Part shown: positions 1 to 64,000 of the stretch, one piece after another
Layout of the letters: each line of letters opens with the position of its first letter
Position numbering within the stretch: the first letter of the stretch is position 1
DNA from: Octopus sinensis
Taxonomy: Eukaryota
Reading direction: 5' to 3'
NCBI RefSeq assembly: GCF_006345805.1
Contig: NC_043002.1
Coordinates: forward strand, 71,176,001 to 71,240,000
DNA length: 64,000 nucleotides
Notes under the pieces: generated by a model
What the model was told of the DNA's origin: nothing
Seen by the model: only the letters and a program-made list of their open reading frames with translations
Databases searched by the model: none
Position numbers and translations under genes: made by a program

Positions 1-555
1 ACTTAAAAAGATCGGTATATTTCAATAAGAGCAGATGTGATCGAAGAATTTGGTGAGGCATAATGATTACTCTAGAGTGCAGAGATTGAGGATACTGATC
101 ACTATACTATCAAGGACTTCGCAAATTGAAAAATTTGGAATCAAGTTACCACACACAAACACACACACACACGCACACACACACACATACACGCACACAC
201 ACACACATATATATATATATGCAATGAGATTACTGGAATGTGGTGGACGTGGATAGCTGGATTGTCTGTGAAAGGGGAGATGAAGGAGGCGTCTTTTGGT
301 GCTAACTTTTCACAGAACCATCATTGTTAAGGCAAGAGGCAAACGAAATTTCGGAACAGTTTGTGGTTAATCTTTTCCTGGAGATCAATTTGTACAAGGC
401 ATTACTCACTCCTGGACGATTGACGAAATTACTGAACGCGAAACCACGTGGTTGGGATCAAATTTTTGGAACACTTGATATACCCCCACCTGTATGGTAG
501 CCATGCAGACACACACACACACACACACACACACACAAGTATATATCTATACATA

Positions 556-1632
556 TCAGATCATGCCATAAGTTCTGTCCGATTTTACAATTTTGAAAAT
601 TGAATGAAATTTAATAGTATTTTAGAATGTCTAATGTCTAAGTCTGCAGCCGAAGCGACTCGAAACATACGCTCAGTATATAAGGAAATGCTTGAATGAA
701 AGAACTTGCAGAAGATGGTTTGCAAAATTCAGAAGTGGAAATTTCAGTTGTGTTTGATGATAATCTCCTTGAGGTATTACTTGAAACAAATCTTGCATTA
801 TCAGTTGAAGAATTGACAATAAGGCTTAGTTCAAACCATACAACTGTTCATCGTCATCTTCAATAACTTGGAAAGGTTCCTAAACTTGGAAAATGGGTGC
901 CTCATAAATTGTCCGAAAGCAACCGCAAATCCCGAGTTGACATCAGCTCTTCTCTCTATTCTCGCGAGCACATTTCACTCGTTTTGGATAGACATATGAC
1001 TGGTGGCGAAAAATGGATCTTCTATTGAAATGTTAAACGTTGTAATTAGTGACTTGTTAAAAAGGAAAAGGCTCAACCACAACCGAGAAGGGAACTTCAT
1101 GGAAAAAAGGTTCTTCTCTCTATCTGGTTGGATTGCAAAGGAGTAATTCATTTTGAATTGTTACGATCTAATGCAACAATCAATGCTCAAGTCTAGCGTT
1201 AGCAATTAAAGCATTTGAAACAAGCTTTCAGGAAAGAAAGCCTCGCTTTAGTAAATCGAAAAAGAGTGATATTTCATCAGGACAATGTGTGACCCCACAC
1301 TGCAAAGATCATATCACAGAAGATCGAAGAGCTTGGTTGGGAAAGAATTCCTCATCTACCTTATTCTCCCGACCTTGCTCCTCCAGACTACCATTTGTTT
1401 CGTAGTTTACAGAATCATTTGTGAGACATAACTTTCGCAAGTCAGGAGGAGGTCGAAACTGATATTTCAGAGTTCTTCGCTTTGAAATCAAAAGCGCTTT
1501 ACATTGATGGGATTAAAAAATCGTGTAGATAGATTGAAGGAAGTCATAGATTATCAGGGATCAATTAAATATAACATTTGATCACTTGTTTTCTTTATTC
1601 AAAATTAGGACAGAACTTATGGGATGACCTGA
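556..1632 (+). mobile_element. Degenerate mariner (DD34D-type) DNA transposon with both TIRs
   Basis: ~31-bp TIRs: tcagatcatgccataagttctgtccgatttt (556) and aaaattaggacagaacttatgggatgacctga (1601-1632). Broken transposase retains GKWVPHKL, TGGEKW (normally TGDEKW), HQDN and YSPDLAPPDYHLF motifs, with stops and frameshifts. Confidence 0.92.
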
Positions 1633-4010
1633 AATACATCTGTTTATATGCATGTTTATTTGTGCGTTTCTATGTGCATTAGAGTACGCAATGAAGGAAA
1701 TAAAACGCCCATTTGCTACAGGGAATGTTCAGTGATAATTGATAAATATCTTGGTTAAATATCTTTAATCTCAAATCCTGCAATTTTCAACCCTGTCCAT
1801 TTTCTATACGGAAAGTGCTCATGGTACATGGCTATGCAAGTTAATAATCACGAGGAAAACATTTTGATTTTTTATGCAAATGCTGAGCATTTAATTCGTT
1901 TCGTTCTCTGTACATTTGTTTGAGAACGTACGGAAATAGCTATTAATATTGGGATAATAATACAGTATTTTACATGTCAACAGTAAAATTATATGGATAA
2001 AATATAAAGGGCATGTGATGCATATGAAGTATATCACATTCATTGTATCTTATAAATGGCAAATATATATTGTCTAGAGTAGGAGATTGGGGGAGCGAGA
2101 GGTGAAGGAGAGCATACAATAATATCGGGAATAAAGATATGGAATTATGCATCACAATATTCTATCTCGCTAGTTCTTCAATCAAAATTCTTTTAGCCAA
2201 TCAAAATGTATGCAAATATATCTTGGCTCTTGTTATCATCAAGAAGCAAACATTAAAAGAGCGAATGATATATCAATACTTTGATATTTTAATCATCGTG
2301 CAATTATACACATGAGGAATAAATAAAAACAATAAACACCGAAAAATCCTTATCGTTACAGAACAAAACATCTGAAGCAAAAGTATTCGGAATCTTTACA
2401 ATAACATTTTATCAGACAGTGATGCATCAGTTAATAGTTTCTAAATTGCCTCATATAGATATTGGTTTCTGGTGACTCGAGTATTTGTATAACAGAAAAT
2501 GGCTGTAGACAATGAAGACAACAGATAAAGTGGTACTTGCATAAAAGAATATTGCTTTCTGTTTTAATTCATTATATTCATATATACATAAATAATACGC
2601 GCTTTCGTTTACATTATTTCTTCGCTAAGACACATACGCACAGATTCTCCCATTCTCTTATGCATCTATATATCTATGCATATATTTAAATATATTTGTA
2701 TTTCTATAACTTGTTTAGATGCCAGTCGATATTATTCCAAACTGTTTATAATCTGCGCTAAGAAATGATGTCCATTTACTTTATACAAGTTTAAAGGAAT
2801 TCAATAAAATAAAATAAAAAACGTTTTAATTGAAACTGTTTGATATTCAGTACATCATTGAATTAACTTAATTCTTATATAATATTGCATATCAAATTTA
2901 CGAGCATTGATATGGGTTATTGATACTTTTAGTAAAGGCATTTAAATCACAATAGACGAAATACCAATCCTTCAGTTTGTGCAATATATGATGGAAGCAT
3001 TTGAAATGATACATGAAATATTTATTACTAGAAGAAGAATTGTTTCGGAACAATTTGATGCTCCAAAACCATATTTATAATGAAAATTTCTATTTTTGTT
3101 ATGGCAGCTTTATAATAAATATAACAAAAGATGAATACCATTTACTATAATTTCAAAATATTTTTCTATAACTCTAAATGGAATACTCTCCTATGAATGT
3201 GAGTGCGGAAACATATAAATATAATTATGTGTACACATATGTGTATATAAATATAAATATAAATATGCATATGTGTATATGTATTTATGTATGAATGTAC
3301 GTCTGCCTTCACATACATTCCCACATCAGCATAAATGCCTTACATAGAGTAGTTGTAATTTTGTCAGATTCAGCTGAAATTTGATACTACCAATTCAGTT
3401 GCACAATGCACACACACATGCACATATGCACAAAATAAAAGCACCCATACGCATTTATATTACATATGCAGATATGGGCGTTTATTTTATGCGTACACAT
3501 GTGTATATATTATTACTACCACTATATTATTATATCATTTTTAGTCAAGCAGACGATAAATCGGTTGGCTACTTGTTATATTATGAATTGATATGAAGCA
3601 AATCATTTGCTACTATTTATCATTTATTCATAGATTAGTTATTAGTTGCTGTCGGGAAATTTCGGGTGGGATTGCACCGTTAACATTTCAATCATTTCAG
3701 AAAAAAATCGCGAGTGTTAGTCTTCACTACATGAATGCTATTCGTAAGTTGCATATAAGTCGTGTCAGCTTTATTCAGTGACGTATCTGAGTTTAAAACA
3801 ATAATTGACATATTTGAACGAGATTTTCTCTGAACGTGCCACGTTCCAAGAATTTGAAACCGCACTACAGCATTAAATTACGTCTGAGAAATGGAGGCTT
3901 TTATATTTTAGCCTCACCCAGACTAAATAAGAACAAAAGATTCCGAGTAGTCAGCATAAAAGAAACAGGTGATAGGTAAACGTATTAGATAGCAAGAGAT
4001 TTATACCGTG

Positions 4011-4499
4011 CCGTAATCCCTCGATTATCGCTAGTGCTACGTTCCAACCCCACCACCCACCCTAAGATAGGTGAAAATCTGCGAAGTAGAAACAGTACTT
4101 TTTTTATATTTTGTATATTTTTTAATTATTTTTATAATTTGTATATATTTATTTTATCATAAATGCAAAACAACACCATGGAGGAATCAATGTAAGCTTA
4201 AATAATAAGCAGCGATAGGTGAACCGCGATATGGTGAGCTTAACTGCGTTATGATGAATGTTCCGTTGCAAAACCCTCGGTGATATGTGAAGATCCGCGT
4301 AGTAGAGATAGTACTGTACAATATTTTTTCTTACTTTTTTAATTTGTATATAGTTATTTTACTGTAAATGCAAAACAACTACATGGAGGAATCGAAACGG
4401 CATAAGGTTAAATAATAAACCGCGATAAGTTGACTGCGATAAGGGAACTGCGATAAGTGAACCACGATAGGTGAACCGCGATATGGCGTGGGATTGCTG
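4011..4499. mobile_element. Non-autonomous Tc1/pogo-like MITE with internal tandem duplication
   Basis: Imperfect termini ccgtaatccctcg / cgtgggattgctg, repeated gcgataggtgaacc motifs, and two diverged internal copies (~4075-4240 and ~4290-4450). Family assignment is by resemblance only. Confidence 0.55.
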
Positions 4500-4785
4500 T
4501 ACCTCATTTTCATTTGGAATAGATGTATATTTCCTCAAATTGATATCCATGAATATAGACAAGACGGTAAGTCTGAATATAATGTCACTTTTCAAGAGTT
4601 TAGAATTAGAGAACATTTATGAATGATGTATCAATTTCCTGAAAAGCACAAACACAAGGAACGCAGTACATTAACCGATATAATGTAACGTCCATTATGA
4701 AGGGCTGTTTAATGGTTCACTATTAAAATTGTCTTCTTCCGTGTTTCTATACTCAGTTGTATTTCAAGTCTAATCGGTTGTACTG

Positions 4786-4831
<46 letters not shown>

Positions 4832-4850
4832 ATGTATATATATATATATA

Positions 4851-4903
<53 letters not shown>

Positions 4904-4950
4904 TGTGTGTATACATATGTCTATACATACACACCCACACACACACACAC

Positions 4951-5002
<52 letters not shown>

Positions 5003-5205
5003 CACACACATATAAACAAACACATATATCTGAATATGAGTTTAAAGTGATGTATTATTCTGGTAGTTAAGGGTTTCCTCTTAAATCGGTTTCAGATGCT
5101 GGCTAGCCACAACGGTCTTTTTTTTTAATACCTGTGTTAAGAATAAAGTTGCTAGGCTCCGGTAACCTGTCTCGCATTCTCCTTAATCAAAAGAAAAAGG
5201 GGAAG

Positions 5206-5248
<43 letters not shown>

Positions 5249-5250
5249 AT

Positions 5251-5307
<57 letters not shown>

Positions 5308-5310
5308 CAT

Positions 5311-5341
<31 letters not shown>

Positions 5342-5459
5342 TATATATATAGAGAGAGAGAGAAATAGAGAAAGAGAGAAAGAGAGAGAGAGGGGAGAGA
5401 GAGAGAAAGAGAGAGAGGGGGAGAGAGAGACAGAGAGACAGAGAGAGAGACAGACAGAC

Positions 5460-5790
5460 AGGAATCGTGGCTGCGTGGTTCATGCTTCCAGGTTCTATCC
5501 CATAAGGTGGCACCTTAGGCAAATGCCTTGAACTACAACGTCAACGGAAGAACTGTATGGGGATTTGTTAGGCGGAAACTGAAAGAAGCCGACATGTATG
5601 TATTTATGTATTAGTATGCAAGTTTGTACCTCACCGCCGCTACTCAATCAGTGCTAGTTTGTTTATGTCCCTTTAACATAATTGTTAAGCCAAAATAAAC
5701 CAATGGAATTAATATCAGGCTTTAAAATGTACTGGAGCTGATTGCTAAGACTAAACCTTACAAAACGACGCCCCCGGCATGGCTGCAGAC
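5460..5790 (+). mobile_element. Degenerate tRNA-derived SINE, family A
   Basis: Diverged match to the 8343-8750 copy (gtggctgcgtgg, ggcaccttaggcaa, cggaaactgaaagaagcc). Confidence 0.7.
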
Positions 5791-6516
5791 GTTCAATTTG
5801 TTTAGAGTGATCAAATGTTTGTGTAGACATAAGCTCATTCCCTTCATCGAATCGACATTACCTTCACTGGTAAGAAGATTAAAGAGAAGCGACAAAAGAG
5901 GAAGTGAAGAAAGAAAATTAGAAATTGAAACGAATGGATGGTTCTGAAATGAAAATATGGTTTAAATTTAAAGTGCATCCTAAACGATATCCTTTGTAGG
6001 GTACTAGCGTCCGGAATGTGACTCACTAACCGTCGCGAGCTGCGCAGCAAAAATGTCTGAGAGCGAAGTACGAAAGCACTTGTTTTGAATACAGATTCTT
6101 GCGAGTAGCTTACTGAGGTTGAAAGCGGAATAGCCTGTTGAATCCTGAGCTGAGAAACGTACCCGGGACCACACAAGTTAGATTGATTCCCACCTTTGCC
6201 TTCAAGTTCCTCAGGCCAAATAAGAAAACAAAAAATTCAGAACAGAACAAGATGCATAGATGGTTTCATACATATATATATTTATAACGTCGTTCGGTTT
6301 ACATATAATTCCTGACACACGTCTCTCCACTTTCGGAAATTTAATATGAAACTGGTAAAGTGTATTCTCGTGTTTTAAAATATAATTACATTTTAATTAA
6401 TTCTATTTTCTGTGCATTACCAACTTCTTATCTTCTATTCCTCCACTTGTTTGTATTCATAACAATTTTTCTATACAAACACACACAAATGTGTGTGTCT
6501 GTATATATATATATAT

Positions 6517-6565
<49 letters not shown>

Positions 6566-6657
6566 ATATATACATACATGTGCATGTGTATATGCATATA
6601 TACAGACAGACACGCGTCTGTCTGTCTGTATATATATATATTAAGGAATATATATAT

Positions 6658-6706
<49 letters not shown>

Positions 6707-6731
6707 TATATATATATATATTAATAAATGA

Positions 6732-6792
<61 letters not shown>

Positions 6793-8142
6793 GCATATAT
6801 AGATGTATGCACATGTACATATATACACATATATATCACCAGTATGCAGGAATAAATAAGCATGTACATTCGTGACTTATTAAAAATTCATTGAGGATTA
6901 CTTACAATTGTTCCTGTTCAATCTTTCGGAGCACGTGTGCGTACGTGTCTGTATGAGTGCATACTTGAGCATGATTCTATATATGCGCACGCGCATGCAT
7001 GTGTGTGTGTGTGTGTCTGTGTGCGTGTGTAAGCATGCCTCCGTATGTGTGTGTGAGAGTGTAAGCATGTTTGTGTATGCTTATATTTCCCTGCCTGATT
7101 GCGTGTGTAAGAGTCAAGTATGTTAATGAATACGCGAAATATTATCTACAAAAATATGCATGTTTTAAATGCGCCAGGCAAATAAGATTTATTAAATGTT
7201 ATAATTGTGCTTCTTAACATCAAAAAAAATTAATCGTTGTTGTATAAATCGTGAAACTATTTTCAGATGCTAAACAGATAATTATGGATTAAAATAAGAA
7301 TATAAAAAATATAAAAGGAATGTTGAACTGAAATTAAAACGTTAAACGTTTTATAGCTGACACATAATCTTAACTATATCTCACGATAATTAAATTTTGT
7401 ATTAATTTCATTTCCTCATGATTTAATATCACAGTTACTTTATGATTTATGTGATAATTAGCGAGATTGGTAATTCCTGGTGGTGAAAGAATCTTCTTCA
7501 GAATTGTGTATTTTTGTATTTCTATTGAGCTTTTGTGATTGATTTTTTTTGTACATCCCTGAGATATTAATGCACCCTTTACAGTGCTGGTTGTTAGGGA
7601 ACAAATAGTATAAATTCAAGTTTTCTTGGTTCATGATCGAATCTTCCACCTGACTAATAATTAGAAGAATAGATAAAAGATGAAGCATTAGACTTAAAAT
7701 TAAGATCGAAACTATAGTTCTTATGTGAAAAGTAGAATCATTATTAACTTCCGATAAGGACGTGCAAGGCAGAATCCTAAGCACACGGACAAAATGCTTA
7801 GCAGCATATATTCCGTCTTCATATTTAGAGTTCAAATTCCGTCAAGTTTTCTTATTTTGGTCGAGTCCTAGGTGACATTATGATGGTTACTCAGTTTCCA
7901 TGGCGCAAGTGACCGAGATCACAATATACCCGGTTCGTTGCAGCGTAAAAGACACGCAGTTTTGAAGCGATTGGACAAGTCAATTATGTCGACCTTATGA
8001 TTTGACTTGGTATTTTAATTTATCGACCACGATAAAATAAGCACCAGTTGATCACTAGAGTAGATGTCATCGACCTTCAACCTCGTCTGAGGGAGAATTG
8101 TTTGCCTTATGCCAAAATTTGGAACTATTATTAGTTTCCAAT

Positions 8143-8300
8143 AAGGCCGCGAGTTGGCAGAGTGTTTGGCATCCTGGGCAAAGTGATAAGCGGCATTTCG
8201 TCTGTCTTTACGTTCTGAATTCAAATCCATCGATTTCGACTTTGCTTTCATCAATCCGGCGTTTGATGAAATTTGCGGTTATACTGAGACACCATATTCA
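8143..8300 (+). mobile_element. Degenerate SINE, family B
   Basis: aaggccgcgagttggcaga head and ttctgaattcaaatcc B-box-like segment match the 26821-27053 copy. Confidence 0.65.
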
Positions 8301-8342
8301 CGAGATTAGTCTAACATACTGGCGTCTGTAATTATTTCCAAA

Positions 8343-8750
8343 CAGGAGTGGCTGTGTGGTAAGTAACTTGCTTACCGACCACATGGTTCCGGGTTCAGTC
8401 TCCCTGAGTGGCACCTTCGGCAAGTGTCTTCTACTATAGCCTCGGGCCGACCAAAGCCTTGTCAGTAGATTTGGTAGACGGAAACTGAAAGAAGCCCGTC
8501 GTATATATGTATATATATACGTATGTGTGTGTATATGTTTGTGACTCTGTGTTTGTGCCCCCAACATCGCTTGACAACCGATGCTGTTGTGTTTATGTCC
8601 CCGCAACTTAGCGGTTCGGCAAACGAGACCGATAGAATAAGTACTAGGCTTACAAAGAATAAGTCCTGGGGTTGTTTCGCTGGACTAAAGTTGGTGCTCC
8701 AGTATGGTCGCAGTCAAATGACTGAAACAAATAAAAGAGTAAAGAGTAAA
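8343..8750 (+). mobile_element. Full-length tRNA-derived SINE, family A (octopus-type)
   Basis: A-box-like tggctgtgtgg, B-box-like ggttcagtc, core ggcaccttcggcaagtgtctt, internal TA/TG microsatellite and (taaaagag)n-like tail. More than a dozen related copies or fragments occur in the window. Confidence 0.9.
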
Positions 8751-10814
8751 TATTAACTTTTGTGAAAACTATTCGCTGAAATTCTAATTTACAGAAAAAA
8801 AAATATATTAGTATAAAGAAATCTGATCTTTAAGGCAGTGTGAATATATAATGCAGACATGGGCAGAAATACTGATATGCGGAAACGCACACATATACAC
8901 ACACACACACACATGCTCACATACGTGTACAGTGTGTGTATGTGTGCGTTTGTGCCTGCGTGTGTATGTGGATGCAGAATGGTTGATTGGTTAGAATGTT
9001 AGCTTCGAAATCATGATAGCATGTCTGTGGCATCATGGGCAAATGTCTTTTACTATCGCTTCGGGTCGTTGTAAGACCAGTGAGAAATATTACGCGTTCA
9101 TACTACGCTGAGGTCAACTTTGCTTTCGTCTCTTCATGGTCGATAAATTAAAATAACGAGTCAAATGTTCAGGTCGTTATAATTGACTTATGCCATCGCG
9201 TCAAAACTGCGTGCCTTCTACTCTGCAACGGACCAGCGTCTCAAACCGGGGCGAGGATAGTGTGATCTCGGTCACTTACGCCACGAAAACCGAGTAGCCA
9301 TCATTACGTTATCTGGGACTCGAGGAAAATAAGAAAAGAATATGAAATTAAGACTTTAATACTCATGTACACTTTATTGGAATAAATTCGCGCATTATTT
9401 TGGAATACGCGTTTCACCAAACGTCTTTGAGAAATATTTATCGTAATGTTATTTCTTTATATTTGAAATACAGCCATTTTGTGGAAGCAAATCGTTTTGA
9501 AAAAAAATATTTCTCAACATGATTAAATGTACTGTCTGCTGTTCTAGATGTATTTAGAACATTTTCGATAGTATACGCAATCGGATAGTAAAATTTTGTT
9601 GCAAAAATCTATAATTGAAGAATCGGAAGCCCTAATTAGAGAAGGCTTGTGCTAACGTCGGCTTAATCACATTGACTAGGACAGTACACTAGACATTCGC
9701 TGTTTTCACTGAATAGCACTATTAGGAAAACCGCCATCTTCTAATATAGGAGTCGCAGACAACCATGTGTTCGTGCATTCACGCGTTTCATTAGACAGAT
9801 TTTTAAGAAGCATATTCTCTTTCTTTCTTTTTATTTATCTCTCTATTTCACTCTCTCTCTCTCCTTTTTCTGTCTCTCACTTTCTCTCTTTATATATGTG
9901 TGCGTGCATGTGTGTGTGCGTGTGTGTTATTTGAATATGTTTATGCGTGTTCCTGTGCATTAGTGATTGTATATCAATGTTTCTAGTGAAAAGAATTAAG
10001 ATAATGACAGGGAAGTGATTTGGGAGAGGGCAAAGTAAAGAAAGAACGAACGAACGAAACAAAGAAAGAAAAGAAGGAAGAAAGAAAGAAATAAGAATGA
10101 CAGAATGAAAGAGAATATATGAGGTGAATTGGATGGCAGAGTAACTCTAGAAGTAGGGAAAATAGAATTTCGCCTTGCTGGTCACGTAGTATTGATAGCT
10201 ATGTTAAAATCTATTTAAACAGTATTTCCGGATACTGCCTGTTCGTGTCATATCAGTGAATAGCTTTGATGTGAATGCTATGTTGAGAAGAAATAAAGTT
10301 GGGAAGTCAGTCAATAAGAGACATGCTTTGCAATAGTTGTCGATTGGGTTGTACAGAGACCGTTATTTGACTAAATAATTAGAATGAGCTTCGTAGAAGC
10401 CAATGAAATAGACATCATACTTTCAATATAACCAACGGGAATCGGTAACAGATTGTAAGTTGATGTACATAGTGGAATGAACCTTTTCAGTATGAGGAAT
10501 GAGTTCGCCAACATAGATGCACTCATGTTGATGAAATTATAGGGTCTTGAAGAAGAATGATGATTAAAGAATTTTAAATGATTTACATGAAGGCCTAATG
10601 AAATTTTACACATTCAACAGGTTTAAGATTTAAGGTTTAACACACGTGTTAAGAATTCCATGTCTTAGATGTTGCTGAATTCATTATATAAATTTTATCA
10701 TTTATTATGGAGAGGAAAGCGATAACCATATTTTCCCAAAGTGTTCTTCATAGAGAGATGTGTCCTGTTGGATTTGTAATTTTGCAGATCATGTGCTAGA
10801 ACGTTCTGCATGAA

Positions 10815-11118
10815 TTTGGAAGACGGAAACTGAAAGAAACCCGTCATATAGATAAATCTGTTTGTATGCGTGTATATGTGAGTGTTTGTATCTAGGTGTT
10901 TGCGTGTGTCTTTGTTTAATGTTTATTTCCCCTCTTCCCATCAACGCGGGACAACCGGTGTTGGTGTGTTTACGTCCCCGAAAGCTAGCGGTTCGGTCGA
11001 GAGACCGAGAAAAATAAATACTAAGCTTTAAAAAATCCTGGGGTCGATTTATTCGATAATATCCTTCAAATGGTGCTCCAGCATGGCTGCTTTCAAAATA
11101 ACTAAAACAAGTATAGGA

Positions 11119-11201
<83 letters not shown>

Positions 11202-11545
11202 ATATATATATGGTAGTGTAGTAAGGTTTGCTTTCCAACCACATGGTTCCAAATTCAGTCCCACTGCGTCGGCACTTTGGCCAAATGTCTTCGATCATAA
11301 ACTCGCGCCAGAGTTGTGAGTGGATCTCGTAGGAGCAAACTGAAAGTAGCCCGTCAAATATGCGTGTGTATGTGCGTGAGGGTGTGTTTGTGTGTGGTGA
11401 TGTACCCATCACCACCTGCCAAGCAATGTTTTGTTTACGTCCCAGTAGCTTAGCATATCAGCTTATAAGAATAAAAGGCTATAAGATCGTCCCATTCGAC
11501 CAGAAATTCTTCTAATGACTGAGACATGTAAAGGATAAAAGATAG
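10815..11545 (+). mobile_element. Two degenerate family A SINE copies separated by (TA)n
   Basis: agacggaaactgaaagaaacccgtc and ggtgctccagcatggc (10815-11115). A second head ttccaaccacatggttcc starts near 11211. Confidence 0.75.
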
Positions 11546-11623
11546 ATATATACTGCTTTCCATATTACAGATATAGGAACCTATTTCATTGTATAATTGA
11601 GTATACATACATACATACACACA

Positions 11624-11901
11624 TAGGAAAATTGAATAACGAGACGAAATCTCGGGATGTTAAATCATTTATATCTTGAATTCTTCTACATATGTTTCGA
11701 AGAACGCACTCCAAAATGTCCGACAAGATAAATTATGGTCAGCAATGCATAAGTCTTATCAGGAAGGATATAACATTGCTGACCACAATTTATCCTGTAG
11801 GACATTTTAGAGTGCATCCGACAAAATATATGTAGAAGAATTAAAGATATAAATGGTTTAACAACATCCCGAGAGTTCGTCTCCTCATTCAATTTTCCTA
11901 T
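11624..11901. repeat. Long imperfect inverted repeat containing a decayed hammerhead motif (Penelope-type terminal relic)
   Basis: 11624-11747 is the diverged reverse complement of 11774-11901. Minus strand 11681-11768 reads tccttc CTGATAA [stem II] GAAA catatg TA gaagaa. Confidence 0.7.
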
Positions 11902-14259
11902 TTTCTACTAAATACGACTTACTATCCCGGATTTAAATCCTGAGACACTTAAGCAACATTGAGCTACCTGGTAACTATTCTCCTGCATTTTTCCTTCAAA
12001 TTATAAACTCTACATAATACTAAAATACATACATACATATATATAGTTAATCCAAACATGAGAGCACAAAGAGAAAACACAACAACGCCAGGACGTGGAT
12101 CAAATATAGTATTATTGGACGCTCAGGAGGGAAGGGAAGATGGAGGGTTTAACGTTTCGAGCGGAGCTCTTCGTCAAAAACATAGGAAAAGGAAAGCTCC
12201 AGAGAAGGGAAGACGGAGGAAAAAAATTGCCAACGGTACACACGCGGTCAGGCTTATACAATGCATCTGTATATTCTAGGTTCCTATATCTATCATGCTT
12301 CTAAGTCAAGTCTTCAATATATTAATTCTCTGATTCTTAAGAAACTAGAACGTTTAGCTGTTTCTTGGAAAATGCTACGAGAAAAACAATTTGACATTAA
12401 AGCCATATGTAAATGCAGATTCGCTAATTAGATATGGAGACAAAGAAGGACTTTTTTTTGGCAGTAATTGACAAGTTGTTCGACAGTATCTCATTGAACA
12501 TCATCAATATTCCATTCTGACTGACTTGGCTAAACATTATCGTCACCACTCTTCGAAGCGTAACATTATAGCGGCTATTTCTTAAGTACAGGCGTGTAAA
12601 TTTAGCTTTGCATTAATGAAATGTGTGCATTATCCACTAAATGGATAATGCAGCTGCCTCTTTTATTTCTTGCTCTCCTTCTCTCATTTCCTCTGTCTCT
12701 CACTCTCTGTCTCTCTCTCTCTCTCTTGCTGAAATCCGTTTACGTAGACACATACACACAAGAATATTGACACTAAAGCTCTTTTCTTTTTCCTCCCCTT
12801 CCGAGTAAACACGTTAGGAAATTGCATTTAAGATTGCTTCATGCATTAACTAAGTTTTATGTCTTAAAAGAAATTTGTAAAATTGATAATGTTAGGCCAC
12901 TAGTATTAGGCTGTAAATTATCTGGTGTGTCCTAATTTTTATCCGCTTTTAGAACAGCAGAACAGGAAATATTCTGGGATGACACTAGAATATTTTGAAA
13001 AAGAATAAACTAAAAGATGTACTATTCGAATTTTTCGTATATAAGCTTGAGACCAAAAATATCCAGGGGAAAAAACCAGTTGATTAAAGTGACTTAATAT
13101 TCCAACTGTACGGAAAAAAGGGTTCAGCTAACTGATACGTAAGTTTTTACTCTCAAAAGATAAGAAAGAATATCTAAGGATTCTCGTAGTATTGATTTTT
13201 CAATGTGTAACAAGGCTGTAACTATACACGTAGTGTATGCATTTCTTTATCATTCTTTAAATAGTAAAAAGTAACTGAAAGCAAGAGGAATTTCTAACTC
13301 AGTGTAGCACTAGAGAACATTTAACAGAGCACGTATTGTTGCAAGCAATTGAGCCACACCAGGAGATCAACTATCATTCGCATTTTCCCTGCACTGCATA
13401 CATTCAAAATCAATACAACTCGACATTACTCTTTCTAACATTAACAATATATTTTTTTATATATTGTATGACAAAGACTAATTTCTCAATGAACTATCAT
13501 TACACCAAGAACACAGTGTAATATTGTCACATTGCCTACGTCACTATGTCTTCATCAATCTAACGAGTCAAATTTTCTATTTGCAAGAATTATGACACAT
13601 TCTTTCCACTTATTCAGAAAGACGAGTCCGAAACTATTCAGTATCCCGGTTTCAAGTGCCATTCCCTGTCATTGTCACGTGTAGTACAACCTTACAACAG
13701 AGAGGCATTGTTAGTTGTCACTTTCTTTTATATTAAACTGATTCGCTTGTGTTTCTGAATACTAAGTGCTAATAAAAAGTAAATCATCCCCTGTCAAGTT
13801 TTTATGAGACATACATAACCTTAGTATATTTGTAGTATATATAACATACTTAAAATTTGACAGTTACGTATGAATGCACTTATTAATTTATGTAAAGAAG
13901 TTGTAACAATACAAAATGTCTCGCTGTTTTTATAGAATTCTGAATAGAATTTCAAAATATTTATACATTTTATAATGTGTTATAAGAAATAACTTTTTGT
14001 TATGTAAAAAGTAGATAGTTATGTAAAAAGGGAAGTAGATAGATTTAGCCATACGTTGAAATGTTTGTAGAGTGTGGTAACCAATTACTGCAGGCCACGT
14101 AATGCAAGAAGCTACCACTTCTGCGCACCAACACAACAAACTCCATTCTTCACAGACATTACTTTTTCTGACAACAAATATTTAATATTTATAGTTAATA
14201 AAACCTGAAAAAGCTATTGTTAAATAAGCACGTATATGATTAATGTAAAGCTCAATACG

Positions 14260-14291
<32 letters not shown>

Positions 14292-14589
14292 ATATGTCGC
14301 CATGATAGATTGCTAGCCACTACACATTCTTTATTTTCTCTCCTTGCCTCCTACTGTGTTCCTTTCTGTGGAAGAGTGTAGGCTCGAAACATTAAAGACT
14401 TTTTTACTTTCCTAGCGTTATACTAATACATCTGTTTGTTGTCTACACAACTTGCCTTCTTTTTATTTGTGAATTCTCCCTATATGTATAAGCTTGGGAT
14501 TAGAAAGTAGTCCGTAGTACAATATGTTATCATATGTATGTGTGTGTATACATGTATATATTATGTATATGTATGTACCCATGTATGAA

Positions 14590-14629
<40 letters not shown>

Positions 14630-14935
14630 GAATATGGGGGTTTAGTTCATTGGTGATTTAAAGAAATAAGTACGCTGGGTAGGTGCCATAACGGATTATT
14701 AGGGTTTCCAAGTTCACAATTGAGACGGCAGACATGGATCCATTTTAGGTTTCCCATTTAGCACATATATATTCGTGAAAGAGAACAACTAACGCCGTGG
14801 CTTAACAAGCATCCCAATTCATATATATTATTCTCTATTATTCTTAACTACTTTAGGAATAATATAAAATAATGTATATAACTTGAGATGCTTGTTGTAC
14901 CTCAGCATTTGTTGTCGTCTTTCACACGCACAGAA

Positions 14936-14968
<33 letters not shown>

Positions 14969-15044
14969 CAGATATATATATATATATATATATACATATA
15001 CAGATATATATATATATATATACAGATATATATATATATACATA

Positions 15045-15093
<49 letters not shown>

Positions 15094-15128
15094 GCATATA
15101 TATATATATAAATACATATGCATATATA

Positions 15129-15210
<82 letters not shown>

Positions 15211-15214
<4 letters not shown>

Positions 15215-15878
15215 TTATATATGAGGATAATATCGATATTTAAGTGTCGAAATTATCAAGTGGCCAGCATGAAAGAAATACCTTACAAAGGTAAAAAAAT
15301 CTTTAACAATTAAAAATGAGGGTGTCTAAAAGACACCAACATGCCGAAATAGCAGTCGAAACTCTGACTAGAAAACCACGTTAAATGTTCATATCGCACC
15401 ATGAGGTAAAGCGGAGGGACAAAACATACAAGTAAACATTATTGAATAATTCAAGATCCAAGGATTTCTGGTTCTGCTTTAAATAAGCTTTACCGTCATC
15501 AATTGAATATATCAAGGGTACATAAATACAGATATATATATGCACAGCAAACGATATACTTACATATATACGAGCGTCGTACATACATACATATGCACGT
15601 ATGAACACAGCCAGTCTGAATCGCCCGCCAAATCACCGCATAATAACGATATGGTTAAAATAAGCACCGCAGTGAATATAATAACGAATTATATAAATTT
15701 ATATATGAGATAATATCGATATTTAAGTGTCGAAATTATCAAGTGGCCAGCATGAAAGAAATACCTTACAAAGGTAAAAAAAATTTTAACAATTAAAAAT
15801 GAGGGTGTCTAAAAGACACCAACATGCCATGTAAGTATATCGTTTGCTGTGCATATATATATCTGTATTTATGTACCC
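15211..15878 (-). mobile_element. Hammerhead-containing repeat: 484-bp unit x ~1.3 plus an inverted segment
   Basis: 15211-15345 repeats at 15695-15828. 15829-15878 is the reverse complement of 15516-15565. (TA)n tracts lie on both sides. Confidence 0.75.
15449..15508 (-). ncRNA. Type I hammerhead ribozyme-like motif (variant core)
   Basis: Minus strand: attcaa TTGATGA cggt...acca GAAA tccttgga TC ttgaat. It has a 6-bp stem I and near-palindromic stem III, but C3 is U and the base of stem II is mismatched. Confidence 0.6.
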
Positions 15879-15929
15879 AGGTTTCGGTTAATTCGAATTA
15901 TCCTTAATAATTCATTCAACTACTCAAAT

Positions 15930-16005
<76 letters not shown>

Positions 16006-16365
16006 ATATATATAGGTTTGCAGAATTAGCGGTCGTAGTAACCGACTAAGGGATAATGGTATCCGAGTTTACTATCTGTATCATATTACCTGTGGTATCC
16101 CTGGGCATGGGTATGCAGGTACACTATGTTGATAGGGTGCAGGTAGCAATAGAATGAACAAAAGTTTATCAGGAATCAAATTCAAACAATCAGAAAATGG
16201 AGGAAACTTTGGGTCAACAATCAAACAAATTGATTCACATCGTTTGATTATTTTGTGATACAAGAACATATGTTTTCGTATTTAAAAATAACCAACCGAT
16301 GTCGTTCAGTTTGTTTGATTTGATTACAGGTTTTCTCTATTTTCTGATTACATATATATATATTT

Positions 16366-17205
16366 GTACTCTTTTTTACTTGTTTCATTCATTTGACGGT
16401 GGCCATGCTGGAGCACCGCCTTTCAGTCGGGCACATCGACCCCAGGACTTATTCTTTGTAAGCGTAGTATTTATTCCATCTGTCTCTTTCACCGAACAGC
16501 TAAGTTACAGGGACGTAAACACACCAGCATCGGTTGCCAAGCGATGGTGGCGGAACAAACACAGACACACAAACATATACACACACATGTATATATATAT
16601 ATAAATATTCTCCTGAATTGAACTGAGACTGCCAGCCGCCACTGACCATTCAAAATACGACCATCAGGGCACTCCCAGATTCTCCCACCCCCTTTCCTCA
16701 CCAGCCTTCTCTCTACTACCCTACCAAGAGCTCACAACTACCTCGAACACACAAGTGCAAACAAGGGAGTCAGAGAAAGGCAGAATGCCACTTAAATCTG
16801 AACACTACTATAGAAATATTCTTTTAAAAAAACTTTTCTTCTAATTTTTCTAAATTAATTATTTAATCGTACAGTTGAAAAGGTCTCAAAATGACCGAAA
16901 CCGGTACTGAAATGTTCACTATAAAATTATTTTAGCATTTTCTATTTTTTACTTGTTTTTTCATATATATCAACTCGTGTGTTCCTTTTCACCCTTATAC
17001 ATATATATATATGTATATATATATATACATATATACATATATACGACGGGTTTCTTTCAGTTTCTCTCTACCAAATCTAGTCACAAGGCTTTGGTCGACC
17101 CGCGGCTATAGTAGAGACACTTTCCCAAGCTGCCATGCAGGTGGGACTGAACTTGGGAACCATGTGGCTGGTAAGCAAGCTACTTAACACACAGCCACAC
17201 CTACA
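16366..17205 (-). mobile_element. Family A SINE split by a ~400-bp insertion in its internal microsatellite
   Basis: SINE 3' half at ~16366-16590 and 5' half at ~17042-17205. The insert (~16605-16997) carries a decayed HHR motif at 16871-16910 (+). Confidence 0.8.
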
Positions 17206-17208
17206 CCT

Positions 17209-17274
<66 letters not shown>

Positions 17275-17749
17275 CAGTCGAAGTGTCCAGTACCCACACA
17301 AACATACATACATACATACACATACGCACACACACTCATACACACGCACTCACACACACATATCCATTTATGTATATATCAGAAATTAAAAATGGAAAAT
17401 ACGCTCACTTTACATAGTTTTAATATAATTTTTTATATATCGACCGGTTTCGCTATCGCTATTCCTGATATTATGTTTTACTTATTTGAATATGTGTTTT
17501 CTTAAGAAGAAAATTTTTCCATGTTCTATTTGATGATATTTATGAGTTAATGACTTCACAAGTAGAAAAAAAAGGGGAGTTAATTGGTTATTGTTATTGT
17601 TGTGGGCAAGGGAGATAACTGTTCAGTTTTCGGTAAGGGGAGGGGAATATACATGTACAGACAAAAAAGGTTTCGAAAAAATTTGTTTAGTGAGGGGATT
17701 TATGTACAGTGATGTAATCGTGATTTGAAATATGTAAAAGGATAAAAGT

Positions 17750-18246
17750 TAGTTATGCGTGCATATTAAGACGTGTTCTGTATTTTTCATTGAAAAAAGT
17801 TTACTTAAACGTTCTTGTGGAGAGATTGTTTATTTGCACTGGTGGAAGGCGAAGACTGTGAAATTTGGTTTGATATTATCTGCAAATTTGTCTATATGTT
17901 CACTGAGAGTAATTTGCCTGTATGCTGGAAACGGATTTGCTCTTTATATAGAGTAGTTCTCCTTCTCAAGGTCATACTCGTCTATCCAATATTGCTGTGT
18001 CCGCAACCCGAGCAGGTTATTACATACATCAGGTTCTCAGAGGTACAGTGAAACTAGTTTTAATTGTGAACATTTGAACTTGTTTGAAAAGGAAATCCAA
18101 GCCTTCAGGTAGGTTGGAGCAGCTTCCACAGTTTGGGCGTCCACATTTTTCAACCGTTGGTTTCGTGGTTGTTTTGTAAGATTCGCATTTGGTAGTAATC
18201 TCTTTAATGTCTTTAATAATTTGTCTTGTATTTTGCAAACTACCAC
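17750..18246 (-). pseudogene. Penelope-type GIY-YIG endonuclease fragment, copy 1 (frameshifted)
   Basis: KCGRPNCGSC Cys motif. Same sequence as copy 2 apart from single-base indels. Confidence 0.8.
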
Positions 18247-18430
18247 GAGAACTACAAATTAAATCACGTTAAAACGTGGTACAAATAAAACTAGAATAAA
18301 TAGATATAAATATGTATTTTATCTATGAAAATACATTTTAGCTTATAGAAGAAAAAATAACAAACTATAGTATATCATTACTGGAAAATTCAAATACAAG
18401 AAATTAAAGGAAAATATTTAAAACAATATA

Positions 18431-18503
<73 letters not shown>

Positions 18504-18843
18504 TATATATATAATATATATATATAATATGAGGGAGTATGGATCCAAACTTACAGGAAAAAATTAGATTTAGGATTAACTCAAACTTCACAGTATAAAT
18601 ATATAAAATATGAATTACTGATAAAACCACTATTAGGCAACTCAAACAGTGATAGACATAAACCAATACATAAATAACAAATAATATAATATAATATATA
18701 TATAATATAATTAATATAATAATATAATATATATAATATAATTAATATAATATATATAATATAAAATTTAAATATTTTAAATTTTAAAGAAAATGTTAAC
18801 CAAAAAGTATAAAAAGAATGATAAATATAATATAATAAGTAAG

Positions 18844-18951
18844 ATCACTACGTACGTTTCATGGCTATAATTAAATTTGAATTACAATTAAGTTTAAATT
18901 CAATTGAAATACTTTCGAATTAAAATTATAGTCAATCTTCAGGTTAATGAT
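18844..18951 (-). ncRNA. Type I hammerhead ribozyme motif in Penelope repeat, copy 1
   Basis: Minus strand: atcattaac CTGAAGA ttgactataatt...aattatagccat GAAA cgtacg TA gtgat. Stem III is palindromic, stem II is long, stem I is short and bulged. Confidence 0.7.
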
Positions 18952-19269
18952 AATAGTTAAATAAATAAGCAAGTAGAGTTAAACAATATTTTTAAAGAAA
19001 TAAATAAAATAATAATTTTTCTTAGAAGAAAATTTTTCCATGTTCTATTTGATGATATTTATGAGTTAATGACTTCACAAGTAGAAAAAAAAGGGGAGTT
19101 AATTGGTTATTGTTATTGTTGTGGGCAAGGGAGATAACTGTTCAGTTTTCGGTAAGGGGAGGGGAATACATGTACAGACAAAAAAGGTTTCGAAAAAATT
19201 TGTTAGTGAGGGGATTTATGTACAGTGATGTAATCGTGATTTGAAATATGTAAAAGGATAAAAGTTAGT

Positions 19270-19765
19270 TATGCGTGCATATTAAGACGTGTTCTGTATT
19301 TTTCATTGAAAAAAGTTTACTTAAACGTTCTTGTGGAGAGATTGTTTATTTGCACTGGTGGAAGGCGAAGACTGTGAAATTTGGTTTGATATTATCTGCA
19401 AATTTGTCTATATGTTCACTGAGAGTAATTTGCCTGTATTGCTGGAAACGGATTTGCTCTTTATATAGAGTAGTTCTCCTTCTCAAGGTCATACTCGTCT
19501 ATCCAATATTGCTGTGTCCGCAACCCGAGCAGGTTATTACATACATCAGGTTCTCAGAGGTACAAGTGAAACTAGTTTTAATTGTGAACATTTGAACTTG
19601 TTTGAAAAGGAAATCCAAGCCTTCAGGTAGGTTGGAGCAGCTTCCACAGTTTGGGCGTCCACATTTTTCAACCGTTGGTTTCGTGGTTGTTTTGTAAAGA
19701 TTCGCATTTGGTAGTAATCTCTTTAATGTCTTTAATAATTTGTCTTGTATTTTGCAAACTACCAC
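19270..19765 (-). pseudogene. Penelope-type GIY-YIG endonuclease fragment, copy 2
   Basis: KCGRPNCGSC...FTCTSENLMYVITCSGCGHSNIG*TSMTLRRRTTLYKEQI...LSEH. This matches the PLE Cys linker followed by the 'VIY.I.C..C...YIGET...R' pattern, with in-frame stops. Confidence 0.85.
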
Positions 19766-19949
19766 GAGAACTACAAATTAAATCACGTTAAAACGTGGTA
19801 CAAATAAAACTAGAATAAATAGATATAAATATGTATTTTATCTATGAAAATACATTTTAGCTTATAGAAGAAAAAATAACAAACTATAGTATATCATTAC
19901 TGGAAAATTCAAATACAAGAAATTAAAGGAAAATATTTAAAACAATATA

Positions 19950-20001
<52 letters not shown>

Positions 20002-20320
20002 AATATGAGGGAGTATGGATCCAAACTTACAGGAAAAAATTAGATTTAGGATTAACTCAAACTTCACAGTATAAATATATAAAATATGAATTACTGATAA
20101 AACCACTATTAGGCAACTCAAACAGTGATAGACATAAACCAATACATAAATAACAAATAATATAATATAATATATATAATATAATATATATAATATATAT
20201 ATATAATATATATATATAATAATATAATATATATAATATAAAATTTAAATATTTTAAATTTTAAAGAAAATGTTAACCAAAAAGTATAAAAAGAATGATA
20301 AATATAATATAATAAGTAAG

Positions 20321-20428
20321 ATCACTACGTACGTTTCATGGCTATAATTAAATTTGAATTACAATTAAGTTTAAATTCAATTGAAATACTTTCGAATTAA
20401 AATTATAGTCAATCTTCAGGTTAATGAT
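20321..20428 (-). ncRNA. Type I hammerhead ribozyme motif in Penelope repeat, copy 2
   Basis: Same sequence as 18844-18951. Confidence 0.7.
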
Positions 20429-20914
20429 AATAGTTAAATAAATAAGCAAGTAGAGTTAAACAATATTTTTAAAGAAATAAATAAAATAATAATTTTTCTT
20501 AGAAGAAAACTCCATTATTTAAATTAGAAATTTAAAACATCAGTATTATGTCATACAACTCATTTATTATGTTAGGTATTTATTTTAAGGTAAATAAATA
20601 CATAGAAATATGTATTTATCTATGAAGAAATAATATGGCTTGAAAAAACATAATAAACTCACGAATATATATATATATATATATATATAATTAATCAATA
20701 TAGGGTGGCAAAAAATTTCGTAGAATTTATTTGCCACCAGCGGCCTAGTGGGAAAAAAATAAATAGTCATAGACCATTTATAAGTTCAACATCACAATCA
20801 AGGAATGGCCATAATAGGCCATTCACCCACTAGAAATAACAGCCAAAGTTTCAACCGCAAAATAACATCAATTCCGCAAACCAGGAGAAAATTTAAAAAA
20901 CATTTACACTGTAA

Positions 20915-21019
20915 TTTCTTATACGATGCACCGTTTCATCTATTGTTTAATGGTAAACCAACCTGATTAAATTAAATCAAGCCAATCTTCCATAGGCCGA
21001 TAGATTCGTCAGTAAGAAA
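20915..21019 (-). ncRNA. Type I hammerhead ribozyme, array copy 1
   Basis: Minus strand: tttctta CTGACGA atctat[56 nt]atagat GAAA cggtgcatcg TA^taagaaa. The full conserved core is present with a GUA cleavage triplet. Predicted cut lies between 20922 and 20921. Confidence 0.92.
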
Positions 21020-21395
21020 CAGCCAGATCCGAGCAGATATTATCACGAGGCACCTCTATCCCTGCCTCGGCAATATCTGACCTAAAATTTTCAAATCATC
21101 GCACTCGCGCCAAATTTATCGGCAGCAAATATAAGCCGCCGATTCCATTACGGAATTAACCAGAAAATTCATAATTAATCAATATAGGGTGGCAAAACAT
21201 TCGTAGAATTATTTGCCCCCAGCGGCCTAGTGGGAAAAATTAAAATAGTCATAGACCATTTATAAGTTCAACATCACAATCAAGAATGGCCATAATAGGC
21301 CATTCACCCACTAGAAATAACAGCCAAAGCTTCAACCGCAAAATAACATCAATTCCGCAAACCAGGAGAAAATTAAAAAAACATTTACCCTGTAA

Positions 21396-21500
21396 TTTCT
21401 TATACGATGCACCGTTTCATCTATTGTTTAATGGTAAACTAACCTGATTAAATTAAATCAAGCTAATCTTCCATAGGCCGATAGATTCGTCAGTAAGAAA
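21396..21500 (-). ncRNA. Type I hammerhead ribozyme, array copy 2
   Basis: Same intact core and stems as copy 1. Confidence 0.92.
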
Positions 21501-21877
21501 CAGCCAGATCCGAGCAGATATTATCACGAGGCACCTCTATCCCTGCCTCGGCAATATCTGACCTAAAAGTTTCAAATCATCGCACTCGCGCCAAATTTAT
21601 CGGCAGCAAATATAAGCCGCCGATTCCATTACGGAATTAACCCAAAATTCATAATTAATCAATATAGGGTGGCAAAAAATTTCGTAGAATTATTTGCCAC
21701 CAGCGGCCTAGTGGAAAAAATTAAATAGTCATTGACCATTTATAAGTTCAGCATCACAATCAAGGAATGGCCATAATAGGCCATTCACCCACTAGAAATA
21801 ACAGCCAAAGCTTCAACCGCAAAATAACATTAATTCCGCAAACCAGGAGAAAATTAAAAAAAACATTTACCCTGTAA

Positions 21878-21983
21878 TTTCTTATACGATGCACCGTCTC
21901 ATCTATTGTTTAATGGGTAACTAAACCTGATTAAATTAAATCAAGCTAATCTTCCATAGGCCGATAGATTCGTCAGTAAGAAA
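21878..21983 (-). ncRNA. Type I hammerhead ribozyme, array copy 3 (core mutant GAAA>GAGA)
   Basis: Plus strand reads gcaccgtctc instead of gcaccgtttc at 21898, which is A14G in the core. Confidence 0.8.
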
Positions 21984-22363
21984 CAGCCAGATCCGAGCAG
22001 ATATTATCACGAGGCACCTCTATCCCTGCCTCGGCAATATCTGACCTAAAATTTTCAAATCATCGCACTCGCGCCAAATTTATCGGCAGCAAATATAAGC
22101 CGCCGATTCCATTACGGAATTAACCAGAAAATTCATAATTAATCAATATAGGGTGGCAAAACATTTCGTAGAATTTATTTGCCACCAGCGGCCTAGTGGG
22201 AAAAAATTAAATAGTCATAGACCATTTATAAGTTCAACATCACAATCAAGGAATGGCCATAATAGGCCATTCACCCACTAGAAATAACAGCCAAAGCTTC
22301 AACCGCAAAATAACATCAATTCCGCAAACCAGGAGAAAATTAAAAAAAACATTTACCCTGTAA

Positions 22364-22468
22364 TTTCTTATACGATGCACCGTTTCATCTATTGTTTAAT
22401 GGAAAACTAACCTGATTAAATTAAATCAAGCCAATCTTCCATAGGCCGATAGATTCGTCAGTAAGAAA
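22364..22468 (-). ncRNA. Type I hammerhead ribozyme, array copy 4
   Basis: Intact CTGACGA / GAAA / GTA core and stems I-III. Confidence 0.92.
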
Positions 22469-22847
22469 CAGCCAGATCCGAGCAGATATTATCACGAGGC
22501 ACCTCTATCCCTGCCTCGGCAATATCTGACCTAAAATTTTCAAATCATCGCACTCGCGCCAAATTTATCGGCAGCAAATATAAGCCACCGATTCCATTAC
22601 GGAATTAACCAGAAAATTCATAATTAATCAATATAGGGTGGCAAAAAATTTCGTAGAATTTATTTGCCACCAGCGGCCTAGTGGGAAAAAATTAAATAGT
22701 CATAGACCATTTATAAGTTCAACATCACAATCAAGGAATGGCCATAATAGGCCATTCACCCACTAGAAATAACAGCCAAAGCTTCAACCGCAAAATAACA
22801 TCAATTCCGCAAACCAGGAGAAAATTAAAAAAACATTTACCCTGTAA

Positions 22848-22951
22848 TTTCTTATACGATGCACCGTTTCATCTATTGTTTAATGGTAAACTAACCTGAT
22901 AAATTAAATCAAGCCAATCTTCCATAGGCCGATAGATTCGTCAGTAAGAAA
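22848..22951 (-). ncRNA. Type I hammerhead ribozyme, array copy 5
   Basis: Intact core, with a 1-nt deletion at the distal tip of stem II. Confidence 0.92.
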
Positions 22952-23328
22952 CAGCCAGATCCGAGATATTATCACGAGGCACCTCTATCCCTGCCTCGGC
23001 AATATCTGACCTAAAATTTTCAAATCATCGCACTCGCGCCAAATTTATCGGCAGCAAATATAAGCCGCCGATTCCATTACGGAATTAACCAGAAAATTCA
23101 TAATTAATCAATATAGGGTGGCAAAAAATTTCGTAGAATTTATTTGCCACCAGCGGCCTAGTGGGAAAAAATTAAATAGTCATAGACCATTTATAAGTTC
23201 AACATCACAATCAAGGAATGGCCATAATAGGCCATTCACCCACTAGAAATAACAGCCAAAGCTTCAACCGCAAAATAACATCAATTCCGCAAACCAGGAG
23301 AAAATTTAAAAAAACATTTACCCTGTAA

Positions 23329-23433
23329 TTTCTTATACGATGCACCGTTTCATCTATTGTTTAATGGTAAACTAACCTGATTAAATTAAATCAAGCCAAT
23401 CTTCCATAGGCCGATAGATTCGTCAGTAAGAAA
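23329..23433 (-). ncRNA. Type I hammerhead ribozyme, array copy 6
   Basis: Intact core and stems. A seventh copy at 23813-23849 is truncated. Confidence 0.92.
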
Positions 23434-23843
23434 CAGCCAGATCCGAGCAGATATTATCACGAGGCACCTCTATCCCTGCCTCGGCAATATCTGACCTAAA
23501 ATTTTCAAATCATCGCACTCGCGCCAAATTTATCGGCAGCAAATATAAGCCGCCGATTCCATTACGGAATTAACCAGAAAATTCATAATTAATCAATATA
23601 GGGTGGCAAAAAATTTCGTAGAATTTATTTGCCACCAGCGGCCTAGTGGGAAAAAATTAAATAGTCATAGACCATTTATAAGTTCAACATCACAATCAAG
23701 GAATGGCCATAATAGGCCATTCACCCACTAGAAATAACAGCCAAAGCTTCAACCGCAAAATAACATCAATTCCGCAAACCAGGAGAAAATTAAAAAAACA
23801 TTTACCCTGTAATTTCTTATACGATGCACCGTTTCATCTATTG

Positions 23844-23892
<49 letters not shown>

Positions 23893-24537
23893 AAAATACC
23901 TAATGCACATTAAGTGAAGCTGAAATGCTATAATTTAATCTATATACATTAAAATATTATTTATGTATTTAATAAACATCTAATTTAAATCTTATTCTAA
24001 TTAAGTAATATATACTAAAAAACTTCATGCTAACTTATATACATAATTTTACTACAAACTATGACTACAAGAATTAAAAATAGAAAATGGTTCAAATATA
24101 CACACACAAATTAGTTAAACTTACACTTACTATATAATTAATTGATATAGAGATTTAATATTACACTCACTTATAGAATTAACGAAAGTATCAACTAATA
24201 TTTAAAGTATTTACTTAAATGCAATACTACATAACAAATGAAATTCCTACCTTTTAGATAAGATTTTGTCTTACAAAACTATTTCACAATGTATATTATA
24301 TGTGATGCGTTAATTCACAAGAGAATAACAATAATAAAAGTAATAAGTAGATATGTATCGTAACTATTAATTAGTATGGTGTGATTTAATTATATCATTG
24401 TTGAATTTCTACATGGTGATTCTTTTCTAATTTATATACATATAATATATATATATATTGGGAAATTTGATTTAGTATTACTAAATTGAATTTTTCCCAG
24501 TAAGTTTGGAATCATATTCCCTAAAATTATATATATG

Positions 24538-24583
<46 letters not shown>

Positions 24584-25072
24584 TACACTTCTTTCTGTCT
24601 CCTGTCCAAGCTTGATTTACGCGTTCACCACCACAACCACAACCTCGTTCAGGCTTAGAGGCCCTTCCTGTTTCTTTTCACTGTCCTGTTTGTCTTACCA
24701 ATTTTGACCCTCTGCAGAACCCAAAATTTTATTTCAGTTGCTTCGCGGGAGCAACTGTTTTATCGAAAGCGTATGTTGTTGTTAAATACCCGAAGTACGA
24801 GAATAGAAAAACAGCCAAAACTGATGAAGGATCGTTCTTTATGTTGTTTGCCTTGTTTTCCATTTGCGTCATTGGAAAAAAATAGTTCATACTCCATGTA
24901 CTCGTACTTCGTATGTTATTGTTGTACACGTTTCAAGACGTCCTGTGCCAACATATGCATATATGTATATATATATATATGTGTATGTGTGTGTGTGAGT
25001 GTGTGTGTATGTATGTATAGATGTAAGTATGTACATACACGTTTGTATACATGCACATATATATATTTTTTC

Positions 25073-25140
<68 letters not shown>

Positions 25141-25145
25141 ACATA

Positions 25146-25525
25146 TACTCTTTTACTCTTTTACTTGTTTCAGTCATTTCACTGCGGCCATGCTGGAGCA
25201 CCGCCTTTAGTCGAGCAAATCGACCCCGGGACTTATTCTTTGTAAGCTCAGTACTTATTCTATCGGTCTGTTTTGCCGAACCACTTAGTGACGGGGACAT
25301 AAACACATTGTCAAGCAATGCTAGGGGGATAATCACACACACACACACACATATATACATATATACGACAGGCTTCTTTCAGTTTCCGTCTACCAAATCC
25401 ACTCACAAGGCATTGGTCGGCCCGGGGCTATAGCAGACACTTGCCCAAGATGCCCCGCAGTGGGACCGAACCCGGAATCATGTGGTTGGTTAGCAAGCTA
25501 CTTACCACACAGCCACTCCTGCGCC
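25146..25525 (-). mobile_element. Full-length family A SINE
   Basis: Reverse complement of the family from the ggcgcaggagtggctgtgtgg head to the (taaaagag)n tail. Confidence 0.9.
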
Positions 25526-25704
25526 TATATACATACATATTTGAAATTGATAGAAAAAGAAAAAGCGGAGACAGGTGAAAAACAAGTAAGTGTATTGGTC
25601 TCACGCTAAGGGAAATAAAAAAAAGTCTTTAAGGCTTGATCCTAGACCCTTCAACAGAAAGGAATAAGAGGAAGTAAACAGAGAGAGGATGACAAAAACT
25701 TGTA

Positions 25705-25894
25705 GGCACAGAAGTGGCAGTGTGGTAATTAGCTTGCTTACCAACCACATGGTCCGAGTTGAGTCCTACTGCGTGGCACCTGGGGCAAGGGTCTTCCACT
25801 ATAGCCACGGGCCGATTAAAGCCTTATGAGTAGATGTGATAGACGGAAACTGAAAGAAGTTCGTGATGTGTACACACACACACATACAGACACG

Positions 25895-25971
<77 letters not shown>

Positions 25972-26215
25972 TATATATGTATGTATGTATATATGTATGC
26001 CCGTAGGTAGGTATTTATTTTTTTATTATATGTTTGTGTGTTTGTGTTTGTCCACCCCAACCACCGATGTGTTTACGTTCCCGTAAACTAGCTGTTCGGC
26101 AATAAAGACTGTTAGAATAAGCCCAAGGCTTACAAAGAATAAGTTCTGGGGTTAATTTGCTCGACTAAAGGCATGGCTACAGTCAAATACCTGAAACAAA
26201 TAAAAGAATAAAAGA
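25705..26215 (+). mobile_element. Family A SINE with expanded internal (CA)n/(TA)n
   Basis: Head gtggcagtgtggtaattagcttgcttaccaaccac. Tail gactaaaggcatggctacagtcaaa. Confidence 0.85.
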
Positions 26216-26820
26216 ATTTAAGTAATATTGAATGTAAAGCGCCAGTTTCATAATCAGTCGGCATTCCAGCAATAGTGAAATCTCCGTCAACGACCGACTG
26301 GTTCGAGAAATAGGAACTTCTCCACCCTCCCCCATCCCATGCGTATTCCATCAAGTACAGCTCTAACTGCAGTTACTAAACATCTGCTGTATCAGTTATT
26401 AAAGTAATGACATATGTGTCTGTCCGCTGAGCAACATTGTGCTAATTAGCTAGTATGAACGGATCGGTTATATGCTGAGTTAATTATAATGTTAATCAGT
26501 CAATAATATCGGCATTTATGAAGTAAGTTAATGAAATAAGCTAAGTCTTAAAGTCAATTTAAAAGTTTTATCGAATTAGTTACGCTAATAGAATATTCAA
26601 TGTTACTATATTTGTATGTATATATTCTTTTTAAAATTAGCTGCTAACAATATGAATAAATCTGAATGGCAATGCCGCCAAATCATTATTATTGCTGAAA
26701 AGGGTTTTATACGTGTCTATGGAGGAATGTAGGTACGTGTGTAACCATATATGAGAATAAAGATGTACAAGTATAAATATAGTTCTTCCCACGGTAGCTA
26801 GACAAGAAAATAATAATAAC

Positions 26821-27053
26821 TATTTCTTTATTACCCACAAGGGGCTAAACACAGAGGGGACAAACAAGGACAGACATAGGTATTAAGTCGATTACATCGA
26901 CCCCAGTGCGTAACTGGTACTTAGTTTATCGACCCCGAAAGGATGAAACGCAAAGTCGACCTCGGCGGAATTTGAACTCACAATGTAACGCAGACGAAAT
27001 ACCGCTAAGCATTTCACCCGGCGTGCTAACGTTTCTGCCAGCTCGCCGCCTTA
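26821..27053 (-). mobile_element. Young full-length SINE, family B
   Basis: Minus-strand head aaggcggcgagctggcagaaacgttagc, B-box-like gagttcaaattcc, body gtcgactttgc...ggggtcgat. Closely matches 50754-50987. Confidence 0.85.
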
Positions 27054-27587
27054 AAAAAATAATAATAACGTAAAAAAAAATATAACCAGGCTGGAATGAA
27101 AACAATCCAAATGTTTACAATTTATTGAAGAAACTTTTAGAAAATATAGATTATATACAGATGGACAGAAGGAAAAAGAAATTTAGATTAGAGAGAAATA
27201 TGAAAATATGAATATAGCCTTGGTGAAATTCTGGATTCTGTAAGTTATATTGTGGAATATACTGGGTGCAGCGCTTCAGTTACGTGAAAATAACATATTG
27301 TAAATAAGTTTGACGTGGTTTATCAGATTTTTCGAAAATAAGTACTTCATAAAACATATTGCGATGCATATTATTGGGTTATGTTTAGTAGCATTGTATT
27401 TTAGTTGTATGATCTTTGTACGAAATATCATTATGAAAACACGACTTGGGTAAGTAGTTGGGAATTTAAAAAATTTAAGTGAGCAGTGTTGAATTTGATA
27501 ATAGGAGAGGCATATCTTGTCACTATCCCCTCTATTTGTTTCTCTCATATATACATACACATATCTACTTATCTATAAATCGATACA

Positions 27588-28852
27588 CAGAGAGTCCCAG
27601 ATAGATTTAGCCATCTTTAAAAATCTCCCTGAAGAATATCCGTTCGGGTAATATTATCTACATCTTTCGTAAAGATTCGGATATGTCTTTCGTTCCTGTG
27701 TCTGTTGTTTCGTTCGTCTATAACAGGTTTGTAAGTAAACATGGTTTCGAAAGCAGAACGTGACCAGGTAATCACTTAGAAAAAGCTGGAGTGAGCAACA
27801 AGACTATAAAAAAAACACAGTTGAATGTGTGCCGTAAATCAGTGTTCAGTACCTGGAAACGATATATATATGGAATCCGCTATTACCTCTAACAAGCGAA
27901 TTCCTGGCAAGAAACGATCAATTCGTACCAAACAAACTTTTGACGCTGTGAAGAAGCGAGTGAACCGACCCCCCCCCCCCGCAAGAGTACAAGGAGGACT
28001 GCAAAAATTCTTGCTATTTCGATTTTAAAGAGGATTTAAAGCTAACTGCACACAAGAAACATACTCGGCAATTAATTTCAATAGCTTTCAAGAAGAAACG
28101 GCTCGATAGCGGTAAAACCATGCTAGCTGAAATGAAGCGCGTCGCTAACAAAGTTTTGATCTTGTCTGACGAGAAGATCTTCACTGTGGAGGCAGTTACC
28201 AACAGACAGAATGATAGGTTTTATGCACGTAATGCGGGAAACTTGTCTGAAGGCAGTGGGAGTCATTGGACACCGTCTGAAGTCAGCTTCAATCATGGTG
28301 TTGGGCGGAATTGCTAATGATGGGCCCAAGTCCACCTTGATCGTCTTCGACGCTTTCGTCAAGATCGCCAGTGAAGTTGATGTGGAAATTTTGGATGTGC
28401 CTGGGTCACAGAAACCACTGGTGACCGTTACATCTTCACTCAAGAAGGGGCTCAGATTCACATGTCAAATTTGACACAGAGGTGATGCAAGGAGCACTTC
28501 AGCGGTTTTGTGGACAAGACGTTATGGCCTCCCTCAAGTTCAAACTTCAATTTCATGAACTTTTCTACCTGGCCCATCTTAGAGTGTAATGTTTCTGCTC
28601 ACTTCTATTCAAATGTGTCAGATCTGAAGAAAGCCTTTCTTTCTTCATGGGTTGAATTGAAGGAAGACGTGGTACGGTGCTCACGCAACTCAGTGGCCAC
28701 TCGTTTGCAGGCTGTAATCATTTTGAAATGTAATTACTACAATGAATTGAAAATTTGCATTAGAACGTCTGTGCCGAATTTCATTATCCTACCTGAAGTT
28801 TACTTTGAATAATTAAAAAATATCAGTTGGTGAATCTTTCTGGGACACCCTG
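27588..28852 (+). mobile_element. Degenerate Tc1/mariner element, probably maT (DD37D)-like
   Basis: TIRs cagagagtcccagatagattt / aatctttctgggacaccctg followed by TA. Transposase motifs ILSDEKIFTVEAVTNRQNDR, FTQEGAQIH (FQQDGAPAH-like) and WPPSSSNFNFMNFSTW (WPPSSPDLNPMD-like). Confidence 0.85.
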
Positions 28853-28913
28853 TATAAATATGTGCGTGTCTGTCTGTCTGTCTGAGTGAGTATACGAATA
28901 ATATGCGCATAAA

Positions 28914-28997
<84 letters not shown>

Positions 28998-29610
28998 CAT
29001 ATATACTTATATATATGTATACACACACGTTTATATGTGCATATTATTTGTGTACACAGACAGACAGATACACACACACGTATACAGCATGTCCCAGAAA
29101 GATTCCCCAACTTATATTATATTTTTTAGATTGATAGTATAAGAACGATGAAGATATATAGATAATGGGAATGCTATAGATAGGTAAACAGACAGATAGA
29201 TACATACACACATTTACGCATACATATCTGTTTGCATATATACATGCCTGCTTACACACATACATAAATAATTACTTAGGTTCATACGTAAGTCATCACA
29301 TAGACCAGCGACAGCGTTGTAAATTTGTCACATATTCTAAATTGCTTTTTTTCTGTTCTAAATGTATGAGAGACTAGATTTAATTAAGTGCAGCCATTTA
29401 TCAGTTGCTGAAAAGTTGACACCCGTTGAGAAACAATTTGCTTTATTTCTAAGTTGAGAATATTTAACAAATTGACCACGGAGATTCATTTGTACTTAAA
29501 AGCGTTATAAAGAAGTTCGATTTTTTTCCATGCACAATGTCCAAATCTTATGTTATATGAATACTGAAATGGAGAATGCTCAAGAATACATACATACATA
29601 TATACATACA

Positions 29611-29646
<36 letters not shown>

Positions 29647-29749
29647 GAACATACACAACCAAAGACGTTAATAATGGCTTTTAGTGCATCTATGACTTAC
29701 AGCTGTTTCTGAAATACGTATATGTGTGTGTATACATGCACACAATATT

Positions 29750-29806
<57 letters not shown>

Positions 29807-29902
29807 ATGTGTGTGTGTGTGTATGTATGTATGTATATGTATATATATGTATATATTTATGTATCTATAACTATCTATCTATCTATATATATATATAGAC
29901 AT

Positions 29903-30800
29903 AGGTAATCTTATCATTTAGTATCAGGACTGTTGGTATAGTAACGAAGCTAAATCACACAGAGTAAAGCTGCATGGCGCATATTATTGAACTTGTACCC
30001 TGCTGTGAAATTCGCACTATGTTTGAACGATCTAGCTCACTTCCAAATTTTACAGCAGTGCTTGGAAGAAAAGTGTGTAGTGTGTAATAGTCACATTGAA
30101 CATGACAGAACAAGTTGAGCTGAGAATCTGCAGGAAATTTTGTCAAAAGTTTGGTGAAACCTGCTCAGTGGCCTGTGCAAAGTTTTCAAAACGTTTTTAT
30201 CGTTCTTGACACAATCAAGGAGATCTTGTGCAACTGCAACCTGAGACTCCTTCTGGTAAGTTGACAGCCGTTTTGGCACAAACGGGGAAGACACGCGTCT
30301 CATCCCCAAATCCTCAGTGGTAATGGACTGAACTGAATCGTAACTAATCTACATATCCTCTGATATCCCACACATAGTGATTCGACGATTTCCCCACACA
30401 GCTGCATGCACATCTACGATGTTTTTCACAGTTCTGCTGATTGCGGGTCTCCCAGAATGTTCTTCAATATCAACGTTTGTCAGCTATCGTGGAAACATCT
30501 GAACCACTCGTACACTTGGGTGCGTTAATACACACCTCGCCATACGCTTTCTGCAACTTTGCGTAGGCCTCTGAGCTGGTATCGCCATGATAACTTCCTC
30601 TGTCATGGTCAATGCGACGATCACATGCTATGCACCTTCCTTCCAAGCACTGCTGTAAACAGCGGAAGTGAGTTAGAACGTTAAAACTTAGTGCGCATGC
30701 ACAGAAGATTTTGAGATCAATCTGCACCAAGCAACTTCACTATGTATACATTGGCTTCGTCACTATGGCAACTGTCCTGATACTTATTGATCAGACCTCG
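29903..30800. mobile_element. Mariner derivative built from two 5' ends in inverted orientation
   Basis: Plus 29903-30186 and minus 30800-30187 share the TIR (agtatcaggac), the leader (ttacagcagtgcttggaag) and the start catgacaga. The minus arm encodes MRRVSSPFVPKRL (xVPxxL motif). Confidence 0.75.
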
Positions 30801-32531
30801 TATGCATACATACACACATATTTATACATAACATATACACCCAAACTCTCAGGCATAAACACGCACATACTGACAGTCGTACACACACAAGTGGATCTCA
30901 GTCTTGCAAACGATGTAGAACAATTATAAAGGTGGTAATATCCAACTGCATAATGTCTATGCATGGCCTAAACATTAGGAAAGCTCACATAAGACCCGGT
31001 TACTCAAGTCTTAGTATCTCTCGAATTTACTTTTAATAATCTGTAGATAGGTTTGATTTCCGGACGAGATTGGTTGTAATAGTCGTTGAATTGCGTTTCC
31101 CACTTTATTAGACTTTGTATTGTATTACACTCCAAATTTTCTTTCTGGATTTATTTTTTCACGACATTCACATACAACAACAACCACAAGTCATTGGCCT
31201 CACGCAGCACACATCTAACTCTCAAACCTTTTCCCATTACTGTAGGCCTTCATAACATCTTTCATGATGTGAGGAAAACCGGTGCTAGGTTCTTCATAAT
31301 ATTAACCTGGTACGCAAGCACCCGCGCATGAAGTGTTAGTCTTATTACCAGAGAAGCTATTTAATGGGAAGCTAAGACTTTGGCATTCATTTTCCCTTTT
31401 GGTATTGCTGCCAACAAACTGGGAAAAACTGAATGCCGGAATATGCCATGCAAACGGCTCACCTTAGTGACACCATCGATGCATCACAATGACTAGTATG
31501 CGGCACAGAATCAGATTAATTGAGACTAAATTGTGAATTATGTGCTAGCGTACTTAATGTGACAAGCACGTTCACTCTAATTAATCGATGTATCGAGGTG
31601 AGGTAAACATTGATGAAAAATTATTATTAAAATCCAAACAAAGACAACAGTCACAACTCAAAAAATATAAAATTATAATGAGTATATGCATTTGATTCAT
31701 AATTAAATTCTTAACTACTAGTCAGTAGAAACTCATGTAAATTCATATAAACACTACATTTTAAATAATGGCAATTCTAAACAGTTCAATTAATTTACTT
31801 ACTGAATAAAATTAACTATTCATTTGAATATTCTTTGATCACTCTATAATTCCCATTTGATACTTGCCGTTATTTTAAGTACTGCACTTCATTTTAATTT
31901 CATTACCATCGTATATATTAATTGATATAATAATCACCAGCTAAAACATAGCATACGGTCAGAAACCAATGTCATGGTGCTGGTTAGAAATATCATGAAA
32001 TCAAAGCATCATGAAGGCGGAAAAGTTGTTGGCAGAGATGTTAGAGCGTCTTACAGAAAGTCATAAAGTATTAGTCTTGTCGCCTTGCTCTCTGAACTCA
32101 AAATCACGATGAGGCTAAAATTAACTATCATAAACTACAAATCAAGTCAAAAGAAGAAAAGAGGAAGTGATAAAAGAACTAAATGTCCTTTTTGACCTTT
32201 AAGCTCATAAATCCGGTTTCTCAGATTCTCTGACGTTGGTGGGTTATTCATTTTTGACAGTTTAGGGAACTGGAGCCACGTGAATTCAAGAACACAACGC
32301 ATCTCTCGGTCTAGGAATTGAAACTCTTACAATCACAAGCGAAGCATCCTATTCAACAATTCCTGCCCCCACGCCTTTCCCAGTTAAGTAGAAGCATCCA
32401 AATCCCTAATATCTCACTTATACGCTTTCACACCCTGTCTCCTTCTCTCTCCTCACTATCTCTTTCTCTCTCTCTGCCACTCCCTCTGTTTTTTGTCTCT
32501 CTGTCTCTCTCTCTCTATCTCTCTCTTTCTT

Positions 32532-32567
<36 letters not shown>

Positions 32568-33877
32568 GAAACTTTTATACGAGGGCTCTAAAGCAGTTCG
32601 TTACATACCACGGCTCTACCAATTCTTTCGCTACAACTGCGGGCATATCAAGAAAGGAAAATGGTTTTAATACTAAGTCTTACCTGAATCAGGATGATTC
32701 CAAAAAGATATGAGCATCACTTAATTCAGTGAAATATATATTCTTGGTATCATAACAGTACATTGTAGTCTGCAGTAACAAAAAATATTGTAAAATCGGG
32801 ACTTGAACAACATTCCGAGCGTCAAAGTAGTCTTAATGCATACCAGACCAAATACCGACGAGAAGAGCTGTTGGCAAATCGGTCAGGTGAAACAAATATT
32901 AACGTTTTTTTTTCCTCACACAGAACCTGAAGAAGATATTCAGAGTTACGGCAATCTCTTCTTCTGGACCTATTACAATGTCAGAAGCTCTTCTGTATCA
33001 TCAGCGGGTATCTCAAGGTCACAAGCATTTTACCCTTTAAATTATACGCTCCGCCTGAGTAATTTAACAAGGTCTAACTTCCTCTTCACCTGCAAACTCT
33101 TCTCAATCAGAGCCCACTTCACCTGCTTTCATCTGTCATCTATATACTCATATCTACCAACGATTTATTAATGAATGTGTACGCGCATGCTCTTTAGTTC
33201 AACAGCAGCTAATGTTTTATATAGTCACCAAACTATATACGTGTCCGCTGATGTATCTTTTTCGAAATTACTCCATATCTTTTTACTTTCTATGCAGTAT
33301 ATTTGAGGTCTATTCTTCTCATTTGTTCAAGTTGAAATAAAATTATTACACAAACTACCTTTTGAAACGTAGTGGTCGTCCTGTAATTAATGCGTTTTCT
33401 TACATTATCTAAAATTGAACTTCAGGTGTTTGCATATATATTTATATATATAATGCAAATGTGTAAATGGGGATAAGAGCAATCAACCGAAACGCAGCGT
33501 GGGCAATATGAATGAAATCATTAATTCGACTGGACTATGATAATAAATGAATTGATTATTATGTGTATGTATTCTCCGTTTCCTTTGTATTATTAAGCTC
33601 CTTCATGTTTATCAAAAACGATGAAAATCTTTATAACGACAACTGGAATTCCAGAAGTTTAAGGTACTATATATTGAAGAACAACCTACGATAAACGTAT
33701 ATACACATGTAGAATTTTCCAGTATCGTTAATCGATATAGTGCTAAACTGCCGTGCGCTTGGATAATATATCCCTAGAAAGAACAACTTCGTTCGATACA
33801 GACTTATATACATGTATATAGATATATGTGCGTGTCTATGTGTGTGTATGTGTGTATCTGCATGTGTGTGTATATAT

Positions 33878-34380
33878 ACTCTTTTACTTGTTCCAGCCAT
33901 TTGACCGCGGCTATGATGGAGTCGAACAAATCGACTTATTCGTTATAAGCTTAGTACTTATTCTAGCGGCCTCATTTGCCGAAACACTAAGTTACACACA
34001 ACAACATCAGTCGTCTTGCTATGGTGTGGGACAAACACAGACACACAAAAACATACATATATATATATGTACATTGTGAGTGTTTATTGAGCGAAAACAC
34101 CTAAAGCTCCACGGGGCTCCGGCGGGGGTGGGGGGTGATCCCTGCAGTAGTCTTTCGCCACAGTTTTCTCTCACTGTTTCTTCTGTTGGCCTGCTCGCTT
34201 AGCCAGCGGGGTGGCGTCATTTGAGGGCTAAAACGATGCGAAGCGCATTGTGACCAGCGATGTGTAACAGCGTATGATAGTCTGGTCGGTCACGGTGATT
34301 ACGATGATATATATATAAATATATCCGGCAGGTTTCTTTCAGTTTCCGTCTACCAAGTCCACTCAGAAGGCTTTGGTTTC
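33878..34380 (-). mobile_element. Family A SINE fragment interrupted by a second short repeat (~34070-34310)
   Basis: SINE tail at 33878-34050 and ctttcagtttccgtctacc at ~34336. A more GC-rich insert sits in the internal TA tract. Confidence 0.65.
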
Positions 34381-34435
34381 TTTGCTTATATCCACTCCTA
34401 TACATACATACATACATACTACATACATACATACA

Positions 34436-34469
<34 letters not shown>

Positions 34470-34504
34470 CATACATACATACATTATACATACATACATA
34501 CACA

Positions 34505-34551
<47 letters not shown>

Positions 34552-36589
34552 TACTTATACATACATATAGATATGCACGTATATATACATATACACGTTT
34601 AATTATATAGAATATTATAGGTGATATGTGTGAGTGTGTCTGTGTGTGTGCGCGCGCGTTTGTGTGTGTGTATGCCTGGGTGTGATGGAATACAATGCGA
34701 ACAACTTGTAGATGTCAACGCGAAAGCTTCCAGTTTTTAATGAAGAATGCATTTTGTGGAATGAATTTCCATGAATACTGGCTAGCATGAAATCTGTAAC
34801 CCGATTCAGTTTCTCCCATCGCTCCTCTACTTCTCTCTGCTAAAGAACAAATATCCGAAATGAAAGCTGTGTCTTCTTTCTCACACTAAAATATAATCCA
34901 CTGTTTTATGACTTCCCAATTGTGCAGTTTGCTTATACTTTAACTGAAGCTATGAAACACTCTTAAACATAGTATTCGACGCATTCTCCTTCTTAAAATA
35001 GGAATTGTAGCTAGTAATAAAGGCAGGAGAAAATAGTTGCTTTAATGATACGTTTATGTTGTCGATAGAAAGCGGAAGAACCGTATTTATTTGGAAGTTC
35101 GAGAAAAGCTCTGAGTGCAAAGTTGTAATTGCGTTTTAAAAACAGAAGTTGGAAGACGTTTTACCAGTATCCTCTATTTTATACGCAACCGAAATGTTGT
35201 TCATGATGGAATACTTAATAAAATGCTAGACACAAATATATTAAAGCTAGTGGTTTGCTTTGAGTCTTGTCTACTTTTAAATAAATATCTAAGATAAACA
35301 TCCGAAGCGAAATAATAAAATTCTAACAGTTAGGTGATCCAACAATACCATTGTATCTCATACATACTCCTCTAACAGAAGCCGAAATCCACTCCAGTTT
35401 TTTCAGATAAGAATACTATTCTGTAAAACGTATATCATTTTAAGATGTTCCTAATTTGTTTGAAACTCGTGCTGTAAAATTAATTGTTTACGAATAAAAC
35501 TTAAGATATTGATACGGTTGGTTCTTCATGTGACAATCTCAAAACAATTACTGATTGGAGGAAGCATATTAGCACTGATAATACTAATAATTTAGTTCAA
35601 AACAATGCAAATGAATAAAGTCCTTTCAAGATATCTAAGAAATGATATGTGGTTTACTAGTTAACCTTTAGCCTCCATGACTGAGATAGTTTTGATCAAA
35701 GGCATTCCAGACAACACCATCCCATCATATTAAGTCTATATATGCGTGTGCCTCACACAATGTGACTTTCCATTTTCAAGATTGTAGAATGTAATTTGAA
35801 AGAACTTTGGCGGTTATTTTTAGTAGATCGTCGAAATAAATGAAGCCCTACTTGTTAGGCAAACGCCTGCTAACGTAATATAGTTTCTAATTTCTGTTCA
35901 CTGATGAAAACAAAACAAAAAGCAAGAGAAAGGTTTCTATATTTACACCAAAATGACCCAACTACAATTAAATGAAAAACTAAGCGAGGATGATAACTAT
36001 TATTGTCAGAAATTTTGTATGAACGAATCGTATCAGTTTGTTTCCAGTGATACGAGAATTCTATTAGTAAATAGAATACTATTATTAAAGGAAAAACAAG
36101 AAGGTTGTATAATTAATGATTGCGAAATAATTACTTTCACTTGTTTCACTTGCATATCAGCTATGTAGAAATAATAACTCATTGTAATATCTAGAAAACA
36201 TGGAAACATTAAAAACACATTTCGTGTGCGAGATGAAGAAAATTACTTTTGTTATATTTCTGTAGTAATAAATACAATGCATACAATTATGTATGGAAAC
36301 AGCTGTGCTTTTTATTAACGAAATGTAAATAAAATACATTTATGAGCGTTTAGTTTCTTAACAAATATTATAAATAATACGTATGTTGCGAACTGCATAT
36401 GTAGCATATGCCATGCGTATATTTATTGAATTAATTTGGGTATTTGGTTTCAGAGAAGTTGATAAGTCTATAGTCTTTACGTTTTCATACGACCAATGAA
36501 ACTGAATGAAACGAGTTTTTAATGTTTTCATGTTTTCTAGGTATTACAATGAGTGATTATTTCTACACAGCTGATATACAAATGAAACA

Positions 36590-37700
36590 GTAATGCAGTT
36601 ACTGTTCCTCTGGAACAAATGCGGTTCGACCTCTCCTGAGGGACAATTTCAAATAGCTGACGTTCTGATGCGAAAAGTCACTACGTCCTTCATTTTCGGA
36701 AAATAAAACAATGATCAGTAAAGGTTCTGAGATAGGTGGAAACAATATAGATGACAAGTGAAGGCTAAGGAAAGAGTCCCTGGGCTTGAGAGGAGTTACA
36801 GAAGACCAACAAGACAACTCTAAGAAACAGTAGCCGCTGTAATAAATCGAGAAATGGCAAAAAGGTAAAAGAGCACATCTCTGGGATGAAAGTTGGTATA
36901 GGTTTGAGAATGATTTCTTCCAGGCAACATTGTTTGGATATAGCGCATAAGATGCCTGCGTGTATAATCGAATCTGTATCGCATATAAATTGTGAGTTTT
37001 ATATGAACTTTTAAAGAAATTTATATTTGTTAGCGACCGAACTGTTTTCTGAATCTGAACAGGAAGATTAGTTTGTGTGATGCAGTTTTGTCTCTAACAA
37101 GGATATGCATTCACTCGTGCAAATCTTGAATGATGTTGGCCCAGAGGATTTGTGCTGACCTCAAATGTTCTACATAAAATATTTTCTATATCTTTAATGA
37201 GTATGCTACTTTATTATTGAAGGATGCACGATAAGAATGACCACAGGGAAAGATGTCAAGATATTTCTCCGTGCAATGGGAAACGATCTCACGTATACTA
37301 TCTTACATTTCTGTGGAAGACGCTGAGTTCCGGAAGTTTACAGATCCAAGAGAAGAGAGGGGTCTCATAGACGAGCTGTTTGGCAGGGTTTTTTCTTCCT
37401 GCCAAACACGATCGAAAATAATTATGCGGTCAAGACAGCCTTTCAAAATGGTGAGATTTGTTTTAAGGCAGGAGAAACTTTCGAGGTGATGAAAGTTATT
37501 AATGTTAATGGCAGTCTATGCAACTTTCGATATTATAAATTTGAGGATAATAGGGTAATATTTGGCGGGATCATAAAGGTTTCTCTCTTCTGAGTGGGAT
37601 ATTATATAAAGATCTGAATATATCGTTGTCGAAATTGGTAGCTGCTAACTCTGAAAAGAGTAGCTCCTAACTCTGAAGTTTGTTATTTGAGAGTAAGGAA
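36590..37700 (-). mobile_element. Possible highly decayed LINE relic
   Basis: Microsatellite-free block with coding-like composition. No diagnostic RT motif is readable. Confidence 0.25.
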
Positions 37701-37819
37701 ATAGCTTTGTCAAAATTGGTGACATTATTGGTTTGATGTGATAGAATATATACTCTGTGTGCGTGTGTGTATGTGTGTGTGTGTGTGTGTGTTTGTGTGT
37801 GTGTGTATGTTAGTGTGAC

Positions 37820-38028
37820 TGTGTTTGTCACACCAACATCGCTTGACAACCGATGCTGGTGTGTTTACGTCCCCGTAACTTAGCGGTTCGGCAAAAGAGA
37901 CCGATAGAATAAGTACTAGGCTTACAAAGAATAAGTCCTGGGGTTGATGTGCTCAACTAAAGGCGGTGCTCCAGCATGGCCACAGTCAAATGACTGAAAC
38001 AAGTTAAAGAGTAAGAAAGTAAAAGAGT
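37820..38028 (+). mobile_element. Family A SINE 3' half
   Basis: Near-consensus aacatcgcttgacaaccgatgctgg ... ggcggtgctccagcatggcc tail. Confidence 0.85.
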
Positions 38029-38035
38029 ATATCTT

Positions 38036-38067
<32 letters not shown>

Positions 38068-38236
38068 CAAACATACTTCCTTAATATCTGGATCTCTCTG
38101 CTGCATGTGCTGGATATTTATAAGATGGGACCAAAGTATATGAGTTGTCGTTTATATTACGTATGTATTCTACAATGGTTCCTAGTGTGCGAATAAATTG
38201 TTGAGGATATTTAGATATTATATTTTGAATATATTA

Positions 38237-38467
38237 CTCTTTTACTCTTTTACATGTTTAAGTCATTTGATTGTGGCCATGCTGGAGCACCGTCTTTAGT
38301 CGAGTAAATCGCCCCCACAACTTATTCTTTGTAAGTCTAGTACTTATTCTATAGGGTTTCTTTTGCCGAACCGCTAAGTTACAGGAACATACACACACCA
38401 GCATCGGTTGTGAAGCGATGTTGGGGGGGGGACACAGACACACAAACATATACACACAGATACATAA

Positions 38468-38507
<40 letters not shown>

Positions 38508-38650
38508 CGACGGGCTTCTTTCAGTTTCCGTCTACCAAGTCCACAAGGCTCTGGTCAGCCCGAGGCTATAGAAGAAGACACTTGCCCAAGATGCCACGCA
38601 GTGGGACTGAATCGTAAGCAAGTTATTTACCATGGAACCACTTCTATGCC
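38237..38650 (-). mobile_element. Family A SINE
   Basis: Reverse complement match including ggccatgctggagcaccg and gacacttgcccaagatgccacgcagtgggactgaa. Confidence 0.88.
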
Positions 38651-40189
38651 TATCGTTCATGATTTAGGTACACTACCAGCAATTTAGTGGGTAAGGGTTT
38701 CGACAACTCCATCGACCTCAAAGATTGAATGTTACTTTGAATTTATCGATCTCAGAATTGAAAAAAATGGTGAAGTTGACTTCGATGGTATTCAAAATCA
38801 GGACATAAAAAACCGAAGAAATGACGCTAAACATTTTATCCGACGATATATGGATTCTACACGATCGCTACCTTTTATTTTGTTTTGAATATAATAGAAT
38901 ATAAAATAGATAATGATAATAAAAAATGAAAGAGAAGACCATCAGTTTTGTTCAATTAGATCTAGTTTGGAGAGACAGCTTATCCCGTTATACACTTATG
39001 CATCCACTTGTGCTATGAATGTAGGGGCAGAGTAGCAACTTTCTTGGGCTACATGCAAATATGATTCTGAAGAACGTCGAATGAAAATGTCTGAAAAAAC
39101 ATAATTACATTATTTCTAAAGCATCAGATTCTGAAGTGTTTCTTTCTTCATTCATTCCAAAATTGCAAAATCACCAAAGTAACAAATTCTCTTAAAGTAA
39201 GAATATAACTAACCCAATCTCAATCATCTCGTTTTGATTGGAGATGCCGTTGTTTATATAAACAAAAAAAAATTGTATTTTTGCAAATTTAGTCAACGAT
39301 TAAAAGCGTTTATATTGAGCAATTAAATTACAAAATACTTTACTTATTGATATTGCATAGTGATCAATATTTCATATTGATCAATGTTATTTTTGCTTTT
39401 AGTAGAAATATTCCATATAAAGTAATTTTAATTTCGCGCGATTTTGGCATTTATGTTTAATTTTGTTTTCGGTTTATGGGAATAAATTGTGCTAATACAA
39501 AATATAAAAAAAGATAAACTAAGAAATTAAATTTAAAAGAGTTATCTGTACTTTATTTGCGTATATTTGCCAGTACATATTTGTGAAATTTAATTAATTT
39601 AATTAGGAAAGAACTTGGAAACATGAATTTCACTTAACTGTCCAAATACTAGTTAAATGCAATCTCATATTAGTCAATGGGAAGCACTTATACCAAATTG
39701 TTCAATTATGTGTTCCAGCCAAACCAACGTACGTCATTTGTTCCATACGTACATTTGTCGATAACAAAACACCGAAGCGTTCGATCGCAAAGCACAGCTT
39801 GCAGAACGGGGATTAGATCGGTCTTTGTCGACGGAAACCTCAATCAGGAGGCACTATAAGAAACGTACACTACAAATGAGAGCAATACATTCAATAGGTA
39901 GGAAATTTTAGTCAGAGAATCAGATTTTGTGACAGGTTCGTTTGCGGGATCTGAGTAAGAACGTGAATTTCGCTTAAATTCTCAAAACCCGAAGGTGTAT
40001 AATAAATAGCTTTTGTTCAAAATCGATATATGAAAATGGACCTTAGTGGTGAGTACTGATTTTTAAAGATAATAACGAAAATATGTGACTCGTACACGTT
40101 ATTTCAGCAATACGTAAAATATTAATAATACAGGTCTATAGAATTTAAATTGAATAGACAAGTTTTTCTGAAGCACTTTTCCGGGATGT

Positions 40190-40990
40190 AACCAAATATG
40201 TTATTCATTTTCATCAATCCAGTCAGGATCTTTGTGAACACATTACCTTGGCTTTTCAGAAAAAAATGTGGTTTTCCTTGATTTTATGTAGTAGTCTATC
40301 TTTGGAGCTGTGGACCAAAGTCTGAAAAGTGCTTCATTTTCAGCCTGCCATCACGTATAATATGATGAAATTAGAAATGTAGCTTATTTTATGCATAGAT
40401 AGTTTAATTATAGTTACATTTCGGCCAGAAGCGAGGATATTTTATGCCTATAATATACAAAATATAATGAATTCCTAGGGACGTTCTATTTTACTGATAC
40501 AGAATCTTAAACACAACAAATTCTGCAAATTATAGAATATAATATGCTATCCCTAAAAAAACTTTCTAGAGGACAACAAAGAGGCCAATTATAAGGAACT
40601 AGTTGAAAATTGCTCCGCTCATTTTATTCTCTGGAATGCAAAATGTTCAGTGTTTAGCCATATGGATCAATTTCCACAGATTTTGGGAGACATCTGTAAG
40701 GAACAGGGATATAGATTTCACTAAGCTATGAAGGTAATAGAAAGGAGATATCAAACGAAATGGGATGTAAATATGATGGCTGATTACAGTTGGAGTATAA
40801 AACTGAACAGTCCATGTTTAAGAAACAGATTTTTTCCTATATAATGAAATGCGATGTTTTTTAGAGATATCATGTTATATGCATATAATTTATAAATGTT
40901 GTTGTGATTAAGATTCTGCATCAATAGAATAAAACCACCCTAAGACTCCTTTTTCATTTTTAAAATCGTATGCGGAAGAGATCACCGTTC
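40190..40990 (+). pseudogene. DNA transposase relic, Chapaev3/CMC-like C-terminus
   Basis: 40659-40800 reads HMDQFPQILGDICKEQGYRFH*AMKVIERRYQTKWDVNMMADYSW. This resembles the HLDFFP.NLG.VSDEQGERFHQDI..MERRYQG.W...MMADYCW motif. The superfamily name is from memory and needs a database check. Confidence 0.65.
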
Positions 40991-41556
40991 CTGACCAAAA
41001 CCTTGCCGCAGTTAAACTATCTATGCATAAAATCAGCTATATTCATAATTGTACAATACATTATGCAAGAGAAGGGTGATAATGAATAACTTTTTCCAAT
41101 TTGGCTCACTGCTCCAAAGACAGTTCATGGAATAAAATCAAGGAAAACTACATTTATTGAGAAAAATAAAGGTCGTATGTATACATAGACCTTGGTGTGA
41201 TTGATAAAAACGAATAAAATATCTGAATTCAGTACGCAAAGTGCTTCAGAAACATTTGTCTAATCAGCAGAAAAATTTCCGTACATAAATTCTGTAAACC
41301 TGTGTAATATATAATATATGATACTGTCTTAAGTGAAATAAGGAGAAAAGAACTGGATTAATTCTAATTTTGCTTAAGGGAAAACGTTAACAAATGCCTC
41401 TACCTTCAGCATGTCAATTTGTTTCCGGATTTTTCCTACTTGCATACAGTTCTACTCATCGCTCGGAGCGGATTGAAAATATACGAACAAAACAATTGAT
41501 ATGTAAATATTTCAATGTTGAACCCAAAACGAAATATATATGTATGTGTGTGTGTT

Positions 41557-41599
<43 letters not shown>

Positions 41600-42924
41600 G
41601 TGTGTGTGTGTGTGTCTTTAAGTTTTTAAGTATAAGAAATATATTAACCTGCTTAGCACACAGCACCATTTGTATACTGTCTCACTAACTTACCAAAGTA
41701 GGCTTTTCGAATTGGTAGAATTACCAGTCAAATCTCCCTAAAATTTATGACTGCTTCAATATAGAATTTACAGGACCATGCAAGCCATAAAATACAGAGT
41801 GATAAGATGCTCTTGGTTAGTATTGATTTGCCCATGGAACTTTCCGCACATATTTGAGCTAATAAAATGCTACCCAATAAAAATGCTACGCAACTCTACA
41901 ACTATCCAGTATATTTTTGCAGTAGACTGAATTACAAAGTATGGTGCACTATTATGTCTGCTGTATATCCATTATATCCATATTCAATAAAACCCTTCTA
42001 TATTCCCATATTTAAATAAATACTGGATCTCAATACAATACTCCACAACCAAAAATATATACAGCAAACACAGGAAGCTTATCTAAAAAATCAAGCAATG
42101 ATCAACAAGATTCCTTACTTTTTAGACTGACAACAGCATATTTTACCCCGTTGTCGATAACTATTGGAGCAGTTATATGTAATGTTTAACAACCTGGTGA
42201 AAACTTTGTTAGTCCTCATGAATGATTTAAAAGTCTATGTATTAAGATCTGCAGACAAGTGAAAATGTCACTTACGCCATTGTTGGTCGATTAACTCAAG
42301 TGGATAACTTCAAGTATTTATACATGACACCATGATTTAGAAATTAGGCACGTTGTTACAGGATATTGGAGGGTTTTTTGCACCGAATGAGTGTTTACAT
42401 TTGGTTAGCTATGATTTAAAATTAGTTGATTGGATAAGAGATATGGATATCTATTTCCTTCATTTCCAGTGATGAGTGCTATAAACAGATTTGGTGACAT
42501 AGAGACACCCGAAACATTTCTGCTGTAAGTAAAGCTAGAGAGACAAAAGAAATTTTCGTTGACTTAGTAGATATGTATGTTAGAGCTGTATACATTCATT
42601 AAGACTATAGCCAATATTGCTTTTATAATCTATATGCTTGTATCAGCATTTACACACCTGAAGGGATCCACAAAACTATAAAGAATCTAGTTTACGCTGG
42701 TATCATATACATTAACTGACAATGAGAGGATCTGCTTTAAATTAAAGATGGAGGTAGTGACTTATGATTTGCACAAACAAACTTTGAACTTTTAGTGTAC
42801 AACTGTTCTTTATGAACCAAGGTAAGCTGGACTAACCTACTTAAACGTAAATTTAGAGAAACACTTTTCATATTACAAGAAAATTATACATTATTAACAT
42901 ATTCTGTAAGCTTAAAAATATTCT

Positions 42925-43110
42925 TTTCTACTCTAAGCACAAGGTCTGAAGCTTTTGAGGAGGGGGCAGTCGATTACATTGACCCCAGTACGCAAGTGGT
43001 ACTTAATTTATCGACCCCGGAAGGATGAAAGGCAATGTCAACAACCGTGGAATTTGAACTCAGAACGTAAAGACAGGCGGAATGAATTCAGAACGTAAAG
43101 CGAGACGAAA
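42925..43110 (-). mobile_element. Family B SINE variant
   Basis: gaccccagtacgcaagtggtacttaatttatcgacccc...ggaatttgaactcagaacgtaaag. Confidence 0.75.
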
Positions 43111-43659
43111 TGCAAGCTTTGAAATATTAACCACAAAACAGGAAGAATAATTATTTCGGGCCTATTAGATATACACGTTATTCGTAATTCACGAAAAAGA
43201 GATAATTTCTAAATAGCAGAAAAGAGAGTTAAAGGTGCTATTAACTTTACTCGTTCTGATAAGAGATATAAATTGTAATATACTATAGGGGAAGGTATCA
43301 CTCACGTCCATAGGTATCCACAATTTATTAGCTAACTATGTGATATGATACGATCTCTAAAATAATTTACAAAGCAATCTACAGGCATAATATAATACAG
43401 CTATCCCACGTGCACTCCAGTATCGACACATCTATGAATAATGGTTTCAAATTTTACCACATTTGACATGTGTAAGCCTAGGACTAATCCTATCGGTGAC
43501 TCTTGCCGAAACGCTGGATTACGGGGACGTAAACTCTTCAACATCGGTTGTCAAGCGATGGTGGGGCAACAAACACACAAGCGATATTCCTCATTGAGTC
43601 CCCGCAGCTTATACGTCACGAGCAATGTTATGACCTCCACAGCCATTCGGCATGCTGTG

Positions 43660-45000
43660 TGAAAGTTAAAGTTCGAGGTAGTCAATTCTATCAACTGCGG
43701 CATATTTCCCCCAACAGTGTCTCTTCTCTTCCCGGTGGCACAATCCCTACAGGCAAGGTTCCGGAACATTCTGGTGCTGTCACCGACTGCCGCCAATGTC
43801 TCGTTTCTTTTCCTCTTCCTCTTTTTCTCTCTCAACGGAGAGATAGTGCGCCTCCTCCGTGACCGGGAGATTCGCCTCCCCTCCCTCATCCCTGGGATCC
43901 ATCGAGGAGCACCCATTGTTGCTCACCTTCTTCCGCTCGCGGCCCTTCTGTGAGGAGTCCTCCGTCTCTTCAGCCGCCTTCTTTCATTCTTTTCTAGAGG
44001 TCTCAATCAACTACTCCAGGACTTTGCTTTATATGGCTTTATTCAGACATTCCAGACATTCCAGATATTCCAGATATTCTAGGTATTTCAGACATTCCAA
44101 ACATTCCAGGAACTTCAGACGTTCCAGACATTCTAGACATTCCGTGACGTGACATTCCATTCCATTCCAGATATTTTAAACATTCCAGACATGACATTGC
44201 AGACATTCCTGACATTCTTGACATTCCAGACATTCCAGGCATTCCAGACGTTCCACTTATTCCAGACATTCCAGACATTTCGGACATTCCAGGTATTCTA
44301 GATAGTCCACACATGACTTTCCTGACATGCTGTGACGTGACGTGACATTCCATTCCATTCTATTCCTTGACGTGAAGTGACGTGACATTCCATTCCATTC
44401 TATTCCTTGACGTGAAGTGACGTGACATTCCATGACGTGATGTGACATTCCATTTAACGTCATTAGACGTCAGGCCATTTAACATCACGTCATGAGCTCC
44501 AGGCACCAATAACACCTGGGAGCAACCCTCAAGAATCTCCAGGTACCTGCATGCGGCCATTTTCAAAAAATCTGGCATAACCAGATTGCTGATTGGGTCC
44601 ACAGGGTCCAAACAGCTTTTGACCCAACCCAATCAGCCACAGGAAGAATTTTCCCATTGAAGAGCCAGGCTCCGCTGCCACGCAGGCCCCGACGGATAGT
44701 ATCCTCTATCCACTGGGGTTCAATTCCGGGTGGCAAACCACAGACCCAAGCCCTCGTCAAATTTTTCCCGCAATAAGTGGGAAGCAACAAAATTTCTTTA
44801 TCCTCAAAATGCTCTGGGGTGTCAAACAGCAACCACACCGTTGCATATTTGACACCCCTAGAGATATACTTAATGGTTGGCAGATGTTCCGCCAACTTCT
44901 GATCAATCATCTGCTTAGAGAAGACGGCAATGTTGTCGAGAACTTTCGAATACTTTCTCAACACCACCGTCCTCTCCTCTTGTTGTCTGAGTCACCCCTT
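43660..45000 (-). pseudogene. LINE ORF1/gag-like relic (L1/Tx1-like) interrupted by a minisatellite insert
   Basis: GC-rich block. ORF 44563-44967 contains AWVCGLPPGIEPQWI, followed by a split zinc knuckle (RCYWCLEL / SHIKQSP) and a basic tract (EKKRKRKR). Confidence 0.6.
44039..44493. repeat. Compound minisatellite of 9-mer (acattccag)n plus tgacgtga/cattc blocks
   Basis: Roughly 25 degenerate acattccag units, a 34-bp direct repeat at ~44338-44430 and many tgacgt motifs. Confidence 0.85.
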
Positions 45001-45949
45001 ATGTGGGACAATCTCTCACTCTACAATCTTATCCGTATTTTTTGCCATGTTTTAAATTAAAAAGTAAATAGTCTAAAACAATAGTTCACAAATTTCAAAA
45101 AGAAAAGAGAAATCAAAAGGAAACAAAATGGAAGAAGAAAAGAAAGCAAACAGTTCAGTAAGAAGGTCACAATAGATAAAGAAAACAACTGTTCAACAAA
45201 ACACAGCAAAAAATCTTCTTTGGCATTCAAGTACTCCAAGCCCTATTGTACTCCGATTAGAACCTTGACTGCTCCACTTGAAATACAGCTCTCCAACGTA
45301 GTTGTACGATGCACACTATTTACAAACAGCAAACGACTTTTGGTGTCAGAATACGTCACCAACCAATATTTCTCATAATGAGAAAACATTTTTACTTCAT
45401 GTGAACACTTAAAATGCAGTTTTCCAATAATGCTAATGTTGTTGTAAAAACATACTCTGTTAGAAAGTGAACAACTCTTGGTTGAAGGATACGCCCACCA
45501 AACTGTACATCTCACAATGAGAAAAAGATTTTCATTTACTATGAACCATATTGCTGAACCGCATGTAGACCAACATCTTGAATCCAGTGAGGATTCCCAG
45601 TTTGTAAAACATATAAGCACAAATAACGACCCTCACTGGGTCCAAGAGAACAGTCTTACCTTGCAGGAACTTCTTTTGGCAGGCTAAACACTGCCGGCTA
45701 TCTTCTTCAGTACACAACACAATGACATATGCGCACACTGATAACTGAGACTCATGGGAAATAGGTTAGCAAGCTACTTTCTACACAGGCACTTACTACA
45801 CTTACTACTCATCACGAACACAGTACACTACCGCGGTCCAGGAGTCTACGAACTCGAATAGCCAAAAGGCCATGCACACACAAGCACGCACACACACACA
45901 CGCACACACACACACACACACACATATACGCTCACACATACATTTACAT

Positions 45950-46740
45950 ACTCTTTTTCTTATTTCAGTCATTTGACTGCGACCGTGCTGGAGCAGCATC
46001 TTGGGGGGCGGGATTGAACCAACAAATCGATGTCGGGACTTAGTTTGTAAACCTAGTATTTATTCTCTCATTTTCTTTTGCTGAACCGTAAGTTACGGGG
46101 CCGCAAACACATCAAGACCGATTGTCAAGCGGTGATGAGGGCAAACACAGACTCAAAATGCACACACACATAGATGTATACATATATATCACAAGTCTAT
46201 AGTCGTCCCGAGATTATAGTTGAAAACTCTCACCTAAGATGCCACGCAGTGGGACTGAACCCGGACCATGTGGATGTGAAACAAGCTTTTTTATCACACA
46301 GTCACGCCTGTCTTCCTATAATAAATATACACATACACGCATATTTATTATTGTATTCCTTTACTTGTTTCAATCATTTGGTTGCGGCCATGCTGGAGTA
46401 CCGCCTTTAGTCGAACAAATTAACTCCAGGACACTTATTAATTTTGTAATCCTAGTACATATTCTGTCGGTGTCTTGGGCCGAACCGCTTATTGGGACGT
46501 AAACACACAGACATGGTTGTCAAGCAATGAAGGAGCACAAACACAGACACACAGAAATATACATATATATATGCTCGATGGGCTTCTCTCAGTTTCCATC
46601 TACCAAATCTACTCACAAGGCTTTGATTGGCCCGAGGCTATAGCAGAAGTCACCTGCCCAATATACCACATAGTGGGACTGAACTCGGAACCATATGGTC
46701 GGGAAACAAGCTTCTTATCACACAACCACTCATGCGCCTA
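45950..46740 (-). mobile_element. Two tandem family A SINE copies
   Basis: Copies at ~45950-46310 and ~46355-46740, each with tail, core and head motifs. Confidence 0.8.
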
Positions 46741-46775
46741 TAATATATATACTACCATTATTTTTATTATGTGTA

Positions 46776-46982
<207 letters not shown>

Positions 46983-47591
46983 TGGAGTTAATTTGTTCGA
47001 CTAAAGGCGGTACTCCAGCATGGCGGCAACCAAATGATTGAAACAAGTAAAGGAATACAATAATAAATATGCGTGTATGTGTATAAAATAACCTTTGCAC
47101 TTGATTTTTTAATGTTTTTTCCCCCATACTTTTGTGAATTAGTTTAGGCAAACACTATCTGAGAGAGATCTTCTTTAAGTATTAGAAATAGCTGAAGAAA
47201 TTTCTTTAGCTGCTATTTCTAATGAGTTCAGTATGTGGCAAAGTAATTTATTTTACTAAGCCCTTATATATAATGTAATATTTTGAATTCGCCTATAATG
47301 GTCCCTTTACATACTGAATACTTGGTGAAATTGATTAATAATTAATTAATTTTACCCTCAATTGTTGAAATTATAATTCATCTTTCTCTGTAAAATGCTG
47401 CGGTTTTCACCGTTAATACATGGTGTTTGTCAATTTTAACCCACGCTGGTGGAAAGGGGAAAGCAGAAATTCTTCGCTTGCATATTCGAATTTGATAGCA
47501 CTTTTAGTTCGAGCAGAATTCTAGAGGTGATTAGAAGCCGAAAGGGTATGCTCCCGACTTTCAGTGTTCCCAAATCCGATCCAAGGAATTC

Positions 47592-47643
47592 TGAGCTGAA
47601 GAAAGAAATGTCGAATTGACTAATCTAGAAACGTACGTTCTCA
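47592..47643 (+). ncRNA. Minimal type I hammerhead motif, 556-bp array copy 1
   Basis: tgag CTGAAGA aagaaatgtc gaatt gactaatcta GAAA cgtacg TT^ctca. Core and palindromic stem III are intact. Stem II has several mismatches. Confidence 0.7.
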
Positions 47644-48147
47644 AATAACCTTTGCACTTGATTTTTTAATGTTTTTTCCCCCATACTTTTGTGAATTAGT
47701 TAGGCAAACACTATCTGAGAGAGATCTTCTTTAAGTATTAGAAATAGCTGAAGAAATTTCTTTAGCTGCTATTTCTAATGAGTTCAGTATGTGGCAAAGT
47801 AATTTATTTTACTAAGCCCTTATATATAATGTAATATTTTGAATTCGCCTATAATGGTCCCTTTACATACTGAATACTTGGTGAAATTGATTAATAATTA
47901 ATTAATTTTACCCTCAATTGTTGAAATTATAATTCATCTTTCTCTGTAAAATGCTGCGGTTTTCACCGTTAATACATGGTGTTTGTCAATTTTAACCCAC
48001 GCTGGTGGAAAGGGGAAAGCAGAAATTCTTCGCTTGCATATTCGAATTTGATAGCACTTTTAGTTCGAGCAGAATTCTAGAGGTGATTAGAAGCCGAAAG
48101 GGTATGCTCCCGACTTTCAGTGTTCCCAAATCCGATTCAAGGAATTC

Positions 48148-48199
48148 TGAGCTGAAGAAAGAAATGTCGAATTGACTAATCTAGAAACGTACGTTCTCA
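48148..48199 (+). ncRNA. Minimal type I hammerhead motif, 556-bp array copy 2
   Basis: Same sequence as 47592-47643. Confidence 0.7.
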
Positions 48200-48479
48200 A
48201 ATAACCTTTGCACTTGATTTTTTAATGTTTTTTCCCCCATACTTTTGTGAATTAGTTTAGGCAAACACTATCTGAGAGAGATCTTCTTTAAGTATTAGAA
48301 ATAGCTGAAGAAATTTCTTTAGCTGCTATTTCTAATGAGTTCAGTATGTGGCAAAGTATTTATTTTACTAAGCCCTTATATATAATGTAATATTTTGAAT
48401 TCGCCTATAATGGTCCCTTTACATACTGAATACTTGGTGAAATTGATTAATAATTAATTAATTTTACCCTCAATTGTTG

Positions 48480-48515
<36 letters not shown>

Positions 48516-49031
48516 CTATTTATAGACGTAAATAGTGTGGAAGTCAATGCTTTCTTGCAATAATTCAAAAATCCAGACTAGACCAACTTTCTGTAACGCT
48601 GCAAAGCTGAGCGTTAAACTTAGCGTGTATGTGTGTATATGTATATGAGTGTACATATGAATATATATAGATATATATGTCTGTGTGCACGTTTATGTAA
48701 AGGATTGTACGCGTGTACGTTGATGTGCATATGCGTAAGTGTATGCATTTGTGTATTATGTATAGAAAATCTCGTACACCTATATTTCCAGGTGATTCTT
48801 TAAAGACAACTTATCCTAGAGAGAAACATTCATTTTAAGCATAGTACACTAATGCTGAATAAATCGATAAATATTCAAAAAATCGATACGCATTTTCATA
48901 ATGTCTAAATACAAAAATTATTTTAAATTTACATGACTTTCACTTACTTTTTCCATAAGCAGCTATTTCCATTCGCGTGTACATGAGTATATGCATATAT
49001 ACAAATACACACAAACAAGGTGTATGTATAT

Positions 49032-49096
<65 letters not shown>

Positions 49097-49437
49097 GTGT
49101 TTGTGTGTATGTTTATCTATCTGTCCATATATATATACGCGTGTGTGTGTACGTATATATATAAACATCCATACTTAATCTGCTCCAATTTATAATTTTG
49201 TTTTGTCGAAATATTCGTTGCACTGGGATATAATATTAGATGGAATTTTTAGGATAGTATTTTGATTTCATAACATTTTATCCGGCTTAAGAAATTTCGA
49301 TGCATATTTTAAAATATTATTTAAATTGTAGTTAAAGATATGCATTTGGAGACTGATTACACATACGTACATATATAATTACGTACATACATACCAAAAG
49401 ACACACACCACACACACACACATATATATACATGTAC

Positions 49438-49511
<74 letters not shown>

Positions 49512-49904
49512 GCATACATATATGCGTATGTTTTCTTTTTGTGAGCGAGGAATCTCTTTCATATCAAGAGATACCTACTTCCTTGTACAACTAGTAATTG
49601 AAATAATATTCCAATATAGCAGTTTTATACAGAATTCTTAATTTATTTCATCTAGAATTCTTGGGTATTCTGTTAATAATATCCCAATTACATCTCCCTA
49701 TTTTGCTCTAAAATAATCCCATCGGAGTAATATTGAATTTAATTTTTTAAATGTATTTTTTACGGATATCACATTTGAAATCAGAAATATTTTTCTATAT
49801 AATCAGAATAGTGTTTTGATGGAATAGTTTTCCAAATATGAGGAATCTAATCAGAGAAGGTAGGAAAGCAACAAAGAGAGAGTAGCGAGAGGAGAAAAAC
49901 AGAG

Positions 49905-49926
49905 GTAGATAGATAGATAGATAGAT

Positions 49927-50015
<89 letters not shown>
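49905..50015. repeat. Compound (AGAT)n/(AAAG)n microsatellite
   Basis: Read directly from the sequence. Confidence 0.95.
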
Positions 50016-50016
<1 letters not shown>

Positions 50017-50519
50017 CACGATGCTTTGCCAAATACGTTTTTTTATCCAGAGGGTAGAAACTAAGAGAATGTGAGAGAAAATGAGAGAATGTGTTAGAAT
50101 ATTGAATAAATTTAATCTGGTTCTCCAATCGAACGCGTAAGATTAACTATTAAATATTTATTCATTTATTTGTATATTAGTATTAATCATAATGATAATC
50201 ACATTCCATTTGTATCCATCCATGAAGACAATAAAAATGTTGGTTGTAAAATTTACAAGCTTCCAGCCATCATTTAATGTTTTCATAAGTATCTGCCGGA
50301 AGCTGCAACGCAGCCAAACTTGAAAGATATATCTTGCAGAAGCATGAACAAACTGAATGTACTATTCACTCGCTTATTACACGCAGGAAATATGGCTACA
50401 ACCGAAACCAATAAGTAAAAGTGTTAAAAACCAGAAACCAATTCCACTAACATTTGAATTCCAATAACAATAGGGAATGTCGCAAACTTCGTCTATGCCC
50501 AGAAAAACCAAGAGAAATT

Positions 50520-50987
50520 AAATCTGTTCTACTCAAGGCACAAGGCCCGAAATCTTTTCTACTATAGGCACAAGGCATCGAAATTTTGGGGGTGGAGGCC
50601 AGTTAATTAGATCAACCCCAGTACACAACTGGTACTTAATTTATCGACCCTGAAAAGAGTAAAAGCAAAGGCGACCTTGGCGGAATTTGAATTCAGAACG
50701 TAAAGACAGACGTGAATATTGCTAGGCATTTCGCCCGGCGTGCTAATGTTTCTTATTTCTTTATTGCCCACAAGAGACTAAACAAAGAGGGGAGAAACAA
50801 GGAGAGACAAAGGGATTAAGTCGATTATATCGACCCCAGTGCGTAAATGGCAGTTATTTAATCGACCCCGAAAGGATGAAAGGCAAAGTCGACCTCGGCG
50901 GAATTTGAACTCATAACGTAGCGACAGACGAAATACTGCTGAGCATTTCACCCAGCGTGCTAACGTTTCTGCCAGCTCGCCGCCTTA
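50520..50987 (-). mobile_element. Two adjacent family B SINEs, with a young copy (50754-50987) abutting an older variant
   Basis: Two ggcggaatttgaa...ccggcgtgctaa/ccagcgtgctaa bodies and two different tails. Confidence 0.85.
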
Positions 50988-51707
50988 AAGAGAAATTTAA
51001 TCACCTCAGCATCCTACCTCTCTTTCTTTTTCTGTATCTGTTTCAGCGTCTCTTTTTCTAACTCTCTGACTCTTTCTATCACTCTCTCTCCTCTGCTTGT
51101 CAGTCTCTCTCTCTATATCTCACTCTCTCTCCTCTACTTGTCAGTGTCACTCTCTCTTTCTCTTTTGTAATTTAAAATGTTGCCTTTCTCTTCTTGCCTC
51201 GCATAATCTTCATAAACTTTCTCATTTAGAAAACTCCAGCTGATTCCAAAATATTTCCGATTCGAAAAGAATATTTGTCATTTTTTTTTTATAAGAAAGA
51301 AAGAGCAAACCCTTCTGATTTCTGTGAATAAATAAATTTTAAATCATATCTCAATAGTACGCAGTATAAATTGTTTAAGATCTGCAGGAATATTATCGGC
51401 ATTATATATCATCAGTATTACTGTGAAATGGATATGAAATAGACTCTACAGTGCACCATAGGAGACCAAAGGAACAGTGAAACATGACTATAAAAGTAAA
51501 TGATATTTAGGCATCATTTAACAATTAATATTGTGTTCGTAAGTGATCCGAAAGCTGAACTTGTACACCACAGGCAGAAGGATATGAAGAAGGAATAGGT
51601 TACGCGAACCTTTACTAGATATTAAAATAAGCAACAAAAGCAAACACTGCTTACTGAATGGAAAAGATCTCGATGAATATTCACATTGCTGTAAATATAT
51701 ATATACA

Positions 51708-52110
51708 CAAGCAGTATCACCCGGCGTTGCTCGGATTTGTTTCGGCCCTTTAGAATTGGAATTTTTGAAAAGTAAAAACTTTGCATTATTTAGCTTGTTA
51801 TTCTCTTTAAGTGAAGGTTTTTCTGGTTGAAATACACCGAAAAATGGCGACACACCAGTCAAAAAATCGTAAAAAATAGGGATTTTCATAGAAAAAAAGC
51901 ACGTTTTTGATGCAAGTAATTTATGGTGTTAGCATAGTCCGATTTGAAATTTTTCTTCTACGGAAGGAAGAGCAAGTCTTCTTCTATCATACTCTCAATT
52001 TTGATCAACTTGTGCGGCAGGGTCTCGGAGGAGATAGTGTTGGTTGAAGGCTACCAAACCTGCCATACACAGACAACTATTATTAGCGTTGAGAAATCCT
52101 TTTATATAGG
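51708..52110 (+). mobile_element. Non-autonomous Helitron/Helentron-like element
   Basis: 5' caagcagtatcacccggcgttgctcgg and 3' acacagacaac...ccttttatatag, inserted in a TA context. Assigned by resemblance to HINE-type ends. Confidence 0.5.
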
Positions 52111-52924
52111 CACTTGGTACATAAAACACACACATACATCATAACAAAAGAGATTTGTCTGTAATAGGCGCCGTAATTCTCATATGACTCTATATTGGTC
52201 AATTAGACTTAGCCTGGTCGTTGTTTGAGACAATTACCGCTTGAAAAGATGCTGAAATTGTATATAACGCAGTAGCGAGATTTGACTGGCATGAAGTGAT
52301 CGGTGCTTGCCACTAAGAACGTCCGATAAGTTGAAATTTTGACATATGTGAGCTACGGAGCACATGACATACGAATTTTGTCCGTTACGACCTATTTGTG
52401 AGCTGTTATGAACAAAGCGCTGATATGATAAGATCTCTCAAGTCGAATAATGCAATAATCGCTGTATTAAGCAGGCATCCAGGTTATGTTGATTACAAAG
52501 ATTAGCTTGATATGAAGTGAAAATCAGCACAGAAAGAAAACCAGGAAAAGAATAATGTACGATATACGATAAATATATTATTAGTTGAATGATTAACTAT
52601 GGAAAGCCTTCGTGTGGGCCAGTCTTCAGATAGGAAACAAAAGGACATAAAGAGAGGATATGATGGAAAACGAAATGGTGGAGAGGCAAAGTATGAGACT
52701 GAAAAATAAAGTTGTCTTCATAAAAGAGTTTGAAGAAAAGAAAGTTGTAAAAAATGAACGGTTATACGCCATATAAGATTGCCATATAAGATTGCCATTC
52801 TAAGCAGGAAGGTTGACGGATATATAAGTGTATGTATCAGAGTCTATGCGAGTGCGCATGGTATTAGCGAGGGAGGAAGATCGTGATAAAATGTATAATT
52901 GCTGAGATGCAATTATGTGTATGC

Positions 52925-53016
<92 letters not shown>

Positions 53017-53312
53017 TATATATTATATATATATATGTGTGTGTATGTCTGTGTTTGTGTGTATGCGCGTGTATAGATGCATGCATGCATGTATGTAAAT
53101 TAGTTGGCATTAGCTTGTATGAGTCTATATATACATCTATGCGCATATATGTGTACGGGTTATATGTATATATATACACACATACGGATAAACATTTAAC
53201 CAAATTCTTTTAATATTGAGGGTTTTATTGATATCTGCCAGAAAGTTTTAGCGCGGCCATGCAGGGGCACCGCCTGAATGAATTTTAGCCGAACTAATCG
53301 ACACCATATTGT

Positions 53313-53359
<47 letters not shown>

Positions 53360-54016
53360 TATATATATACACATATACATATATACATATATATATGCAT
53401 ACTCAGCATCGTCAAAAGTACGTTATCACCGTTAAACTTAACATTATATAATTTAATTATACATTAAATGTATACTTATTGTATGCTTTGCTAATGGCGC
53501 AATTATCTAATTTTGTGATATAACTGTATGCATATCTATAGATATATCACCCATCTAGGTACACACGCACACGCATACCCACACAGCAAAAACACTAACT
53601 CACAAGGCAAATACAATACACAAACACACACATATATATGTATATATTTACGTATACATTGATTCACGCTTACATACACTCACACACTCACACCCACTAT
53701 CAATATGTATATAAACATGCACAGAACTCCATCAAAATATGCGCATATTTGTACTTGTAGGTTTTCAAAAATACATACATACATAACATACATACATACG
53801 TAAATACGTATGTAACTTGTTATTTGATAGCAATTAGTTAAACAATAATTTAATATTATCGATGCATTAAAAGAATTTAGGAAGTGTTTTCTGTGTATTT
53901 TATTCTCAGCTAGAATTATTTTTCTTAAGGTTAACCATAATAGTAACAAAAATAAAGAAATTTGAACGAATCTCAAATATAGTGGAGGTAGATTCTTTAC
54001 AAATCTGTTCTATTTG

Positions 54017-54177
54017 AGCAGGTGTCGCTGTGTGGTAGGTACCTTGCTTACCAACCACATGTTTCCGGATTCATTCCCACTGCGTGGCACCTTGGACAAG
54101 TGTCTTCTACTATAGCCTCGGGCCTACCAATGCCTCGTGAGTGGATTTGGTAGACGGAAACTGAAAGAAGCTCGTCG

Positions 54178-54214
<37 letters not shown>

Positions 54215-54221
54215 GTGTGTG

Positions 54222-54252
<31 letters not shown>

Positions 54253-54495
54253 TGTGTGTGTGTGTGTGTTATTGTGTGTGTGTTTGTGTGTCTGTGTTTG
54301 TCCGCCAACATCGCTGGACAACTGATGCTGGTGTGTTTACGTCCCAGTAACTTAGCGGTTCGACCTAAGACACCGATAGAATAAGTACTAGGCTTACAAA
54401 GAACAAGTCCTGGGGTCGATTTGCTCGACTAAAAGGCGGTGCTCTAGCATCGCCGCAGTCAAATGACTGAAACAAGCAAAAAGAGTAAAAGAGAG
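54017..54495 (+). mobile_element. Full-length family A SINE
   Basis: Head to tail match, followed by (AG)n. Confidence 0.9.
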
Positions 54496-56278
54496 AGAGA
54501 GAGAGAGAGAGAGTATTATAATTACTATTTGAAACCGTTTAGCATTCTAGATGAAAAAATATCTAAATCTTCACTAATAAACTGGTAGAGGAACAGTTTA
54601 TTAGCGAAGATTTAATGATATTCTTGTTATACACTATTTGCCCCTTGCATATCGCTGATTGATTAAATGTCAATTTAAACCATTCTGAATCATTTTCTTC
54701 AGACACTCAGTATATAGCATAGCATTCTCTCAACAATCTGAATACTGTATGGGGGTTTCATTCATAATATAACATATTATTCATAATATGTTATATGATC
54801 TCACTGTGACTTCCTTAGTTGATTCGAATTTCTTATTGAAGGTATCGATGTAGTTTAGGACTAGGTTGTCCTTCACCTTGGTGATGTGAGATATTAAGCG
54901 TTGTAGTCATTATGAATATATCATATTTTACTGCGGTGTTCTGCATTTAGATCTATCAGGTACAAAATGTCAAGGTTTGTGAAACGTTAAGAGTGATTTG
55001 TACTACATACATATCTTAATGAATTAAGAAATGATGGTACTATGTACCTTTTCTACGTCTACCAAAAATATAATCGCAAAAACCGAGCCTGCGAGGGATC
55101 CTTTAGATGGTTACTCGAACTCCTAAAATAGCTGCCAAATAATTCTCGCATTTCGTTCAAGTGTTTTCGAAGATGAAGTGCGAAATTAATAGTTGCGTTG
55201 AGTAATTTAGTCTCTGGTATACAAAAGTTTAGAATCGTAGCGAATAGAAATTTCATTGGTAAAAATAGTGCTTGATCAGTGGTTAACCAAGATGCAAATC
55301 AACAGAGAAAACAATAATCAGAGAAAATAGAATTCTCAACACATCATTTCTTCGCAAATTTGTGACTTTGCAACTACTCTAGCAATTAACATATTTTAAA
55401 TTGACATATGTTTTCCTCGAAAGGCTACAGAAAAATCAATTTGTAACAATCTTTAAATATTTGCACTATTTGTCAATTCTTTTTTTTTTCTTTAACAACA
55501 CTCAAAATGATTTTCTGAAAAATTAAAATGGTGAAAGTTCCGTTATTTGTATTCATGAAATTTTATCTACTTCAGTTCATGAACACAACACACCAAAAAA
55601 CACGTATCAAATCGAGAGTTTATTCCTGTAACATACGCACACAACCACACGCACGCACACAAGCCCACACATATAGATATGTTATATGCATACATGCAAC
55701 AGATACACGCATGCATACATATACACACGCGTATGCACACAAACACACACAGTTATGCACACATGCAAATACTCACATATATACGCACATCCGCACACAC
55801 ATATATGTATTGATTTATATGGTTCGTGTATATATGTTTATAGAGATACTAAAATGTTGAGAAGTAATTCCATATTCATACGAAATAACAATCGAATTTA
55901 CCCAAGATTTTCCAATGTTATCGGTTATCTCTCTAGAGTACACTTCGACAGGTTGATTTTTAAAGTTTATTTTTCCTATGTTTCAACATTAGTGCTCCTT
56001 AAAGTGAGCGGTACATTCCAGAAAGCCTGGAGAAAAATTTATACGAAGATAGTAGAGTCAGAGAGCTGTTCGGGACCGTGTGGCAACTGATGTGTTATAT
56101 AGATTTTTAATGTTATCTGCTTAATTAGTGACATTTAAGACATTTAAATGTAATAGTACATTATTCTGCATAGTAGCCACAATCGCATCAAAGACGAGAG
56201 CAATAATAGCAAAGGCCATGACTAAGTTTAGGAGTATAAAATTAAATTGCAAGAATGCATGCCTGATTTTGATCAAAG

Positions 56279-56480
56279 GCATTACCCAGCGCGCGTAAGT
56301 GAAATCAGGGTATTGTAACCACACGTCTTTGTTTGTCTGTGTATTTGCAAGCTTACTGGAATATGGCTGAACGGATTTTCAGATTTGGCAAGAATACTCA
56401 TTGGGTGACTCAAAATGATGAATATTTGGATTGATTATCTTTAGAAATTTTTTCTTTAAATCGAACTTACAAATTTCCTG
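56279..56480 (+). mobile_element. Degenerate HINE/Helentron-like 5' end
   Basis: attaccc...gggtattg inverted motif, then tttgtttgtctgt and ggctgaacggatttt. Confidence 0.4.
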
Positions 56481-56618
56481 ATAAGCAAGTGGTCATGTTT
56501 TATGTTTACTTTATTTTTCATATGAATCTACGCTCGTCTGCGTGTGTATAGATCATGGTGTACATATGCGCGTAGACACGTGCATACATACATAAATACA
56601 TATATAGATATGGGACTC

Positions 56619-56670
<52 letters not shown>

Positions 56671-57179
56671 TGTGTATACTGATGGATTATAGAGTTTCGT
56701 CTATCTACGAGTTAATTTCTTAATTTCATCGGAGTATAAATACCTATAATGGTGTGATTTCAAAAGGAAAAAAAAATTCATACATTCAATTAAAAATTTG
56801 GGATTTATAATTCTGTGAATAATAAATTTTCCATCCTGAAGGCTGTGAGCTATAAGAATCATTAACACACCGGACAAAATGCTTCGCAGCATTCCGTCCG
56901 TCTTTAGGTTCTAAGTTCACATTCCACCGTAGTCAACGTTACCTTTCATATTGTCGAGGTCGATAAGCATCAGTTCAACGCAGCGTTCAATATAAGAGAC
57001 TTTCCTCCATTCCGAAATTAGTGGCCTTGGCGCAATAACTAGAAACAAAAATTAATATTCAGTTCTAATTAATATTTTTTAAATAATACAATTATGCAAG
57101 TGAAATCTTTCCAGATTATGAGAAATTGGAGTGTAGTATAATAAGTAAGGTTTTATTAGCTACTAAATGTAGGATATAA

Positions 57180-57343
57180 GCGTAGGAGTGGCAGTGTGAT
57201 AAGTAGCTTGCTTACCAACCACATCGTTCCGGGTTCAGTCCCACTGCGTAGCACCTTGGGCAAGTGTCTTCTACTACAGCCTCGGGCCGACCAAAGACTT
57301 GTGAGTTGATTTGGTAGACGGAAACTGAAGGAAGCCCGTCGAA

Positions 57344-57433
<90 letters not shown>

Positions 57434-57676
57434 TTATGTGTGTGTGTGTGTGTGTGTGTGAATATTTGCGTGTCTGTGTTTGTCCCCGCAACATCGCTGG
57501 ACAACTGATGCTGGTGTGCTTACGTCCCCGTAACTTAGCGGTTCGTCAAAAGAGACTGATAGTATAAGTACTAGGCTTACAAAGAATAGGTTGTGGGCTC
57601 CATTTGCTCGACTAAAGGCGGTCCTCCAGCATGGCCACAGCCAAATGACTGAAACAAGTAAAAGAGTAAAAGAGTA
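57180..57676 (+). mobile_element. Full-length family A SINE
   Basis: Head gcgtaggagtggcagtgtgataagtagc to tail gtaaaagagtaaaagagt. Confidence 0.9.
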
Positions 57677-58040
57677 GGCATTCATGGTTCAGGGATACGC
57701 TTTCACAATATTCTCTATTAGTTTCTTTTCTTGTGATAATTTGCGTAGTGTAATTTATTTCCGTGTGCGAATGTATACGAACGTGTCAAATATGACTGCG
57801 TTTAACAATATTTCATTCAACGTTGCTTAATGTGACACTAAAGATTCGTCAAAAATATATCTTAAATTCAAATTTACGGGAAAAGACGCAAAACAGTGAA
57901 TTACTGTTAACTTTCTCTCATGTACAACGATTTTCGTACACGGGTTTCTGTTATCTTCGATAATGCTAAATTATCAGTTTTCTGTAGTACACTTTAAGGA
58001 ACAAAAGTTTTTTTTTTCTGAATTCTCTTCTATACCTATA

Positions 58041-59996
58041 GGTTCACGTTTAAAGCACAAAAACGAATAAGAATGCTTAATGTCCCTTAATTGATCAGAG
58101 TTATGACGTAATTTTGCAGTCGACGTGACCGCTCGATTTCTTTTCATTATTTTGTCAGAAAATTCATTTATTATGTCTTTCTGTTATTTTATACTTCGTC
58201 ATTAAGTAAGGTAGTGAGCCAGCAGAGTAATTAACACGTCATATAGAATGTGTTAATTACTCTGCTGGCTTAATAATTCAAGGCTTTTCTTTCGGCTTTA
58301 CTTTCAGAATTCATATCCACCGAGGTCGATTCAGACTTTCATCGTTTCGGCATCAATAATATAAGGACTTGTTCTTCACTAGAGTTGAAATAATCAACTA
58401 GCAACGCCTACAAAATTTCAGGCCATGTGCCTATAGCAGAATGGAAAACAACATCACTACTGTGCAATTTGCGATAATTCGTTCCCCTAACAATGCAGAG
58501 TTTGCGATGATATAAAGTGTCTTCGTTGTATTCAATGCCGCTATTTTATTTTATTTCTTTTTCAGCAACTGAGATTCAGAGAAATAGATGCAATATCCTC
58601 GTATTTTGAAGAGATTAAAAAAAAAAAACATTCATATGAACTTGCTTCAGGCGCATAATATTTTTTCCAGACTATTTATAAATGTCATTGCTTCGCCATT
58701 TTCTTTTTTACAATGATAAGATTTAATTAAAATACATCTATTCTAAAGTTTAAAGAATCTCCGGTTAAACCAAAAGAAGTGGTATAATAATAATAACATT
58801 TCCTAACTTTCAATCTGGTTATCTTCGAGATTATGATTGATGGAGACGGACATGAACTCTATATTGTCTACCCTTGTCTCAGGCATCCACATTTTGATTT
58901 GAACTTACAATAAAACTGAATAATGTAATTGGTTTCCTTAATACAGCGCTGATTAACAGTTTTTGAAATAGAATAACTGCATTTATTTCGTAAATTTACA
59001 TTAAAATAGAATTATTTCGATTTACGCATAAAGTTATTCATTATTTTCTTAGCGTTTGATTTCTGTTTTTATTTACTGTAGTTTCTTCCTTTCCTAGATA
59101 ATTACATTCACTTAAATGATGCAGTAATATCGGTTGTTTCAGACTGAATAAATTTGCAAAGAACGATTTAATGGTACGAGAATTATGTTCCGATTAAATA
59201 AAATCTCGAAAAGAAAATATATATTTTTTTACTATTTATATATAATTGACAGCTGATTTGTCTCGTTAAGTATAAATAAATATCAAGATTACTGAGTTAT
59301 AATGAATTGGTTAATTGATTTTTAAAATGTTGTGAGCTTTCTTTACCAATTCATATTTTCATATAACAACGTTGATGGATTAAATTTAGCAAAAAAAATT
59401 ATTACATAGTTAAAGCATTTTATAAACCCCATCTCACTATCGATTATTATATAATAGCAGATTGCTAATAGCTTTAGATGTCGCTCTGGATTTCTTTAGA
59501 GTTGAATGACCTAAAACCGTATTGTTTTATCGTTCGTATGAGAAAATAATATTCAATGTTCAATGATCTACTTATTAATAATTACTCGCGGTAAACTCAA
59601 CAAAATCAATTGTAAATTGATACTTGTTGGTTACATATATCTGAAACGTAACATAATAGTCAATGCTTAGTTTCAGATCCAACCATGAACTTTGCCTCAA
59701 ATGTGTATGTGCATTAGGATCAATAACTCAAACACTTTCTTTTTATCTTTACTACATAGTAATGGTCTGCAACATGCTCGTATTTACTCTAAGGAACGAT
59801 TTGGCATCGTATATTAAGCTGATAATACGAGTCAACTGATAGAAATGAATTATGCAAATATTCATAATTTACCTGCATTAATTCCAAAGACTATATGGCA
59901 GGTTAATTTGCTTGAAGAAACAACTACAATAGCCTGGGGCCGACCAAAGTCTTGTGAGTGGATTTGGTAGACAGAAACTGAAAGATGTCCGTCGTA

Positions 59997-60079
<83 letters not shown>

Positions 60080-60307
60080 GTGTGTGTGTGTGTGTGTTGT
60101 GTGTGTGTGTGTGTGTGTTTGTGTATGTGTGTGTTGAACAGTTGACGACGTATAAAATAACAGAAATACAAGTATAATAAAATAATTTTCTGACAAAATA
60201 ATGAAAAGAAAACGAGCGGTCCCGTCGACTGTAAAATGATGTCATAACTCTGATCAATTAAGGGACATTAAGCATTCTTATTCGTTTTCGTGTTTTAAAC
60301 ATGAACC
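58041..60307. mobile_element. Candidate non-autonomous DNA element with ~160-bp terminal inverted repeats
   Basis: 58041-58201 is the reverse complement of 60143-60307 with few differences. TATA flanks both ends. The interior is AT-rich with SINE insertions. Confidence 0.65.
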
Positions 60308-60936
60308 TATACTATCGAAACACCAATTACTATCTTAATTAAAGATAGATCGCATTGGTCAATGCAATTCTACGTAACGTCATCTAAATAAAAACATGGT
60401 ATGAAGACGTTTGACAGCGGGATGCAACTCGAAATTAGTTATTTCGAAAGAGTCCAGCAGAATACAACGTATCAAATTCACTGGTGTTGAAATAGTGAAT
60501 TTTGATAAAGGAAACCATATGGTACCAAAACAATATTTAATAGCACTTTAAACTGAATATGATATTACATAATCTTTGAAATATCCGTTCTACCTGGATT
60601 AATATGGTCTTCCATTGCTATGAAATTTCCAGATGTAAATGGAAAAAAAACTCTCATAATAGTGTCGTCGGTGTATTTCATAGAATGCATTTCAGCAATT
60701 CCATTTGGGGAATTGAGATCAGATCAGTTATCAAGGTTCGAATTGGGAGGTTTACTGCGGAATGATCATTATGCAGTACAATGATCAACGACGGAGATTT
60801 AGGATTTGTTACCAGTAAGTTACAGTTTCGCTGAACGTTTGCACCATACACTTCGAGTTACTAATGCCTTTATGAGCGACTTGATTTTGTACTAAATATA
60901 TATCATATATATATACGCAGATTTCGATCAAGAGTG

Positions 60937-60939
60937 GTA

Positions 60940-61000
<61 letters not shown>

Positions 61001-61086
61001 CTGCAGCAGCAGCAGTAGCGGTAGTAGTAGTAATAGTAGTGGCAGCAACAACAGCAACAGCAGCAGTAGTAATAGTAGTAGTAGTA

Positions 61087-61089
<3 letters not shown>
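60937..61089. repeat. (GTA)n/(GCA)n trinucleotide microsatellite
   Basis: Read directly from the sequence. Confidence 0.95.
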
Positions 61090-61147
<58 letters not shown>

Positions 61148-61153
<6 letters not shown>

Positions 61154-61346
61154 TATATATACATGTATACGACGGGCTTCTTTCAGTTTCTGTCTACCAA
61201 ATCAACTCACACCAAATCAACTCACAATGCTTTGGTCCGCCCGAGGCTATAGTAGAAGACACTTGCTCAAGATGCCACGCAGTGGGAATGAACCTGGAAC
61301 CATGTGGTTGGTAAGCAAGCTACTTACCACACAGCCACTCCTGTGC
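61148..61346 (-). mobile_element. Family A SINE 5' half
   Basis: gacgggcttctttcagtttc ... cttaccacacagccactcctgtgcc. Confidence 0.88.
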
Positions 61347-62929
61347 CTTGAAAAGTAGGTTGCTCTAAAGTAGAGAGCCATGCCCATATGTGTTAGAAAG
61401 ATCGCTTGATCTCTTCCGTCCTGGTCAAGGGGAGTGCTAACCGTCTCTCCTTTTTTGCAACGCTCTTTGTAATTTAATGGCAAACGAAGAATGCATTTGT
61501 GCCAGATGTAACATGTTAAGTCATGGACTTAAGAATGATATTATACTGCAGTAAACAAATATGAGAAATACAGGAATAATAAAGCTTTTAATAAAAGGAT
61601 TAAACCTCATGTAGTTATGTCTTCTATATAACATGTTAGGAAAAAAAACTTGCCGCACATATAAAATACGTATAGTGATATAGTTCTATATTTAAGACAT
61701 GAGGAATTATGTACATTATTTACATTCGACGAATATTTGTCCCCATCTTGATTGTTGTTAACACAACCTTTCTGCTGATATACCCTCCAGCCTTCTTCAG
61801 GTGTCCTGGGGAAATTTCGAACCTGGTTTCTCATTCCTAAAGTATTTTTCAATGCTATAATAATAATAATAATTATAATAAGTATTATTATTATTATTAT
61901 TATTGTTGTTGTTGTTGTTCAAGTCACTGCTTGGAATCGAACTCGTAATCTTGGGGTTAGTAACCCGCGCTCTTAACCACTACGCCACATGCCTGTGGAT
62001 GTATAATGACATATTTCGTTTGTGTATGTTCCTATATGTGGCTGTGTCTGTGTGCATTCGAATTACGTGTGGTACCGAACAGTTTCCATTTGGTGTATTT
62101 TATTTGCCAAATGACCAGAGTTTACGGCAGAAAATATTTGCTTAAATGCCGCACAGGGCAATTGACAAATAAAATTACATGGCTCTAAAATAACTTGCTT
62201 ACCACAGTGCCACTTCTGTTGACATGTGCATTGTTGTCTGTACGTTCATTTAATAATTCTTTAACATTGTATAGTGGGAGTATAATTAAGAGTCTGTACC
62301 GTTAGTTTATTATTCATAATTTAATGCAATTCCTACTTTACATATGCATCAACTTCTGTAAATATTTTGCTTTATCCTCAAGAGAATATGAAAAACAAAA
62401 CGCTGTAGAAAGTTTGCAAATTTTACATCAGTTATTTAACGTTTAGACATAACTTAGATACAACTACAATTCAAGTTATACGTCAGCCATTAATTATTAA
62501 TTTGGTTAATGTAGTAATCGGTAAAAATAGTTACTCAATTTCGCAAAAGTAATGTTTATTTTCCATATACAGCATTCTATTTTTAAAGCTATACGTTCTT
62601 ACAAACTAATGTAACTATTGTTTGCTGCTTAAACGAATAAGCTGTCTGTTCTATTCTGTGCTGTAATGAAAAGTTGAATATGAACACAGTTGAATATAAC
62701 GATTAACCCTTTGATAGGGAAGGTCTGTAAGCATTAGTTCGGAAATGAAATTTGCTTGAGAGTTACAAGCTCAGATCCAAAACGTTTTTAAGAACAGTCT
62801 TACCGTTTTTTTAAAATTATTTATATGTTTTTTCTTTGTTTTTTAAGGAGAAACCTAGCTTCAAGCTACTTTTTTCAGGTCAATTTTTACGCACCCTTCT
62901 AAACCTCAGAAAAATAAGAAACTTAGAAA

Positions 62930-64000
62930 ACGTACATTGGTTTCGGCCATTATCGGCCCAAGCCAATAGCACCACCAGGAAAAGTCTTTTAATTAATTAT
63001 TTCGGGACACTATAGACCACTCAAACAGAGAGTTGTTTTTGGTTGAGACATATCCAGGTGGTAGGTGGTTTATCCGGTATTTCCTGGAAGAATTTGTCCA
63101 GGCACCGTTTGAAAGTTGTGGGGTCTTTTTGTATTTTAATTTCTTTCAGTATAACATTGAAAAGAGCATGACCATTTGCAGTGAAGAGATTGTGTCCCAA
63201 TGTTCTTAGGTGATGTGATCTCGACCTTTGTAGGGGACGCCTTGCACGGAGGTTTAGTCTTGGATGGATTGTAAACATAATACCGATATCATTTGGATAA
63301 TATTGATGGAATATTTTCCATATGATGCATATAACGTATCGCTCACGACGGTGTTGCAAAGAATTGAGTTTCAGCTGTTTAAGTCGAGCCCAATAATCAA
63401 GTCCTGTCATACCATTTATTTTTTTAGTGATTAACCTTTATGGCACTTCGATCCTCATTATGCCTTTTTTTTTGTAGGGAAACCATAATGGGCAGCATAT
63501 ATAGCGAATGTGGAAAAGAGAAGGATGATGGTTTCATGATCTCTAGATTGAAAAGTTCTAAGGATTCATGAGCATATTCTGTTGACAACATCGACTTTTT
63601 TGTTGATGTACACACTCCAGCTAGGACTGTTGTTGACAATTACACCTGAGTCTCAGATATTATCCGACGGTTCAAATAGGTCTCCCGACGGTAGTGTATA
63701 TGGTTATTTGAGTGTGCCCTCTTTTCCAAAGTGGATGAGCTCAAATTTTTCTACGTTCAACTGCATGTTGTTTCTTTTATACCCACTGGGTTACTGCGCA
63801 TATGTCCGATTGAAGCATCATTGGACCATATGCTCACTTAATGACTTTCTTAAGCTTAGAGTCATCTGCAAATATTTTAATGGTACTATATTCAATGGAA
63901 TCTGCAATGTCAGTGATATAGACAATAAAAAGAAGTGGACCCAGCAGTGTACCCCGCGAGACTCCGCTGATTACTTTTGCTGGGTTTAAGTGCATGCCAT
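62930..64000 (-). mobile_element. CR1-group LINE 3' part (degenerate reverse transcriptase), running off the window end
   Basis: Minus strand SGVSRGTLLGPLLFIVYITD...KIFADDSKL (GVPQG and YADD motifs) and C-terminal LDYWARLKQLKLNSLQHRRERY. Frameshifts are present. Confidence 0.9.

What the first reader, a model, noticed from the sequence alone, without database searches (positions are those of the whole stretch)
20687..23849. Tandem array of ~483-nt units, each with an intact type I hammerhead ribozyme: candidate cephalopod retrozyme / circular RNA element
Seen: 6.5 head-to-tail, highly similar non-coding units. Each minus-strand unit has a 7-bp stem I (UUUCUUA/UAAGAAA, extendable by CUG/CAG across a UUA bulge), CUGACGA, stem II (AUCUAU/AUAGAU), GAAA, a near-palindromic stem III (ACGGUGCAUCGU) and a GUA cleavage site. 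Established: tandem type I HHR repeats in animals (non-LTR retrozymes, newt and schistosome satellites) are transcribed as multimers, self-cleave to monomers and can circularise, and palindromic stem III permits dimeric cleavage. Inference: a read-through transcript would release ~483-nt monomers. The unit looks larger than the few-hundred-nt animal retrozymes I know, and I know of no description in octopus, but I cannot verify novelty.
Basis: partly seen in the sequence, partly recalled or inferred. Interest (0 to 1): 0.93.

Follow-up and report, generated by a model that had tools for sequence, protein, structure and literature searches.

The report
Self-cutting RNA repeat copied by retrotransposon
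This is a family of short, self-cutting RNA repeats scattered through a cephalopod genome, and the way its copies sit in the DNA points to copying by the enzyme of a Penelope-type jumping gene, probably round and round a small RNA circle.

Summary
The array is real: 6.5 minus-strand units of 481-486 nt, six complete type I hammerheads (five with a perfect core). It belongs to a dispersed family of roughly 500 units in a cephalopod genome. As an element it is a new member of the known animal non-LTR retrozymes; its size is not exceptional. What is new is the insertion anatomy. 3' ends fall at two fixed sites, about 131 and 235 nt past the cut site, and run into (TA)n. Most insertions have two head-to-head arms: 40 of 47 two-armed loci have one end of each kind, one has two short ends, none two long, six are unclassifiable. 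Both arms share one sequence variant (1.1% divergence, as within an arm, against 3.1% between loci), and 5' ends are spread evenly across the cut site. This is the Penelope-like element (PLE) 'tail' signature, also seen in PLE families of this genome and in a second, unrelated hammerhead family in this window. Best reading: PLE protein primes both target strands at two internal sites and copies round a circular RNA. Cleavage, transcription, circles and the partner PLE are not shown.

The parts
20687..23849 (-). Retrozyme array, 6.5 units of 481-486 nt; a single arm, 5' end at monomer nt ~455, 3' end at the long site (nt 235)
23328..23434 (-). Type I hammerhead 1, cut after 23336
22847..22952 (-). 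Type I hammerhead 2, cut after 22855
22363..22469 (-). Type I hammerhead 3, cut after 22371
21877..21984 (-). Type I hammerhead 4, core altered (GAGA for GAAA), probably impaired; cut site after 21885
21395..21501 (-). Type I hammerhead 5, cut after 21403
20914..21020 (-). Type I hammerhead 6, cut after 20922
23812..23849 (-). 3' half of a seventh hammerhead, cut off by 5' truncation; lacks the CUGA core
20687..20862 (-). Structured domain holding the two family-wide 3' ends (short site, nt ~131 = 20791; long site, nt ~235 = 20687); the 104 nt between them equal a PLE 'tail'; repeated in every unit; inferred RT start domain
20665..20689 (.). (TA)n at the 3' end, inferred target
23848..23892 (.). 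(TA)n at the 5' end, inferred target
47085..48484 (+). Second, unrelated hammerhead repeat family (556-nt unit, ~2.5 units, hammerheads at 47593-47642 and 48149-48198), arm ending at its long site (nt ~292) in (TA)n
46880..46985 (-). Inverted arm of the second family, ending at its short site (nt ~190-198) in (TA)n
17400..18425 (-). Broken 3' fragment of a PLE (GIY-YIG region, 3' UTR, minimal hammerhead near 17440-17470); a second copy at 19030-19945 belongs to a 1.5-kb local duplication

Best explanation
A non-autonomous, non-coding retroelement (animal non-LTR retrozyme) that parasitises a Penelope-like element (PLE). Step 1 (inferred): read-through transcription gives multimeric minus-strand RNA. 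Step 2 (inferred from structure and conservation): the type I hammerheads, perhaps helped by pairing of two palindromic stem IIIs, cut it to ~484-nt monomers that a host ligase closes into circles. Step 3 (products shown in the genome; enzyme inferred): a PLE RT/GIY-YIG protein binds a folded domain of the RNA, nicks both strands of a (TA)n tract, and starts reverse transcription at two fixed internal sites, ~131 and ~235 nt past the cut site, one site per strand. Step 4 (inferred): each RT runs through the ligated cut site and round the circle for 0.1 to 9 turns; the two cDNAs are joined at their far ends, usually over a few shared bases. The product is two head-to-head arms of one variant, one long-ended and one short-ended, or a single arm when the second start fails, as in this window. 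Some arrays are later reshuffled locally. I put PLE-type mobilisation at about 0.9 and a circular template at about 0.7.
For: Fixed ends: 60 of 64 arm ends in 38 loci and 49 of 51 in 30 held-out loci fall in nt 123-146 or 226-243; (TA)n lies within 22 nt of 61 of 64 and 50 of 51. Pairing: 21 of 26 and 19 of 21 two-armed loci have one of each; among loci with both ends classifiable 21 of 22 (p=5e-6) and 19 of 19 (p=2e-6). One template: substitutions per site 0.0116 within an arm, 0.0111 between opposite arms, 0.0311 between loci; at 23 diagnostic sites 2.1%, 1.8%, 35%. Locus-private variants fixed in all covering units of both arms: L045 8 of 8, L027 4 of 4, L003, L016, L041, L048 3 of 3. L031 has 4.7 and 4.4 units with no shared internal variant in 11 pieces. 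No stop at the cut: 3 of 111 5' ends within 6 nt, 2.75 expected. Two PLE families of this genome show hammerhead, first end ~60-75 nt on, then an optional 30-55-nt tail, in (TA)n; one has intact 781-aa frames 98-100% alike. The 556-nt family repeats the rule: 7 of 8 two-armed loci ~190-200 plus ~292, the eighth 172 plus 292. PMC11167929 shows a purified PLE nicks and extends both strands and starts at two internal sites bounding the tail.
Against: No sequence homology between this unit and any of the four PLE families examined, and its 104-nt tail is longer than their 30-55 nt and the published 30-40 bp: the partner is unidentified. In vitro the anole PLE did not need hammerhead cleavage, used unprocessed RNA and showed no strand difference in start site. 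An uncut multimer from a homogeneous array would also give one-variant arms and no stop at the cut site; I sampled only 68 loci, so 'private' variants may have unsampled sources. Several arrays are internally mixed (L043, L036, L050, L042), and the partner arm was the closest or tied-closest arm in only 50 of 76 comparisons. Stem II starts with A-U rather than the usual G-C (PMC4209133), stem III does not form in the predicted monomer fold, and 8 of 9 predicted Xenopus retrozyme dimers did not cleave in vitro.
Confidence: 0.65

Rival explanations
1. Same PLE machinery and two start sites, but the template is an uncut linear multimer; circles, if made, are by-products and the hammerhead serves another stage.
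For: PLE insertion in vitro was unaffected by hammerhead mutants and used unprocessed RNA. Mixed arrays such as L043 and L036 fit a multimeric template. Even spread of 5' ends also fits uncut RNA.
Against: New variants fixed in every unit of both arms need a one-unit bottleneck; the core stays nearly invariant, CUGA in 143-144 of 143-144 aligned pieces, with compensatory stem I changes; 10 of 20 loci with five or more pieces have no shared internal variant.
Confidence: 0.2
2. Monomers or short pieces insert, and tandem arrays then grow locally by unequal crossover or slippage, the satellite-birth route discussed in bioRxiv 10.64898/2026.07.22.740005.
For: Repeating blocks of variants in L043 and two adjacent like units in L036 show some local duplication.
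Against: 12 loci have more than 1.3 units on both sides of the inversion; unequal crossover needs a prior tandem pair on each side. Window units differ mainly by single-unit changes.
Confidence: 0.08
3. A LINE mobilises the RNA like a SINE, with inversions from L1-type twin priming.
For: 5' truncation and inversion are also LINE products (recalled); junctions show 1-5 shared bases in 18 of 26 and 8 of 21 cases.
Against: In twin priming the second start is variable and the first is the RNA 3' end (recalled). Here both are fixed internal sites and there is no poly(A) tail, matching the PLE tail rule.
Confidence: 0.04
4. The arrays and inversions are assembly artefacts or a purely local satellite with chance hammerhead-like words.
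For: Many unit differences are homopolymer indels; L241 and L242 look like one duplicated segment.
Against: 68 loci with different flanks, arm lengths and subfamily variants follow one end rule; contigs of public runs under two organism labels lie on the unit at 90% or more.
Confidence: 0.02

Closest known systems
Metazoan non-LTR retrozymes (coral, Mytilus mussel, axolotl; Cervera and de la Pena 2020, PMC7229834)
   Same: Dispersed tandem non-coding repeats, one type I hammerhead per unit, GC below 50%, strongly self-paired RNA, weak palindromic stem III, PLEs in the same genome.
   Different: Cephalopod host; 484-nt unit; ~56-nt stem II extension; two fixed 3' ends and paired inverted arms in (TA)n, which the parts I read do not describe; expression and circles shown there, not here.
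Vertebrate non-LTR retrozymes as non-autonomous PLE derivatives (Li, Clavereau, Pollet, bioRxiv 10.64898/2026.07.22.740005)
   Same: Same class and same proposed partner; unit size inside their 51-972 bp range.
   Different: Their link is co-occurrence and pLTR homology in Xenopus; no mollusc sampled. Here no pLTR homology was found, and the link is the insertion signature.
EN+ Penelope-like elements, Neptune/Nematis type, and the anole Poseidon PAc (10.1101/2021.04.23.441226; PMC11167929)
   Same: 5' truncation, inverted partner copy, tail on one end only, (TA)n or AT-rich targets, RT starts downstream of the hammerhead cut site.
   Different: No ORF; full hammerhead rather than a minimal one; tail 104 nt rather than 30-40 bp; up to 9 full turns per arm; strict long/short pairing, whereas PAc showed no strand difference in vitro.
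Newt satellite 2, schistosome Sm-alpha and cricket satellites (recalled; newt also cited in PMC7229834)
   Same: Tandem hammerhead repeats, dimer-assisted cleavage possible.
   Different: No Pol III A/B box or octamer match in this unit; promoter unknown.

Membership tests
Type I hammerhead ribozyme | CUGANGA and GAAA cores, NUH cut site, three stems with stem I open | tested here: met
   (98.1% of cells paired; slid controls 27-45%); 115 of 144 complete copies fully intact
Type I hammerhead ribozyme | Match to Rfam hammerhead models | tested here: not met
   no hit at gathering score or E<=10; long stem II extension is the inferred cause
Type I hammerhead ribozyme | Covariation in stems | tested here: inconclusive
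   2 pairs, 4 cells with two-sided change, all in stem I; most pairs never vary in this young family
Type I hammerhead ribozyme | Self-cleavage | not testable with these tools
   needs in vitro assay
Non-LTR retrozyme | Tandem units, each with a type I hammerhead, at least two in a row | tested here: met
Non-LTR retrozyme | Non-coding, GC under 50% | tested here: met
   ORFs at most 66 aa; GC 0.38
Non-LTR retrozyme | No LTR, primer binding site or polypurine tract | tested here: inconclusive
   no LTR-type layout in 68 loci; PBS and PPT not searched
Non-LTR retrozyme | Dispersed multi-locus copies | tested here: met
Non-LTR retrozyme | Stable, self-paired RNA fold | tested here: met
   circular fold -150 kcal/mol, z=-6.0 against 40 shuffles; the other strand also scores z=-8.3, so this does not fix the strand
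Non-LTR retrozyme | Expressed as linear and circular RNA | not testable with these tools
   only contigs, no run on record as RNA
PLE-mobilised element | 5' truncation with inverted partner copy | tested here: met
   47 of 68 loci two-armed; 5' ends spread evenly
PLE-mobilised element | Tail: two fixed 3' ends downstream of the hammerhead | tested here: met
   nt ~131 and ~235; longer than the published 30-40 bp
PLE-mobilised element | (TA)n or AT-rich target | tested here: met
   111 of 115 arm ends; target-site duplications cannot be read inside (TA)n
PLE-mobilised element | Sequence homology to the pLTR of an autonomous PLE | tested here: not met
   none with four families; other families may exist, searches score only top candidates
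Autonomous PLE | RT plus GIY-YIG ORF | tested here: not met

The most novel reading that the evidence does not exclude
These insertions are a fossil record of the PLE reaction in vivo: an asymmetric PLE dimer holds one circular RNA, starts one strand at each of two structurally defined sites, and runs two rolling-circle reverse transcriptions in opposite directions. Unrelated retrozyme families use a similar fold (a long stem enclosing the first site, then a GGUG-closed hairpin before the second) with a ~100-nt tail, recruiting PLE protein by shape without pLTR homology. That would name the mobiliser of animal retrozymes, show the circle is the transposition intermediate, and give a 0.5-kb programmable template for a telomerase-related RT.
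Probability: 0.4. Interest if true: 0.8.

Novelty: new member of a known kind. Interest (0 to 1): 0.58.

Why it matters
Who moves animal retrozymes, and whether their circles are the template, has been a hypothesis since 2014-2020 (PMC4209133, PMC7229834); the 2026 preprint still calls the mechanism unresolved. The paired ends, shared variants and read-through of the cut site are genomic evidence on both points, and they add a strict one-long, one-short rule that the only in vitro PLE system did not show. With young intact PLE frames in the same genome, the reaction can be rebuilt from a small RNA and one protein. It also extends retrozymes to cephalopods; seven literature searches found no such report.

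Tried and rejected
Rfam scans found no hammerhead. Expression: no RNA holder listed. Laying four runs gave contigs only; X1, X5 and X7 are RNA by guess, so depth on the unit (up to ~2400 in X1) and lack of cover on flanks are not used as evidence. Partner search: four PLE families sampled, none homologous to the unit; family C showed only ends ~160-175 nt past its cut site, but the query favoured short ends; family D showed no hammerhead in the stretch read. A pile-up of 5' ends at the cut site was expected for cut linear templates and not found (a wider window of -10 to +25 gave 14 of 111, p=0.03, chosen after the fact, not relied on). Dimer periodicity in arrays: not clear. Pol III boxes and octamer: none. 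The third hammerhead-bearing repeat beside the array is not tandem and showed no PLE protein match within 1.5 kb in 13 copies. One search's alignment was spoiled by a chance motif at 45305 and redone. One search used a misregistered structure and is discarded. The 91-aa PLE remnant had no Pfam hit. Earlier scan findings: none. The supplement of PMC7229834 could not be read and those of the bioRxiv papers are closed; they, or Repbase/Dfam entries, may list cephalopod families.

Full report
Observation. Monomers from cut site to cut site are 481-486 nt and 97.1-99.6% identical. Six hammerheads are complete on the minus strand, one with GAGA for GAAA; a seventh is truncated. Stem I is 8 bp, stem II is 6 bp and carries a ~56-nt extension, and stem III is weak alone but self-complementary (-0.2 against -17.5 kcal/mol as a duplex). 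Rfam does not see the motif. On 32 distinct family hammerheads the structure pairs in 98.1% of cells, against 27-45% when slid, with two-sided changes in two stem I pairs. The cut-site region is invariant or nearly so in 155 aligned copies. There is no ORF over 66 aa.

Host and copy number. The genome is 2.72 Gb. It has molluscan haemocyanin genes, which appear to have seven units each; the best single-unit PDB matches are 4yd9_C and 1js8_A at 661 and 650 bits, against 467 and 370 for the next. That these are squid and octopus entries, and that seven units mark octopods, is recalled. The unit had 229 matches in the 40 scored of 1516 candidates. The core 12-mer has 627 exact hits against 118 for its control, so roughly 500 units, a lower bound.

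Insertion anatomy. I mapped 38 of the 40 scored loci (two on small contigs left out). As a held-out set I took 40 further sites from the first 100 listed pattern hits; 30 held the family and 10 were chance words. Arms hold 0.1 to 9.2 units. Their 5' ends fall anywhere in the monomer; 3 of 111 lie within 6 nt of the cut site, 2.75 expected. Their 3' ends fall at two sites: nt 123-146 (58 ends) or nt 226-243 (51 ends), with 6 elsewhere; 111 of 115 run into (TA)n within 22 nt. 47 of 68 loci have two head-to-head arms. Of these 40 have one short and one long end, 1 has two short, none two long, and 6 have one unclassifiable end. Counting only classifiable loci gives 21 of 22 and 19 of 19 (p=5e-6 and 2e-6 against free choice); L241 and L242 look like one duplicated segment, so one count is not independent. 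The window's own array is single-armed and long-ended.

One template per insertion. Substitutions per site are 0.0116 within an arm, 0.0111 between opposite arms and 0.0311 between loci over 317 pieces. At 23 diagnostic sites the figures are 2.1%, 1.8% and 35%. Six loci carry a variant seen nowhere else in the sample in every covering unit of both arms. Twelve loci have more than 1.3 units on both sides. Against a pure monomer model: L043, L036, L050 and L042 are internally mixed, and the partner arm was strictly closest in 25, tied in 25 and not closest in 26 of 76 comparisons.

The same rule elsewhere. A second family in this window (556-nt unit, 46880-48484, 1349 candidates) shares no significant sequence with the first, yet ends at nt ~190-200 or ~292, one of each in 7 of 8 two-armed loci. 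Both end regions are predicted to fold as a long stem enclosing the first site followed by a GGUG-closed hairpin before the second (z=-5.1 and -4.6); the likeness is by eye, not tested. Beside the array lies a broken PLE. [quoted passage not shown] Four PLE families were sampled. Families A and B have a minimal hammerhead with A3-U8 or U3-A8 in the core, a first end ~60-75 nt on and an optional 30-55-nt tail, into (TA)n. Family B has 781-aa frames 98-100% alike. None is homologous to the retrozyme.

Mechanism. PMC11167929 showed that a purified PLE protein nicks and extends both target strands, is predicted to be a dimer, and starts at two internal RNA sites that bound the genomic tail. The retrozyme ends read as those two starts, one per strand. 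Because they lie only 131 and 235 nt from the cut, a cut linear monomer would give short products ending at the cut; instead arms pass it up to nine times without a pile-up. The template is therefore a circle or an uncut multimer. Variants fixed across all units favour the circle; the in vitro preference for uncut RNA and the mixed arrays keep the multimer alive. Shown here: the genomic products. Inferred: transcription, cleavage, ligation, the enzyme. The predicted circular fold hides the core and cut site by pairing with monomer nt ~303-309, which would protect a circle; this is a prediction only.

Comparison with what is known. The element meets the sequence-level definition of a non-LTR retrozyme (PMC7229834); expression could not be tested. 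Its size is inside published ranges. The PLE link was proposed in 2020, and circles as templates for more-than-unit copies in 2014 (PMC4209133); a 2026 preprint adds co-occurrence and pLTR homology in Xenopus, discusses local amplification, and sampled no mollusc. Searches returned no report of cephalopod retrozymes or of paired long/short ends in retrozymes; the library lacks most subscription papers and repeat databases. What I saw: PMC7229834 abstract and parts 2-4 of 6 of the body, supplement unreadable; 10.64898/2026.07.22.740005 parts 1-3 of 5 plus passages, supplements closed; PMC11167929 parts 1-3 of 4; passages only of 10.1101/2021.04.23.441226, PMC7761336, PMC4209133 and PMC5680766.

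Verdict. It earns 0.58 because the insertion anatomy bears directly on how retrozymes and PLEs move and can be tested with one small RNA and one protein.

Noticed in passing
window 46777-48524: Second retrozyme family (556-nt unit, compact hammerhead), copies 96-100% alike, up to about 11 units at G000:C11411; same two-end, two-arm anatomy.
   Followed up: partly
window 20008-20660 and 18530-19030 (minus); L103-L115: Third repeat: long AT-rich, 5'-truncated, non-coding, one hammerhead with an extended stem II, 1608 candidates, not tandem; perhaps the 3' UTR of an unfound PLE or a non-autonomous PLE. A relative in opposite orientation lies at 23892-24530.
   Followed up: partly
window 17497-20509: Local tandem duplication of ~1.5 kb at 96% identity covering the PLE fragment and the third repeat.
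   Followed up: no
L146-L150; L153: Young PLE family with intact 781-aa frames (98-100% alike) and an upstream open-looking region; another family with a 775-aa frame and a CUGAAGA hammerhead.
   Followed up: partly
L052-L076, L120-L159: PLE hammerheads with A3-U8 (family A) and U3-A8 (family B) core pairs; U3-A8 is in PMC4209133, A3-U8 was not in the passages I read.
   Followed up: no
L188-L199: PLE family D has a duplicated ~300-nt 3' segment containing (TA)n and no hammerhead in the stretch read.
   Followed up: no
L011:2561 onward: A retrozyme arm whose 5' end joins a short TTAGGG run, telomere-like.
   Followed up: no
window 61351-61463 (minus): U6atac snRNA gene or pseudogene, 77.7 bits.
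   Followed up: no
window 44044-44454: Short 9- to 40-bp tandem repeats next to LINE-like open frames at 44566-45057.
   Followed up: no
monomer nt ~303-309 (about window 22546-22552, minus): Stretch complementary to the cut-site region; in the predicted circular fold it blocks the hammerhead, unlike most animal retrozymes in PMC7229834.
   Followed up: no

Follow-up and report, generated by a model that had tools for sequence, protein, structure and literature searches.

A tandem repeat that begins only 3 nt away from the predicted cleavage site of its own hammerhead motif raises the question of whether the ribozyme made this end, or whether the repeat reached its genomic position in another way. 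Such an array starts at position 47086 of the window (the whole 64-kb stretch of DNA analyzed here). The initial annotation described it as 2.5 near-identical units of 556 bp, and this was borne out by self-comparison (99.5% identity across 847 bp). Unit starts at 47086, 47643 and 48199 define lengths of 557 and 556 bp, followed by 289 bp up to position 48487. Unit coordinates are counted from the base that directly follows the predicted cut (base 1 = window 47640); on this scale the array does begin at +4, as had been noted, and its junction is blunt. The GC content of the array is about 0.3, and it contains no ATG-initiated ORF of 50 aa.

Anatomy of the insertion

To the left of 47086 there is no target DNA but an inverted filler followed by an inverted arm, a point that the initial annotation had passed over. 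The complete insertion thus comprises two head-to-head arms plus filler, 1.6 kb in all, embedded in a (TA)n run:

46326..46429, + strand: source of the filler, within an interspersed repeat 430 bp to the left of the insertion
46777..46860, no strand: (TA)n run, inferred left half of the target site
46861..46982, - strand: inverted 5'-truncated arm of 122 nt, unit 78 to about 191-198, 96.7% identical to the array
46982..47085, - strand: filler, a 104-nt inverted copy of 46326-46429 (103/104 identical, 99.0%) that bridges the 5' ends of both arms
47086..47642, + strand: unit 1, first base at +4 past the predicted cut
47592..47643, + strand: type I hammerhead 1, predicted cut after 47639 (GUU)
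47643..48198, + strand: unit 2, 556 bp, with site A at about 47830 and site B at about 47931
48148..48199, + strand: type I hammerhead 2, core at 48152, predicted cut after 48195
48199..48487, + strand: partial unit 3, which stops within (TA)n at site B (unit 288-292)
48488..48524, no strand: (TA)n run, inferred right half of the target site

The 3' end of the inverted arm corresponds to site A and adjoins (TA)n. The array is thus the longer of the two arms, and its 5' end is a junction inside the insertion. Fillers of at least 12 nt were found seven times in the sample of copies described below, and only that of the window copy (46982-47085) matches its own flank. The region from 46806 back to 45949 holds two nested interspersed repeats with many copies of 65-80% in the window; one of them is the source of the filler.

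Two fixed 3' ends and their pairing

A 23-mer from the unit (positions 4-26) has 910 exact matches on many contigs of the 2.72-Gb genome, and the repeat is hence a dispersed multicopy family. We scored 38 of 1374 candidate loci, a selection biased towards young copies. To these we added contig C1, of whose 44 clusters the first 40 were analyzed. With the duplicates L061 and L035 and all segments below 80% identity left out, 76 loci remained, whose flanks revealed no more duplicates.

The 3' ends of this family are fixed. Among 133 of them, 62 lie at site A (unit 186-201, mostly 191), 60 at site B (288-298) and 11 elsewhere, with the two sites about 100 nt apart, and (TA)n is found next to 124. 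Both sites contain TATA; another TATA, at unit 211, rarely serves as an end. Forty-nine of the 76 loci are arranged head to head, 24 are single-armed (12 A, 12 B) and three are complex. The head-to-head loci follow a near-strict rule: 41 combine one A end with one B end (AB), none is AA, none is BB, and eight have another end. When 23 single-arm loci were rechecked for hidden short second arms, one clear case emerged (L071), which added an AA insertion whose second arm measures 19 nt; 10-nt matches in L063 and L077 are too short to count. New loci were then drawn from junction patterns (34, with eight overlapping or repeated ones skipped). Both ends were present in 19 of them: 17 AB (16 by script and L230 by eye), one AA with a 45-nt arm, no BB, and one other. 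Against a 50:50 expectation, the excess of AB has p=1e-11 in the first set and p=7e-5 in the new loci.

A (TA)n run is symmetrical, and nothing distinguishes the two ends of a break in it, so that AA plus BB should account for half of the insertions if the two events were independent. Strict pairing of A with B at such a target would therefore have to be imposed by one ribonucleoprotein. The two arms of an insertion also share a haplotype; minor alleles are common to both at 41 of 44 informative sites in 30 loci, compared to a mean of 12% and a maximum of 34% after shuffling. Target-site duplications, which in retrozymes exceed 4 bp when present, are unreadable because the targets consist of (TA)n.

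Proposed priming at both ends of one break

We consider it likely that the repeat is a young, non-coding and non-autonomous Penelope-type retroelement (a non-LTR retrozyme) that is primed at both ends of a single break. A putative Penelope-like RT/GIY-YIG protein would bind the repeat RNA and make a double-strand cut in a (TA)n run. Each DNA end would then prime synthesis at an internal position of the RNA, with site A (about 191) used by one end and site B (about 292) by its partner, and one ribonucleoprotein holding both ends would enforce the A-plus-B pairing. The cDNAs would run towards the 5' side of the RNA, straight through intact hammerheads, and stop at random places, whereupon the two would be joined head to head, mostly via the 1-6 nt overlaps by which the arms are seen to be connected; the window copy would have gained its piece of flanking DNA between them at this step.

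In vitro work on an Anolis element (PMC11167929) describes cutting and extension of both strands, initiation of reverse transcription at two internal sites that match the tail, a hammerhead that is dispensable for insertion, and a protein predicted to be a dimer. In bulk, however, the two strands did not differ in their start sites in that system (PMC11167929), which counts against the two-ended scheme. So do the 24 one-armed and three complex loci among the 76, the two AA cases found in all, and the tails of coding families, which measure 36-45 nt compared to the spacing of about 100 nt seen here. With respect to the helper, no autonomous partner was found: 50 Penelope-like loci, a sample that covers few of the families in the genome, revealed no DNA similarity of the unit to the element, and where the unit does match, in L111 and L155, the match falls in sibling repeats next to the Penelope-like element. 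In 30 loci with the motif shared by sibling repeats (see below), no ORF was found upstream of it.

A single priming event might also suffice if the second arm arose by fold-back or self-priming, either on the new cDNA or on antisense RNA, and the endonuclease then cut it back at the other site. Self-priming on antisense RNA has been proposed (PMC3846280), and the tail has been attributed to endonuclease-mediated resolution (PMC8557442). Such a course of events likewise predicts the shared haplotype, and it would fit the symmetrical junctions at local palindromes in L085, L083, L068, L056, L211 and L236. Most junctions are asymmetrical, however, with offsets of 0-271 nt, and a stop near site A is seen in 10 of 42 B arms compared to three of 44 A arms (a window chosen post hoc), the outcome expected from twin priming on a single RNA. 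Moreover, neither arm fits inside the other in 16 of 40 AB insertions, which excludes the simplest version, fold-back on the first cDNA. On balance, we regard derivation of both arms from one priming event as unlikely.

Distribution of the 5' ends

The initial annotation took the start of the array as indirect evidence of ribozyme activity, with a 5' end made by cleavage, and it proposed to map the 5' ends of all copies relative to the GUU site, naming random placement as the outcome that would speak against this reading. Random placement is what we found. The 133 5' ends are compatible with a uniform distribution over the unit (KS p=0.16), and the same holds for the 94 young arms alone (p=0.59). 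Three of the 133 lie within 5 nt of the cut compared to 2.6 expected, and 12 within 20 nt compared to 9.8 expected. In genome-wide junction patterns, position +1 gave a junction in three of three matches and position +4 in five of nine, the window copy included; unit position 232, a single control whose denominator is unmeasured, gave nine junctions among 30 matches.

If cDNA were copied up to a 5' end made by the hammerhead, insertions should begin at the cut, and the blunt +4 junction of the window copy, together with the three junctions at +1 and the five at +4 where a rough uniform estimate gives 1.3 per position, could be read in this way. Against this stand the control position, which with its nine junctions tops both (one control, with its denominator unmeasured), the chance-level number of ends within 5 nt, and the small share of the eight junctions at +1 and +4, which together amount to roughly 1% of the estimated total of 700 5' ends. 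In addition, the start of the array misses the cut by 3 nt and directly follows a C, at which alignments to AT-rich flanks tend to break off. As a general mechanism, a cleavage-made 5' end of the insertions is accordingly very improbable, and the start of the array beside the cut is best taken as a coincidence, although the window copy, with its blunt junction, could conceivably be an exception. RNA-mediated mobility of the hammerhead repeat, which was claimed along with it, is supported by our data.

A conserved and probably slow hammerhead

The two hammerheads possess the CUGANGA core, GAAA, an NUH triplet and stems I and III, and they are the sole matches to a strict type I pattern in the 64-kb window. 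Hammerhead 1 is composed of stem I (47592-47595/47640-47643), the core (47596-47602), stem II (47604-47626) and GAAA (47628-47631). Its stem III is a palindrome, and its stem II carries an A.A mismatch at the base as well as a 3x3 internal loop. No match of the region to the Rfam hammerhead was obtained at the gathering score or at E<=10. The paired base of stem II (G10.1-C11.1) is absent and replaced by A.A in the young subfamily (in about 99% of its copies) and by U.U in the old one. The hammerhead fold of the monomer was computed at -2.6 kcal/mol compared to an MFE of -4.5 kcal/mol, and the stem III palindrome pairs between two copies at -11.6 kcal/mol. When folded alone, the hammerhead region is not more stable than shuffled sequences (z -1.0 to +1.8); the whole 556-bp unit reaches z -4.5 against shuffles.

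Between the young subfamily and the roughly 86% subfamily, none of 38 constrained hammerhead positions differs, whereas five of the 14 free ones do, as do 59 of 500 elsewhere (p about 0.008, for substitutions only and with position classes that were taken from the canonical fold and set after the variants had been seen). Stem I covaries with that of a 603-bp sibling family, and the altered stem III palindrome of L259 is still a palindrome. This conservation indicates that the motif is under selection and more than a chance occurrence; with its weak stem II and the intercopy pairing of stem III, it is probably slow, and predicted to cut as a dimer. GUU is a weak triplet for hammerhead cleavage. 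Intact cut sites are crossed in large numbers: 110 of 133-138 arms cross at least one, 23 cross none, and the longest cross 12 and 13. Slow cleavage, which had been deduced from the mismatched stem II, is in view of these crossings, the A.A base and the computed folds a probable property of the hammerhead, and this is in line with what PMC4209133 reports on dimeric hammerheads. Its role would probably lie in making monomers or circles rather than the 5' ends of insertions.

As to the form of the template, 91 variants occur in every unit of their locus (12 of these in a single locus) and 31 are partial, in a census whose last-unit alignments carry an end artefact. Partial variants are present in both arms of C6_432, C3_209 and L048, a pattern that is not given by a single monomer circle. 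The long arrays L046, L087 and C6_432 (L008-L018) contain periodic variants with periods of 2, 5 and possibly 6, which point to multimeric templates or local duplication. Contigs of four runs (their type being a guess) cover the 556-bp unit, whose ends are not visible in them.

The same rule in other repeats of the genome

A second hammerhead repeat of the window, with units of 485 bp (20687-23849, - strand), has no similarity to the 556-bp unit. Its family likewise ends at two sites about 100 nt apart (unit 381-386 or 478-489), and 21 loci comprise 10 with mixed ends (one of them by eye, with a tiny arm), none with like ends, two with another end, one cut off and eight single-armed. The window copy itself is single-armed, with its 5' end at unit 220.

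A coding family of this genome follows suit. Penelope-like ORFs with lengths of 781-850 codons are present here and end in (TA)n. The family of L158 has two 3' ends 37 nt apart, and pairing is mixed in seven cases, like in none and other in one; among 30 loci chosen for the long end, six distinct events reveal the end of the inverted partner, short in every case, and L158 itself provides the seventh.

A motif common to the 556-bp unit and its sibling repeats has 5704 matches. The sibling hammerhead repeats (L243-L272) form a large superfamily with conserved end spacing: their 3' ends lie 32-41 or 136-143 nt past the motif, compared to 36 and 137 nt in the 556-bp family, and the siblings lack TATA there. 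Five two-armed sibling loci comprise two AB, two with A plus another end, and one unclear case. A chimera in L059 (1176-2401), in which a 556-bp arm switches at unit 412 into a long 603-bp sibling array, suggests that both families use one RT.

Several further observations concern the neighbourhood of such elements. In the 3' untranslated regions of coding Penelope-like families (L151-L154 and L162-L165), candidate minimal hammerheads of the U3-A8 type were noted by eye upstream of both 3' ends. At L177 951-1045, a short inverted arm of a Penelope-like copy precedes a telomere-like CCTTAACCC string. In the window, 18300-20510 (- strand) is a direct repeat with a period of about 1.48 kb around a broken Penelope-like GIY-YIG remnant (19346-19777, with a CxxC linker). 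Two short window fragments from 19346-19777 gave no Pfam match, and a longer relative matched RVT_1 (just under the cut-off) and GIY-YIG. The 18300-20510 repeat also bears a hammerhead-like motif that combines the same palindrome in stem III with a poor stem I; this motif lies beyond the end point of the other copies of that family. A U6atac minor-spliceosome RNA match (77.7 bits), either a gene or a retrocopy, is found at 61351-61463 (- strand).

That the insertions are DNA-level satellite or repair products, which would have entered fragile (TA)n runs through recombination or templated repair and would owe their ends to microhomology at TATA, is the least probable of the explanations considered, since the TATA at both sites of the 556-bp family, the internal periodic duplications in the long arrays L046 and L087 and the templated flank insertion of the window copy, which it would accommodate, are outweighed by the near absence of the AA and BB pairs that microhomology alone predicts, by the neglected TATA at unit 211, by sibling families that end at homologous distances without TATA, by a polarity that follows the hammerhead strand, and by coding Penelope-like copies with the same pattern.

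The A-plus-B rule holds in two unrelated hammerhead repeats and in a coding element of one genome, and it joins the question of the tail to that of the retrozyme enzyme. Because the pairing can be counted, an open mechanistic question becomes testable, with a sharp prediction for the in vitro system of PMC11167929. We see about even chances that two-ended, asymmetric priming is the rule for Penelope-type integration. One protein dimer and one RNA with two fixed sites would then serve a symmetrical (TA)n break, the tail and the head-to-head arrangement would be one phenomenon, and the RNA element of the retrozyme, which would set its own spacing of about 100 nt, would be a direct footprint of Penelope mobilization. 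Such a protein, which would copy RNA onto the two ends of a break under the guidance of an RNA element of roughly 200 nt, would also be of interest for insertion tools.

Comparison with known systems

In L1 twin priming, primings from both target ends yield an inverted 5' segment that is joined by microhomology; the first priming takes place at the poly(A) tail and the second at a variable internal site. In the repeat studied here, by contrast, both sites are internal and fixed, poly(A) is lacking, and the arms are often non-adjacent on the template.

Endonuclease-bearing Penelope-like elements (PMC8557442, PMC3846280, PMC11167929) also display 5' truncation, an inverted 5'-truncated head copy, two alternative 3' ends, (TA)n targets and a hammerhead upstream of these ends. 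Unlike them, our repeat has no ORF, and its ends are about 100 nt apart instead of 30-40. These papers treat the tail as optional or often one-ended, whereas the pairing counted here is near-strict; the origin of head-to-head insertions with a one-ended tail is declared open in PMC8557442. In the open-access literature consulted, we met neither a count of strict end pairing nor such a retrozyme footprint, and the accessible passages of PMC13282606 make no mention of hammerheads.

Dimeric hammerheads of the Penelope type and of amphibians (PMC4209133; PMC7229834) share with ours the 4-bp stem I, the 2-bp stem III and the palindromic loop for intercopy pairing. The weak U.U base of stem II in the axolotl HHR_Amex2 (PMC7229834) resembles that of the older subfamily, while the young subfamily differs from these motifs in having A.A in place of the usual G10.1-C11.1 and a GUU triplet.

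Metazoan non-LTR retrozymes (Cervera and de la Pena 2020, PMC7229834; Li, Clavereau and Pollet 2026, bioRxiv 10.64898/2026.07.22.740005) are likewise non-coding, AT-rich tandem repeats with one type I hammerhead per unit, and they too occur as dispersed short arrays of a strongly self-paired unit in hosts rich in Penelope-like elements. Our repeat carries a complete type I hammerhead in two consecutive units, is non-coding and has a GC content below 50%. Its unit of 556 bp exceeds the 150-450 bp given in PMC7229834 and lies inside the 51-972 bp given in bioRxiv 10.64898/2026.07.22.740005. In both sources, the link between retrozymes and Penelope is built on co-occurrence and terminal-repeat homology, and the enzyme that moves animal retrozymes is still a hypothesis; terminal-repeat homology to an autonomous element was not found here in the loci sampled. 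Fixed 3' ends, head-to-head arms and a tail are not described in the accessible parts of these two reports. As a retrozyme-type repeat, the element itself belongs to a known kind, and what stands out against these systems is the near-strict A-plus-B pairing with its 100-nt spacing.
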